Source: Alphaproteobacteria bacterium (GTDB lineage Bacteria > Pseudomonadota > Alphaproteobacteria > GCA-2731375). Taken from it: DNA of 64,000 bases. How positions within the stretch are numbered: position 1 is the stretch's first letter; each line of letters opens with the position of its first letter. The notes under the pieces are model-generated. The model saw nothing but the letters and a program-made list of their open reading frames with translations. It was not told where the DNA came from and ran no database searches. The position numbers and the translations under genes were made by a program. The stretch lies in NCBI GenBank assembly GCA_965225945.1, contig CBDDBZ010000004.1:1-64000 (forward strand), written 5' to 3'. This document shows positions 1 through 64,000 of the stretch, in pieces.

Positions 1-74
1 GAAGATTCCTTGGACTTTGGCCCGCAATGCGTCCTAGTGTTGACCGTCACCGACGGGGAGAAATAATAGAGAGA

Positions 75-3000
75 ATGTCCAAGGTAGATGCTGCTTCGTA
101 TTTGAAAGCCGTGCATGACGCCCTGGCAAAGGGCAACGCGACCGAACATACGTATCGCCCGGCACTCAAGATCTTTATCGAATCCTTCGCGACGATCTGA
201 CGGCAACCAACGAGCCAAAGCAGGAAAAATGCGGAGCCTCCGACTTCCAGATCACCCGAAGGTCGATCCCGATCGGGCATGTCGAGGCGAAAGACGTCGG
301 CAAGGATTTGGACAAGGTCGAAAGACCGACCGATTGAAGCGCTACCTGGAAGCGTTGCCGAATCTGCTCCTGACTGATTACTTGGAGTTCCGATGGTACG
401 TCTTCGGGCAACACCGGATGACGGCCACACTGAATACTACAAGCGCCACCAGCATCGATGACGTCTCCGAGCTCAGTCACGCCTTTCTAGAAGCCAAGGT
501 CCCCACCATCCGCAGCCCAAGGGACTTGGCCTCTCGCATGGGCGGCATGGCGCAGTTGATGCGGAACATCATTCGCAAGGTCTTTGACGAGGAGGGCAAG
601 CAGGGCTCGCTGCACACGCAGTTGAAGGGGTTCCGCTCGGTCCTCATCGAGACGCTGTCGGTGGACGAGTTCGCCGACATGTACGCGCAGACCATCTGTT
701 ACGGCCTGTTCGCGGCACGCTGCAACCACGAACCGAAGGAGACCTTCACCCGCGAGAAAGGGGCTTACGAGCTCCCGAAGACCAATCCCTTTTTGCCCGA
801 GATATTTGGCCACATCGCTGGACCGGACTTGGACGAGCGCCTGACATGGATCGTCGACGATCTGGCAGAGCTTTTGGACAAGGTCGACATCGAACAGATT
901 CTTAGGAATTTTGGCAAACGCTCCCGGCGCGAGGACCCGGTAGTCCATTTTTATGAAACTTTCCTCGCCGAGTACGATCCTAAGCTCGGCGAGATGCGGG
1001 GCGTCTACTACACGCCGGAACCAGTGGTCAGCTATATCGTCCGGAGTGTCGATCACATTCTGAAAACGGACTTCAAGCTCGTTGACGGGCTCGCCGACAC
1101 TACTATGGTCAAGGTGCCGAAGAGTGTTCTGGGCGGTCGGACGGAGGTGCCTCGCGTCACCATTCTCGACCCAGCCGCTGGTACGGGAACGTTTCTTCAC
1201 GAAGTCATCGACCACATCCGCGAGCAACTGGAAAATCAAGGTCAGATGGGGGCTTGGAGCAGCTACGTCTCTCAGTTCCTGCTGCCACGCCTGTTCGGCT
1301 TTGAACTTCTGATGGCTCCCTACGCTGTCTGCCACCTGAAACTTGGCTTACAGCTGGCCGAAACCGGTTACGACTTCCGGGCTAATGAGCGGCTGCGTGT
1401 TTACCTGACCAATACTCTGGAGGAAGCACATGAAATAGCCGGACTGCCACTATTTGCCCAAGCTCTCTCCCGCGAGGCCGCCGAGGCCGGTGAAACAAAG
1501 CAGGACTACCCGGTGATGGTCATCCTTGGCAATCCCCCCTATTCAGTCCATTCGGCGAACAAGGGGAAGTGGATTCACGAGTTGCTGCGCGGCAAGGACC
1601 TGACGATGGAAGAGGAAACGGGTAACTATTTCCGGGTAGACGGCGAGCCATTAGGTGAGAAGAACCCGAAGTGGCTAAATGATGATTACGTCAAATTCAT
1701 ACGCTTCTCGCAATGGCGGATTGAACGCACCGGCTACGGCGTCCTAGCCTTTATTACCAACCACGGCTACTTGGACAATCCGACCTTCCGGGGTATGCGC
1801 CGGAGCCTGATGGATACCTTTGATGACATCTACGTTCTCGATCTGCACGGTAACACCAAGAAGAAAGAACGGGCGCCGGACGGCACAAAGGACGAAAATG
1901 TTTTTGACATCCAACAGGGTGTTGCTATCGGCATCTTCGTAAAGAACAAGAATGGCAGCGGCAAAAAGGGGGCGGCTCAGGTCCATCACGCCGACCTGTG
2001 GGGCGATCGTGAAATCTGGGCGGTGAGGGTGACGATCAGAAGCTCAAAGACGGGAAATACTGGTGGCTGTGGAGGAACGATGTTGCTTCGACATCCTGGA
2101 CGGATTTTACCCCGAAGTCCCCATTCTATTTGTTTCGCCCACAGAATGAGAAAATTGGCAAAGAGTATTATGTCGGTTGGTCCCCACCTAAAGCCATGCC
2201 AGTCAGTGTGCTTGGATTCCAAACTCACCGTGACAAGTTCGCGATAGCATTTGGTGAGATAGAACTACGAGAAAGTCTTGAGGAAATGAGAGATTCCTCA
2301 ATTTCAGACAATGAGTTCGCGTCGAAATACGGATTGAAAGACAATCTTGATTGGAAACTGTCCAGATGCTAGAGAGGCAAACTACAAAGATCCAGATTGG
2401 GAAAATCGAATAACTGAATATCTTTACCGACCTTCGACCAACGACCATGCTATTTCAGCGAAATTATGATGGACCGTCCACGCCGCGAACTTGTTGATCA
2501 TGTGTTTTCCAAAGATAATTTTTGTATCTTGGTCCCTCGTCAGATTGGAACGTCTGAATGGATGCACGCTAGCTTCACAAAGCATGTTGCAGAAAGCTGC
2601 TTAGTGTCCACAAAGACCAGAGAGAAAAACTACAATTTTCCCATATACCTCTACCCGAAGCCTGGCAAGAAAGACCTCTTTGACGACAACGAGAAATCCG
2701 ATGCGCCAGGCGGGAGGCGCCCCAACCTATTCGGCGATTTCATAGATGAGTTTTCCGGAAAACTCGGACTCACCTTTGTCTCCGAGGGTAGGGCGACATG
2801 GAAAAAACCTTCGGACCAGAGGATGTGATGGCCTACATTTACGCCATTCTCTACAGTCCGACCTATCGTGAACGCTATGGAGAGTTCTTACGAATCGACT
2901 TTCCCCGTATCCCCCTGACATCCAAAAGTGATCTGTTCCGTGCCCTTTGCGAACTCGGAGTAAAACTAATTGGACTGCATCTGACCGAGATCGCTGGGCC

Positions 3001-3319
3001 GGCCATGACTCGCTATCCGGTTGAGGGCGGCAATGTCATTCAAAAGGTCACATACACAGGAGCTCAAGAAGGCCGGCCGAGTCGGGTATGGATAAACGCT
3101 ACGCAATACTTTGAGAGCGTGCCGGAGGAGGTTTGGAAATTCCACTTTGGCGGTTATCAGGTTTGTCAAAAATGGCTCAAGGACCGTAAAGGACGGATGC
3201 TCGACTTCCAGGAGATCCAGCACTACCAACGCATCGTCTCGGCACTTTCGGAAACCCTTCGCCTGATGGCAGAAATCGACGCTGTTATCGATAATAGCAA
3301 CGGTTGGCCAATCGATTAA
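75..3319 (+). pseudogene. Single-chain type IIG / type ISP-like restriction-modification enzyme (nuclease + N6-adenine MTase + C-terminal specificity domain), split by six 1-nt frameshifts
   Basis: ATG at 75 reads MSKVDAASYLKAVHDALAKGNATEHTYRPAL; a shifted frame gives GASDF..GHVEAKD (PD-(D/E)XK-like). ORF 115..2247 has GVYYTP, motif I ILDPAAGTGTF and motif IV GNPPY. The C-terminal parts in ORFs 2130, 2466 and 2798 include YAILYSPTYRERY..DFPRIP and GGYQVCQKWLKDRK. Confidence 0.85.
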
Positions 3320-3499
3320 ACTCCACCACTTGACCGCGGTATCCGAATTAATCACAAATGACTGCCATCTCCCTACTTGGCTATGAATCCCCTAGACGAC
3401 CACCGTCGCCCGACGGGGAGTATACCCCCGATAGCCGACATTCGGCATGAGTTCTTCCCCGAGTTCGGCGACTGTCCGGCGTGGGGCGTGGGGCCGCGA

Positions 3500-4864
3500 T
3501 CATCCGCGCCACGGCCCCTGGGCGACGGTGGCGGTCTTCTCGGCCGGGGCTCCGGCGAGCGGATCGGTACCGCCTTCGGCCAGGGGCCGCGCGGACGCCG
3601 CGCCGGGGCGCCTCGCCATCTCCGCCAAGGACGCCTCGCCGAGGCGTACCGTCGCCACGTCGCCGCCCTCGATCGGCTCCAATCCCAGCCGCTTGCGGGC
3701 CTCGTTCCGGGTGATGATGCCGTTGCCGACCAGCGGCACCAGAGATTGCGCCTCCATCCGCCGCTGATCCGCTATCGCCGTAATCTTGTCCCAGTCGTAG
3801 TCGAGCCTGAGCTCTTCACCGAAGCGCGGCACCAGCCATTCGTTCAGGTCGACCACGGTGCGGCGCATCCGGGGCATGATCGCCTCCTGCCACAAGGCCA
3901 GGCGGGCCTGTTCGAAATTGGCGAAGGTCATGGCGCCGGGAATGCCGACGAGCTGCGGCGGCACCCCGAAGGCGAGCGCCACGTCGCGCGCCGCCGTGTC
4001 GTTCAGCGCCGAATAGTCCATGTCCGAGGGGTTCATGCCGATCTGCTGCCACTGGAAATCACCGTCTAGAACGCTTATCCGCCCCGACCGGCTGGGCCCG
4101 CCGAATTCGCGGTTGAGGTCGGCCTTGATCGCGCGCAGCTGCGCCTCGTCGATCGAGGCGACGGCGCCGGCATCGTCCTTCGGGCTGTAGATGAAGGCAC
4201 CCCGGGGCGTCGCGTCGTTCTGTAAGAGCGCCAGGTTGTGCTTGCCCGAAGCGTTGTGTTGGTCGATCCGAAGGGCCGCGGCGCGGAGCGGCTATTGCCC
4301 CTTGTGATCGTCGAGCGGGTTCCACAGCCGCAGGTGCTTGACCTCGGATTGTCCGCTCTGCGGGTCCACGGAATAGACCGCGAAGGTCCTGCCGTCGACG
4401 ACATACTCGTAGGCCCGCGGGATCTCCACGGTGCCGGCCTGGATCTTGATGCGATCGGGCCTGAGGACGTAGAGCTCGCGCGGCGGCCCCATGACCGGGC
4501 CGGCGCGCAGCAGGAAGGCGTTGCCGTCGATCAGCCGGTAGCCATAGAGCGCGGTGAACAATTCGACCCCGCTCACGCTCGGCGTCGGGCGCGCCAGAAG
4601 CCGCAGCAAGGGATGGTCGCCCGCCAGCGCTTCCTCGCCCCGGAACAGCTTGAACGGAATCGCCGCCGCGCCCTCGGCGATCAGGTTGACGCAGCGATAG
4701 ACGATGGGGTTGAGCTGATAGCCCTCTTCGGCGAAGTCCTTGAAGCGATCGCCCATGAGGCGCGCGACGCCGCCACCGGCGAGAGTCACCATCGGGGCTT
4801 GCTTGGCCGCGAGAGTCCCTGAGAAGGCCCGGCGCGCGGCGCCGAGCGCGGTGAATAATTTCAT
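3500..4864 (-). pseudogene. HK97-family / GTA-like phage portal protein with one in-frame TAG
   Basis: ORFs 4292..4864 and 3500..4036 are in the same frame, joined across TAG at 4292-4294 (DDHKGQ*PLRAAA). Motifs: GYQLNPIVYRCVNLIA, HPLLRLLARP, LYVLRPDR, ALAFGVPPQLVG, ITRNEARKRLGL. Confidence 0.88.
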
Positions 4865-6192
4865 CGGATGACCGCTCCCCTGGCTTTGCCGCCGCGCCCC
4901 GGCAGCAACGCCGTCAGCGCCCAGACCAGGGCGTCGACCCTATCGGGCGAGGCGCGGCCTCGATCGAGATCGATGGTGAAGGCGCACATTTGATCCTCCA
5001 GCGCGGCATGCGAGCCGACGTGATGCACGCGGCCCTGTTCGTAGAGCGCGGCCACCGGCTCGGCCCGCACCACCTTGCCGCGAGTGGCGCGCAGCGCGCG
5101 GTAGGGCACGTCGGCGTCCAGCTGTCGCAGCACCGTGCCGATCCACTCGCCGCCGTTATTCACCTCGGCGACGATTCTGTCGGCCTCAAAACGGTAGTAG
5201 GCGGCGAGCGCCGTCCGGCAGACCGCATCGGGCGTGCCGCGCCGCGACCGGTCGTCCAGGACATAGCCGTGACCGTCGGTGCCGAGGCCGGCGACGACGA
5301 TGCCGCTTTCGTCCGCGTCCTCGCCCGATGTCGCCGCCGGATCGATCGCGACCACGATGCGCCGAAGCTCGGGCGCCTCGGCCAGGCGAAGCGCGTCGAT
5401 CTGGGCCCGCTGCCAGAGCGCGCCGGGCACGTCCTCGAGCCATTCGGCGTCGAGTTCCTGGCGCCCGAGCCGGGTTCCCTCGTAGCGCTGGATCACCTGG
5501 CTGAAAAAGGACGGCGCCAGGTTCTCGCGGTTGTCGTAGGTCGTGCCCCGCGTCGTTACCGTATTTGGCGAGGCCATGATCGTCTTCAACAGGCGGATCG
5601 GTTTCGGCGTGGTCGTGACCACCTGGCGCGGATGCTCGCCCAGCCGCAACCCGAATTGCAGCATGTCCCAAGTGGCCTCGGCGTAGCGCCACTTGGCCAG
5701 CTCGTCCGCCCAGGCGGCGTCGTGCTGGGGGCCGCGCAGCTGGTCGGGCTCGACTGCGTTATAAAGCGTGGCGATCGCCCCGTTGGGCCAGGTGACGCGG
5801 CGCTTCGAGGGCTCGTAGCGCGGGCGGAAATCCGGCGGATGGGTGGCCAGGAGGCCGCTCTCGCCCTCGACCATGACATCGCGCGCGTCGGCCGCCGTTT
5901 CCGCCACCAGGGCGATCCGGCGATAGCGCCCGGGCGCGAGCGGAGAAGCGCCCGAGACGCCGCTTCGGACCCATTCGGCGCCGACCCGGGCCTTGCCGAA
6001 GCCGCGCCCGGCGAGCAGTAGCCAGACGGTCCAGTCGCCCGGCGGTGGCAGTTGTTCGGGCCGCGCCCAACTCGGCCAATCGAAGCGAAGTGCCTGGGCC
6101 TCCGCCTCACTCAGGCTTTGGATCAAGCGCGCCCTTTCCGAGCCGGGCAGCGATGCGATCGATCTCATCAGCGAGACGGGCTCTGACATCAT
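4861..6192 (-). CDS. Terminase large subunit (Terminase_6-type, GTA-like); Walker A reads GKA
   Basis: LLAGRGFGKAR, LRGPQHDAAWADELAKW (Walker B), VVTTTPKP, nuclease-domain VVAIDPA and SPDRVDALVWA. It overlaps the portal start by 4 nt; the true start may be 6168. Confidence 0.92.
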   Translation of the reverse strand: MMSEPVSLMRSIASLPGSERARLIQSLSEAEAQALRFDWPSWARPEQLPPPGDWTVWLLLAGRGFGKARVGAEWVRSGVSGASPLAPGRYRRIALVAETAADARDVMVEGESGLLATHPPDFRPRYEPSKRRVTWPNGAIATLYNAVEPDQLRGPQHDAAWADELAKWRYAEATWDMLQFGLRLGEHPRQVVTTTPKPIRLLKTIMASPNTVTTRGTTYDNRENLAPSFFSQVIQRYEGTRLGRQELDAEWLEDVPGALWQRAQIDALRLAEAPELRRIVVAIDPAATSGEDADESGIVVAGLGTDGHGYVLDDRSRRGTPDAVCRTALAAYYRFEADRIVAEVNNGGEWIGTVLRQLDADVPYRALRATRGKVVRAEPVAALYEQGRVHHVGSHAALEDQMCAFTIDLDRGRASPDRVDALVWALTALLPGRGGKARGAVIR

Positions 6193-6685
6193 CCACCTCG
6201 ATCGCGCCTGTGTCCTCGTCGCGGACCAGCTTGTTCCTGTCGATGAACATCGCGAGATAGCGGCCGATCATCTCGAGCGCCCGCGCCTTGTCCCAGACCT
6301 TGATCTTGTGGGTGACTTCGACCGCGCCGTCGATCCCGGGAACGGTCCGCTTCACGACCTCGTAGGAGGCGACGGCCGCCGCGATATCGTCGGGCAGCTC
6401 GGCGATCCGCCGCAAGCCGCCCTTTTCGTCATGCATTCGCCGGACGTCCGCGAAGCCGATCCGCGCGAGCTCGCGCAGGACCTTCTCGACCGAGACCTCG
6501 GCGCGGCGGGCGCCGACCTCGACCAGTTCCGCGACCCGGGCACGAACCTCCGGGTTCGCTTTCAACCGCCAGGCGTTTCCCGGGGTCCCGCTATAGCCCG
6601 CCCACCGATAGGCCTCGGCCAAGGTCATGCCCGTGGCGAGAGCTTGAGCGAAGCGTTCACGACGGATATTGCTCAGGGCGGCCAT
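6107..6685 (-). CDS. Terminase small subunit
   Basis: N-terminal ERFAQALATG..AEAYRWAGY..A.RL.ANPEVRARVAEL, then VEKVLRELARIGF and KIKVWDKARALEMIGRYLAMF. Lies directly upstream of terL, with a GAGG RBS. Confidence 0.85.
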   Translation of the reverse strand: MAALSNIRRERFAQALATGMTLAEAYRWAGYSGTPGNAWRLKANPEVRARVAELVEVGARRAEVSVEKVLRELARIGFADVRRMHDEKGGLRRIAELPDDIAAAVASYEVVKRTVPGIDGAVEVTHKIKVWDKARALEMIGRYLAMFIDRNKLVRDEDTGAIEVDDVRARLADEIDRIAARLGKGALDPKPE

Positions 6686-6703
6686 GGCACCTCATCGGTC
6701 ATT

Positions 6704-6755
6704 GCTTCGATCCCCGAACACCACGCGAGGCTTCGATCCCCGAACACCACGCGAG
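6704..6755. repeat. Perfect 26-bp tandem duplication upstream of terS
   Basis: gcttcgatccccgaacaccacgcgag at 6704-6729 and 6730-6755; not duplicated in the paralogous leader at ~9125. Confidence 0.9.
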
Positions 6756-6817
6756 CACCGCCCGTCCCGACCGGCCAGCAGCGCGGCGGGGCGACGTTTT
6801 AGAGCTGGGGTGAGAGG

Positions 6818-6990
6818 CAGGGCAATCGCGTGAAGTGATGGACACGGCCTTGATACCGCGTCAACCGCCGCGAAGGGGCCATTGAGGCCCCGCGAGCCCA
6901 TGCGAGCGAAGCCAAGCGCCCGGATGGGCGCGCCCGGCGTCTGAGGGAACAAGAAGAATCCAGGGCAATCGCGTTCACGCGATTGCCCTG
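6818..6990. mobile_element. 173-bp MITE-like element, copy 1
   Basis: 17-bp terminal inverted repeats cagggcaatcgcgtgaa / ttcacgcgattgccctg; flanking 10-bp direct repeat gggtgagagg at 6808-6817 and 6991-7000. Confidence 0.8.
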
Positions 6991-7012
6991 GGGTGAGAGG
7001 CCTCGGCCCCTG

Positions 7013-7125
7013 AAACGCAATGCGCCCCGTGCGGTGACGCCGCCGGGGCACAGTTCGCCAAGTGATAAGGTAGATGGTTTCGGGGTGTCCCGTTGGCAAG
7101 GGGGCGGGTGTGAAATTTTTTCGCG
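7013..7125 (-). promoter_or_regulatory. Conserved ~110-bp non-coding unit, copy 1 (putative phage late promoter plus hairpin/terminator)
   Basis: Near-identical copies at ~9402-9510 and ~12396-12506. The minus strand reads cttgcc..gggacaccccgaaaccatcta..., then a GC hairpin (gccccgg..cggggc) with a T-rich tail, upstream of terS. Confidence 0.55.
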
Positions 7126-7209
7126 AGGCCCCCTAAATGCCCGGAATCATGTAGCAAGCACACCTTGAATCCCCTCACGTTTTTCGCTGGATTTCCATAG
7201 ACTCAGGCC

Positions 7210-7655
7210 ATGAATGCGAGGGGCGAGCAGTACGTCGTAGCCGGCTTGGTTCGCAAGCGAGCGGAACGCGCCAGCACCATCGAACGCCTACAGTCCGAAC
7301 TCAAAACAAAACTGGCGAAACTGGAGACAGTGGACTCCGCCCTTCGCATGTTCGCCCCGACTACCCGATAGAGACCATCAGGCCCGAAGCCTTCCATCCA
7401 CCGCCGGATTGGGCCAGCCGGGGCGAGATGTCTCGTACCGTGCTGTCCATCTTCCGGCAAGCGGCGGAATCCATGACCACGCGGGATATAGCCTTGGAGC
7501 TACTGGTTACGCGCGCCCTCGACAGCAGCGACAGGCGGCTCTTGCGGCTCATGTCCAAGCGGGTCGGCGTGGCGCTCAGGCGCCAGCGCGACCGAGGGTT
7601 GGTGCGGTCGGTGGAAGGGCCGGGGCAATATCTCCTATAGGAAATGGCGCAGTAA
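7210..7655 (+). pseudogene. Conserved alphaproteobacterial hypothetical protein (coiled coil + wHTH-like), with a frameshift and a premature stop
   Basis: MNARGEQYVVAGLVRKRAE..VDSALRMFAP, frameshift at ~7357, then DYPIETIRPEAFHPPPDWASRGEMSRTVLSIFRQA..EGPGQYLL*EMAQ (TAG probably from TGG). Confidence 0.6.
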
Positions 7656-7657
7656 AT

Positions 7658-7951
7658 TCATGGCTTTAGCAATGACAACCCACCAATAATGCCGCCCCAT
7701 AGTATTGCTACAATGGCCAAATAAATGCCCGCCCATGTGAGAAGGTCACGTTTGGTCGCAAGTGTGGGTAGCGCTGAAAGCTTATCCTTAATATTATCAA
7801 GATCACGTCGAATGTACCCAAAATGAGTCTCAAGTCGAGTTACGCGCTCGTTCATATCGCCGCCATCGCTACCTGCTCCGCCAGAACGTTGGATCACGTT
7901 GCGCAACGCGTCCTCACCAATCGCAAAAATTCTTGTCTCGTCATCCGCCAT
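7658..7951 (-). CDS. Small coiled-coil protein with C-terminal transmembrane helix
   Basis: GGDMNERVTRLETHFGYIRRDLDNIK..LATKRDL followed by a hydrophobic tail; low GC. Confidence 0.55.
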   Translation of the reverse strand: MADDETRIFAIGEDALRNVIQRSGGAGSDGGDMNERVTRLETHFGYIRRDLDNIKDKLSALPTLATKRDLLTWAGIYLAIVAILWGGIIGGLSLLKP

Positions 7952-8238
7952 CGGGGGAGCCTCCTGACAGCAGACCTTCTTTTTCAGCCCAATTCTGAAT
8001 TATACCCCTAGCAAATGAGCGAACTTGCCCGCAATTCCCACACAGCAACACTACAAGTGGTATGTGGGGCGGCGGTACGCTGAACCCACCCCCTTCCGGC
8101 GGAATCAGCAATTGAGCGCTGAATTGCTTCTCATCGGTAGCCAAGGCCCAATTCCGGTGGTCACAGGTGCTGCAAGGACGGGTTGCCTCCTTCGCTTCGA
8201 GAAATTTTACGACTACTTCACGGCTAAGATGGACAATG
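7941..8238 (-). CDS. Small zinc-ribbon protein (CxxC...CxxC); start uncertain
   Basis: The frame of ORF 7941..8144 is open upstream to ~8247 and reads VKFLEAKEATRPCSTCDHRNW...LLCGNCGQVRSF. Confidence 0.5.
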
Positions 8239-8269
8239 AAGGCGACTCAAGCATGCAATACGAGGCCAA

Positions 8270-9106
8270 TCAAGCGCTCCGCTGCCAATACCCCTTCCAC
8301 TGCCGGCTCACGGGATGCCCGGCGGCGGCGGCGGCGACCAGCTTGAACAGCGTCCCGTTGTCCCGCCGGCGATAGTCCTCGCGCCACGCCATCTCCCGCG
8401 CGTAGCTCGCGAGGTAGGGGCCGGCGAGGTGATGATGCGTGCCGATTCCGGCCCGGCGCAAGCGCGAGAAATACGACTCCGCCTGATTGGTGCAGACCCC
8501 GGCCTCGAAGAACCGCATGGTGTGGTTGACCCGACGGACGTCATGGAAGCCGTGCAAGGCATCCCATGACGTCGACTCGTCGGCATCGACCACCGTCCCT
8601 GTCTTGACGCCGGCGTGGATGGTCTCCACCGACTCCGACTCGTGCTGGAAGACGTGAACCAACGTCCGCCCCCGGCGCTCACGCATCACCACCACCGCCT
8701 TGCGCTCGCCGGTCTGGTTCTCGGCGAGCCGCAAGTCCTTCCGGTCTTCCTTCGTGTTCTCCGGCTTCACGTAGCCGCCGAAATAGGCGCCGTCGACCTC
8801 GACCAAGCCCTCTAGCGTGGCGTCCTTCCGTTCCGCCGCCATCGCCTCGCCAAGCTTGTGCGCGAGCACGAAAGCCGTCTTGTACCGAACGTTCAATTCC
8901 CGGCTCAGTTGCAGCGCCGACACGCCCTTGGCGCCGACCTCGATCAGTTCCGCGACCCGGGCGCGAACCTCGGCGTTCGCCCTCAACCGCGCGGCGTTTC
9001 CCGCGTTCGCTTCATAGCCCGCCCGCCGATAGGCCTCGCCCGCCGTCAAGCCCGTGGCGAAGGCTTGGGCGAAGCGTTCACGACGGATATTGCTCAGGGC
9101 GGCCAT
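8270..9106 (-). CDS. Chimeric ORF: TerS N-terminus fused in frame to an IS1595-family DDE transposase
   Basis: The first ~59 aa are paralogous to TerS 6107..6685. They are followed by KGVSALQLSREL..YKTAFVLAHKL, VEVDGAYFGG, VDADE, TNQAESYFSRLRR and EMAWRED. Confidence 0.85.
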   Translation of the reverse strand: MAALSNIRRERFAQAFATGLTAGEAYRRAGYEANAGNAARLRANAEVRARVAELIEVGAKGVSALQLSRELNVRYKTAFVLAHKLGEAMAAERKDATLEGLVEVDGAYFGGYVKPENTKEDRKDLRLAENQTGERKAVVVMRERRGRTLVHVFQHESESVETIHAGVKTGTVVDADESTSWDALHGFHDVRRVNHTMRFFEAGVCTNQAESYFSRLRRAGIGTHHHLAGPYLASYAREMAWREDYRRRDNGTLFKLVAAAAAGHPVSRQWKGYWQRSA

Positions 9107-9206
9107 GGCACCTCATCGGTCATTGCCTCGAAGCCCGACGAGCACCGTCCCGTCCCGGCGGGCCAGCAGCGCGCCGGGGCGAAGTTTCAAAGTCGGGGGT
9201 GAGAGG

Positions 9207-9379
9207 CAGGGCAATCGCGTGAAGTGATGGACACGGCCTTGATGCCGCGTCAACCGCCGCCAATGGGCCATTGAGGCCCCGCGAGCCCATGCGAGCGAAG
9301 CCAAGCGCCCGATTGCGCGCGCCCGGCGTCTGAGGGAACAAGAAGAATCCAGGGCAATCGCGTTCACGCGATTGCCCTG
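9207..9379. mobile_element. 173-bp MITE-like element, copy 2
   Basis: Same TIRs and same gggtgagagg direct repeats (9197-9206, 9380-9389) as copy 1, with a handful of internal substitutions. Confidence 0.8.
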
Positions 9380-9401
9380 GGGTGAGAGGCCTAGGCCCCT
9401 G

Positions 9402-9510
9402 AAATGCAAAGCGCCCCGTGCGGGTGATGCCGCCGGGGCGCAACTCGCCAAGTGATGGGTTAGATGGTTTCGGGGTGTCCCGTTGGCAAGGGGGCGGATG
9501 CGATTTTTTC
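9402..9510 (-). promoter_or_regulatory. Conserved ~110-bp non-coding unit, copy 2
   Basis: Minus-strand hairpin gcgccccggcggcatcacccgcacggggcgc followed by tttgcattt; upstream of the terS-IS1595 fusion. Confidence 0.55.
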
Positions 9511-9511
9511 G

Positions 9512-9705
9512 GTTCTTCGCGGATTTGTGCGGACGGGACGCCCCCTCGGCGAGGCGGGCTTCGTCGAACGCCTGAAAGGCCTCACCGGCCGCCGGCTCAC
9601 GCCCGGCCGCCCAGGCCGACCCCGGAAGCTCGACGCCAAGAGGGAGGCCGATCGAGAAGCGATGCGGAAGCGAGGCTCGGAAAATAATAAACTATCCCCA
9701 GAATT
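9512..9705 (+). pseudogene. C-terminal remnant of a Y1 (IS200/RAYT-like) transposase
   Basis: RTGRPLGEAGFVERLKGLTGRRLTPGRPGRPRK resembles the typical C-terminal tail of REP-associated tyrosine transposases; the HUH domain is absent. Confidence 0.6.
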
Positions 9706-10056
9706 GCCGCGGCTCGTCATGCCCGTCTGGCACGCCCTCGACCGAGCACAGCGACGTTTTTCTGGTGCAGATGATGGTGGCGGCGACGGCGCATCTTGAT
9801 ATATAAAATTTTATCTAAATGTTGGATGAATTTGTTATTAATGTTGGATAATATTTGTGAAAATAAATAAAGAATGTCAATAAATTTCGAAACGATACTT
9901 AAATGAAAGTCTTGAATTCTTCCACGCATCTACTAATTATTAATCGCAAGGTACCATAATCATCACAAATAATCGGCGAACCGGTGCGGGGACTGGAATC
10001 TGTTCCTAACAAGGTGACGGTCATCATTCTCCCAATCGATGGAGGCCATTTGATCG

Positions 10057-10320
10057 ATGTATGAGCAAGCGAACAAGAACCCCAGCGAGCACAAGAGTAT
10101 CGGCATTAAGCGCTTGCAAAGTCAGGTGCCGCTTTCGATCATCGCAGCGGTGACAGGGGCCACCTTGATGTATATGCTCATCACTTTCTTCAACATGCCA
10201 ATAGAAACCGAGCACACGACATTTACGCGGATCGGGGTACTCGTGGGCATCGCGTGCATTGTCGCATGTTGGGTCAAAATCTATTGGCACCGGCCGAACT
10301 CAAGAGATCTCGATCAATAG
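10057..10320 (+). CDS. Small two-TM membrane protein, possibly a truncated sensor N-terminus
   Basis: GGAGG upstream, two hydrophobic segments, downstream of an AT-rich tract at 9800-9970. Confidence 0.35.
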   Translation: MYEQANKNPSEHKSIGIKRLQSQVPLSIIAAVTGATLMYMLITFFNMPIETEHTTFTRIGVLVGIACIVACWVKIYWHRPNSRDLDQ

Positions 10321-10354
10321 TCCCCATGGTGATTCGCGGAGGACTCGGACGGGC

Positions 10355-10711
10355 ATGGACATGAACTCGCCATAGCATCCGAGGAACTGTATTGCCGTGA
10401 GATTGCAGACGGTCGACGGCAATACCTCGAAAGGCTTCATGTTTGCCCCCTCCGACATACGCGTCTCCGACGCCGTCAACTCGACTAAGCCCTTCCTTCC
10501 CTTCGTGCACGGCGACGGCCAGTTTTCCCCAATTGCAAAGGCCATGCTCATCCGCGTGACGCCCTATGATGCCCAAGCACATAATGCGCAGCGCCTCGCT
10601 GACGGTGCGGGCAAAACGCCAACAGACCTGTGGCGGGACCGCGCGCAGCGAAAATGGGGACCGCGAAAATGGGGACATGGCGTAATTGAGTTAGGGTCAC
10701 CCTCCCACTAA
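10355..10711 (+). pseudogene. Small hypothetical protein with early in-frame TAG
   Basis: MDMNSP*HPRNCIAVRLQTVDGNTSKGFMFAPSDIRVSDAVNSTKPFLPF; resembles a small alphaproteobacterial domain (G..F...R+SD.+N....F+PF). Confidence 0.35.
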
Positions 10712-10714
10712 GCG

Positions 10715-10840
10715 CGAAGTCCGCCCCGGCTTGAAGTCCGTCGGGTGGCTTCAAGAAGGAGGATGACCCCTGCGTGAAGTCTATGCCGGTTTGGACTTTT
10801 CCGACAAGCAGACCCACATTTGTCTGGCTGATGGCGATGT
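10715..10840 (+). mobile_element. IS110-family left-end remnant
   Basis: Hairpin cttgaag..cttcaag, AAGGAGG RBS, then EVYAGLDFSDKQTHICLADGD, matching the IS110 N-terminal GLD motif; truncated after ~21 codons. Confidence 0.6.
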
Positions 10841-10927
10841 CGGCGGATTGTCGCTCACGGGCCGCAAGGCTATTCGGGGGCGAAGCGGCACTTCACTGGC
10901 TGCTGCCGCATCGATGGGTTGAGACGG

Positions 10928-12214
10928 ATGGCGGATGGCGCCTATCACAAGATGCACAGGGAGAGCGTGACCGCGCCGCGGGGATGTCCCGTCGATCACG
11001 CGTTCTCGCCGTTCTCGGAGAGCTATCTGAAAGATCCCTACGCGGTGCTGGAAGAGCTTCGCGCCACCTCGCCCGTGTTTTATTCGGCGGAGCTGGGCTA
11101 TCTGGTCCTGACGCGGATGGAGGATGTCGCCGAGGTCTTTCGCAACCCCGACCTCTATGCCTCCGAGAACGTTCAAGATCCCGTCTTGCCGTTATGTGAC
11201 GCGGCCGCCCGAATCCTGGCGGCGCCCGACTACAACCCGATCGCGGTCCTGTCGAACCGCCCACGTCCCGACCACACCCGAATCCGAAAACACGCGCAGG
11301 CCGGGTTTTCGAGCCGGCGGATGAGCCTCCTCGAGCCCTTTATCCGCCGGCGCTGCGAGGCCCTGGTCGAGGCGATGGTGGCGCGGGGCGCGCCGGCGGA
11401 ATTCCTCGGGTGCATCGGATTTCCCCTGCCCGGCGAGACGATCTTCCGCTTGCTCGGCTTTCCGCCAGCGGACGACGCGCAGCTCAAGGCGTGGACCACC
11501 AGCCGTCTCACCTTCACCTGGGGCAAGGCGAGCGAGGACGAGCAGGTCGATATCGCCCGCAAGGTGCTCGCCTATTGGCGCTATTGCGTTTCCTTCGTGC
11601 AGACCCGCCGCGCGGAACCGGCCGACGACTTCACCTCGGAACTGCTGGCCGTCCACGCGGCCGATCCCGAGGAGCTCGGCTCGAGGGAGATCGAGTCGAT
11701 CATCTATGGTCTTTCCGTCGCGGGCCACGAAATCGTCACCAACTACCTGAGCAACGCGCTGATCACCCTGCTCGCCAAGCGCGCGCTTTGGGACGAACTC
11801 TGCGGCGATCCGGAACTCGTTCCAGGTGCGCTCGAGGAGGTGCTCCGCTTCAACTCGCCGCAGACGAGCTGGCGGCGTATCGCCACCAGGGACTGCGAAC
11901 TCGCGGGCTTCGCGATCCCCGCCGGGACCCAGATCTTCCTGTCGCTCGCCTCGGCCAATCACGACGAGAGCCAGTTCCCGAACCCGGGCATCTTCGACAT
12001 GCATAGAGCGAATGCTCGCGCGCATATTTCATTCGGTCGCGGAATCCATTTTTGCCTCGGCAATCGACTGGCGCTACTGGAGGCGACCATCACCCTCGAA
12101 ACGCTCGTCGAACGCCTGCCTTCCCTCGCCCTCGTGGCGGATCAGGAATTCAGCTACTTCCCGAACTTCACCTTCAGGGGACCCGAGGCGTTGTGGCTGA
12201 CCTGGTCGACGTGA
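10928..12214 (+). CDS. Cytochrome P450
   Basis: GCPV at the N-terminus, ExxR (EEVLR), heme motif FGRGIHFCLG, I-helix AGHEIVT. Confidence 0.95.
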   Translation: MADGAYHKMHRESVTAPRGCPVDHAFSPFSESYLKDPYAVLEELRATSPVFYSAELGYLVLTRMEDVAEVFRNPDLYASENVQDPVLPLCDAAARILAAPDYNPIAVLSNRPRPDHTRIRKHAQAGFSSRRMSLLEPFIRRRCEALVEAMVARGAPAEFLGCIGFPLPGETIFRLLGFPPADDAQLKAWTTSRLTFTWGKASEDEQVDIARKVLAYWRYCVSFVQTRRAEPADDFTSELLAVHAADPEELGSREIESIIYGLSVAGHEIVTNYLSNALITLLAKRALWDELCGDPELVPGALEEVLRFNSPQTSWRRIATRDCELAGFAIPAGTQIFLSLASANHDESQFPNPGIFDMHRANARAHISFGRGIHFCLGNRLALLEATITLETLVERLPSLALVADQEFSYFPNFTFRGPEALWLTWST

Positions 12215-12395
12215 TGGTCGAAGGCGGCGTATCGTCGGGCCTTCGGTGGCGAGTACGGAATTTGACGGAGGGATCGATCTCGGCCCTTCGCCGCCGCCCG
12301 GGGAATCGCTCGAAGCGGAGAGCTTGTCCCGCCGCCTTGAAATCACCTGGCCCGCCGCGTGCGGCCTGGGGCGGGACGAGCCGTCTCCCCCTCCC

Positions 12396-12506
12396 AAATG
12401 CAAAGCGCCCCGTGCGGGGATGCCGCCGGGGCGCAGTTCGCCACTTGACGAGGTAGATGGTTTCGGGGTGTCCCCTCGGCAAGGGGGCGGATGCGAATTT
12501 TTCGCG
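12396..12506 (-). promoter_or_regulatory. Conserved ~110-bp non-coding unit, copy 3 (no MITE, no terS downstream)
   Basis: aaatgcaaagcgccccgtgcgggga..gccggggcgcagttcgcca..aggtagatggtttcggggtgtccc..ggcaagggggcggatgcgaatttttcgcg aligns with copies 1 and 2. Confidence 0.55.
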
Positions 12507-12549
12507 CGGGGACGCAACGCCGAATTCGCCGTGGGTTATCCTCAACATA

Positions 12550-12587
12550 TCGATTGATAATCAACTTAAAGATTGATAATCAATCGA
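12550..12587. promoter_or_regulatory. Inverted-repeat operator upstream of the ArsR gene
   Basis: tcgattgataatcaa-cttaaaga-ttgataatcaatcga (15-bp arms, 1 mismatch), 19 bp before the ATG. Confidence 0.7.
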
Positions 12588-12606
12588 AATACTGAGCAAA
12601 AAGAGC

Positions 12607-13002
12607 ATGGATGACGACCAAGGAGCGGCCGATGAGGGCGCCCTCGACCGGATCTTCTCCGCCCTCTCCGACCGCACGCGGCGCGACATTCTCGAAATGT
12701 TGGACGAGGAGAGCCTGGTCGTCTCTAGGATCGCGCGGCGATTTCCGATTTCGCTTCAGGCGGTCTCGCGCCATGTCCATGTTCTGGTCGCGGCCGGGCT
12801 CGTCACCCAGGAGCGGAGCGGGCGCATCAGCCGCTGCAGCTTGAACGCCGACCCGATCCTGCCCGCCGCCGTTTGGATCAACCGCTACGCCAAATACTGG
12901 CAGGAGCAATTCGACGAGCTCGCGACTTGGCTCCACCGCTTGGACCCCGCCGCTGCGACGGCGGATCTCGAAGCTGAGGAAAATCAGGGAGAAGGGAAAT
13001 GA
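12607..13002 (+). CDS. ArsR/SmtB-family transcriptional regulator
   Basis: FSALSDRTRRDILEML..ISLQAVSRHVHVLVAAGLV..RSGR. Confidence 0.9.
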   Translation: MDDDQGAADEGALDRIFSALSDRTRRDILEMLDEESLVVSRIARRFPISLQAVSRHVHVLVAAGLVTQERSGRISRCSLNADPILPAAVWINRYAKYWQEQFDELATWLHRLDPAAATADLEAEENQGEGK

Positions 13003-13595
13003 ACTACGCCGACGGCATCACCCAGATTGCCGAATACAGGAAGAAGATCAGCGCCATAAGGACGGAGATGCTCGCCGTTCAAGCGACGATCGATCCGCAA
13101 GAAATCGAAGATTATATCTTCCAAACCGCTGAGGGCGAGGTGCGCCTTAGGGAACTGTTCGGCGAGAACGAGCAGCTCTTCATCATTCACAACATGGGTA
13201 TAAGCTGCCCTTATTGTACGCTCTGGGCCGACGGCTTCAACGGCATCTACGATCACATCAAATCGAGGGCTGCCTTCTTCCTATCGAGCCCGGACTCCGC
13301 CGAACGGCAAGGCGACTTCGCGAGGCGCCGCGGCTGGCGGTTTCCGATGATCAGCCATCGCGGATCCACCTTCGCCGCCAATATGGGCTACCAGTCCGAT
13401 GAAGGGTACTTGCCCGGAATTTCGACCTTCAAGCTACATTCGGGCCGTCCCGTTCGGCTGTCCGATGCCGCGTTCGGCCCAGGGGACGACTTCAGTCCGT
13501 TTTGGCATTTGTTCGACTTACTGCCAGGGCCCGCGGACGATTGGCGCCCGAAGTTCGACTACGGCGACGATGCTCACCAGGCGGTTTCGCCATGA
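12999..13595 (+). CDS. DUF899-family thioredoxin-like protein
   Basis: GEVRLRELFG..LFIIHNMG.SCPYCTLWADGFNG..RGWRFPM; ATGA overlap with ArsR. Confidence 0.85.
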   Translation: MNYADGITQIAEYRKKISAIRTEMLAVQATIDPQEIEDYIFQTAEGEVRLRELFGENEQLFIIHNMGISCPYCTLWADGFNGIYDHIKSRAAFFLSSPDSAERQGDFARRRGWRFPMISHRGSTFAANMGYQSDEGYLPGISTFKLHSGRPVRLSDAAFGPGDDFSPFWHLFDLLPGPADDWRPKFDYGDDAHQAVSP

Positions 13596-13763
13596 CGTCC
13601 GGCTCGAATGGGGGGGGAGCTCGCGCCGCGCCGTTGGATACGAGATATCGGATGATCCCGAAGAAGCCGAGGGACTTTTTACAGAGCAACGGATTCGAGG
13701 CGCCCCGATGGCACCAAACGCGCTCGGCGATAGGGCCGAGGTTCTCCGGCAAATAACGACGCG

Positions 13764-14198
13764 TCATCGATTGGCGATGTAAATGTCTCGCAGCACATTG
13801 GCCTCGAGCTCCATTTCATCGAGGCGATGCTTGACGACATCGCCGATCGACACCATGCCCACCAGAGCGCCCGCTTGCAGCACCGGCAGATGGCGAAGTC
13901 GGCGCTGCGTCATCGTTCGCATCACCGACTTGATGTCGTCGTCGGGCGCGCAGGTGGCGGGCTGGCGATGCATGACGTCGCGAACCCGACGCTCGAATAG
14001 ATCACCGTCTCTCTCGCCGAGGGCTCTCACGATGTCCCGCTCGGCGATCAGACCGACCATCGCGCCGGCGGGATCGGTCACGACCAGCGATCCGATATGC
14101 TTCTCGTTGAAGCGCGCCACGACGGCACCCACCCGGACGTCGGGAGGAATGGTCGAAACCGCATTGCCCTTCGAGCTCAGAATATCGGATACCTTCAT
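13764..14198 (-). CDS. CBS-domain protein
   Basis: V.DILSSKG, GLIAERDIVR, RRLRHLPV..LVGMVSIGDVVK. Confidence 0.92.
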   Translation of the reverse strand: MKVSDILSSKGNAVSTIPPDVRVGAVVARFNEKHIGSLVVTDPAGAMVGLIAERDIVRALGERDGDLFERRVRDVMHRQPATCAPDDDIKSVMRTMTQRRLRHLPVLQAGALVGMVSIGDVVKHRLDEMELEANVLRDIYIANR

Positions 14199-14390
14199 CG
14201 CCCCCCTCCTCTGATCCAGCCTCCGAGATCCGACAATAATACTTTACATAATACATGGTCCTGAACGCCCTGTCACGTCGAAGACACCCGTTGGGTCCGA
14301 TCGGGGGACTCGAAGAATTCCGTGGGGAAATTGCCGCCGCGGCGCGCTTCGGGTCGCTGACGTGCGGCCGGCGCGCCGAGACCGAGTGGC

Positions 14391-15359
14391 CTAAAGCCTC
14401 GTCAACGCCGGCGTAAAATATCCCGCTCCGCTAAAGTCCCTCGCCAGCGGCTCGAGATCGGCCCAAAACGCCCCGGACAATTCCATGCCGCCCGCTTCGG
14501 TGTTCTGAACCGCCTCCTCGACCGTCCTGGCACCGGGAATGGTCGTGGCGACCAAGGGATGGCGGACACACCATTGCAGCGCCGCCGCGACCATCGGAAC
14601 GCCATGATCGTCGCAAACCCGCTTTATCTCGCCCGCGTGCGCCAAAATCTCGGGCGAGAAATCGCGGCCCGAATACGCCACCCCTTCGATCGGCCCGGTG
14701 GCGAGTAGGCCACGCTCGATCGGTGTCGCCACGGCGACCCCGACATCGTGCTTTTCAACCGCCGGGAAGATATAGCGCTCGGCACTCTGGTTCAGCAGGC
14801 TCCAGGCGTCCGGCACGACGGCGACGTCGAACTCGCCCGTCTCGATGAAGGGGCCGTTGGCATCGGGATCGTTGGCCGCCGCCCCGACGAAGCCGACGAC
14901 GCCTTCGTCCTGCAGCTTGCGAAGCGCGCCGAGCGCGCGGTCCTTGCCCAGCACTTCCTCGAGCGGCAGCCCCATGGGATCATGGATGTAGACAATCTCG
15001 AAGCGGTCGAGCCCGAGCCGCACCCGGCTCGCCTCGACGCTCCGCATCACCGCATCGTAGCCGTAGTCCCGCCCGGCCGCCGTGCGGCCGACCTTGGTCG
15101 TCACCGTCACGCCCTTGGCCAGATCCGGACGCGCCGCGAGCGCGCGGCCGATGATGGTCTCGGCAACGGTATCGCCATAGTTCGGCGCCGTGTCGATCAG
15201 CGTACAGCCCGCCTCCATCGCCGCCACGACGGTCGCGACCCCGCGCTCCACGTCCAACTCTCCCGGCGCACCGCCTTGCAGTTGCCCGCCGATGAAGACG
15301 GTGCCCAATCCGACGATGGGGACCTCCAGTCCCGTCCTGCCCAACACCTTCCTCTTCAT
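14391..15359 (-). CDS. Aldo/keto reductase
   Basis: LGRTGLEV..VGLGT, IDTAPNYG..AE, TKVG, YIHDP, TIPGART. Confidence 0.92.
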   Translation of the reverse strand: MKRKVLGRTGLEVPIVGLGTVFIGGQLQGGAPGELDVERGVATVVAAMEAGCTLIDTAPNYGDTVAETIIGRALAARPDLAKGVTVTTKVGRTAAGRDYGYDAVMRSVEASRVRLGLDRFEIVYIHDPMGLPLEEVLGKDRALGALRKLQDEGVVGFVGAAANDPDANGPFIETGEFDVAVVPDAWSLLNQSAERYIFPAVEKHDVGVAVATPIERGLLATGPIEGVAYSGRDFSPEILAHAGEIKRVCDDHGVPMVAAALQWCVRHPLVATTIPGARTVEEAVQNTEAGGMELSGAFWADLEPLARDFSGAGYFTPALTRL

Positions 15360-15535
15360 CGCACCGTCCCGCTGCCTCGCCGTCCTCGTCGCCGTCCGAC
15401 TAATTCAGCGCAGCGACCGAGGAGACTTGCAACCTGTCCCTTTTCCAATTCCACACGGCGCGGGCGGCGAGCCAAGTCCGGGATCGTCGTATATGCTCGG
15501 GCTTTGGACGGGATCGCTTTTGGAGAAGGTCCGAC

Positions 15536-16301
<766 letters not shown>

Positions 16302-16312
<11 letters not shown>

Positions 16313-16564
16313 TAAATCGTGATAATTTGGAGCCAATCCCCTGGCTTCGCCCCGGCTCGCCTACCTCCTATTGCAGCGGCGAATGGCGTTGGTCACGACG
16401 GCGGGCAGCATGATGCTATGCGGCTTTCCCCGGGTTTTGCATCTCCTCGATCATCTCGAGGCTTTTCGCGACGAAGACCTGCCAGTCGGCATCGGCGTTC
16501 ACGGCGGCGCGGACTTCGGCGCGGCGATCGAGGCTCGGATAAGCCCAGAGGTGTTGCAGACCTC
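16302..16564. repeat. Imperfect direct duplication of 16809-17033 (SDR stop plus NIPSNAP 3' end)
   Basis: Identical blocks interrupted by three short insertions (~9, ~11, ~16 nt) in this copy. Confidence 0.9.
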
Positions 16565-16808
16565 TGGATCGCGCGCGCCCCGGAAAGTGGCAGGCCAAGT
16601 GAGAGAGGCTCCGGGCGACGAACACGCCGAAGACCAAGACGCAAAGGCTCTCCAGACGGCTCTTGCGAAAGGCGAAGCCGCATCGTAGCGTCTCACGCAG
16701 GGCGTTGATCGGGTTGTCTCGCATGATTTCCCTCTTGACTCGTCGTGGAGTGAATCGGGAATCCTACAACCTTTTCAACGTCCTACGTAAATGCCGTCGT
16801 GTACCATG
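16565..16808 (-). mobile_element. IS4-family left end and transposase N-terminal fragment
   Basis: ATG 16724 reads MRDNPINALRETL..FRKSRLESLCVLVFG..LSHLACHFPGRA. The terminus catggtacacgac abuts tccccgatt (16809), which also occurs at 16302. Confidence 0.65.
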
Positions 16809-16865
16809 TCCCCGATTAGTAAATCGTGATAATTTCCCCTGGCTTCGCCCCGGCTCGCCTACCTC

Positions 16866-17501
16866 CTATTGCAGCGGCGAATGGCTGGCGGGCAGCATGA
16901 TGCTATTTTGCATCTCCTCGATCATCTCGAGGCTTTTCGCGACGAAGACCTGCCAGTCGGCATCGGCGTTCACGGCGGCGCGGACTTCGGCGCGGCGATC
17001 GAGGCTCGGATAAGCCCAGAGGTGGCAGACCTCGTTCGGCTGTCCGGCCTCCGAGGTCCAGAGCCCGACGATCTTGGAATGGCGTTCACGCACCGGCAGC
17101 GCGCCCTTGAACAGCTTGAGCCAGGCCTTCATCGCGCCGGGCCGCAGGCGATAGCAGCGCAGCTCGTAGACGTTGCCGGTCGTCTCCGGCGCTACGGGTC
17201 CGATGACGCCATTCAAGATTCGCACGTCCTGGCGCACCAACATCGGCCGCATCTTCGGCAGATAGTCGTTGTTCCACGCTTCGTTGGCGCCAAGCGCCGC
17301 CCTGAGGCGTGCCCGCTCGTTCAGATCGCTATAGCTCCACAGGTGCATGACTTGGTTGAGCGCTCCGATCTCCGCCACCCAATAGCCTTCGAGCTTGCCG
17401 TAATCGTCGCCCCGAACGGCGCGTCCGACCTCGCTCGAATGCGCCGCCGCCGCAGGCGCCATGCCGGGCAACATGGTGTAGGTTCTGAGTTCATAGACCA
17501 T
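16866..17501 (-). CDS. NIPSNAP-family protein (two repeats)
   Basis: YELRTY..GYW..EIGALNQVMHLWSY and YELRCY..GLW..NEVCHLWAY. Confidence 0.92.
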   Translation of the reverse strand: MVYELRTYTMLPGMAPAAAAHSSEVGRAVRGDDYGKLEGYWVAEIGALNQVMHLWSYSDLNERARLRAALGANEAWNNDYLPKMRPMLVRQDVRILNGVIGPVAPETTGNVYELRCYRLRPGAMKAWLKLFKGALPVRERHSKIVGLWTSEAGQPNEVCHLWAYPSLDRRAEVRAAVNADADWQVFVAKSLEMIEEMQNSIMLPASHSPLQ

Positions 17502-17639
17502 CGCTGGCTTCCCTCCCTCGGACTATGTTCGAACCGGTGCATTCTGGACAACGGCTCGGATCGGACGCCAGCGTAAGGTCCAATAGCTCTCGCTGGCAAT
17601 CCGATGCTCGGGATGGAACGGAACACGGGGGGAACCCTC

Positions 17640-17984
17640 ATGCAGACGGGCTTGGCCTATATCGGCGCGGCGGCCGCCGAGATCGCGGGGTGTTTTGCCT
17701 TTTGGGCCTGGCTCCGATTGGGGGCGTCGGTCTGGTGGCTGATTCCGGGGATCGCCAGCTTGGTGGCCTTCGCATACTTGCTCACCTTGGTGGACAGCAT
17801 TGCGGCGGGCCGTGCCTATGCCGCCTATGGGGGTGTCTACATCTCGGCATCCCTGCTGTGGCTCTGGACGGTAGAAAACCTGCGACCGGATCGCTGGGAC
17901 GTGATCGGTGCCTTGCTGTGCCTCGCCGGTGCGGCCATCATCATCTTCGGACCACGCCCGACAATACCGAACGCCCTCGGTTGA
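17640..17984 (+). CDS. YnfA/UPF0060 membrane protein
   Basis: [35 protein letters not shown]. Confidence 0.92.
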
Positions 17985-18379
17985 GCGGCGTATTCCCGGC
18001 GCGGACCGCCGCACGGCACCCGAGGTAGCGAGGACAGCATGATCGAGGTCAACGGCATGGCCCATGTGATCTTGACCGTCAGCCGATACGACGAAGCCAA
18101 GGCCTTCTATTCGAAACTGATGCCCGCGCTCGGTCTGGAGTGTGTCTTCGATGGCAGCGACATGTGCTACTTCGTCGGCGGGCGCACCGCACTCGGCCTC
18201 CAGCCCTGCAAACCGGAACACGCGGGCGAGCGCTTCGTCCAAGGCCGGGTCGGACTGCACCACATCTGCTTCCGCGCCCGCTCGCCCGAGGACGTCGATC
18301 GGGTCGAGGCGTTCCTCGACGAGATGGACGCGCACATCGTCAGCCGAGCCCAGGGGGGGCCCTGGGCGCCCGGGTATTA

Positions 18380-19517
18380 TACCCCGACTCCCCGCAGACC
18401 CGAAAAAGTTCTGGCAATCCGGCTGCGGATCGATTCTTCTCGCGGTCATGATTCGCGGTGGATTTCTGAGCATCGAGGAACGCGCGGCCCTGGAGGCGGT
18501 GATGGGGCATCCGAGCGAGACCCACGGGGTGGCGCGCCGCGCGAACGCCGTTCTGCTCTTGGATGACGGCTTGAGCTGCGTCGAGGTGGCGAAGGTGCTC
18601 TACCTCGACGACGACACGGTGCGGACGTGGCTGAAGCGCTACCGTGCGGGCGGCCTGGATGAAATGACGCTGTTCGACTGGCATGGCCGGTCGGGCCATC
18701 TGAGCCGGGAGCAAGAGGCGGAGCTTTCGGCCCATCTGAGCCAACGGCTTTACCGCGATACCGGCGAGGTGGCGGCCCATATCAAGGCGACCTACGGAGT
18801 GATCTACAGCCATTCGGGCTGCATCAAGGTGATGCATCGCCTGGGCTTCGAATACAAGCGCCCGAAAAGCCTGCCGGCTCAGGCCGATGAGGCCGAGCAG
18901 GCCGCCTTTATCGAGGCCTATGATAAGTTGCTCAACGGCTTGGCCGCCGACGAGGTGGTCTACTTCGCCGATGCGGTGCACCCGGAATTCCAGTCCCGCC
19001 CAGTCCATGGCTGGGTCAAGAAGGGCGACAAAGTGGCGTTACGCCGGACCTCGGGGCGCCAGCGCATCAATCTCCACGGCGCGCTCAACCTGGAAAACTT
19101 CCACTGCCCCTTGGTCCAGGCCGAGAGGATCAACGCCGCCTCGACGATCGCGCTGTTCGAGATGCTGGAGGCCACCAATCCCGGCAAGTCGCGGATCTAT
19201 GTCTTCGCCGACAATGCCCGCTATCACCACGCCCGCCTGGTCCGACAATGGCTGGAGAGACCGGGTTGCCGCATCAAGCTCATCTTCCAACCGTCCTACG
19301 CTCCCCACCTCAACGCCATCGAGCGATTATGGGGCGTCATGCATCGCGAGGTGACCCACAACAGCTTCTACGCCAGCTTCGCCCTCTTCACCGAAGCCAT
19401 CGACGATTTCTTCCGCCGACGACTGCCACGAGAGTGGACGACGTGGCGCGACACCATCACCGACAATTTCCGAATCATCTCGCACAAGGATTTTCGGGTT
19501 CTGGGGTGAGGCGAGTA
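18380..19517 (+). mobile_element. IS630-family insertion sequence (1138 bp)
   Basis: TA duplication (18378-79, 19518-19); imperfect TIRs taccccgactccccgcagacccgaaaa / rc tactcgcctcaccccagaacccgaaaa. Confidence 0.92.
18448..19509 (+). CDS. IS630-family transposase (intact)
   Basis: HTH N-terminus; DDE motifs YFADAVH, FADNARYH and LNAIERLW. Confidence 0.95.
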   Translation: MIRGGFLSIEERAALEAVMGHPSETHGVARRANAVLLLDDGLSCVEVAKVLYLDDDTVRTWLKRYRAGGLDEMTLFDWHGRSGHLSREQEAELSAHLSQRLYRDTGEVAAHIKATYGVIYSHSGCIKVMHRLGFEYKRPKSLPAQADEAEQAAFIEAYDKLLNGLAADEVVYFADAVHPEFQSRPVHGWVKKGDKVALRRTSGRQRINLHGALNLENFHCPLVQAERINAASTIALFEMLEATNPGKSRIYVFADNARYHHARLVRQWLERPGCRIKLIFQPSYAPHLNAIERLWGVMHREVTHNSFYASFALFTEAIDDFFRRRLPREWTTWRDTITDNFRIISHKDFRVLG

Positions 19518-19677
19518 TATTACGTCCTGTTCGAGGACCCGGATGGAATCCGCGTCGAGGTGAACCACGTCCCGGGAAAAGGCGTGCTGGCGGAGAGTAC
19601 GAGCTTCAACCCCGGCGACGATTGGCGCTAAGCCCTGCTTGCTCGCCCACGCGGGCCACGACTTTAGGAACTTCCAG

Positions 19678-20439
19678 ATGGAATTGACGACGGTGGTCTA
19701 CGAGAAGCGAGGGGCCATCGCCCATGTCACGCTCGATCGCCCGGACAAACTCAACGCCATGAATGCGGCCATGCACGAGGAGCTCGGCCGCGTCTGGGAC
19801 GACTTTCGAGACGATCCCGCCTTGCGGGTCGCGATTCTATCGGGGAAGGGACGATGCTTCAGCGCCGGCGCCGACCTTTCCGCCGGGCCACCGACCGGCC
19901 GCTATCGCTACGACGGCGACTTTCCGGACATCACCAGGACACGACCCCTGTACAAACCCATCGTGGCCGCTCTACACAGCCATGTTGTCGGCTATGGGAT
20001 GTGGATCGCGTTGGATTCGGACATCCGAATCGCTGCCGAGGACACCTCCTTCTGGTTGCCCGAGCCGCAATGGGGCATCACCACGATTCCCGCCGCGTGG
20101 TTTCCCAAGCTCATGCCCTGGGCGATCGCCTCCGAACTGTTGCTGCTCGCCGAGCGAGTCGATGCACGTCGCGCTTATGAGGTCGGTCTGGTCAACAAAG
20201 TCGTGCCCCGGGATCGGCTGCTCGCGGATGCGGAAAAGGTCGCGGACCGGCTCGCGGAGCTCAGTCCAATGGCGGTGCAGGGGATGAAGGAGGCGATGGT
20301 TCGAGGCGGCAATCTGGACTACGGGGCCATCGACGGAATTACGGAGCAGGTTCAAAACCGGGTCATGAACTCGCAACAGCGACAGGAAGGCGGGCGGGCG
20401 TTCGTGGAGCGACGGCCCGCCCGCTGGCCATCGAGCTGA
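19678..20439 (+). CDS. Enoyl-CoA hydratase/isomerase family
   Basis: LDRPDKLNAM, FSAGADL, KPIVAA, FWLPEPQWG. Confidence 0.92.
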   Translation: MELTTVVYEKRGAIAHVTLDRPDKLNAMNAAMHEELGRVWDDFRDDPALRVAILSGKGRCFSAGADLSAGPPTGRYRYDGDFPDITRTRPLYKPIVAALHSHVVGYGMWIALDSDIRIAAEDTSFWLPEPQWGITTIPAAWFPKLMPWAIASELLLLAERVDARRAYEVGLVNKVVPRDRLLADAEKVADRLAELSPMAVQGMKEAMVRGGNLDYGAIDGITEQVQNRVMNSQQRQEGGRAFVERRPARWPSS

Positions 20440-20562
20440 TGGGATCCGGGGCGCGGCCCGGCGGCGGGGCCGGACGACGCGCCATTGTATCGCGATGTTT
20501 GGTTAATTAGCATAAGTCCATGGGAGGCCGTCGGACACTCGACCGATGCGCCTTGGATAAAC

Positions 20563-21171
20563 ATGGCGAAGGAGAAAGTCCGCATGGCTTGGGAAATCGC
20601 TGGTCGGAGCATGGAGCTCTGTAGCTGCAAGATGCTCTGTCCCTGTTGGCTGGGACCGGAGATCCAACCCGATGAAGGCTGGTGCGGTGCCACCTTCGGC
20701 TTCGAGCTGCAGCGGGGAAATTCCGCCGGCGTCGATTTGAGCGGCACGAAGGTCGCAATGATGTTCGAGTGGGAAGGCAACGGCAAGGCCCGGGTCTATC
20801 TCGACGCGGCCGCCTCGGATGAACAACGGGGCGCGCTGGAGAAGATCTTCGGCGGCCGGGACGGCGGCCCGTTGGAGCCGCTGTTCGGCGCGGTGATCGC
20901 CGAGTGGCTGCCCTCGGAGGTCGTGACGCTCGACATCGATTGGGGCGAAAACCCGACCTTGCGGGTCGGCGACGTCGGCCAGGCCAGTTTGAAGCGGCTG
21001 AAGGACGCCACCGGCCAGGCGACCCGGGTCACCGGCTCCGCCGCCCAGGCAGGCTTCCAACTCCCCAGCATTGACCTGGCCAGCAGCGCCGGCAGCCGGA
21101 TGTCCGACCCGGATCTCCGTAGCTGGGAAGGCAGTTCCGGAACGCTTCACGAGTTCGACTGGAAGAGCTGA
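20563..21171 (+). CDS. DUF1326 metal-binding protein
   Basis: W.I.G...E.CSC..LCPC, G...GVDLSG, ASDEQR.ALE.IF.G..GG. Confidence 0.85.
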   Translation: MAKEKVRMAWEIAGRSMELCSCKMLCPCWLGPEIQPDEGWCGATFGFELQRGNSAGVDLSGTKVAMMFEWEGNGKARVYLDAAASDEQRGALEKIFGGRDGGPLEPLFGAVIAEWLPSEVVTLDIDWGENPTLRVGDVGQASLKRLKDATGQATRVTGSAAQAGFQLPSIDLASSAGSRMSDPDLRSWEGSSGTLHEFDWKS

Positions 21172-21375
21172 AGCATCGCCCGACCTGGCGGAACGGCCGA
21201 GCTTTCCTCGCACATCGCGGTGGGCGTCGATACGAGCGAGCGGAGCGGAGCGTGGCAATTCAGGCGGCTTTGACGCGCCGCCTCGGATCGCCACGGCTCT
21301 CCGCGCCCTCGACCACGTGGCCGAGGCGCCCGCTCGCCTCTTGAACCGAATTCAGTTTTGCCGCAGGTTTCGAGC

Positions 21376-22302
21376 ATGGCCGAGCGGGGGATCTCGTTGC
21401 CGCCCTTCGCGGCGTTGCGCGCGTTTCACGCAGCGGCGACGCATGAGCGCTACCGGGACGCGGCGGCGAGCCTCGGAATCACCGAATCCGCCATCAGCCA
21501 CCAGGTCAAGCGGTTGGAGGGCTTTCTCCAGGTCGCGCTGATGGACCGCTCCGGCGCGAGGGCACGGCTGACCGACACGGGCCGGCGCTATCTGGACGAG
21601 ATCGAGCCGGCGCTCTTGCGGATCCAGGCGGCGAGCGAGGCCATCCGGCCGAGCGGCGGGCGCGCCGTCGCCCGACTGACGCTTCCCCCCTCCCTCGCCG
21701 CCACCTGGCTGATCCCGCGCCTCGGCGCCTTCGAGCGGGCGCGGCCGGAGATCGAGCTGCAACTGATCACCTCGACCAGGGTGGTCGATCTCCGCCGCGA
21801 GCGGGTGGATCTGGCGATCCGCTGCGGGCGCGGCGCCTGGCCGGGGCTCAAGGCGAGCTTTCTCCTGGAGGAGACGGCGATGCCGGTTTGCGCGCCCGGC
21901 TATCTGACCCCGCCCGAAGGCCCGCCCGGTCCGCACCTGCTCCGCGACGTCCGCTTCATCGTCAGCGGCAATTTCCCCGATGAGTGGGAGGAGTGGGCCC
22001 GTGCCCATGGCATCGACCCACCCGCACTCGCCGACTCGGTCGTGCTCGACGCCCAGGAGCAGGCCCTCCAGCTCGCCGAGAACGGCCACGGTCTGGCCAT
22101 GGGCCGGCGCCCGGTGGTCGACGATTGGCTGGCGAAGGGCCGCCTCGTCGCTCCCTTCGGCACGGCCGACCCGACGGGTGCCGCCTACTATCTCTGCAAG
22201 CCCGAGGACCAGACACCAACCGCCGCCGCGCGCCACGTCGAGCGCTGGTTGATGGCGGCCGGCGCGGCTTGGCGCGACGATCCCCCAACGCACCCATCTT
22301 GA
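21376..22302 (+). CDS. LysR-family (GcvA-like) regulator
   Basis: LPPFAALRAFHAAA..AAASLGITESAISHQVKRLE, WLIPRL..F. Confidence 0.93.
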   Translation: MAERGISLPPFAALRAFHAAATHERYRDAAASLGITESAISHQVKRLEGFLQVALMDRSGARARLTDTGRRYLDEIEPALLRIQAASEAIRPSGGRAVARLTLPPSLAATWLIPRLGAFERARPEIELQLITSTRVVDLRRERVDLAIRCGRGAWPGLKASFLLEETAMPVCAPGYLTPPEGPPGPHLLRDVRFIVSGNFPDEWEEWARAHGIDPPALADSVVLDAQEQALQLAENGHGLAMGRRPVVDDWLAKGRLVAPFGTADPTGAAYYLCKPEDQTPTAAARHVERWLMAAGAAWRDDPPTHPS

Positions 22303-22312
22303 ATTATATTCA
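22300..22312. promoter_or_regulatory. LysR-type T-N11-A box upstream of the CmcJ-like gene
   Basis: tgaa-ttata-ttca; a similar tgaa-ccgaa-ttca at 21342-21354 precedes the LysR gene. Confidence 0.5.
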
Positions 22313-22417
22313 TATCGAGCTGAAGCGAACTCGATCGCATTCGCCCCGCCCCTCGCCCATCTTAGGTTGGAGAAGAGGATGCGGCTCCGGCCGCCCCGCC
22401 AACCGAGGATCAGATCG

Positions 22418-23281
22418 ATGTACCAGACGCTCGCCACCGCCACGCCGACCGCCACCGCAATCGCCAGCACCGAGGTAAGCGGCGCGCTCACCTTCATTCG
22501 CCCGCCATCGCGCAAGCCCGTGTTCCACAGCTCCGCGCTGACCGGCGACAAGCCCGCGTTCTTTTTCGAATCCGAGATCCGCGAGGTCCCAATCGCCGAC
22601 ATGCGCGACGTCGCCGACGATTTTTCGATCGACCGCGAGGGCTTCGAGCTGCTCGAACACCGGACCGCCGTCGCCGACCTCCACGACGACGCGGCGGTGC
22701 GCGGGGACTATTACCGGGAGATCGAAGAACTGCTCCGCCGGCGCTTTGGCGCCAGCCGGGTGGCGATCTTCGACGCCACGCGGCGCTCCGATGCCGGCGA
22801 CGGCGCGGCCAACCCCGTGGGCCGGCACGGCCCGGCCAGGCGCGTCCATGTCGACTACACGACCAAGAGCGGCCCGCAACGGGTCAAGGACATCCTGGGC
22901 GAGGCCGAGGCCGAACGTCTCGCCGCGAGCGGCGCCCGGATCATCCAGGTGAATGTCTGGCGGCCGATCCAGGGACCCGTCCGGCGCGCGCCGCTGGCGC
23001 TCGCCGATGCCGCGAGCGTCCGGCCGGCGGAACTGGTCGCCACCGATCAGGTGTTCCCGAACCGGGTCGGTGAGATCTATCACCTGGCCCACGCGCCCAC
23101 GCAACGTTGGTATTACGCGCCCCTGATGACGCCGGACGAGGTGCTGCTGATCAAGGGCTGGGACAGCCTGGACGACGGCCGCGCCCGCTTCACTCCCCAC
23201 TCCGCCTTCGACCTGCCGGAATCCGAAGAGGCACCTCCGCGCGAAAGCATCGAGCTGCGCGCCCTGGTGGTGATCGAGTAG
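22418..23281 (+). CDS. CmcJ/NvfI/AsaB-family non-heme oxidoreductase
   Basis: DREGF.L, RVHVDYT, VNVWRPI, PLALADA.SV, WYY.P.M, PHSAF, RESIELR. Confidence 0.88.
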   Translation: MYQTLATATPTATAIASTEVSGALTFIRPPSRKPVFHSSALTGDKPAFFFESEIREVPIADMRDVADDFSIDREGFELLEHRTAVADLHDDAAVRGDYYREIEELLRRRFGASRVAIFDATRRSDAGDGAANPVGRHGPARRVHVDYTTKSGPQRVKDILGEAEAERLAASGARIIQVNVWRPIQGPVRRAPLALADAASVRPAELVATDQVFPNRVGEIYHLAHAPTQRWYYAPLMTPDEVLLIKGWDSLDDGRARFTPHSAFDLPESEEAPPRESIELRALVVIE

Positions 23282-23348
23282 GCACATCCTCTACGCGGGC
23301 GGCGGCCATCGCGGGCCGCCGTCCGCGAACGTCACCCGAGTTAGCGCG

Positions 23349-24089
23349 TCAGAGCGCCACGACCATGCCGTCGTAGGCCGTCTCCTCGGGGATCTCGTCC
23401 TGGCGCGCCGGCATTTCGCGCCCGAAGTGGGTCAGTATCATGCGCTTGGCCCCCAGCTCGTGGCTGTGCGCCACGATGTCGGGATAGTTCAGATGAAAGG
23501 GAATCGGCCTTTCATAGTCGTAACACTCGGCGACCAAGAGGTCGGCGTCGCGCGCCAATGGCGCCATGTGCTCGGTCCAGGCGCCGTCCCCGGTATAGGC
23601 CACGACCTTGTCGGCGACTTCGACCCGGACCGATGTCGGGTTGGTGCCGCGCGTGTGCGCCGCCGGGTAGGCGGTCACGGTCAGCGGGCCCACCGGCGCC
23701 GGTCTCAGCAGCGGCAATTCCACGTATTCGAGTTGAAACTTCGGTGACATCGCCGCCATCCCGGGGAACAGCGCCTCCGAAATCTCAGGCAGGCGCCGGG
23801 CGCAGTCCCGGGGACCGGCGATGGTGAGCGGCCGGTCGCGCTTGGCGGCCAGCATGGCGTCCAGCAACAGGAAGGGGATACCGCCACAATGATCGCCGTG
23901 GAGGTGGGTCAAGACGATGGTGTCGATGCTGTTGTGCTCGATTCCCAACCGGTTGAGCGCGATCAGGCTGGAGGCGCCAAAGTCGATCGCGAAGCGATGG
24001 CCCGGCGCATCCACCAGAATGCAGGTCTGAAAGCGGCCGCCGACGCCGAAGGCATCGCCCGAGCCGACGAAGGTGACCGTGACGCTCAT
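23349..24089 (-). CDS. MBL-fold metallo-hydrolase (RNase Z-like)
   Basis: GSGDAF..GGRFQTC, THLHGDHCGG, YTGD, LTH. Confidence 0.9.
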   Translation of the reverse strand: MSVTVTFVGSGDAFGVGGRFQTCILVDAPGHRFAIDFGASSLIALNRLGIEHNSIDTIVLTHLHGDHCGGIPFLLLDAMLAAKRDRPLTIAGPRDCARRLPEISEALFPGMAAMSPKFQLEYVELPLLRPAPVGPLTVTAYPAAHTRGTNPTSVRVEVADKVVAYTGDGAWTEHMAPLARDADLLVAECYDYERPIPFHLNYPDIVAHSHELGAKRMILTHFGREMPARQDEIPEETAYDGMVVAL

Positions 24090-24100
24090 GGCGTCGAGGC

Positions 24101-25117
24101 CTATTCGGCCGCCGACGCGAGAGTTTCGAGCGCGCGGAGCTCGCGGGTCTCGCCGATTCTCATGGTCCAGGCGTTCTCCTCGCCCCAACCCGCCGCCAGT
24201 GCCGCCCGCTCGAAGCGTGGCCCGGCCTCGAAGGGATCCTCGGGCGTCAGTTTCACCGTCGCCCAATGCATGGCGACGGCGCGGCGCGCGCCGACCTGGC
24301 GGGCGATGTCGATCGCCTCTTCCGGCGTGGCGTGAGACGATTTCATGATCTCGCGCGGTTCATAGGCGCCGATCCCGATCAGCGCCAGATCGAACGGACC
24401 CTCGCGTCGGCCGATCTCCTCGAACACCGCGCCCGCTGCCGTGTCGCCCGAGAACCAGAGCTTCAAATTCTTGGCCGTAATGGCGAAGCTGGCCCAGAGC
24501 GTGCGGTTGCGATCGCGAATGCTTCGGCGCGAGAAGTGCACCGCCGGCAGCGCGGTCACTTGGAGCGGCCCCACCTCTCGGCGTTGCCACCAGTCCATCT
24601 CGATCACCCGGGTGTAGCCGCGCGCGGTGAAATAGGCGGCGAGGCCGAGCGGTACGACCACCACCATCCGATCCTTGCCCGCCAGCTTGTCGATGGTGGC
24701 GAGGTCGAGGTGATCGTAGTGATTGTGGCTCAGCACCAGGAGATCGATCGGCGGCAGTTCCTCGACGGGAATCGGCGGTGGCGCCAGGCGCTTGGGCCCG
24801 AAGCCCATGGGTCCGGCGTTGGCGCCCAGGAAGGGATCGGTCAGCACGGTTTGCCCGTCGAGCCGGATCAGGAAACTCGCATGGCCGAGCCAGGTGAGCG
24901 AGGGGTTGGCGGCGGCGGACAGGTCGCGGCGCGCCGCCTCGCCGTCCAGCATCACCTCGGGCCCGGGCACGTGGCGCTGCTTGTCGGTGTATTGGCCCCA
25001 GAAGAACCGGGCCATGGTGGCGAAGGAATGCTCGCGCGCGGGACTGCCGGGCGGATTGCGGAAGGTGCCGTCGGGCGCGTGATGGGCGGGCTTGGACGCG
25101 GTCATCTCGACCCCCAT
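24101..25117 (-). CDS. MBL-fold metallo-hydrolase (RomA/NAPE-PLD-like)
   Basis: TWLGHASF, LTDP, SHNHYDHLD, FSGDT, IGAYEP, MHW. Confidence 0.9.
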   Translation of the reverse strand: MGVEMTASKPAHHAPDGTFRNPPGSPAREHSFATMARFFWGQYTDKQRHVPGPEVMLDGEAARRDLSAAANPSLTWLGHASFLIRLDGQTVLTDPFLGANAGPMGFGPKRLAPPPIPVEELPPIDLLVLSHNHYDHLDLATIDKLAGKDRMVVVVPLGLAAYFTARGYTRVIEMDWWQRREVGPLQVTALPAVHFSRRSIRDRNRTLWASFAITAKNLKLWFSGDTAAGAVFEEIGRREGPFDLALIGIGAYEPREIMKSSHATPEEAIDIARQVGARRAVAMHWATVKLTPEDPFEAGPRFERAALAAGWGEENAWTMRIGETRELRALETLASAAE

Positions 25118-25214
25118 ATCCCTCGTGCCACGGCTCGCCTGGGCGAGACAGGATCGCACCGGAGTATAGCGGTTCCCCTCGCCAGCCGCTTTCGCCCCTC
25201 GCTTCTCGCGTTTC

Positions 25215-25601
25215 CTATCCCGCGAGCGAGAGGCGGAGACACATCCCGGCCGAGAGGCCGAGCATCGCCAAGGTCAGCACCATGCCGCCTGCGCGGCCGA
25301 AACTGCTGCCTTCGACGCGGGAGAGGGCGAAGGCATGCAGCGCACGGCCGACCAGTAGCATCCCGCCGAGCCCGTGCAGGATCCACGCCTCGGTTCCGCC
25401 CGCCTCCAGCACCAGAAGGAGGACGAGGCCGATCGGCGCGTATTCGACCAGGTTGCCCTGCGCCCTGACACGCCGCTCGAAGGCCGGATCGCCGCCCGTG
25501 CCGAGACTGATCCCGCCGGCGCGGCGAGCGGATATCACCCTCGCCGAAAGGAAGAGCAGAAGGAAGGCCAGAAGCGCGGCGTAGAAAGCGGTGATTTGCA
25601 T
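25215..25601 (-). CDS. MAPEG-family membrane protein
   Basis: RAQGNLVEYAPI, GRALHA; four TM segments. Confidence 0.88.
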   Translation of the reverse strand: MQITAFYAALLAFLLLFLSARVISARRAGGISLGTGGDPAFERRVRAQGNLVEYAPIGLVLLLVLEAGGTEAWILHGLGGMLLVGRALHAFALSRVEGSSFGRAGGMVLTLAMLGLSAGMCLRLSLAG

Positions 25602-25681
25602 GTCGTGTCCCTGGTCGGAGGCGGCGTCACATCCCTATATGGTCATTTCCACCGCCTGAATCACCATCTGTTCCGCCCGCC

Positions 25682-27082
25682 TCAAACCAGGCGTTTGACC
25701 TGGGGGGCGGCGGCGATGCGCCCGCCGCCCCGATAGGCTTCATGATTCTTCTCGATGTCGGCCAGGCGATAGAGATAGTTCACCATGATGCCGGCCGATT
25801 GCTTCATGCCATTCGCCGAGGTGTCGGCCAGCCAGTTGATTCGCTCCAGCCTGGCGCCGTTCGAGAGGTGAAAGTGGCCGACGGGATCGCGCGCCCGGCC
25901 CGCCTCGTCCGCCCCCAACAGATACGTCGCCGCCAAGCGTTGCAGGATCGGCCGGAGCGCGGCCGCGAGCTCGGCGTCCTCCGCCCAGTCGGCCCGCGCG
26001 AGCAGCGAGCGGAGCGCCGCCGACGCCTCCTCAAGGCCGGCCTGCTCGCGCAACACCTCGGCCTCGCCTGAGCTGAAGACGTCCTCGCCGTCGCGCTCCA
26101 TGGTGCTGATCAGCCATCTCATAAAGCCCGGCGCGGGCGACAGTGTGGCGAAGTTCTTGAGCGTCGGCAGCGAGCGTTGCAGGTCGTCCGCTACCCGCTT
26201 GATCAGGAAGTCGCCGAAGCTGACGCCGACGAGGCCCGCCTGTGCGTTGGAGATCGAATAGAAGATCGCCGTGTCGGCCGCTTCGGGATCTTTCTCGGGC
26301 GCCTCGTGGTCCAAGAGTTCCTGCACGTTGCCGGACATGCCCTCGACCAGCGCCACCTCAATGAAGATCAGCGGCTCGTCCGGCATGCGGGGATGGAAGA
26401 AGGCATAGCACCTGCGATCCGAATCCAAACGGTTCTTCAGATCCTCCCACGACCGGATGCGGTGAACCGCCTCGTAGGCGATCAACTTTTCCAACAGCGC
26501 CGCCGGCGATTCCCAGGTGATCCGGGCGAGATCGAGGAAGCCGATGTCGAACCAACTGGTCAGCAGTTCGCGCAGATCGACGTCGAGCCGGCGGAGCGCC
26601 GCGTCCTCGCCCGTATCGAGCGCCAGCAGGTCGGCCCGCATGTCGACCAGGAACTTGACACCCTGCGGCAGGGCGTTGAATTGGGTCAGGAGCTTGGTGC
26701 GCTGCGGCAGCAGGTCGCGCCGGAGCTGGCGCAGCGCGTCGCGCCGCCTCTCTTCGTCCTCGGCCTCGCTCACTCGGACGAGGGCGGCGTCGAGAGCGTT
26801 GGTTTCGACGTCGTAATCCTCCGCCAGCACCTGCAGGAAGCGGGCCCTGCCCACTTCTGTGAGCCCGAGATAGCTTTGTCCCAGGTCCGCCGCGCGCACC
26901 CGCGCCGAGACCTCGCCGCCCTTGGCCGTCAGGCAGGCGTCGATCTGGCCCTTCAGACGCGCGACATCGCCCTCCGGCAGATCCGGGGCCACGGTGAGGC
27001 CGGGCGGCCGGCCGCGCCAGACCTGGCGCAAGTTGGAGAGCGTCCGGTCTATGAAGCCGGCGGCGTCGCTACGGTTGCTCAT
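25682..27082 (-). CDS. Malonyl-CoA decarboxylase
   Basis: YEAVH.I.SW.DLKNRL, EPLIFIEVAL, FYSISN.Q.GL.GVSFG, TLSP.PGF, FHLSNGARL. Confidence 0.95.
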   Translation of the reverse strand: MSNRSDAAGFIDRTLSNLRQVWRGRPPGLTVAPDLPEGDVARLKGQIDACLTAKGGEVSARVRAADLGQSYLGLTEVGRARFLQVLAEDYDVETNALDAALVRVSEAEDEERRRDALRQLRRDLLPQRTKLLTQFNALPQGVKFLVDMRADLLALDTGEDAALRRLDVDLRELLTSWFDIGFLDLARITWESPAALLEKLIAYEAVHRIRSWEDLKNRLDSDRRCYAFFHPRMPDEPLIFIEVALVEGMSGNVQELLDHEAPEKDPEAADTAIFYSISNAQAGLVGVSFGDFLIKRVADDLQRSLPTLKNFATLSPAPGFMRWLISTMERDGEDVFSSGEAEVLREQAGLEEASAALRSLLARADWAEDAELAAALRPILQRLAATYLLGADEAGRARDPVGHFHLSNGARLERINWLADTSANGMKQSAGIMVNYLYRLADIEKNHEAYRGGGRIAAAPQVKRLV

Positions 27083-27140
27083 GATGGGCCTGAAATTGGA
27101 GCGCTACGTCCGCGTTACAAGGATAAGTCCTCGGATCCGA

Positions 27141-28622
27141 TCATTCGGCGAGGCGGCGTAGCACATTCGGCAGCATCTCCGCCAGATCCTCCGCGATCAG
27201 GCCCGGACCGAAGGCATTCGCGCAAGCACCATGCAGCCAGCAGGCGGCCGCCGCCGCCTCGAAGGCGGGCATTTCCTGGGCCAGCAGGCCGACACAGAAG
27301 CCGGCCAACACGTCACCGGAACCGGCCGTCGCCAGCGTCGCCGGCGCGTTCACGTTGATCACGGCGCGGCCGTCCGGCGCCGCGACGACGGTATCGGGAC
27401 CCTTGAGCAGCACGACGGCGCCCGAGTCGGCCGCCGCGCGTCGCGCCCGGGCGAGCTTGCCGCCGTCGAGCGCGGGGAACAGCCGGCGAAATTCGCCCTC
27501 GTGCGGCGTCAGAATGCAATTCTCGTTCAGCGCGGCGAACAATGCCTTCCTCGCCCGCGCGAAGACGGTGATGGCGTCGGCGTCCAGCACCACCCGCTTG
27601 CCCAGGCGGAGCGCGGCCAGCGCATTCTCACCGGTCGCCTTGTCGACGCCGTTGCCGGGGCCGACCAGGACGGCGTCGAGGCGCGGATCGCGGATCAATC
27701 GGGCGAAGCCTACGGGACCGTCGTGCGCCCGCGTCATGACGGCGGTGAGCTGGGCAGCGTTCTCCGCCAGGGCCGAGCGCGGACAGGCCACCGTGACCAG
27801 GCCGGCGCCGATCCGCAGTGCCCCTCGCGCGGCGAGTCGCGCCGCCCCGCTCCGCCCCCTCGGGCCGCTGGCGACGACGGCGTGACCGCGATCATACTTG
27901 TGCGATTGCGACGCGGCGATAGGCAGGTCCGGCCGCCAGAGGCTGGAATCGTTGATCCAGGCCAGCGGGCGAAGGCGATCGAGCACGGCCTCGGGGATCG
28001 CGATGTCGATCACGCGGATCTCGCCGGCGAGCGCCCGGCCGGGATAGAGATAGTGGCCCGGCTTGGGGCGAAAGAAGGTGATCGTCATCTCCGCCGGCGC
28101 GGCATAACCGCGCACCAGGCCGCTGTCGCCGTCGACGCCGCTCGGCACGTCGATGGCGACGATTTTCGCGCTCCCCCCGGCCGCCGCCTCCAGCGTCGCC
28201 CGCCCGACGCCGGCCAGATCGCGGGAGAGGCCGGCGCCGAACAGCGCGTCGACCACCAGGTCCGCGCCCTCGACCACCGCCGGCGACAGCGCCTCGACCT
28301 TGCGGCGCCAGCGCCGGGCCATCAGCGCCGCGTCGCCCTTTAAGGCCGCCCGCTCGCCCAGCAGCGCCAGGCGGACTTCGGCGCCGGCTCGGGCCAGATG
28401 GCGGGCGATGACAAATCCGTCGCCGCCGTTGTTGCCAGGCCCGGCGAGGATCACCGTCGCCCGGGCGCCGAAGCGTTCTAGGATTTCGCGCGCGGCACCG
28501 GCGCCGGCGTTCTCCATCAGCGTCGGCCCGTCGATCCCGGCATCCATCGCCGCCCGGTCGGCCGCGTTCATTTGCTCGACGCCGAGGACGGCGTGGTGCC
28601 TCGCCTCTCCCGCCGCCGGCAC
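27141..28622 (-). CDS. nnr: Bifunctional NAD(P)H-hydrate epimerase/dehydratase
   Basis: LMENAG, GPGNNGGDG, DALFGAG, AIDVPSG, HKYDRGH, LTPHEGEF, LATAGSGDVLAG; start uncertain (28622 or 28571). Confidence 0.93.
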   Translation of the reverse strand: MPAAGEARHHAVLGVEQMNAADRAAMDAGIDGPTLMENAGAGAAREILERFGARATVILAGPGNNGGDGFVIARHLARAGAEVRLALLGERAALKGDAALMARRWRRKVEALSPAVVEGADLVVDALFGAGLSRDLAGVGRATLEAAAGGSAKIVAIDVPSGVDGDSGLVRGYAAPAEMTITFFRPKPGHYLYPGRALAGEIRVIDIAIPEAVLDRLRPLAWINDSSLWRPDLPIAASQSHKYDRGHAVVASGPRGRSGAARLAARGALRIGAGLVTVACPRSALAENAAQLTAVMTRAHDGPVGFARLIRDPRLDAVLVGPGNGVDKATGENALAALRLGKRVVLDADAITVFARARKALFAALNENCILTPHEGEFRRLFPALDGGKLARARRAAADSGAVVLLKGPDTVVAAPDGRAVINVNAPATLATAGSGDVLAGFCVGLLAQEMPAFEAAAAACWLHGACANAFGPGLIAEDLAEMLPNVLRRLAE

Positions 28623-28627
28623 CGGCG

Positions 28628-30031
28628 TCAGCCGAGATCGGGTCGCCGGCCGATCGGACGCGCGGCCTGATAGGCGGCGGCGGCGCGCAGCACTAGGTCC
28701 TCGCGGAAATTGTCGGCGACGATTTGCAGGCCGACCGGCAGCCCCTCCGGGGTAAAGCCGCAGGGGATGGAGCAGGCGGGCTGCTGCGTGAGGTTGAAGG
28801 GATAGCTGAAGGGCGTCCACTCCAGCCAGTAGCCGACTCGGCGCCGGTCGGCTGGATGCAGGCGGCCGACGTCGAAGGCCGCCACCGCGAGCGCCGGCGT
28901 CAGCAGCAGGTCGTAATTCTGGTGGAACAGCCGCATGTGCATGCCGAGATCGAAGCGACGGGCGGCGGCGACATGCGCCTCGGCCGCCGTGATCTGGCAC
29001 CCCTCGGCGATGATCTCCCGCAACTCGGGATCCATCAGGGCGATCTTCTCATCGCCGTAGGCGCCGAAGGCGCCGGCCGCGCCGACCCACCATAGGGTAC
29101 GGAAGATCTCGGTCGGATCCTCGAAGCCGGGATCGACCTCCTCGACGACGGCGCCCATCTCCTCGAAGCTCTCGGCCGCGTCGGCGACCAAGCGGGCGAC
29201 GTCGGGATCCACCCGCGCATGGCCGAGGGCCGGCGAGAAGGCGATTTTGAGGTCGCGGACACCCGCCTCCAGAGAGGCGGTGAAGTCGATTTCCCGATAG
29301 GGCAGCGCGCTCCAATCGCGAGGGTCCGGTTCGGCGATGACGTTCAGCATCAGGCCTGCGTCCTCCACCGTCCGGGTCAGCGGCCCGGTGTGCGAGAGCG
29401 TGCCCATGGCACTCGCCGGCCAGGAGGGGACCCGACCGAAATTCGCCTTGATGCCGAAGCAGCCCGAGAAGGCCGAGGGGATGCGGATCGAGCCGCCGCC
29501 ATCGGACCCGATGGCGAGCGCGCACATGCCGGAGGTCACGGCCGCGGCCGCGCCGGCGGAGGAGCCGCCGGGCGTCTTCGCCGGGTTCCAGGGGTTGCGG
29601 GTGGTACCGGTCAGCGGTGAATCGCCGAGACCCTTCCAGCCGAACTCCGGCGTCGTGGTCTTGCCCAGAAGAATCGCTCCGTGCTCCCTCAACCGTTCGA
29701 CGCAGGGCGCGTCCACGTCCCACGGGCCTTCCGCGTCGGTGGTGAGGGAGCCCCTGAGCGTCGACCAGCCCTTGGTCGCCATCAGATCCTTGATCGAGGT
29801 CGGCACGCCATCGACCAAGCCCTTGGGCTCAGCCCGTCGCCAGCGGGCCTCCGAGGCCCGCGCCTCGGCCATCGCCGCCTCGGAATCGACCAGGCGGAAG
29901 GCGTTGAGGGTGCCGTCGACCGCATCGATCCGGGTCAGCACGGCTTCCGTCACCTCGACCGGCGACAGATCGCCCTTGGCGTAGCGGGCCACCAGCTCCA
30001 CCGCCGACAGGTAAATCAGCTCTTCGGACAC
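28628..30031 (-). CDS. Amidase signature family protein
   Basis: GVP.SIKDL, TPGGSSAG, GSDGGGSIRIPS. Confidence 0.95.
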   Translation of the reverse strand: MSEELIYLSAVELVARYAKGDLSPVEVTEAVLTRIDAVDGTLNAFRLVDSEAAMAEARASEARWRRAEPKGLVDGVPTSIKDLMATKGWSTLRGSLTTDAEGPWDVDAPCVERLREHGAILLGKTTTPEFGWKGLGDSPLTGTTRNPWNPAKTPGGSSAGAAAAVTSGMCALAIGSDGGGSIRIPSAFSGCFGIKANFGRVPSWPASAMGTLSHTGPLTRTVEDAGLMLNVIAEPDPRDWSALPYREIDFTASLEAGVRDLKIAFSPALGHARVDPDVARLVADAAESFEEMGAVVEEVDPGFEDPTEIFRTLWWVGAAGAFGAYGDEKIALMDPELREIIAEGCQITAAEAHVAAARRFDLGMHMRLFHQNYDLLLTPALAVAAFDVGRLHPADRRRVGYWLEWTPFSYPFNLTQQPACSIPCGFTPEGLPVGLQIVADNFREDLVLRAAAAYQAARPIGRRPDLG

Positions 30032-30233
30032 GAGGGTCCCTCCCCGATGCGCGAATGCGGGTCGCGGAAGCTTCTATCATTTTGCATCGCCGCGCAAAGC
30101 GGGTGAACATGGCGCGCGATGCGCCGGGGGTAGATTGAGCGCGCGCGATCGAGGCCGCGTTCGAGCACGACATGGACGGGCTCGATTCCGTCGGCCCCGG
30201 GTTCCGAGCGCACCCAGCGAGGAGGAAATCCCC

Positions 30234-31127
30234 ATGCCCCAGCCCCTTCGGCTCGGCGAGGTCACCGTGCAACGGGTCATCGACATGGAAAGCCCGGCGT
30301 TCGCGCCGAGCACTCTGCTGCCCGACGCCACGCCCGAGGCGATCCGGCCCTATCTCGACTGGCTAACGCCGCGCTTCGTGGACCCGGCGACGGGCAAGCT
30401 GATCCTCGCGATCCAAACCTATGTCGTGCGCACCCGCCATCACACAATTCTGATCGACACCTGTGTCGGCGAAGACAAGGAACGCAGCTTCAGCCCCGAT
30501 TGGCACATGCGCTCCGGCACCCGCTATCTCGCCGATCTGGCCGCCGCCGGGGTCCGGCCGGAAGAGGTGGATTTCGTCATGTGTACCCACCTCCATCCCG
30601 ATCATGTCGGCTGGAACACGCGCCTGGTGGACGGACGTTGGGTGCCGACCTTCCCCAATGCACGCTACGTCTTCGCGGCTGAGGAATGGGAGTTCTGGGA
30701 ACCCAAGTTCCGCCGCGATCCCCGCAAATTCGGCGACGGCGCCGGCCTCGATAGCGTGCTGCCGATCGTCGAGGCGGGCCGCGCCGAGATGGTCGAGGGC
30801 GACCACGCGCTGGACGACGATGTTCGGCTGGAGCCGACGCCGGGCCACACTCCCGGCCATGTCGCGGTGCGCATCGGTGGGCGCGAGGACGGCGCGGTGA
30901 TGACGGGCGACCTGATCCATTCGGTGCTGCAGTGCGCCGAGCCCGACTGGTGCTCCGCCGCTTGTTTCGACAAGGAACGCTCCCGCGCCACCCGCCGGCG
31001 CATCCTGGAGGAGAGCGCAGAGAACCGGACCCTGATGATGACGGCCCACTTCCCCTCGCCCTCGATCGGCCGCGCGGTCCGCCAGGGCGACGTTTTCGGC
31101 TTTGACTTCCTCGAGGACGACGTCTGA
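30234..31127 (+). CDS. MBL-fold metallo-hydrolase
   Basis: THLHPDHVGWNT, PTFPNARY, PGHTPGH, GDLIH. Confidence 0.92.
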   Translation: MPQPLRLGEVTVQRVIDMESPAFAPSTLLPDATPEAIRPYLDWLTPRFVDPATGKLILAIQTYVVRTRHHTILIDTCVGEDKERSFSPDWHMRSGTRYLADLAAAGVRPEEVDFVMCTHLHPDHVGWNTRLVDGRWVPTFPNARYVFAAEEWEFWEPKFRRDPRKFGDGAGLDSVLPIVEAGRAEMVEGDHALDDDVRLEPTPGHTPGHVAVRIGGREDGAVMTGDLIHSVLQCAEPDWCSAACFDKERSRATRRRILEESAENRTLMMTAHFPSPSIGRAVRQGDVFGFDFLEDDV

Positions 31128-31154
31128 GAGAGGCGACAAGGAGGACGATCCCCC

Positions 31155-32255
31155 ATGCGACGCATCATGGCGGCCCTCGCCGCCCTCGCCTGCGTCCTTC
31201 TCCTCGCCACCCCGGCCTGGACCGCCGAGGACGGCTTTCGCGTCGGCAACTGGTTCGGGGAAACCCGGCGGAATGCGGCGGGACGCTTCGCGTTCTGCGC
31301 CGTCAGCATCCAGAACGAGGCCAAGGTCTTCCTTACCCTCACGATGCGGCGGAAGGGCCGCCTGGACCTCGCGCTCTCCAACCGGAGTTGGACCCTCGAC
31401 GAAGGCGAATACAGCGGTGCCCGGCTGATCATCGACGAACAGGGGATCGGGGGATTCTTCGCCCGGGCGCTCAGCCGAGAAATGCTGGAGATCAATCTGC
31501 ACGGCCCGACGACGCTTCGCCATAGGATCGCCAACTCCCGGAGCCTGATCGTGCGGTTGGCCGGGGTGGAGCACGGCTTCGAAATGAAAGACGCCGGCCG
31601 CGCCCTCTCGGCGCTCGAGTCCTGCGTCGCCCGAGAGCGAAAGGCGCGGCTTCCGCCACGCGTATTTCGCGTACCCGCGCGGAAGCCGAAAGCCGCGCCG
31701 GCGGCGGGCTCGAAAAAGGACGAGGCACCGCCGGCGCCCACCGCGGCGGATTCCCATCCCTTCGGGAAGGGCAAGCGCTGGAGGCTGCCCGCCGACGCGA
31801 AAGGTTGGGAAGAGGCGATTAAACGGCTGATGGCGGCGGCGGGGCACGACGACGTGATCTTCGTCTCGCCTGAGATCATGCGCGAGACGGCGGGTTTCGA
31901 CGTCGCGCTCGGCTGGGTCGCCGACAAGACGCTCGGCTTCGTCCAGCCGCTCGCCGACCAAGCCAGGCTTCGAGGCTTTGTCACCGAGGCGTTGCTGCCG
32001 GCGATGGAGACGCATTGCCCGGGCGCCCTCAGGCCCGGCCCGATGCGCCGCGCGGAGGCGGGCGACATCCTGGTGTTCGAGCAGTCGGCGAGCTGTCAGG
32101 GCTCGCCCACCGGCCTCGGCGTCCACTCACTGCTGTTGATGCTGCCAGGCGAACCGCCGCGACTCCTCGGCTTCTCCCGCGCCGAGCGGGAACGCGAGGC
32201 GAGGCCGAAACTGGCGCTCCTCAAGTCCTTGGTGACCACCGGGTCGCAGCCCTGA
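31155..32255 (+). CDS. Exported hypothetical protein
   Basis: Signal peptide, two Cys-paired domains separated by a Pro/Ala/Lys linker; RBS ggagg. Confidence 0.7.
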   Translation: MRRIMAALAALACVLLLATPAWTAEDGFRVGNWFGETRRNAAGRFAFCAVSIQNEAKVFLTLTMRRKGRLDLALSNRSWTLDEGEYSGARLIIDEQGIGGFFARALSREMLEINLHGPTTLRHRIANSRSLIVRLAGVEHGFEMKDAGRALSALESCVARERKARLPPRVFRVPARKPKAAPAAGSKKDEAPPAPTAADSHPFGKGKRWRLPADAKGWEEAIKRLMAAAGHDDVIFVSPEIMRETAGFDVALGWVADKTLGFVQPLADQARLRGFVTEALLPAMETHCPGALRPGPMRRAEAGDILVFEQSASCQGSPTGLGVHSLLLMLPGEPPRLLGFSRAEREREARPKLALLKSLVTTGSQP

Positions 32256-32426
32256 GGCGGCCTCGAGGTGGACTTCGCGCCGTGGCGGCGTTGCGGCTAT
32301 ACTCCCACCCCTCGGGACCGAGGGAGAGTGAGGCGCGCTCCCGGGCCGCCTCGTCGGGGGACCGATCGATCGCGCCGAGGCATGACGCCGGACGCCGGCT
32401 GGAGATCATGTAAGAGGAATGAAGCA

Positions 32427-34145
32427 ATGCCCACGCGCAACCTCGCCGTCCTCGTGATCTTGCTCGTCATGCTCGCGACCCCGGCGCGGGCAAATTTTTC
32501 GCTCGGACAGAACCTCTTCTCCGCCGGTGATTACACGGGCGCGTTGGAAGCTTGGCGTCCGCTCGCCGAGGCCGGCGACACCCGCGCGCAATACAGCCTG
32601 GGCGTGATTTACGAAAAGGGTCTCGGCGTCGGCAAGGATATCGCCAAGGCGGCCGAGTGGTACCGCAAGGCGGCGGATCAGGGATACGCCCCCGCGATCA
32701 CCGCGCTCAGAGCCGCCAAGCGTCGATTGGGGCCGCCACCGTCGGCGAAGCCATCGCCACGACCGAAGCCGAAGGTCGCGACGCCGCCCCGGCCCAAGGC
32801 GATGTCGGAGCGGGACCATATCGAACTGCTGGTGCGGGAGATGCTCCGCCAAGCCGACCTGCACCTCCGCGCCGGCGTGCTCGAGCACGGCGATGTCGAC
32901 GTCGCGGACGAAGGCGGCGGCTATCGCGCCGAGATCGAGAGCCTTTCCTTCACCGACGGCCGCGGCAGTCGGATCGACATCGGCGACGTCGTACTGCACT
33001 TCGCCCGCCAGGGTGATCGCTACTACCGGATTACGCCGAGAATACCCAAATCGTTGAAGTTTTACGAACAGGGCGGTTCGCCACCGAGCCAGATACGCAT
33101 CGGCTCGCAACGAGGCGAGTTCGTCTGGGATCGCGACCTGGAGATCATGGTCGATATGGACATGACCTATGGCGACATGCGGATCGTCGACGAAAAGGGG
33201 CGCGAGAAGGCCCGCTTCGGCGAAATGTCGATGACCTCGGATCTGGTCGAAAAGGGCGGCAGGTGGTCGGGGCCGATGGCGCTTCGGATCCGCGATGTCG
33301 AGGCGAGCGAAAAAAATGCCGGCAGCTTCCGTCTCGGCGAGCTCGCCTTCGTCGTCCGGGTCGAGAATTTGGACATGGTGCGCTATGCCCGCCTGTCGCG
33401 CGGCCTCGCCAGCGGCGAGACGACACCCGATCGTCTGCTGCAAGGCTTCGGCCAACTGCTGTCCGGCTTCTCGGTCGCGTTCAGCTTCGACGACTTGGTG
33501 GCGGGACCCACCGGCCAACCGCCGGCGAGGCTTCAGCGCCTCGAATATGGCCTGTCGCTCTCCGGAATCGACCGTCCCCTCGCCTCCCTCGCCATGCGCT
33601 ACGGCCATCGCGGCCTCGCCGGCCAAGCACCCGTCGTCCCCCTCCAAGTCCCCCGTGAGGCCGGCCTCGCCCTGACCCTCGATCGCCTGCCGATCGAAAC
33701 CGTGGTAAAGGCCGGCGTCGCGGCACTGCTCGAATACTGGTTCTTCGGCGAGGTCGCCTCCGGCAGCGCCGTCTACAACGAGTTGCGCGCCGCGCTCACC
33801 GAGGCGCGGACGGAACTGCGGATCGAGGACGGCGCGCTTGCGGCACCCGACCACCTCATCGGGCTCGCCGGCAACTTCGCCGCCGATGCCCAGGCCATCT
33901 TGGGCATCTCGGGCCAGGCCAGGCTGACGGTGGCCGGCCTCAACGGCATTCTCGCCCAATTCCGAGCGGGCCGCCCGGCGCCGAAGCGACCCGAGATGTC
34001 ACTGGAAAACGTCCTGCGCCAGATGGGCCGGCGCTCGGCCGACGGCCAGACCTACGCCTACGACATCTCGGTGGACCGCCAGGGGAAGTTCCTGATCAAC
34101 GGGCAGAGCGCCGCGCCGCTGATGGCGGCGATGTTCGCCAATTGA
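32427..34145 (+). CDS. Exported Sel1-repeat protein with a large beta-rich C-terminal domain
   Basis: Signal peptide, LAEAGDTRAQYSLGVIYEKGLGV..AAEWYRKAADQG, Pro-rich linker, C-terminal G.FLING. Confidence 0.8.
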   Translation: MPTRNLAVLVILLVMLATPARANFSLGQNLFSAGDYTGALEAWRPLAEAGDTRAQYSLGVIYEKGLGVGKDIAKAAEWYRKAADQGYAPAITALRAAKRRLGPPPSAKPSPRPKPKVATPPRPKAMSERDHIELLVREMLRQADLHLRAGVLEHGDVDVADEGGGYRAEIESLSFTDGRGSRIDIGDVVLHFARQGDRYYRITPRIPKSLKFYEQGGSPPSQIRIGSQRGEFVWDRDLEIMVDMDMTYGDMRIVDEKGREKARFGEMSMTSDLVEKGGRWSGPMALRIRDVEASEKNAGSFRLGELAFVVRVENLDMVRYARLSRGLASGETTPDRLLQGFGQLLSGFSVAFSFDDLVAGPTGQPPARLQRLEYGLSLSGIDRPLASLAMRYGHRGLAGQAPVVPLQVPREAGLALTLDRLPIETVVKAGVAALLEYWFFGEVASGSAVYNELRAALTEARTELRIEDGALAAPDHLIGLAGNFAADAQAILGISGQARLTVAGLNGILAQFRAGRPAPKRPEMSLENVLRQMGRRSADGQTYAYDISVDRQGKFLINGQSAAPLMAAMFAN

Positions 34146-34159
34146 TACGAGGCGACCCT

Positions 34160-35116
34160 CTAGCGATCGAAATCCACCGCGGTCGAGTTGCCGCCGCTGA
34201 CGACGATGCCGACATGCTCGCCGGGACTCGCTCGATAGGCGCCGGAATGGACCGCGGCGAAGGCCGCGGCGCCTCCGGGCTCGACGACAATCCGCAGCGC
34301 CTTCCATAAGGCCTCTTGGGCCGCTCGGATCGCCTCGTCTTGGACCAGCAGGACACCGGCCATATAGCTTCGGGCGAGCGGAAACATCAGCTCGCCGACA
34401 CGGCGCGGCGCCAAGGAATCGGCGGCGATGCCGCCCGCCGGGGCGTCGACGGGCGCGCCCGCCTGCAACGCGCGGTGGAGTGTCGGCGCGCTTGATGGCT
34501 CGACCCCGATCAGCTTGACCGCGCCCCTATTCCAGGCCGCGAGGCCACCGGCCAGACCACCACCGCCGACGCCGACCAGGACCGTGTCGACATCCCCGGC
34601 CTGCGCCCCGAACTCGCGACCGAGGGTGCCCTGGCCCAAAAGTGTCATCGGATGGTCGAAGGCGTGAACCTCGATGGCGCCGGAGTCCGCGATCCACGCC
34701 TGGCTCGCGGCAAGCGCATCGCCATAGAGCGCGCCGCCGACCACGAGTTCGGCGCCGTAGTCGCGGATGCGGGCGATCTTGGCGGGGGAGGAGATGCTCG
34801 GCACGAAGATCATGGCCGCGACGCCCAGGCGCATCGCGGCGTAGGCGACCGCCGCGCCGTGATTGCCGCCCGAGGCCGCGACCACGCCCGCCGACGGGAT
34901 CTCGCGGCCGAGCAGGTGCGCGAAGGCGCCCCGCGCCTTGAACGACCCCGAATGCTGTAGCAGCTCCAGCTTGAGCGTGATCCGCGCGAACTCCCGCCCG
35001 ACGTCGGCGCCCTCGATGTCGACGACGGGGGTCTGGCGAATATAGGGCGCGATCCGCTCGTGGGTCTCGGTGATAGCCTCCGGCGTGAGCGCCGGGTCGA
35101 CGGCTACAGCGTCCAC
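34160..35116 (-). CDS. Threonine/serine dehydratase (PLP fold II)
   Basis: KLELLQHSGSFKARGA, ASGGNHG, VGGGGL, EPGGA, SGGN. Confidence 0.93.
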   Translation of the reverse strand: MDAVAVDPALTPEAITETHERIAPYIRQTPVVDIEGADVGREFARITLKLELLQHSGSFKARGAFAHLLGREIPSAGVVAASGGNHGAAVAYAAMRLGVAAMIFVPSISSPAKIARIRDYGAELVVGGALYGDALAASQAWIADSGAIEVHAFDHPMTLLGQGTLGREFGAQAGDVDTVLVGVGGGGLAGGLAAWNRGAVKLIGVEPSSAPTLHRALQAGAPVDAPAGGIAADSLAPRRVGELMFPLARSYMAGVLLVQDEAIRAAQEALWKALRIVVEPGGAAAFAAVHSGAYRASPGEHVGIVVSGGNSTAVDFDR

Positions 35117-35970
35117 TCGTTGCCCGCCTCCTCGCCGGCCACGGTGGTGCGCACCATCACGCGCGGCTGGTCGCCGGGATAACCGTGGCCCCGGTGTAGG
35201 ACACAGCGATTGTCCCAGATCACCAAATCGCCCGGCCGCCAGGAATGCTTGTAGGTCCGGGGCGCCCGGCAGGCGTCCTCGCAGAGCGATATCAGAAGGC
35301 TCCGACTCTCCTCCACGTCCTCGCCCTTGATATGGCTGGCGTGCCGGCCGATGTAGAGGTTCTTGCGGGCCGTCGCCGAATGGGTGCGGATCACCGGATG
35401 CTCGACAGGCGGCACGGCGTTCCACTCGTCCTCGCTCAGCGCCTTCATGCCGCCGACTTGGGCTTGGCTGTAGCCGTAGCTGTGCACGGCGATCTTGTCG
35501 TCCAGTCGATCCCGTAGTTCGCCATCCAGCTCGTCGTAGGCGGCGCGCATGTCGGCGAACTCGGTCTCGCCACCCTCGCTCGGGACCTGGCAGGCCCGGA
35601 GCAGCGAGGCCATCGCCGGCACCCGCTTGAACGAGCTGTCGGTGTGCCAGTAGCTGTTTCCCTTCAAGAACAGGCCGTGCGAGCTCTCCGGCTTCCAAAG
35701 GTCGCCACCCTCCTTGACGTTGGAGAGGACGATCACTTCCGGGTTGTCGCCGATGTTGTTGGCGGTGACTTTGCGTTCCAACGATCCGAAGCGCCGGCTG
35801 AAGGCGATGTGCGTCTCGTCGCACAAGTTCTGTTCGGGGAAGGCCAAAACGGCGTGTCGGTGCCAGGCCTGCTCGATATGGGCGAAGGTCTCGTCGTCGA
35901 TCTCGGCCAGGTCGAGGCCGGTGACGACGGCGCCGAGGGTGTTTTCGGTGGGCGTGATTGTCAACATCAT
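35104..35970 (-). CDS. TauD/TfdA-family 2OG-Fe(II) dioxygenase
   Basis: WHTDSSF, GGETEFADMRAAY, WDNRCVLHR. Confidence 0.94.
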   Translation of the reverse strand: MMLTITPTENTLGAVVTGLDLAEIDDETFAHIEQAWHRHAVLAFPEQNLCDETHIAFSRRFGSLERKVTANNIGDNPEVIVLSNVKEGGDLWKPESSHGLFLKGNSYWHTDSSFKRVPAMASLLRACQVPSEGGETEFADMRAAYDELDGELRDRLDDKIAVHSYGYSQAQVGGMKALSEDEWNAVPPVEHPVIRTHSATARKNLYIGRHASHIKGEDVEESRSLLISLCEDACRAPRTYKHSWRPGDLVIWDNRCVLHRGHGYPGDQPRVMVRTTVAGEEAGNEWTL

Positions 35971-36031
35971 GTCGATCTCTCTCCTTCGGGCGCGGCGATT
36001 TTCCCTCATTCGGGAGGAAATTTAAAGCCGC

Positions 36032-36649
36032 TCATTCCGACGCCTCGGTCCTCGCGCCACGGCGCAGTTCGTCGCGGTTGAGAGCCAGCCATTGGAGCGC
36101 GATGACGGCGGGGCTGGCAGTCACGCGGCCCTCGGCGAGGGCCGCCATCGCCGCCGCGAATTCGAGCACGACGACGCGGATGTCCTCGCCCTCCTCGGCC
36201 AAGCCGTGCACTCCGCCGGCACCACGCGCATCGACCTCGGCGTGGAAAATCGCGATGGTTTCCGACAGCACGCCGGGCGAGGTGTAGTAGGTCAGGATCG
36301 GCGTCGTGTTCCCGAGCTCGAGGCCGGCCTCCTCCATGGCCTCGCGCCGGGCCACCTCGACCAAATCCTCGCCCCGCTCGACGATGCCGGCGACGATTTC
36401 CAGCAACCAAGGGGCATCGTCCCCCCGGACCACGGCGCCGATCCGAAGCTGCTCCACCATCACCACCTCGTCGCGCGCCGCATCGTAGGGCAGGACCGCC
36501 ACGGCGTGGCCGCGCTCGATCACTTCGCGGGTGAGTTCCCCACTCCAGCCGCCGGCATGGAGGCGGTGGCGAAGCCGCGTCTTCCGGACCTCGAGATAGC
36601 CGTCATAGGCGATCTCTCGCCCGAGAATTTCGACGTCGCCTCGATCCAT
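36032..36649 (-). CDS. nudF: ADP-ribose pyrophosphatase (NUDIX)
   Basis: RGHAVAVLPYD, EIVAGIVE.GE...VARREAMEEAG, SPG..SE, EGEDIRV. Confidence 0.88.
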   Translation of the reverse strand: MDRGDVEILGREIAYDGYLEVRKTRLRHRLHAGGWSGELTREVIERGHAVAVLPYDAARDEVVMVEQLRIGAVVRGDDAPWLLEIVAGIVERGEDLVEVARREAMEEAGLELGNTTPILTYYTSPGVLSETIAIFHAEVDARGAGGVHGLAEEGEDIRVVVLEFAAAMAALAEGRVTASPAVIALQWLALNRDELRRGARTEASE

Positions 36650-36661
36650 GTCTCAGTACCC

Positions 36662-37942
36662 CTAGTCCACATCCGCGTCCGGGTCGGGCGGCACGATGCG
36701 CCGGACCAGCGGGCCGATGGTGAGCCCCTGAACGATGATCGAGAAGACCACGACGCCGTAACAGGCGACGACGATCGCGTCCTTGGCGCCGGACGCCGGC
36801 AGGGAGAGCGCCAGCGCCACGGAGATTCCGCCCCGGAGGCCGCCCCAGGTCAGCACCCGGATCGCGCCTCGGGTGAACTCGCCGAAGGCGCCGAGCACGC
36901 GAATGGGAATGCCGACGGAAACAAAGCGGGCGGCGAGCACGATCGGGATCGCCGCCAGCGCCGCCGCCAGATAGGGCCCCTCGAACGGCAGCAGCAGGAT
37001 CTCCAGGCCGATCAGCAGGAACAGGATCGCGTTCAGGATCTCGTCGATCAGGCTCCAGAAGTTGGTGAGATGGGTGCGGGTGCTCTCGCTCATCGCCAGA
37101 CGCTTGCCGTGGTTGCCGATCAGCAGGCCGGCGCAGACCATGGCGATCGGGCCGGAGACGTGCAGCATCTGGGCGATCTGGTAGCCGCCGATCACCAGGG
37201 CGAGGGTCATGATGATCTCGAGGTTGAACTCGTCGATCCGCCGCATGGCGGCGAAGACGATCCCGCCCAAGACGATCCCGAGCACGGCGCCGACCACCGC
37301 CTCCTGGAGGAAGAGGACCACGACGCCGGCCGGATCGACGCCGCCTCCCTCCCCGCCACCGCCGACGGCGATCGACAGCAGGATGGCGAAGATCACCACG
37401 CCGACGCCGTCGTTGAACAGGCTCTCGCCGGCGATCTTGGCCTCGAGGCTGACCGGTACCCGGGTCGTCTTCAGAATGCCGAGCACCGCCACCGGATCGG
37501 TCGGCGCAATCAGCGCGCCGAACAGCAGGCAATAGATGAAGGCGATCTCGATCCCCAGCGCACCGAACACCAGCGACATGGCGCCGCCGACCAGGAAGGT
37601 CGACAGCAGCACGCCGAAGGTCGCCATGCTGGCGATTGCCCATTTCTGATTAGCGAGCTGCGAGAGATCGACATGCAGCGCGCCGGCGAAGAGCAGGAAG
37701 CTCAACATGACCTGCATCAACGCCTCGTAAAAATCGATTTTGAGCAGCGAGGCACGCAGGGATTCACCGAGGCCGAAGCCCGGCACCAGCGCGTCGATAC
37801 CGAGTGCCACGAGCGAGACGGCGAGCGCGATCACCACCAGTCCGATCGAGGTCGGCAGGCGGAGGAAATGATGATTGAGGTAGCCGAAAAGGGCGGCGAG
37901 CGTCAGCAACACCGCGACCGCGTCCAGGAGCGGCTTGCTCAC
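36662..37942 (-). CDS. CPA1 Na+/H+ antiporter (NhaP-type)
   Basis: [30 protein letters not shown]. Confidence 0.93.
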
Positions 37943-38433
37943 GAGGCGAACTCCAGCCGGCGGGCCTCGGGCCCAAGACGGCGCCAGCGGCCGTCGAGCG
38001 CCGAGGGACGCGCCATCGCTCCCTCCCGCATCCAACGTTTCGCGCGGCGCAATTGGTGATCAAGGTGGTGGCGCCGCCAAGTCTCGAAATCCCAGGGCGC
38101 GCCGTCGTCGAAGAGCGGGGTTCGGGCGAGACAGGTTCGCGCCAACACCGCGCCGCCGCCCGCGCGGCGGACCAGCAGGTTGGCCATGCGGTACTCGGCG
38201 CCCTCGTAGAAGGCGATCCGTGCCGCGTCGCGCGCGGTCAGACCATCCACCAGCAGACCCTCGACGTGGGCCCCCGGCGCCGGCGCGAGGCAGGGGTAGT
38301 TTTCGCCGACGACGCCGCGGCACGCGTGGCCAGGGAGCCACGCGGATGTCGAGCGCCGCGCGACGAGCGGGTGGCCGAGCACCACCTCGAGCAAGGCCGG
38401 ATCGCGCAGCGTGCCGTAGAAGAAGAACCGCAT
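37939..38433 (-). CDS. Gamma-glutamylcyclotransferase/AIG2-like protein
   Basis: [23 protein letters not shown]. Confidence 0.85.
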
Positions 38434-38532
38434 GTCCGCTCGTCGTCAGCTTTTCTCGGGACGGCGGGTCGCCCCCGACGTCCGGGTTGTCGTAGCATAG
38501 TCGCCCGGACCACGGCGACAGGAAGATGCACG

Positions 38533-38970
38533 ATGGTGATGCGGAGCCTTCTCGGCCCCCTCTTTCTGCTGGGCCTGTTGCTGGCGACGCCCATGGGTGG
38601 GCAGGCGCTGGAGCTTCCCGACGGCTCAGCCGATGCCATTCGCCAGGTCATCGAACGTCAAATCGCGGCCTTCCGCGCGGACGACGGGGCCGCCGCCTTC
38701 GGCCACGCCTCGCCGACGGTCCGCCGCATCTTCGGCGACGTCGAGACCTTCATGACCATGGTCAGGCGCGACTACCAGCCGGTCTACCGACCGACAACTT
38801 TCGAGTTTCGCGAGGTCGTGGAATGGCGCGGCCAGCCGACGCAGGAGGTCGTCGTCGTCGGCCCGGACGGCCGGGTGGTGCTGGCGCTCTATTCTATGGA
38901 GCTGCAGCCGGACGGCGACTGGCTGATCAACGGCTGCACGCTCGTGCGCCTCTCCGACCACGCGGCGTGA
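38533..38970 (+). CDS. DUF4864 exported protein
   Basis: IRQVIERQIAAFRADD..AF..ASP..F..MVRRDY, Y.M..QPDG.W.INGC. Confidence 0.85.
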   Translation: MVMRSLLGPLFLLGLLLATPMGGQALELPDGSADAIRQVIERQIAAFRADDGAAAFGHASPTVRRIFGDVETFMTMVRRDYQPVYRPTTFEFREVVEWRGQPTQEVVVVGPDGRVVLALYSMELQPDGDWLINGCTLVRLSDHAA

Positions 38971-38977
38971 AGCGGGG

Positions 38978-40381
38978 CTAGATCAGGAACCAGGCCGCCA
39001 AGCCGAGAAACGCCAGAAAACCGATCACGTCGGTGACGGTGGTGAGGAAGACGCTGGCGGCCACCGCCGGATCGACGCCGAGGCGCTGACAGGTGAGCGG
39101 GATCAGCGTGCCGAACAGGCCGGCGACCAGCAGGTTGATCACCATCGCCGCCGCGATCACCAAGCCGAGCGCCGGCATCGCGAACCAAGCCCAAGCGACA
39201 ACGCCCGTCAGCACCGCGAAGAGCACACCGTTGATGGCGCCGACCGCTACCTCCTTGCCGACGATGCGGAGCGCGTTGGCCGCCGTCAGGTCCCGCGTCG
39301 CCAGCGCCCGGACGGCGACGGTCAGCGTCTGGGTGCCGGCGTTGCCGCCCATCGAGGCGACGATCGGCATCAACACCGCCAGCGCCACGATCTGCTTGAT
39401 GGTCGCGTCGAAGAGGCCGATCACGGCCGAGGCGAGAATTGCCGTGAACAGGTTGACCAGCAGCCAGGTGAAGCGGGTCCGCGTGGTCCGCCCGACCGAT
39501 TGCGCCAGGTCGGTCTCGCCGGCGACACCCGCGAGCCGCAGGATGTCCTCCTCCGCCTCTTCCTCGATCACCTCGGCGATGTCGTCGAAGGTGACGACGC
39601 CGACCATGCGGCCGCCGTCGTCGACCACCGGGGCGGACGCCATGCGGTAGCGGCGAAACAGATAGGCCACCTCCTCCTGGTCCATCTCGAGCGGCACGAG
39701 CCGGGTCTCCGGCACCATGATCGCAGCCACCATCACCGGCCGCTTGGTCCGCATGGCCCGGTAGAGCGGCACGCTGCCGATCGGGCGATGGCGCGGGTCG
39801 ACGATGAAGATCTCGTAGAACTCGTCCGGCAACTCTGCGCTATCGCGGCAATAGTCGATGACCTGGCCGACGGTCCAATAGGCCGGTACCGCGACGAACT
39901 CGCGCTGCATCAGGCGGGCGGCGGAATCCTCGGGAAAGGCCAGGCCCTCTCGCACCTGGGCGCGGCCCGGCGCCGGCACCCGGTGCAGGACCTCGTCGCG
40001 CGCGTCGGCCTCCATCCGCTCCAGCAGGGAGATGGCGTCGTCGGTATCGAGATCGGCGATCCATCGGGCGATCGGTTCGGGATCGAGACCGGCGAGCAGG
40101 CCTTCGAGAACCGAGGGCTCGAGCTCGATTACCATCTCGGGATCGAGCTCGTCGCCGAGCCAGGCGACCAGCGTGTCGCGATCGTCGCGGCCCAGCAGGC
40201 CGATCAGGTCGGCGAGATCGGCCGCGTGCAGCGGCTGGATCAGGACCTCGAGTTCGGACCAGTTCTCCTCGTCGATGGCGTTCTCGACGACGCGCACGTA
40301 GTCGGTGCCGACGACATGGACGTCGTTCGGACTGCCGTCTCTCTCCGCTGTCGTGACCTCGGGCTCGCTCATCGGCCCCAT
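38978..40381 (-). CDS. mgtE: Magnesium transporter
   Basis: LHAADLADL, CBS pair, PIVASMGGNAGTQ, DPAVA..F.TT.TDV. Confidence 0.96.
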   Translation of the reverse strand: MGPMSEPEVTTAERDGSPNDVHVVGTDYVRVVENAIDEENWSELEVLIQPLHAADLADLIGLLGRDDRDTLVAWLGDELDPEMVIELEPSVLEGLLAGLDPEPIARWIADLDTDDAISLLERMEADARDEVLHRVPAPGRAQVREGLAFPEDSAARLMQREFVAVPAYWTVGQVIDYCRDSAELPDEFYEIFIVDPRHRPIGSVPLYRAMRTKRPVMVAAIMVPETRLVPLEMDQEEVAYLFRRYRMASAPVVDDGGRMVGVVTFDDIAEVIEEEAEEDILRLAGVAGETDLAQSVGRTTRTRFTWLLVNLFTAILASAVIGLFDATIKQIVALAVLMPIVASMGGNAGTQTLTVAVRALATRDLTAANALRIVGKEVAVGAINGVLFAVLTGVVAWAWFAMPALGLVIAAAMVINLLVAGLFGTLIPLTCQRLGVDPAVAASVFLTTVTDVIGFLAFLGLAAWFLI

Positions 40382-40476
40382 CCCCGAGCCATCGCCCGGG
40401 CGGGTCCCGGCGCGGGCGAAACGGCTCCCGCTTTTACGCCGGCCGGGCCGGGAACACCACCCGGGCCCGGCCGGTT

Positions 40477-42783
<2,307 letters not shown>

Positions 42784-42887
42784 GGTCCCCTCCCCCGGGT
42801 GTCGCTTCGGCGACGGCGCCCCGCCCGCGTTCACGGGCGCCGAAACGACGAAGCCCGTGGAGGCGGCTCCACGGACCAGGGAATTCT

Positions 42888-42975
42888 TGGTGCGGTCGAG
42901 AAGACTCGAACTTCCACGGGGTGTTACCCCACAGCGACCTCAACGCTGCGCGTCTACCAATTCCGCCACGACCGC
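42888..42975 (-). tRNA. tRNA-Leu(GAG)
   Basis: GCGGTCGTGGCGGAATTGGTAGACGCGCAGCGTT-GAG-GTCGCTGT, long variable arm, GTTCGAG, encoded CCA; 88 nt. Confidence 0.97.
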
Positions 42976-43035
42976 ATGAAGGACGTCGATGTAGCAAATC
43001 GCGCACTTGTCCGCAAGGGCGCGCGCTTTCGCCGC

Positions 43036-44233
43036 CTCACCACCCATCAATTTCTCCAGACTTCCCAGAGGGGCGGGAGGGGGATGAGTCGCTGGAGGCA
43101 GGTCTGGATGCGGCGGATGCCACGTTTGAACAGCGATGTCAGGCTGCGTAGCAGGTTGCGGGGTCGCTTTTCCGGCGGTTTTTTTCGCCCGGGGTGGCCT
43201 TGTTGACCACGTCCCACATGCCGACGGACACGGCCCAGAACAGCGCCAGCGCCATGACCAGGATAAGGCGACCCAAGCGGTCGGTGCGTTGGATGTGGCT
43301 GTCCTCAATACCGAAGCCTCGGGTTTTGAAGTCGGAGAACATGGGTTCAATGCCCCACCGGAGCCCGTAATCGAAGGCCCGATGTTTGGTGGGGGCTTCG
43401 GACAGCGCGATGATCCAGGGCTCCGGGTGGCCCGCCTCGTGCACCATGGCGACGTTGGTGGCGACCCGCTTCTCGGTGAGGTCGATGCCGGTGAGCATGT
43501 GCTCGCCCCGGGCGAAACACTCGGCCAGGGTGGTCTCCCCACCGTCCTCGAACACCAACAGGTGCTGCTTGAGCCGCAAGCGCCAGTCCCAGCCCTGGTC
43601 CCGGCACCAGGCGATCAAGGCGGGCGAACCGTAGAAACGGTCGCCCATCAGCACAGGCTTGGCGCTGGCGGGCAGCAACGCCACGACCGCCTCCAATGCC
43701 TCGCGCTGCTCGCCAAAGCCGATCGCCCCTCGGGTCTCCTTGATCCGCCATGACAGCGGCAACGCCCGCCCGGCGATCCGCACCGCCACCATCACCGCCT
43801 GATGGCGGGCCGTCAACTGGGTCTGGTCCATGATCAGGACAATTTGTTGCCCGCCTGCCCCGACCCGCGCCAGAACGTCGCGTCCGTAAGGCGCCATCAC
43901 CGCGTCGACCTCGATCAAGTCGTTGCCCAAAAGCCGGCTGATCCACTGATAGCGCATGTCCAGCCGTTCTGCCGCACGCGGCAGGCGCGCGGCAGGGACG
44001 CCGCCAAGTCCATCAGGTTCGCGCTCCGAACGTCCAGCATCGTCGCCACCAAAAGCGACAGTCCCTCGCGCTGCTTCTTGTTCTGCCCGGCAAGACGCCC
44101 CAGCATGTCCTCACCGATCGTCCCCGACAGCATCTCGATACCAACCATCCGTCGAACTCCGCCTGTGAAAAGGGCGGATTTCTTGAATCACATCAAGATT
44201 CTACAAGGCAAGCAAAATCTGATGGGTGGTAAG
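43036..44233 (-). mobile_element. IS4-family insertion sequence with frameshifted transposase (~44148-43139)
   Basis: TIRs ctcaccacccatca / rc cttaccacccatca; 10-bp TSD ctttcgccgc (43026-35, 44234-43). DDE motifs LIMDQT, MGDRFYG and YGLRWGIEPMFSDFK; frame break at ~43960-43990. Confidence 0.9.
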
Positions 44234-44303
44234 CTTTCGCCGCGGCCGATCCGTGCTATGTCACGGGGCTTCGGCGGTCGCGGTAATTGCGGGGAGAGAG
44301 ACC

Positions 44304-45512
<1,209 letters not shown>

Positions 45513-45622
45513 GCGGCGCCCCCCAACCGAGCCTACGACCGACACCATCGACCCGCCATGCTCCGAGCCAGGGGCCCACAGGCGTCCGATCGGCGAGGTT
45601 GCAATTGACGCCGCCGGCCGGT

Positions 45623-46102
45623 TCAGTGCCGGATCGGAAAGGCCCGGTGCTCGACGCGGTCGCCCGCGCGGATCCCCAGGCGCGCGGCGGTACCGCCCAG
45701 CAGCTCGAGCACGGCACTGACCGGCATGTCCGAACGAATCGACTGTAGCGAGCCAGGCACCGCGCGGTGGTGCAAGTCGAGGATCTCGCCCGACTTCGAA
45801 ATGAACACCATGTCGAGCGAAAGCCGCGTGTTCTTCATCCAGAAGCTGGCGACCTGCTCCCGATCGAAGAGGAACAGCATACCCTCGTCGCCGCCCATAC
45901 GGGTTCGGAACATCAGACCTCGCGAGCGCAAGGCCGGGGTGTCGACGATTTCCACCGCGAAGGGGAAGCGCGCGCCGGCCTCGGTTTCGATGACGAGTTT
46001 CTCCCGCTCGACCGCGAGGAGGCCGTTCGGGGCGAAGCATACGAGAAGCACGAACGCGCTCAGCAGCCGGCAAACCCCGACTCGCGCGGCGAATGGCCTC
46101 AC
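45623..46102 (-). CDS. DUF192 family protein
   Basis: RGLMFR..GMLF.F, FWMKNT.LSLDMVFI, VLEL.GG. Confidence 0.92.
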   Translation of the reverse strand: MRPFAARVGVCRLLSAFVLLVCFAPNGLLAVEREKLVIETEAGARFPFAVEIVDTPALRSRGLMFRTRMGGDEGMLFLFDREQVASFWMKNTRLSLDMVFISKSGEILDLHHRAVPGSLQSIRSDMPVSAVLELLGGTAARLGIRAGDRVEHRAFPIRH

Positions 46103-46449
46103 ATCCGGCTCCAGCCGACGTAGGCGCCGCGCATGGCCTCCATCGCGTCGCGGGTATCCGTGCTGGCCTCGCCCTTCGCCTCGCGCGCGCGTACATAGGA
46201 GTCCCGCGCCTCGACGAAGGCGCGCCAGGCTTCCGCCTTCTCGATCAGGATAGCGTTGCGCATCTCCTGTTCTTCGTCGACGCAGACCCGGAGCGCCTGT
46301 TGGAGATGTTCCGCCACGTCCGTGCGACCGACGAAAATGGCCTGGTTGAGGGCATTCAGGACCTTGTCGGCAAGACGCCGATTATAGGAGGTGAGGCCAT
46401 GATCGGCGACCAGGTCGTCGATCGACCATTGTTCCGGTTCCTCACGCAT
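46099..46449 (-). CDS. Hypothetical helical protein
   Basis: RRLADKVLNALNQA...DVAEHL; RBS ggag; GTGA overlap with DUF192. Confidence 0.65.
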   Translation of the reverse strand: MREEPEQWSIDDLVADHGLTSYNRRLADKVLNALNQAIFVGRTDVAEHLQQALRVCVDEEQEMRNAILIEKAEAWRAFVEARDSYVRAREAKGEASTDTRDAMEAMRGAYVGWSRM

Positions 46450-46614
46450 CGCACATCTCCACAGATCGGATCGGGTCGACTTGATAGGGCATGGCCGACC
46501 GACACGGCAGCCCTGCGCGGCGGCCATATCGGCGAGGCCACCAAATCGGCGGCCGCCGAAGGCCGACCGCCGCTGGTCGCGCCAAGGCGCGGAGATCTCG
46601 AGCCGGCCGGGCGA

Positions 46615-47256
46615 TCAGGGCCGGTTAGACTCGATCCTGCTCTTGATCCTATCGACCAAGGCGGCGGCGGCGTCCTTGGTCGGCTTGCCATCCGAGTCGG
46701 CCGCCGGCGCCGGTGCGGGATCCTCCGCCGGGACAGCCGCTAAGGCCGGCGTCTCTCCCGCCTCCGCCTCCTCCGCCTCCTCCGCCTCGGCCACGAGCGC
46801 GACGGCGGCGGGCGCCGCCGGGGCGGGCGCGGCCGCCGCATCACCCTCGACGCGGGCGACGAGCTGTTCCAGCATCTCCGCGAGACCGTTCTTTTCGGTC
46901 TCGACCGCCTGCTTCTCGGCCTTGAGCGTGACCACTTCCTGCTCGGCCGCCTGTTTCGCCTGGTCGAGCTGCTCCATTTCAGCCCGCGTCTGCTCCTGCG
47001 AGACCTCCAGGTTCTTGCTCGCTTCCTCGGCGGCCTTGCGCCCGCTCTCGGCTTGCGCCGATTCCAACATCAGCTTCTGATTATTTTCCTTGAGCGTCTG
47101 CGCCTCGCTCGACAGGCCGTCGCGCTCGTTCGTCCGCGCCGAGACCAAGGTCTCGAGCCGTTCGATCGTCACGCGCGCTTCGTCCTGCTTCTCCTTGCGC
47201 CCGTCGAGCGCCGCCGCCGCCGCCGCGCGAGCCTGTAATTCCTGTAGATTACTCAT
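46615..47256 (-). CDS. Coiled-coil protein with acidic Ala/Pro-rich linker
   Basis: GGAGG RBS, long Glu/Ala/Gln heptad region, short C-terminal helix. Confidence 0.7.
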   Translation of the reverse strand: MSNLQELQARAAAAAALDGRKEKQDEARVTIERLETLVSARTNERDGLSSEAQTLKENNQKLMLESAQAESGRKAAEEASKNLEVSQEQTRAEMEQLDQAKQAAEQEVVTLKAEKQAVETEKNGLAEMLEQLVARVEGDAAAAPAPAAPAAVALVAEAEEAEEAEAGETPALAAVPAEDPAPAPAADSDGKPTKDAAAALVDRIKSRIESNRP

Positions 47257-47788
47257 GGCGTTACCTCCATCACGCGCGCGATGGGTCCCGGATTCGGACC
47301 TGAACCCTCGCCGCCGTTCTTTTCTTCCCTAAATATGCCGCGTTGTGCGCCGAATGTGAAGGGCTTTCGGGACAAATCACGCAACTTTTCCGCGACAAAC
47401 GGCGCGGCGAAGCGGCAAGATCGACGACTGTTCGGAGGGAAAAAGGGAAAATATTTATAGGGAACGCGTTCGCCAGACGCGGAGAGCGGGCCACGTAGCT
47501 TGCGGAATGATCATCTCGCGGGCCACCATGGCGGGGCCCCTCGTCTCGCGTTTGCCACATGCGCGGGAGCTCTTCGCCGCCAACCACGTGGCGCTGGCCT
47601 GGTATCTCGACCATAGCTTCGAGATCATCGGTGGTGGATTTGCCGCGCTTCGGAGGCGGCGGGTTGTCGAGATCCACCCGCGCCGGACGGTGAGTGACAG
47701 CGGAGGAGTCCTCGGCTGGGCATCGGCGCGGCCTTCGCTTATTGTTGCCAGCACGCGCGTGATTTCGTGAGCACGGGGAGGGAATAGA

Positions 47789-48655
47789 ATGCGCATCGTC
47801 AATTTCAGCAAGAATGGGACGCCCACGCTCGCGGTACGCCGGCGGCGGAAGCTGGTGGATCTCTCGATCGCGGCGCCGGAGCTGGCGAGCGATCTGAGGA
47901 GCCTGGTGGCCGGCGGCGCCCGGGCCTTGGAGAACGCCGCGGCCGCGGCCGCCAAGGCCGGCGCCGACGCCCAGGTCGACGAGAAGGGCCTGATTTACCT
48001 GCCGCCGGTGCACAATCCGAGCAAAATCATTTGCCTCGGCCTCAATTATCGCGACCACGCGATCGAGACCGGCAATCCGATCCCGAAATATCCCGTGGTT
48101 TTCACCCGGGCGGCGACCACGCTCACCGGCCATGGCCAGCGGATGGTCGTGCCCAAGGTCTCGAAGCAGCTCGACTACGAATGCGAGCTCGCGGTTGTCA
48201 TCGGCAAGGGCGGGCGGCATATTCGCAAGGCCCGCGCCCTCGACCACGTCGCGGGCTATTCCTGCTTCAACGACGGCTCGATCCGCGACTATCAGTTCAA
48301 GTCGAGCCAGTTCATCATGGGCAAGAACTTCGACGCCACCGGCGGTTTCGGGCCAGAGATGGTGACGCCGGACGAGCTGCCGGCCGGTGCCAACGGTCTC
48401 GACATCACCACCAAGCTGAACGGCAAGTCGATGCAGAAGTCGAATACCGAACAGCACATCTTCGACGTGCCGACGACGATCCAGGTGCTTTCCGAGGTGA
48501 TGACGCTGGAGTCGGGCGACGTCATCATCATGGGTACGCCCCACGGCGTCGGCGCCGCCCGCAAGCCCCCTGTCTGGATGAAGTCGGGCGATGTCTGCGA
48601 AATCACCATCAAGGGCATCGGCACGTTGATGAACCGAATCGTCGGCGAGAAGTAG
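47789..48655 (+). CDS. Fumarylacetoacetate hydrolase family protein
   Basis: KIICLGLNYRDH, LDYECEL, GYSCFNDGSIRD, GKNFD, GTP.GVG. Confidence 0.94.
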   Translation: MRIVNFSKNGTPTLAVRRRRKLVDLSIAAPELASDLRSLVAGGARALENAAAAAAKAGADAQVDEKGLIYLPPVHNPSKIICLGLNYRDHAIETGNPIPKYPVVFTRAATTLTGHGQRMVVPKVSKQLDYECELAVVIGKGGRHIRKARALDHVAGYSCFNDGSIRDYQFKSSQFIMGKNFDATGGFGPEMVTPDELPAGANGLDITTKLNGKSMQKSNTEQHIFDVPTTIQVLSEVMTLESGDVIIMGTPHGVGAARKPPVWMKSGDVCEITIKGIGTLMNRIVGEK

Positions 48656-48695
48656 CCCCCCGAACCACCACTTCGACGACGAAGGATCGACGGCC

Positions 48696-49571
48696 TTGGA
48701 CACGTCCGTGAACGGCGCCTACCAGCCGCGCCGCAGCTTCATCTTCGCCCCCGGCACCCGCCCGGACATGTTCCCCAAGGCGCTGGCCTCCGGCGCCGAT
48801 ATCGTCTGCGTCGACCTGGAGGACGCGATCGCGCCGCAACACAAGGACGAGGCACGCGAGAAGACCCTGGCGCTATTCCACGAGCCACAGGCCGACGACG
48901 GGGTCGAACGGATGGTCCGGGTCAATTGCTTGCGCACGCGTGACGGCTACGCCGATATCGTGGCGATCCTCGACGCCCCGGCGCCACCGCCGGCGATCAT
49001 GTTGCCCAAGGTCGTCTCGCCCGACGAGGTCGCGGGCCTCGACGAGCTGTTCACCGAAAGCGATGTTCCCACCCGCCTCCACGTCATCATCGAGACCAAT
49101 CGCGGCCTCGAGGCCTGTCACGAGATCGCCCGCGCGACGGATCGGATCGACGCGCTCTTCTTCGGCGGGGTCGACATGGCGGCGGAGCTCGGGGCCGGCG
49201 GCGATTGGGCCTCGCTGCTCTATGCCCGCGCCCGGCTGGCGCACGCGGCGGCGAACGCCGAACTCGACGTGATCGACGTGCCGTTCCTGGATCTCAACGA
49301 CCTCGACGGCATGCGGGCAGAGGCAGAGGCCTGCGCCAACCTCGGCTTCAGTGGCAAGGGCTCGATCCATCCCAAGCAGATCCCGATCCTGAACGAGGTG
49401 TTCGGTCCGAGCGAGGCCCAGGTCGCGCATGCCCGCCGGATCATCACGGAGTTCGAGGCCGGTGACAGCGGGCTGCTGGTCGTCGATGGCAAGCTGATCG
49501 AGAAACCGGTGCTCAGGACGATGTATCGCCTCGTCGCCGTGGCCGAACAGATCGCCGCCCGCGCGACGTAG
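48696..49571 (+). CDS. CitE/HpcH-family CoA-ester lyase
   Basis: RRSFIFAPG, DLEDAI, VRVN, IET..G, GK.SIHP.QI, VDGKLIE.P; start could be 48708. Confidence 0.9.
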   Translation: MDTSVNGAYQPRRSFIFAPGTRPDMFPKALASGADIVCVDLEDAIAPQHKDEAREKTLALFHEPQADDGVERMVRVNCLRTRDGYADIVAILDAPAPPPAIMLPKVVSPDEVAGLDELFTESDVPTRLHVIIETNRGLEACHEIARATDRIDALFFGGVDMAAELGAGGDWASLLYARARLAHAAANAELDVIDVPFLDLNDLDGMRAEAEACANLGFSGKGSIHPKQIPILNEVFGPSEAQVAHARRIITEFEAGDSGLLVVDGKLIEKPVLRTMYRLVAVAEQIAARAT

Positions 49572-49671
49572 CGGCCGAGGCGCGATGTCCCGGCTTGCTT
49601 GCAATCCGTTATTGCCGAATTATACCTTTCAAGATCGGTATTCGATCCTAATTAGGAAATGATTCCGTGAA

Positions 49672-50619
49672 ATGGAATGCGCCATCCACGTGATCCACGA
49701 GAACACCGAGTGGTCGGCCCCCCTCTTCGCCGAGCTGACGGTGCGCGGTCTTCCCTTCGAGGACTGGTATCTCGATGCCGGCGGCCTCGATCTCTCGGCG
49801 CCCCCGCCTGAGGGTGTCTTCTACAACCGGATGAGCGCGTCGGCCCACACCCGCGGACACCGCTATTCGCCGGAATACGCCGGCGCCGTGCTCGCCTGGC
49901 TGGACGGCCATGATCGCCGCGTGATCAACGATTCCCGCGCGCTTCGCCTGGAGATCAGCAAGGTCGCGCAATATATGGCGCTCGGCCGCCACGGCATTCG
50001 GGTCCCGAAGACGATCGCCGCCGTCGGCGGCGAAGCGATCCGCGAGGCGGCGGCCGCCTTCGACGGCCCGTTCATCACCAAACACAACCGCGCCGGCAAG
50101 GGCCTCGGCGTCCATCTCTTCGAGACGCCGGGCGAGTTGGACGGCTATCTGGCTAGCTCCGAGTTCGAGCCGCCGGTCGACGGCATCACCCTCGTCCAGC
50201 ACTACATCCGCGCGCCGGAGCCGTTCATTACCCGGGTCGAGTTCGTCGGTGGCGAATTACTCTACGCCGTCAGGGTCGATACCTCCGAGGGTTTCGAGCT
50301 CTGCCCGGCCGACGTCTGCGCGCTGCCCGACGGCCCCCGAGAAACGTTCGAGATCATCCCCGACTTCGAGAGCCCACTGGTCGAGAAATACCGTGCCTTC
50401 CTGGCCGACAACGGCATCGCCGTCGCCGGCATCGAGTTCATCGAAGACGCGGATGGCACCCACTTTACTTACGACGTCAACACCAACACCAATTACAACC
50501 CCCCGGCCGAGAGCAAGGCCGGCATCTCCGCCATGGCGGCCATCGCGCGCTATTTAGGCCAGGAGTTGGCCCGCCAGTCCTGCGCCGATAACTGGCGCGA
50601 GGCGATGGCCGGTTCGTGA
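49672..50619 (+). CDS. RimK-like ATP-grasp protein
   Basis: NRMSAS.HTR, KHNRAGKGLGV, RVEFVGG, YDVNTNTNYN. Confidence 0.88.
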   Translation: MECAIHVIHENTEWSAPLFAELTVRGLPFEDWYLDAGGLDLSAPPPEGVFYNRMSASAHTRGHRYSPEYAGAVLAWLDGHDRRVINDSRALRLEISKVAQYMALGRHGIRVPKTIAAVGGEAIREAAAAFDGPFITKHNRAGKGLGVHLFETPGELDGYLASSEFEPPVDGITLVQHYIRAPEPFITRVEFVGGELLYAVRVDTSEGFELCPADVCALPDGPRETFEIIPDFESPLVEKYRAFLADNGIAVAGIEFIEDADGTHFTYDVNTNTNYNPPAESKAGISAMAAIARYLGQELARQSCADNWREAMAGS

Positions 50620-50660
50620 CGATTTGCGCCGCCATGTGACGGCGTGATAGGCGTCGGATC

Positions 50661-51098
50661 ATGAAGCTGCCCCTCGAAGGTGGATGTCAGTGCGGCCGGG
50701 TGCGCTATCGCGTTACCGGCCGACCGCGCGCGCTCTACGCCTGTCACTGCACCGAATGCCAGCGCCAGTCGGGAAGCGCCTTCGGGCTCTCGCTCCTGGT
50801 GAACCACGCCGACATGGAGGTGACGGGCGCACTGAATTCCTTTGGCCGACCGACCGAGGGGGGCGACGTCAACCGAGGCTACTTCTGCCCGAAGTGCGGC
50901 ACCCGGATCTATCACCGGAACGACGGGTCGCCGCGGACGCTTTCGATCAAGCCCGGCACGCTCGACGACACCTCCTGGCTCCGCCCCCGCGGCCACATCT
51001 GGCGGCGAAGCGGACAAACCTGGTTCATCCCGCCCTCCGACCAGCCCAGCCACGACGGGCAGCCCACGGACCCGGGAATTTTCCATTTAGACGACTGA
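50661..51098 (+). CDS. GFA/CENP-V family protein
   Basis: GGCQCG.VRY, CHCTECQRQSGSAF, FCPKCGT. Confidence 0.93.
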   Translation: MKLPLEGGCQCGRVRYRVTGRPRALYACHCTECQRQSGSAFGLSLLVNHADMEVTGALNSFGRPTEGGDVNRGYFCPKCGTRIYHRNDGSPRTLSIKPGTLDDTSWLRPRGHIWRRSGQTWFIPPSDQPSHDGQPTDPGIFHLDD

Positions 51099-51158
51099 CC
51101 AGCCCGACACCGCCGCCCTTGAATTCCGACCGCCACGTCCCACATGAGCGGACGACGC

Positions 51159-51177
51159 ATATATCACTTTGATATAT
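51159..51177. promoter_or_regulatory. Palindromic operator upstream of PadR-RND operon
   Basis: Perfect atatatca-ctt-tgatatat, 38 bp before the padR ATG. Confidence 0.7.
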
Positions 51178-51215
51178 CGTCACCCGACGGACGACGGGAC
51201 GGGGACGGCGGGATC

Positions 51216-51758
51216 ATGGACGTCAAAACGATGTGCCTGGGCGTGTTGTCGATCCGCGAGGCCACGGGCTACGAGATCAAGAAGCGCCTCGAGGGGCCGT
51301 TCCGGCACTTCTATCAGGCCAGCTTCGGGGCGATCTATCCGGCGCTCGGCGGCCTGCTGAAGGGCGGCCTGGTCAGCGTCAGGGAGCAGGCACAGGACGG
51401 CAAGCCCGACAAGAAAATCTATTCCCTGACCGAAGCCGGTCGCCTAGCGCTCCTGGAAGAACTGTCGCGCCCGCCCGGGAGGGACAAAATTCGCTCCGAG
51501 TTCCTGGCCCAGATGGTCTTCGTCGAGCTGTTGCCGGACGACTTGGTGGCCGAGTGGATCGAGACCCGGCTGGCGCACTATGAAACACAGCTCTCGGAAT
51601 TGGGCGAGATCGACGCCGATCGTCTCCCGCCGGGGCGGCGCTTCGTGCTCGGCTACGGCTTGGCGGTCTATCGGGCCGGCAACGACTATCTTCGCGCCAA
51701 CCGGCATCGGCTCGAGCAAGCGTCGCGTCCGACGGCCGGCCGCGACGCGTCGGATTAG
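51216..51758 (+). CDS. PadR-family (AphA-like) regulator
   Basis: ATGYEIKK, AS.G.IYPAL, KPDKKIYSLTEAG. Confidence 0.92.
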   Translation: MDVKTMCLGVLSIREATGYEIKKRLEGPFRHFYQASFGAIYPALGGLLKGGLVSVREQAQDGKPDKKIYSLTEAGRLALLEELSRPPGRDKIRSEFLAQMVFVELLPDDLVAEWIETRLAHYETQLSELGEIDADRLPPGRRFVLGYGLAVYRAGNDYLRANRHRLEQASRPTAGRDASD

Positions 51759-51770
51759 GGAGAGGCGACG

Positions 51771-52874
51771 ATGCGACGAAGCGTCCTCTACGCCGCCCTG
51801 ATCGCGCTCGCCGCCGTCGCCTGGGTGGCGAGCGGCAATCTGCCCGACTGGGTGGCAAGCGCCGGCGACGAGGCGCGGCCCACCGCCGAGGCCACGTCGG
51901 CCACCGAAAAGGCGGACCGACCCCTCCCCTCCGTTCGCGTGATGCGATCCATCGCGCGGGAGCGCCGGCGCGAGGTGCTGGTCTATGGCCACACGGAGGC
52001 CATCCGCAAGGTCGACATCAAGGCCGAGACGCCGGGTCGCGTGGTCGCGCTGCCGACGCCGAAGGGGGCCCGGGTCAAGAAGGGACAGATCATCGCCCGC
52101 CTGGCCATCGACGAGCGCGAGGCGATGCTGCGGGAGGCCGAGGCCCTGGTCCGCCAGCGAGAGATCGAATACAGCGCCGCCAAACGGCTGAAGGCCAAGG
52201 GCTTCCGCGCCGAGACCACCTTTGCGGCGACGCGCGCCAGCCTGGACGCGGCGCGGGCTCAAGTCACCCGGATCGAGATCGACATCGCCAAGACCCGGGT
52301 CCGCGCACCCTTCGACGGCGTCATCGAGGCGCAACCGGCGGAACTCGGCGCCTACCTCAAGGTGGGCGAAGTGGTTGCCCAGCTGATCGACCAGGATCCC
52401 TATCTGGTGATCGGCTCCCTCTCCGAGAACGATATCGCCGGCCTGGCGCCGGGTGCCACGGCCAGTGCCGTGCTGGTAACCGGAGAGCGACTGGAAGGCC
52501 GCATCCGCTTCATCGCCGCGGCCGCCGATCCCGCGACCCGCACCTTCCGGATCGAGCTCGAGGTGGCAAACCCCGAGGGTCGGCTGCGCGACGGCATTAC
52601 TGCCGAGCTAAAGCTGCCGCTCGGCATGCTCAGGGCCCATCGGCTTTCGCCCGCGCTCCTGGTGCTGAACGATGAAGGCAGCATCGGCGTCCGCGCGATC
52701 GGCGAGGACGACCGGGTGGTCTTCCACGCCGTGAGCGTGCTCGGCGACGACGCCGAGGGTGTCTGGGTCGCCGGCCTGCCGGAGAGCGTCGACATTATCG
52801 CCGTCGGCCAAGGCTACGTGCGCGCCGGTCAGGTCGTCCGCGTGATCCGCGTGGGCGCGGACGCCGACTCGTGA
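51771..52874 (+). CDS. RND efflux periplasmic adaptor subunit
   Basis: N-terminal anchor, AETPGRV..G..VKKGQ, RAPFDGV, ADPATRTFRIE. Confidence 0.93.
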   Translation: MRRSVLYAALIALAAVAWVASGNLPDWVASAGDEARPTAEATSATEKADRPLPSVRVMRSIARERRREVLVYGHTEAIRKVDIKAETPGRVVALPTPKGARVKKGQIIARLAIDEREAMLREAEALVRQREIEYSAAKRLKAKGFRAETTFAATRASLDAARAQVTRIEIDIAKTRVRAPFDGVIEAQPAELGAYLKVGEVVAQLIDQDPYLVIGSLSENDIAGLAPGATASAVLVTGERLEGRIRFIAAAADPATRTFRIELEVANPEGRLRDGITAELKLPLGMLRAHRLSPALLVLNDEGSIGVRAIGEDDRVVFHAVSVLGDDAEGVWVAGLPESVDIIAVGQGYVRAGQVVRVIRVGADADS

Positions 52875-55800
52875 ACGCGATCATCGACGCCGCGATCCGC
52901 CGTTCGCGGACGGTGTTGAGCGTAATGGCGCTGATCATCGGCGCCGGCCTGGTCTCCTATCTGACCATCCCCAAGGAGAGCAGCCCCGACATCCCCATCC
53001 CCATCCTCTACGTCCTGATGGGCCACGAGGGAATTTCGCCGGAGGACGCGGAACGCCTCCTCGCCCGACCGATGGAACAGGCGCTCAGGGGGATCGAGGG
53101 CGTGCGCGAGATGCGGACCACCGCCTCGGAAGGCCGGGCCTCGGTGTTGCTGGAGTTCGACGCCGGCTTCGACGCCAATCAGGCGCTGCTCGAGGTCCGC
53201 GAGAAGGTCGACGAGACCAAGCCGGAGCTGCCGGAGGACAGCGACGAGCCGACCGTGCACGAGGTCAACATCGGCCTCTTCCCGGTGCTGGTGGTGACGC
53301 TCGCGGGCGAATTGCCGGAGCGCGCGCTCTTCGCCATCGCCCGCGACCTGGAGGAGGAGCTGGAAGCGCTTCCCGGAGTGCTGGAGGCCGACATCGCCGG
53401 CGACCGGGAGGAGTTGCTGGAGATCGTCATCGATCCGGGCCGCCTGCAGAGCTACGGCATCTCAGAGATCGAGCTGTTCGAGGCCGTGGCCCGCAACAAC
53501 CGCCTGGTCGCGGCTGGCGCGCTGGACACCGGCCGGGGCAACTTCGCGGTCAAGGTGCCGGGCCTGTTCGACGAGGCCTCCGACATCCTCGGCCTGCCGA
53601 TCCGCGCCAGCGGCGACGGGCTGGTGAGGCTCGAGGACGTGACCCGGGTGCATCGGACCTTCAAGGACGCCACCGGTCACGCCCGGGTCGACGGCCGGCG
53701 CGCGGTAACGATCGAGATCAAGAAGCGGATCGGCGAGAACGTCATCGAGACCATCGAGGCCGTCCGCGCCACCGTGGCCGAGGCGGCCAAGAGCTGGCCG
53801 GAGGGTGTCGAGGTCGCCTTCATCCAGGACGCCTCCAAGCAAATCCGCAACATCCTGTTCGACCTTCAGAACAGCGTGCTGATTGCCATTCTGCTGGTGA
53901 TGATCGTGGTTGTCGCGGCCCTCGGATTCCGCACCGCGACCCTGGTCGGCCTGGCCATTCCGACCTCCTTCCTGTTCGGCATGCTGGTGCTGGACGGCTC
54001 CGGTCTGACGGTCAACATCGTCGTCCTCTTCGCGATGATCCTCGCCGTCGGCATGCTGGTCGACGGCGCCATCGTGGTGACGGAATACGCCGATCGGAAG
54101 ATGGCCGAGGGTGAGCCGCGCGACCGCGCCTACGCGGCGGCCGCCAAGCGCATGGCGTGGCCGATCACCGCCTCGACCGCGACCACGTTGGCTGCCTTCA
54201 TGCCGCTTCTGTTCTGGCCCGACGTGGTGGGCGAGTTCATGAAATTTCTGCCGATCACGCTGATCGCCACGCTCGCGGGGTCGCTGGTGACGGCGCTGAT
54301 CTTCGTGCCGACGCTCGGCGCCAAGATCGGCCGCCCTGGCACTCTCGATCCCAAGGCGATGCGGGCGCTGGCCCAGGCCGAGACCGGCGACGTGCTGCGC
54401 CTGCCCGGTCTCACCGGTGTCTATACGCGGGCCCTCGCCGTGCTTATCCGCCATCCCTTGAAGATCGTGGTCGTCGCCCTCGCCCTACTGGTCGGCGTTC
54501 AGGGCTACTACTGGACCCATGGCAACGGCATCGAGTTCTTTCCCAGGGTCGAGCCGGAGCAGGCGCTGATCTACGTCCACGCCCGGGGCAACCTCTCCAC
54601 CGCCGAAAAGGACGCATTGGTCCGCGAGGTGGAGGACCGAGCGCTTCGATCAGACGGCATCGCCACCGTCTATGCCCGCTCCGGCCAGCGGCTCGAGGGT
54701 GACGACGTCGCCGACGACGTGATCGGCATCATCTTCCTCGAGTTCGCCGACTGGCGGGCGCGCCGCGCCTCGTCCGAGATCCTGCGCGAGATTCGCGCGC
54801 GGACCACCGAACTCGCGGGCATCCTGGTGGAGACGCGGGAGCCGAAGGCGGGCCCACCGACGGGGAAGGACATCCAGATCGAGCTTCGGGCTAGGCAGCC
54901 GGAGCGGCTGGCGCCGGTAGTGCGCCGAGTGCGCGCCTTCATGGAGACCCTGCCCGGCCTGATCGACATCGAGGACAGCCGACCGCTCGAAGGTATCGAA
55001 TGGGTGATCGAGGTCGATCGCGGTCGCGCCGCCCGCTTCGGCGTCGACATGGGCATGGTCGGCAACGTCATCAAATTGGTCACCAACGGCATCAAGGTCG
55101 GCGACTACCGGCCCGACGACGCCGACGACGAGATCGACATCCGAGTCCGCTTCCCATTGGACGAGCGGCACTTCGATCAGATCGATCGCCTGCGCATCGC
55201 CACGGACGCGGGACAGGTGCCGATCGGCAACTTCGTCACCCGCCGGGCCAAGCGCGCGACAGGAACACTCAGGCGAATCGACGGGCGGCGCGCGATCACG
55301 GTCAAGGCCAATGTCGAGGAGGGCATTCTCGCCGACGACAAGGTCGAGGAAATTCGCGCCTGGCTCGCCGGCGAAGCGCTCGACCCCGCCGTCGGCATCC
55401 GCTTCAAGGGCGCCGAGGACAAGCAGAAGAAGGCACAGGCATTCTTGATCAAGGCCTTCGCCGTCGCCATCTTCATCATGGCGATCATCCTGGTGACCCA
55501 GTTCAACAGCTTCTATCGCGCCTTCCTGATCTTGAGCGCGGTGATCCTCTCGACCGTGGGCGTCCTGCTCGGCCTGCTGATCACCGGCCAGACCTTCGGC
55601 ATCGTCATGACCGGCATCGGCATCATTTCGCTCGCCGGCATCGTGGTGAACAACAATATCGTCCTGATCGACACCTATGCTCGGCTCAGGGCCGCCGGCA
55701 TGGAAGCGACGGAGGCGATCCTCAGGACCGGCGCGCAACGTCTGCGCCCCGTCGTGCTGACCACGGTCACCACCATCACCGGGCTGCTGCCGATGGTCTT

Positions 55801-56023
55801 CCAGCTCAACATCGACATTATCGGCCGCGAGGTGAGCCAGGGCGCGCCGTCCACGCAATGGTGGGTACAGCTCTCGACCGCGGTGGTTTTCGGTCTCGGC
55901 TTCGCGACCTTGTTGACCCTTGTGGTCACGCCCTGTCTGCTGAGACTGGAGACATGGCGCCCGGCCTTCCGGCACCTTCGGCGCAAGACTGGCGCCCAGG
56001 TCGTGCCACAGCCGGCCGAATAG
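52871..56023 (+). CDS. RND efflux permease (AcrB/D/F family)
   Basis: 1050 aa; AIPTS, GMLVDGAIVVTE, GIVVNNNIVLID, RLRPVVLT. Confidence 0.95.
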   Translation: MNAIIDAAIRRSRTVLSVMALIIGAGLVSYLTIPKESSPDIPIPILYVLMGHEGISPEDAERLLARPMEQALRGIEGVREMRTTASEGRASVLLEFDAGFDANQALLEVREKVDETKPELPEDSDEPTVHEVNIGLFPVLVVTLAGELPERALFAIARDLEEELEALPGVLEADIAGDREELLEIVIDPGRLQSYGISEIELFEAVARNNRLVAAGALDTGRGNFAVKVPGLFDEASDILGLPIRASGDGLVRLEDVTRVHRTFKDATGHARVDGRRAVTIEIKKRIGENVIETIEAVRATVAEAAKSWPEGVEVAFIQDASKQIRNILFDLQNSVLIAILLVMIVVVAALGFRTATLVGLAIPTSFLFGMLVLDGSGLTVNIVVLFAMILAVGMLVDGAIVVTEYADRKMAEGEPRDRAYAAAAKRMAWPITASTATTLAAFMPLLFWPDVVGEFMKFLPITLIATLAGSLVTALIFVPTLGAKIGRPGTLDPKAMRALAQAETGDVLRLPGLTGVYTRALAVLIRHPLKIVVVALALLVGVQGYYWTHGNGIEFFPRVEPEQALIYVHARGNLSTAEKDALVREVEDRALRSDGIATVYARSGQRLEGDDVADDVIGIIFLEFADWRARRASSEILREIRARTTELAGILVETREPKAGPPTGKDIQIELRARQPERLAPVVRRVRAFMETLPGLIDIEDSRPLEGIEWVIEVDRGRAARFGVDMGMVGNVIKLVTNGIKVGDYRPDDADDEIDIRVRFPLDERHFDQIDRLRIATDAGQVPIGNFVTRRAKRATGTLRRIDGRRAITVKANVEEGILADDKVEEIRAWLAGEALDPAVGIRFKGAEDKQKKAQAFLIKAFAVAIFIMAIILVTQFNSFYRAFLILSAVILSTVGVLLGLLITGQTFGIVMTGIGIISLAGIVVNNNIVLIDTYARLRAAGMEATEAILRTGAQRLRPVVLTTVTTITGLLPMVFQLNIDIIGREVSQGAPSTQWWVQLSTAVVFGLGFATLLTLVVTPCLLRLETWRPAFRHLRRKTGAQVVPQPAE

Positions 56024-56059
56024 CGCCGGGCCCGTCCGCGCGGGCACGCCGAACCCGCG

Positions 56060-56845
56060 CTATTCCACCGTCTCCTCGGAGCTAGCCGCTTCCCGCCGGT
56101 GCAGGCGGCGCTGATAGTGGAAGCTGTAGGGAATGCTGGCGAAGTAGACGACACCGACCAGGGTGTAGGCGACCCAAGGGTAGGTCACGGTGACGGCCGC
56201 CGTCAGGCAGACGACGACCAGGGTCGGCAAGACATACTCCCGCCCGATCCTGAGCCGCTTGAAGGAAAAGGTCGGGATCCGGCTGATCATCAGATAGGCG
56301 ATCAACACCAGCCAAGCGGCCGTCAGGATCGGCTGGCGAAACACCACGTCGCCGAACAGGAAACTGGCTACCACCGGCATCAGCGCGAAGCCGCCGGCGG
56401 CCGGCGCCGCGACGCCGGCGAAGAAATCCTTGCTCCAGTTCGGCTCCTCCACGTCCGTGTCCAGCGCCGTGTTGAAGCGTGCGAGACGTAGCGCGCAACA
56501 GGTGGCGAAGCCGAGCGCGACCACCCAGCCGATGCCCCCCAGCAGGTGGATAGCCCAGAGATAGACGATGAAGGCCGGCGCCACCCCGAAGGCAATGAAG
56601 TCGGCGAGGGAGTCGAGCTCGGCGCCGAATTTGGTGGCACCCTTGAGCAAACGGGCCAAGCGGCCGTCGAGACCATCGAGCACGACGGCGGCGACGATCG
56701 CCAGCACCGCGGCTTCCCACCGCTCCTGCAGCGCAAAACGGATGCCCGTCATCCCGGCCGACAGCGCCAGCACCGTCAGTATGTTCGGCACCAGGCTGTT
56801 GAACGGCAGCGGCCGCACGCGCCGTCGCTCGCGCCGTTTGAGCAT
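56060..56845 (-). CDS. pssA: CDP-diacylglycerol--serine O-phosphatidyltransferase
   Basis: PNILT, DGLDGRLARLL...FGAELDSLAD, LRLARFN; TGATG-coupled to psd. Confidence 0.92.
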   Translation of the reverse strand: MLKRRERRRVRPLPFNSLVPNILTVLALSAGMTGIRFALQERWEAAVLAIVAAVVLDGLDGRLARLLKGATKFGAELDSLADFIAFGVAPAFIVYLWAIHLLGGIGWVVALGFATCCALRLARFNTALDTDVEEPNWSKDFFAGVAAPAAGGFALMPVVASFLFGDVVFRQPILTAAWLVLIAYLMISRIPTFSFKRLRIGREYVLPTLVVVCLTAAVTVTYPWVAYTLVGVVYFASIPYSFHYQRRLHRREAASSEETVE

Positions 56846-57537
56846 CAGCCCGCGTCCTCCCGCCGTTCCGCGCGAATGCCACCGGCGACGGCCAGTACGG
56901 TTTCCCCCGCGACGGCGCGCTGCCCGACCAGTACCTGCGGCACCAGGCCGTCGTCGAGATAGACGTCGACCCGGCTGCCGAAGCGGATCAGGCCGAAACG
57001 CTCCCCGGCCCTGACCCGCTGACCCTCGTAAAGGTTGCACACAATGCGCCGCGCCACCAGTCCCGCGATCTGCACGAAGGCGATGTCGTGGCCACCCTCG
57101 ATCGTCATCCGGACCGACTGGCGCTCGTTGTCCTCGCTCGCCTTGTCGAGGGAGGCATTGAAAAAGCGCCCCGGCCTGTAGGAAAGCGCGGTTATCTCGC
57201 CGTCGGCCGGAATGCGGTTCACGTGCACGTCGAAGACGTTCATGAAGACCGCGATCCGGGGCCGGGGATAGTCGCCCAGGCCGAGCTCCGGCGGCGGCGT
57301 GGCGGAGACGATGGACTGCACGACGCCGTCTGCGGGACTGGTGACTAGCCCCTCACGGGCCGGTGTCACGCGGGTGGGATCGCGAAAGAAATATATGCAC
57401 CAAATGGTGGCGATCACGGCGAGCACGCCGAGCGGCGTCCAGAGCCAGAGCAGGAAGGCCGCCACCGCCGCAAAGATCGCGACGAAGCGATAGCCCTCGG
57501 GATGGATCGGCGCGATCGCCGAGCGGATCGTCTCCAT
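56845..57537 (-). CDS. psd: Phosphatidylserine decarboxylase
   Basis: [36 protein letters not shown]. Confidence 0.95.
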
Positions 57538-57667
57538 GGATCAAAACCACGTCCCCTGTCGCCGGCGCGCCACCATAGAGCATTGTCCGAGGCGGCTGAA
57601 CCATCCGCTCCCGGTCACCGAGCCAGGATAGCGCCGCGGCTGGGCGATCGCGCGTCAGCGGATCACG

Positions 57668-59530
57668 TCAAGCCTCCGCCGTCGCCTCGGCCGGGCGATC
57701 GCCGGCGCCCTCGACCAAGCGCTCCCGCTGCTGGCGTGCCCACATCCGCGCATACACCCCGTCCCGGGCGAGCAACTCGCGATGGGTGCCGCGCTCCGCG
57801 ATTTCTCCCTCCACCAACACCAGGATCTCGTCCGCGTCGATCACGGTCGAGAGCCGGTGCGCGATCACCAGCGTCGTGCGATCGGTCGAGACCGCGTCGA
57901 GCGAGCGCTGAATTTCCTTCTCCGTGCGGGTGTCGAGCGCCGAGGTTGCCTCATCGAAGATCAGAATGCCGGGATCCTTGAGGATAGTACGGGCGATCGC
58001 CACCCGCTGCTTCTCGCCACCGGAAAGCTTGAGTCCGCGCTCGCCGACCTGGCTTGCATAGCCATCCGGCAAGCTGGCGATGAAGTCGTCGATCCGCGCC
58101 AGCTCGGCGGCGCGGCGCACTTCCTCCTCGCTCGCGTCCATGCGGCCGTAACGAATATTGTAGGCGATGGTTTCGTTGAACAGCACGGTGTCCTGCGGAA
58201 CGATGCCGATCCGGTCGCGGAGGCTCGCCTGCGTCACCGCGCGAATGTCCTGGCCGTCGATTCTGATGGCGCCGCTGGCGACGTCGTAGAAACGATAGAG
58301 CAGGCGCGAAATCGTCGATTTGCCGGCGCCTGACGGCCCGACGATGGCGACCGTCCGCCCCGCCGGAACCCGGAACGATACGTCGCGCAGAATTGGGCGA
58401 ATGCCGTCATAGGAGAAGTCGACCCGCTCGAAGACGATCTCGCCACCCTTCGCGCGGAGCGGCCGGGCGTCGGGTGCGTCCTCGATTTCCTTCTCGACCT
58501 CCAGCAATTGGAACATGTTCTCCATGTCAATTAGCGATTGCTTGATCTCGCGGTAGACGGTGCCGAGAAAGCCTAGCGGCTGGTAGAGCTGGATCAGGAA
58601 GGTGTTCACCAGGACGAAGTCGCCGAGCGTCATCCGCCCCTCGGCGACGCCGTCCGCCGCCATTGCCATGACCAGCATCAGGCCCACCGCAATAATGCCG
58701 CCCTGGCCGACGTTCAGCACCGCGAGGCTGGTCTGGCTCGCCACCGCCGCGCGCTGATAGCTGGCCAGACTGCCGTCGAAGCGCTCCGCCTCATGACGCT
58801 CGTTGCCGAAATACTTGACCGTCTCGAAATTGAGCAGACTGTCGATCGCCCGCGTGCTGGCCTCGGCGTCGGAACGGTTCATCTCGCGCCGGAGCTTGAT
58901 TCGCCACTCCGTGATCATGAAGGTGTAGCCGATGTAGCCGACCACCGAGACGAAGGTGACCAGCCCGAACCAGACGTCGTAGGCGACGACCAGGATCACG
59001 CTGACCATGACGATCTCGAACAGCGTCGGCAGCACGTTGAACAGGCTGAAGCGGAGCAGGAAGTCGATGCCCTTGGTGCCCCGCTCGATCGCCCGAGACA
59101 GCCCGCCGGTCCGCCGCGCCAGATGAAAGCGCAGTGCCAGCGCATGGAGATGGCGAAAGGTCTGAAGCGCCACCGAGCGCACCGCCTGCTGGCCTACCTT
59201 GGCGAAGACCGCATCGCGCACCTCGGCGAAGGCCTGGGAAAACAACCGCGCCAGGCCATAGGCGATGATTATGGCGATCGGGATCAGGATCGGCGCGCCC
59301 GCCGGCACGTCCAGTGCATCGACCGCGCCCTTGTAAAGAAACGGCACGTAGACGGTGACGACCTTGGCCGCCAACAGGAATATCAGCGCCACCACCACCC
59401 GCCACTTGAGGTCGAAGCGGCCCTCCGGCCACAGGTAGCGCGCGAGCGTCGCCAAGGTCGCGAGCTGCCGTCCGCCGTACTCGCCATCGGGCGGGAGTTG
59501 GGCGGGCGGGAGTTGGGTCCGCCGATTCAT
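57668..59530 (-). CDS. Atm1-type ABCB transporter (permease + ATPase)
   Basis: RAIERGTKGI, DSLLNFETVKYF, GPSGAGKS, LSGGEKQR, DEATSALD. Confidence 0.95.
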   Translation of the reverse strand: MNRRTQLPPAQLPPDGEYGGRQLATLATLARYLWPEGRFDLKWRVVVALIFLLAAKVVTVYVPFLYKGAVDALDVPAGAPILIPIAIIIAYGLARLFSQAFAEVRDAVFAKVGQQAVRSVALQTFRHLHALALRFHLARRTGGLSRAIERGTKGIDFLLRFSLFNVLPTLFEIVMVSVILVVAYDVWFGLVTFVSVVGYIGYTFMITEWRIKLRREMNRSDAEASTRAIDSLLNFETVKYFGNERHEAERFDGSLASYQRAAVASQTSLAVLNVGQGGIIAVGLMLVMAMAADGVAEGRMTLGDFVLVNTFLIQLYQPLGFLGTVYREIKQSLIDMENMFQLLEVEKEIEDAPDARPLRAKGGEIVFERVDFSYDGIRPILRDVSFRVPAGRTVAIVGPSGAGKSTISRLLYRFYDVASGAIRIDGQDIRAVTQASLRDRIGIVPQDTVLFNETIAYNIRYGRMDASEEEVRRAAELARIDDFIASLPDGYASQVGERGLKLSGGEKQRVAIARTILKDPGILIFDEATSALDTRTEKEIQRSLDAVSTDRTTLVIAHRLSTVIDADEILVLVEGEIAERGTHRELLARDGVYARMWARQQRERLVEGAGDRPAEATAEA

Positions 59531-59584
59531 CGCGTGTTCTCCACTCCGAGACCCCGCGTCGCCGAGCCCGCTCGGCCATCATGC

Positions 59585-59599
59585 TTAACGCATATTTAA
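59585..59599. promoter_or_regulatory. CtrA-type binding site TTAA-N7-TTAA
   Basis: ttaa-cgcatat-ttaa in the divergent intergenic region of a GC-rich genome; extra ttaac half-site at ~59615. Confidence 0.6.
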
Positions 59600-59659
59600 A
59601 CCGGGGCATGGCAATTAACAGGGGTAGCGATTACACGCGAGGAAGCCGTGGCCATTTCG

Positions 59660-60097
59660 ATGCTGCGCGAGCCAGCACCATCCATTGCCGGCGGCAATGG
59701 CACCCCAATCGCGCTCGACGCGGCACTGAAGCGTGCCAAAAGCGTGCTCGAGCACGAGGAATTCGTGCTCCCCGCGCGTTTCGCCTATCGTTGGCGGGGC
59801 TTCGACATCGCGGGCGAGGTCGCGCGGCACGGCGACGACGTCGTTCTCAGGCAGGCGATCAAGCTCTGCGTGCTGCCCTACAGCGCCGAGGACGCCCACG
59901 GTCGCGCCCGGATCGCCGCCTTGCTCCATGTGGCGTCGTGGCACGAGAGCGGGCGCTTCTCGCTGACCAGCGGACAACACGTCGCCTTCGTCGTCGAGAC
60001 CCGAGTCGAACAGCCCCTGACCGGCCCGGCTCTGACCGTCGCCTGCGTCCGGGGCTTGCTCGTGGCGATGCCTTATCTGCGATTGATCCGCCATTGA
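59660..60097 (+). CDS. Hypothetical protein
   Basis: Fills the gap between atm1 and lysM; F.Y.WRG.. and LPYSAED...R motif. Confidence 0.6.
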   Translation: MLREPAPSIAGGNGTPIALDAALKRAKSVLEHEEFVLPARFAYRWRGFDIAGEVARHGDDVVLRQAIKLCVLPYSAEDAHGRARIAALLHVASWHESGRFSLTSGQHVAFVVETRVEQPLTGPALTVACVRGLLVAMPYLRLIRH

Positions 60098-60137
60098 CCG
60101 GCCGTCTCCGCTCAGGCTGATTTCGGGCGCGACGCGT

Positions 60138-61283
60138 TCAGCGCGCGGCCAGGGCCGGCAAGGAGAAGATCTGCCCGGGGTAGATCAGGTCGGGATCGCG
60201 GATCTGGCCGGCGTTGGCGTGGTAGATCGTGGTGTAGAGCATGCCATCGCCGTATGTCCGGCGCGCGATTCGCCAGAGATTGTTGCCGGGCTGCACGACG
60301 ATTCGCCGGTCCTCGCCGAGCCCCGCGGCCGCCGCCGGCCCGGCGCGAACGAAAGGGACTTCTATCCGCGCTGCCACGACACCGGCGGAATCGATTTGGT
60401 CGACCCGAAGCGAATAGCTCCCTGGCCTCACCGCTCGCTCGGGCGCCAGCCGCCAGGAGTTGCCCTGTTCGGCACGCGCGACGCCGATCAGCCGGTCGTT
60501 CAAATAGGCGCGAACCGCGGTTCCCGAAGGCGCCGAGCCGGATAGGGTGACGTCCCCCTCCTCTCCATAGTCGACGGCGTCGAGCGAGAGGCCGACACCG
60601 CCGCCTTGCCCCGCCTCCGCCCGGGTCAGCACCAGGCTCGCCTCTCCCGAACGCGCCGCCAGCCGGACCGCGACAGCCGCGCGCGCCTTCGCCCGTACCC
60701 GCGCGGCTTCCTCGGCCTTCCGGCTCTCGGGCACGATAACCAACAGCGGCGCCGGACCGCGAACGGTGTCGCCGGTCGGCAAGGCCGCCTCCAACGTCAG
60801 CTCGTGGACTCCGGGCGCAAGCGGAGCGTCCAGGACCACGGCCCATTCGCCGCCGCGCGACGCCACCCGCGCCAGCGGCTCGGCGCCATCGAGCACGGTG
60901 ATCCGCGCACCCTCCGGCGCCCGCCCGGCGAGCACGGTCGTTCCTTCCCGCGATACCCGCACGATGTCGAATTTGGGCGGTTCCGGAATGCCGGCACGCG
61001 CGTCGCCCGACGATGGCGTCGGCGCACCACCCGCCGCCGGCGCAATGTCGGCGAGGGCCGCCGCCTCCGCGTCGTCGCTCGTGGTCCCCCAATTCCCGCC
61101 GGAGCGTTCCAAGCCGCTCGCGGGCGCATTGGTCGCGGCTTCGGGCGTCAGTGTCGGCAGCCGATAATTCGGCTCGCCGCTCCAGCCGAAATGAATGCCG
61201 ACCGCGCCGGCACCCGCCAGAAGCACGACGTATCCCGCCCAGGCGAGACGTCGCTTCGTCGTCGTTCCAGCTTCCCTCACCAT
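60138..61283 (-). CDS. LysM peptidoglycan-binding protein with Ig-like domains
   Basis: N-terminal TM, P.FDIVRV, C-terminal VVQPGNNLWRIARRTYG.G..YT.IY.AN..QIRDPDLIYPGQ. Confidence 0.93.
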   Translation of the reverse strand: MVREAGTTTKRRLAWAGYVVLLAGAGAVGIHFGWSGEPNYRLPTLTPEAATNAPASGLERSGGNWGTTSDDAEAAALADIAPAAGGAPTPSSGDARAGIPEPPKFDIVRVSREGTTVLAGRAPEGARITVLDGAEPLARVASRGGEWAVVLDAPLAPGVHELTLEAALPTGDTVRGPAPLLVIVPESRKAEEAARVRAKARAAVAVRLAARSGEASLVLTRAEAGQGGGVGLSLDAVDYGEEGDVTLSGSAPSGTAVRAYLNDRLIGVARAEQGNSWRLAPERAVRPGSYSLRVDQIDSAGVVAARIEVPFVRAGPAAAAGLGEDRRIVVQPGNNLWRIARRTYGDGMLYTTIYHANAGQIRDPDLIYPGQIFSLPALAAR

Positions 61284-61390
61284 ACCCTCTCGCTATATCA
61301 GTGGCTTCGGCGCATCGGATGCCCAAACTTTATCCCATGTCCTCGAGCCGAGGCGAATCGGAAACCTTCGCCGTGCCGGGGAGTGGGGCG

Positions 61391-62308
61391 TCATGGGCGC
61401 GATTCGACCTTGTTGTGCACGGGCTTCAGCGATTTTACATAAGCCGCGATCGCCTTCCGGTCCGGCTCGGTCAGATGGCCGAACCCGTCCTCGATCGCCT
61501 CCTCCATCAGGCCCTGCACGATGTCGAAGTCGGGCTTGACGGCGTCCTTCAGCAGCGAGGCGATCTCGTCGGCCGTCCAGTCGGCGATGCCGGTCTCGGA
61601 ATCCGGCGTGATGTTGGCCACGATCTCGCCCTCCGGCCCGTCCTCGGTGCCGGCCATCCACATCTCGCGCTTCAGCGCGCCAGCGAAATTGCGCGGCGTA
61701 TGGCATTCGCCGCAATGCGCCAGCGCCTCCACCAGATAGGCACCGCGGGCAACCGCCGCGTCGGTCCCCTCGGCCGTCGGCCATCGGCCTTCCTCGAAAT
61801 ACATCAGCTTCCAGAAATACATCGGCCAGCGCCAGCCGAAGGGCGCCGAAACGGCGTGCGGCTTGTTCCCTCGCGCGACCGGTCTCAGGGAAAAGAGATA
61901 GGCCTTGATGGCGAGCGCGTCGGCTCGGCGCATCCGGGTGTAGGTGGTGTAGGGAAAGACCGGAAAATAGTGCTGCCCGTCCGGGGCGATGCCACGCTGG
62001 AGCGCGTTCAGGAAATCTTCGTCACTCCAGCGGCCGATCCCGGTCTCGGGGTCGGGGGTGATGTTGGGGCTGTAGTAAGTACCAAAGGGCGTGGCGAGCC
62101 CGCGCCCACCGGCCAGCGGGGGGCCCTTCCCCTTCTTGTCGGTATGGCAACTGATGCAGCCGGCGGCCCGCACCAGATAGGCGCCGCGCTCGACCTCGGT
62201 TTTCTCGGCCGCGCGCGGCGACGGCACGGCGAAAACCCATGTGCCTAGGACGACGAGCGCGCCGGCGAGGCTCCACCGGTGCGCCGTCGTCTCCAAGCCA
62301 CGCCTCAT
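61391..62308 (-). CDS. Diheme cytochrome c
   Basis: CISCH and CGECH, TPFG.YYSPNITPD.ETGIG.W. Confidence 0.93.
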   Translation of the reverse strand: MRRGLETTAHRWSLAGALVVLGTWVFAVPSPRAAEKTEVERGAYLVRAAGCISCHTDKKGKGPPLAGGRGLATPFGTYYSPNITPDPETGIGRWSDEDFLNALQRGIAPDGQHYFPVFPYTTYTRMRRADALAIKAYLFSLRPVARGNKPHAVSAPFGWRWPMYFWKLMYFEEGRWPTAEGTDAAVARGAYLVEALAHCGECHTPRNFAGALKREMWMAGTEDGPEGEIVANITPDSETGIADWTADEIASLLKDAVKPDFDIVQGLMEEAIEDGFGHLTEPDRKAIAAYVKSLKPVHNKVESRP

Positions 62309-62335
62309 CGCGAGGCGAGTGGCCGCGCACTCCCG

Positions 62336-62782
62336 CTATTTCTTCTTGGGCGCGCGAAACGGCTTGTGGCAGCCGCCGCAGGCCTTGCCGACCATTTTGA
62401 CCGCGGCGCCGATCTTCTCTTTGTCGCCGGTCTTCACGGCGACCAGCAGGCCCGGCGTCGCCTTCTCCAGCGCGTCCGCCCCCTTCACGAAGGCGGCCCA
62501 ATCGCTCCAGATCTCGGGCTTCGTGCGTTTGCCCTTGGAACCCGGCGGAAACAGGATTTCGATGTTTTTGGTGAGTTGCACCAGCGCCTCGGCATTGCCG
62601 ACCAGGGCCATCGAATAGTCGGCCTTGCCCTTGGCCACCGCGACGATGGGCTTAAAATTGGCCCATTGCGCCTTCATCGTCGCCACCCGGTTCTCGACGA
62701 CGGTACCGGCCGAGACCGTGACGGCGAAGGTGCCGGCCGCCAGCGCGGCGATCGCCAGAGTACGTACGAACTTGTCAATCAT
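62336..62782 (-). CDS. Cytochrome c' / c556 (class II)
   Basis: Signal peptide, R...MK, FP.GS, PEIWSDW..F, C-terminal CGGCH. Confidence 0.92.
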   Translation of the reverse strand: MIDKFVRTLAIAALAAGTFAVTVSAGTVVENRVATMKAQWANFKPIVAVAKGKADYSMALVGNAEALVQLTKNIEILFPPGSKGKRTKPEIWSDWAAFVKGADALEKATPGLLVAVKTGDKEKIGAAVKMVGKACGGCHKPFRAPKKK

Positions 62783-62850
62783 CAGGAAGCCTCCCCTATC
62801 GGACATGTACATTAGGCGCCGGACCGACAGCCAACCATTCGAAGGCCGAT

Positions 62851-63228
62851 CTAGCGCGGCAACTGTAGCACCATTTCGGCGCCACCATAGCCATCCACGA
62901 AATCGTGAGCAAGCAACGTCACTTTCGAAATCTCGGCCGGCACGCGAACGCCCGAGAGCGAACGGGTGAACGGCTGCTCCCGGACGTGGGGATGCAACAA
63001 TTCGCGGGTCCCGAGCACCGTGCCGTCCGGTGCCAGCACGTCCCATTTGTTCGCATAATACTCCCAGCCCGTGTCCGCATGGCTCACGGTCACGTCGAAA
63101 CGATAGACGCCGGGCGCCGCTTCCTTCACCTTCACGTCGACCACGTCCGCCTCGCCGGCGATGGCGATCGCGGTCGGCGCCAGCGCGAAGACCAGCGCCG
63201 CGAAGAGAAGTCGGGAAACCAGCGCCAT
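62851..63228 (-). CDS. Conserved exported hypothetical protein
   Basis: Signal peptide, FDVTVSHADTGWEYYANKW.V...G.R.L.HPHV.EQPFTRSL. Confidence 0.8.
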   Translation of the reverse strand: MALVSRLLFAALVFALAPTAIAIAGEADVVDVKVKEAAPGVYRFDVTVSHADTGWEYYANKWDVLAPDGTVLGTRELLHPHVREQPFTRSLSGVRVPAEISKVTLLAHDFVDGYGGAEMVLQLPR

Positions 63229-63811
63229 GGCAGATATCACCTCCGTCGCCGTTTATTGTGGGGCTCGCCTCGGCGAGGGGCAAGGCTTTCGCTTGCTCGG
63301 CGAGGCCTTCGGGGCGGGGCTCGCAGCGCGCGGCATCCGCCTGGTCTATGGCGGCGGCCGGATCGGCATGATGGGCGTGATCGCGGATGCCACGCTCGCC
63401 GGCGGCGGCGAGGTCGTGGGCGTGATCCCGGAGCACTTGAACGATCGCGAAATTGCCCACGAGGGTGCCACGGAGTTGATCGTGGTCGAGTCCATGCACG
63501 CGCGAAAGCACCGCATGTTCACCCTGTCCGACGCCTTCGTCGCCCTACCGGGCGGCCTCGGCACCCTCGACGAGACGATCGAGATTCTGACTTGGCGACA
63601 GCTCGGGCTGCACGACAAGCCTCTGTTCCTGCTGAACCACGAGGACTACTGGCGCCCCTTCATCGGGCTACTGGAGCACGTGATCCGGATGGGCTTCGCG
63701 GATGGCGCTATCCGCCGCCTGATCACCGTCGCGGACGACATGGACACTCTCTTCCAAGGCTTCGCGGCGGGCGCCCATCCGAGCGTGCCATCGCGACCCG
63801 ACCGGATCTGA
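63227..63811 (+). CDS. LOG-family nucleotide phosphoribohydrolase (TIGR00730)
   Basis: VYCGA, LVYGGG..GMMG, MHARK, PGGLGTLDE. Confidence 0.94.
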   Translation: MADITSVAVYCGARLGEGQGFRLLGEAFGAGLAARGIRLVYGGGRIGMMGVIADATLAGGGEVVGVIPEHLNDREIAHEGATELIVVESMHARKHRMFTLSDAFVALPGGLGTLDETIEILTWRQLGLHDKPLFLLNHEDYWRPFIGLLEHVIRMGFADGAIRRLITVADDMDTLFQGFAAGAHPSVPSRPDRI

Positions 63812-63931
63812 GAGTCCGACTCGACAGTCCCCGACGCCGGCCCTTTGCAGCCGGGGCCGGGTGATATATGTTGCGCCGCCCGGCGGCGCCGGCACGCGCA
63901 CCGCTGCTTCCCTACCCATCAGAGAGACGAA

Positions 63932-64000
63932 ATGAGCAAGATCAAGGTCGCGACCCCTGTCGTCGAGCTCGACGGCGACGAGATGACTCGGATCATCTGG
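63932..64000 (+). CDS. icd: NADP-dependent isocitrate dehydrogenase, 5' end (runs off window)
   Basis: [23 protein letters not shown]. Confidence 0.92.

Follow-up and report, generated by a model that had tools for sequence, protein, structure and literature searches.

An open reading frame at positions 8270-9106 (-) of the DNA studied here, a stretch of 64,000 nt from an alphaproteobacterial contig (hereafter the window), begins as the small subunit of a phage terminase and ends as a transposase of the IS1595 family. The question raised by this locus is whether the combination is a new kind of enzyme or an accident of genome decay. As the initial annotation had reported, there is one unbroken frame of 278 codons, open throughout and followed by a stop codon, whose extent is given by the open-frame listing and whose content is recognized by Pfam and NCBIfam. 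The chimera has the appearance of a scar left by a single deletion within a prophage region undergoing decay, rather than of an enzyme of a new kind.

The two halves of the chimeric protein

The first 59 codons (8930-9106, -) derive from a terS gene and encode the N-terminal DNA-binding domain of a B-type small terminase, as indicated by matches with the neighboring TerS, PHROG 51, the PDB and the protein P0121. The N-termini of small terminases bind DNA during packaging, and their central and C-terminal parts are responsible for ring formation and for the contact with the large terminase. The initial annotation had described the first ~59 residues as a paralogue of the TerS encoded 2.4 kb away. 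The comparison agrees with this: chimera residues 1-73 are 70% identical to that protein (E = 2e-27), codons 1-59 share with its gene 46 of 59 residues and 154 of 177 bases, and the duplicated starts lie 2389-2421 bp apart. The neighboring gene (6107-6685, -) is an intact A-type terS of 192 codons according to Pfam and PHROG. The small terminases of PHROG 51 match chimera residues 6-57 (E = 6e-9) and the small terminase of Pam5 (PDB 21di) matches residues 1-69 (E = 3.3e-10); Pfam Terminase_2 does not match the chimera at E <= 0.01. No counterpart of TerS residues 60-192 (133 residues in TerS-A) was found in the chimera. In terms of known systems, chimera residues 1-59 correspond to the N-terminal domain of the Terminase_2 type of phage small terminase (PF03592), together with its own leader and ribosome-binding site, but everything that follows TerS residue 59 in that type, of which Pam5 is the solved relative, is lacking.

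The origin of this head can be specified thanks to P0121, an intact TerS of 192 aa (Pfam Terminase_2, E = 3.6e-18) and the best match to chimera residues 1-75 among representative proteins. It shares 55 of the first 59 residues with the chimera. Since this intact TerS carries the same N-terminal type, the donor was an ordinary terS: the head of the chimera is the B-type allele as it normally occurs in this terminase and did not arise from TerS-A by divergence. The dN/dS ratio between copies A and B of the terS 5' part (omega = 0.98 over 59 codons) is uninformative for dating or grading the fusion, because it mostly reflects two alleles that existed beforehand, the B type being found in the intact P0121. 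TerS-A is itself a mosaic with respect to P0121, from which it differs at 14 of its first 59 residues and at only 4 of its last 133. It has unusual residues at W28, P35, W39 and P45, positions where most of its relatives resemble the B type.

The rest of the frame (8270-8929, -) corresponds to residues 101-320 of an intact IS1595-family transposase and contains the DDE domain. The family is reportedly the subject of a paper by Siguier et al. from 2009. Pfam DDE_Tnp_IS1595 (PF12762) covers chimera residues 98-244 with 122.7 bits (cut-off 27) and NCBIfam transpos_IS1595 (NF033547) scores 128.5 bits (cut-off 75). The motifs EVDG, ADE and NQAES fall in invariant columns among the homologues and include D105, D176/E177 and E210, which we take to be the candidate catalytic acidic residues, so that the full DDE core previously read from EVDG, DADE and QAES is borne out by both the scores and the conservation of the motifs. 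IS1595 transposases normally begin with a zinc ribbon, and Pfam detects none (PF12760) in the chimera. Both PF12760 and PF12762 are present in 113 of the best 120 matches listed out of 7134 homologues; these 113 proteins measure 298-352 aa and cover just 78-87% of the chimera used as query. The intact members of 317-325 aa are 60-79% identical to the chimera. The longer BLAST coverage of some transposases was dismissed as passive extension of the alignments.

The alignment places chimera residue K60 at K101 of the intact transposase P0003, which means that the first 100 residues are missing. In an AlphaFold2 model of P0003 (alignment of 54 rows, pLDDT 77.2), helices are predicted at residues 86-98, 105-112 and 116-134, and the break falls in the loop 99-104 between the first two. 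The deletion looks to have removed the zinc ribbon together with the first helix (86-98) of an apparent three-helix DNA-binding unit of the helix-turn-helix type. The initial annotation had proposed that the TerS domain replaced the zinc ribbon; a TerS head does stand in place of the transposase N-terminus, but the loss amounts to 100 residues including helix 86-98 and not to the ribbon alone. A resemblance between a TerS helix and transposase helix 1 was considered and abandoned (TerS against the intact transposase, E = 3.2). The model of the chimera itself is poor (pLDDT 66.3, pTM 0.58) and is uninformative about the packing of the two halves, because its N-terminal part had no alignment depth. 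The mixed alignment of terminases and transposases was left out, as it set terminase fragments on the transposase part.

The joint and its uniqueness

The similarity to terS ends at GGCGCC (8930-8935), which encodes Gly58-Ala59, at the place where the initial annotation had put the joint. The chimera reads GGTCGGCGCCAAGGGC across the joint, terS-A reads GGTCGGCGCCCGC at the same site, and the two closest relatives of intact type, L002 (80% nt identity, same genus) and L013 (78% aa identity), both read AACGGCGCCAAGGG. The shared stretch is 7 nt long, CGGCGCC (8930-8936), common to terS and to the closest intact IS1595-type genes, and the crossover lies within this microhomology. The exact CGGCGCC occurs at this site in 11 of 80 homologous loci. 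In addition, a contig from the public run X1 agrees with the window as far as 8936, where it passes into 30 bases identical to the upstream coding sequence of the element of the same-genus genome G002. As this contig goes on as an intact transposase past 8936, it places the boundary at the same site when approached from the other flank.

The assembly consists of 39 contigs, its contamination is estimated at 5.6% and the region contains repeats, all of which could favor an artefact of assembly or binning. The initial annotation had asked for reads spanning 8930, and this check was run at the level of contigs. In all four of the public runs examined, which come from four different studies, contigs bridge position 8930 with at least 146 nt on either side: X1 and X4 each have one contig over 8776-9098 with 0 differences from the window, and X5 and X7 each have one contig of 2021 nt over 7078-9098 with 5 differences. 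Moreover, P0001, a protein of the same length (278 aa) and 99% identical to the chimera, comes from another contig. These observations refute an assembly chimera and leave an artefactual joint with a negligible probability. At least half of the sampled words were found in thirteen runs from five studies; several runs with weaker matches are labelled as sponge metagenomes. Two further contigs were seen in runs X1/X4, a higher-depth one (about 20) that joins 8816 to 8900 and another that diverges past 8957. Both are probably related sequences from other organisms in the samples.

A search of 5.8 billion proteins was carried out with the whole chimera and with its residues 1-100, the best 120 matches being listed in each case. 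With the whole protein, P0001 is the only one that has the same architecture among the best 120 of 7134 matches. With residues 1-100, P0001 is again the only one that spans the joint among the 120 listed of 274, followed by two terminases with a coverage of 71% and transposases with 37-73%. Residues 1-75, compared exhaustively with 1.84 billion representative sequences, gave 1523 matches, 150 of them listed, and Pfam found no DDE domain in the 16 longest (209-384 aa) of these 150 N-terminal look-alikes; this library is clustered at 50% identity, so a chimera could hide inside a transposase cluster. The protein cluster of the chimera has three members. No report of a terminase-transposase fusion appeared among the papers listed in literature searches. 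The database search suggested at the outset for proteins of this architecture has consequently yielded a single 99%-identical protein among the matches listed, and the distribution points to the fusion being a single event.

The duplicated leader, the phage remnant and the proposed deletion

The DNA duplication extends beyond the start codon, with 8930 to ~9518 matching 6509 to ~7128 at 87% identity in the coding part and 92-96% in the leader, and a start-to-start distance of 2389-2421 bp. The leader copies are B (9107-9518, -), which includes the ribosome-binding site of the chimera, and A (6686-7128, -), which holds an extra tandem copy of 34 nt. Both have the same GAGG ribosome-binding site and do not differ in the bases next to the ATG, and a leader of ~410 bp has been copied upstream of the chimera, in line with the earlier statement that the chimera stands under the terS ribosome-binding site and leader. 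A third, partial copy comprises only the first ~115 nt (12396-12509, -); it is an orphan that runs into the 3' end of a P450 gene. The three copies are confined to this contig and begin at the same base (7128, 9518 and 12509, -), and the DNA upstream of each is unrelated to that of the others. Each of them opens with TTGCCA-N17-CATCTA, read by eye only, and a G+C-rich hairpin. The shared start may be a phage late-promoter region or the end of an element. A sigma-70 consensus scan of 6000-9800 detected no promoter.

Both leaders also contain a multicopy intergenic repeat of 174 nt (9207-9380 in leader B and 6818-6991 in leader A, -). The genome has ~18 full and 3 partial copies of it, at 89-98% identity, its depth is increased 20- to 40-fold in the public runs, and contigs have loose ends at 9207 and 9380. 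The repeat starts with a G+C-rich hairpin with a 14-bp stem (9380-9349 in leader B) followed by a T-rich run, and resembles a terminator. This terminator-like hairpin, present in both leaders, is located ~240 nt upstream of the start codon of the chimera.

A tandem duplication of a 2.4-kb unit (from transposase codon 101 to terS codon 59) at the same microhomology would yield precisely this joint as its new junction, and the leaders and terS starts do form direct repeats spaced by 2389-2421 bp; the upstream transposase and spacer would then have been lost later. We regard this route as unlikely. It requires the additional loss of the upstream copy, and neither a second transposase 3' part nor the 8270-7130 spacer was found upstream of 9518 or elsewhere in the genome; a single deletion is the most economical explanation. 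The copies also differ by 4-13%, to be compared with about 0.25% between strains, and an intact TerS bears the B-type N-terminus as an allele in its own right. The occurrence of this allele elsewhere makes two related phage copies a better fit than divergence in place.

The phage genes around the chimera are few. Between it and leader A lie a 97-aa phage-type ORF (7658-7951, -; PHROG 6324, E = 1.6e-9) and an ORF of 67 aa. Downstream of terS-A come a large terminase of 443 aa with both terminase domains according to Pfam (4861-6192, -) and a portal gene (3500-4864, -) with one in-frame stop at codon 191 (4292-4294), where the phage region ends. No protease and no capsid or head genes follow the portal gene. 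The neighboring phage is a stump made up of terS, terL and a broken portal gene. Past it, the DNA has a lower G+C content and carries a broken Type ISP restriction-modification gene. This MmeI-like gene (115-3319, +) is divided into at least 3 ORFs and lies in DNA with 46-59% G+C. Elsewhere in the window, at 16337-17024, sequences of 51 nt and 119 nt are each repeated once in direct orientation without any mismatch, at a spacing of 471-498 bp.

The ends of the insertion sequence were sought by comparing related elements. L056 and L076, two copies in the same genome with 91% identity, have nothing in common beyond the ORF and a few flanking bases. Ungapped matching over 80 loci suggests imperfect terminal repeats, whose definition is weak (about 12 of 19 matches), with the left repeat ~60-75 nt upstream of the ATG and the right one inside the last codons, where it encodes the conserved RQWKGYWQ. 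This position of the right repeat would explain why the protein tails diverge after WQR. A right-end inverted-repeat-like sequence is present inside the last codons of the chimera (8286-8304, +), and no left-end repeat was found within 3 mismatches in the 64-kb window. When a profile was built from the 60 nt that precede the ATG in the 80 loci, neither the right flanks nor the window contained an inverted counterpart of it. The nearby DNA does not contain any homologue of the ~100 missing N-terminal residues either, and among the other transposases of the 6.27-Mb genome the best match has 33% identity to the chimera. The element is predicted to be immobile, because a right-end repeat was kept and there is neither a left end nor a close copy in the genome. 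Compared with IS1595-family insertion sequences, the chimera shares the DDE domain, above both cut-offs, and the right-end repeat-like sequence, but it differs in lacking the first 100 residues, the left end and the upstream region that carries the promoter and the palindrome, and in being single-copy and devoid of close relatives in its genome.

Loci of the subfamily (L013-L092) have a conserved TTGACA box followed by a palindrome (arms of about 14 nt) just upstream of the ATG, which looks like a promoter with an operator. The genome of the window also has about 20 nearly identical copies of another IS1595-family element (e.g., C4:70933-71520), whose protein is 29% identical to the chimera. 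G002 has only a copy of the transposase gene that is 80% identical (L002, 1219-2180) and frameshifted into ORFs of 179 and 142 aa.

The ORF is most probably a scar, left when a single illegitimate recombination deleted the DNA between two short matching sequences and kept the frame by luck. In the order of events that we infer, the region would at first have contained the 5' ends of two small-terminase genes related to each other and preceded by the same leader, and, downstream of the B-type terS, an insertion sequence of the IS1595 family. A single deletion would then have joined, within CGGCGCC, codon 59 of this second terS to codon 101 of the transposase gene. This would have eliminated what follows codon 59 in the B-type terS as well as ~390 bp on the left side of the insertion sequence, including the left end, the promoter region, the zinc ribbon and the first helix of the helix-turn-helix. 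The join would be in frame by chance, with one chance in three. The initial annotation had mentioned a microhomology deletion as the simpler explanation, and this is the one favored by the 7-nt CGGCGCC, the lack of a left end and of a close copy in the genome, the single origin and the hints of relaxed constraint. The state preceding the deletion was not found: the same-genus genomes G001 and G002 have neither the terS leader nor terS-B, a scan with P0121 for B-type terS retrieved nothing in metagenome contigs and only relatives of 43-48% in viral contigs, and the DNA pattern of the junction side had 0 matches in metagenome contigs.

Constraint and possible function

The transposase part (219 codons) is still open and has kept all the candidate catalytic residues. 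An open frame of this length in a genome with 65% G+C would be weak evidence for selection. The fusion is not strongly deleterious, since it persists in samples from at least four studies. Among 80 homologues, 90 positions reach a conservation of at least 95%. The chimera deviates at five of these (D70E, Q74R, R86G, K134E and E220G), whereas the homologues deviate at 1.01 on average (median 1); at least 5 deviations are also found in 4 of the 80 apparently intact homologues. The only differences between strains inside the ORF are G86/R86, where the G of the window is R in P0001, X5 and X7 (8851 C>G), and E243K, where the E of the window is K in P0001. Both are non-synonymous and fall at positions that are invariant in 80 of 80 homologues; these two differences are too few for dN/dS. 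In a relative-rate test against the closest homologue, the chimera has 15 unique changes and the homologue 8 (chi-square 2.13), which is not significant. The deviations and the two strain differences weakly suggest relaxed constraint on the transposase part.

A working new gene would be another explanation for the open frame, the candidate catalytic residues and the terS ribosome-binding site and leader. The TerS helix-turn-helix domain would provide a new target to the DDE core, or to the DNA-binding half only, and the product could be a retargeted nuclease or transposase, a regulator, or a decoy set against the phage small terminase at the packaging site. The joint falls in a predicted loop between helices of the intact protein, which implies that both flanking units could fold, and the fusion has persisted in the samples of four studies. 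In-frame fusions that arise by deletion can reportedly be adaptive (preprint 10.1101/091744). Nevertheless, the fusion does not recur independently among the matches listed, and several near-invariant residues have changed, among them R86, which belongs to the region of the recognition helix. Neither the zinc ribbon nor the first helix of the helix-turn-helix has been retained, the TerS part after residue 59 is missing too, and no insertion-sequence ends are left to act on. The terminator-like hairpin stands in the leader 240 nt upstream of the start codon and the partner phage is a stump. A working gene is thus improbable. One version of it, in which the terS leader would drive expression of the chimera and its TerS domain would attach to the DNA of the related phage at the packaging site, where the DDE core would either cut or act as a decoy that blocks packaging, appears very improbable. 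If true, it would make the chimera a home-made anti-phage or phage-interference factor assembled from a terminase and a transposase. The altered targeting that the initial annotation had envisaged finds no support; the first helix of the transposase's own helix-turn-helix is also gone and nothing is left to mobilize.

Coming back to the deletion scar, the product, if made, would be unable to mobilize its own remnant or any other element of this genome, and the chimera would be drifting as a neutral relic beside a decaying prophage stump. In-frame fusions by spontaneous deletion have been described in selection experiments with Pseudomonas fluorescens, where they were reportedly selected and had a phenotype (10.1101/091744). 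The likeness is that one deletion joins the 5' part and expression signals of one gene to the 3' part of another, and the difference is that those fusions were selected with a phenotype whereas the present chimera is known from sequence alone.

The locus provides a clean and well-bounded case of a short-homology deletion amid mobile-element debris that gives rise to a "transposase" of full length that can be annotated as such and bears a DNA-binding head of foreign origin. Since its score exceeds the NCBIfam cut-off, annotation pipelines will label it as an IS1595-family transposase, which in any working sense it is not. If it were functional, it would represent a natural domain swap on a DDE enzyme; nothing here points to function. 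Because other truncated or oddly started copies of this transposase occur in databases, the chimera is one more of its decay products, eye-catching through its terminase head. Six such copies (P0022, P0030, P0057, P0073, P0081 and P0098) are N-terminally shortened ORFs with an intact DDE part, like the chimera, but they have no terminase domain and their breakpoints are different. In P0081, 24 foreign residues are joined just before helix 1.
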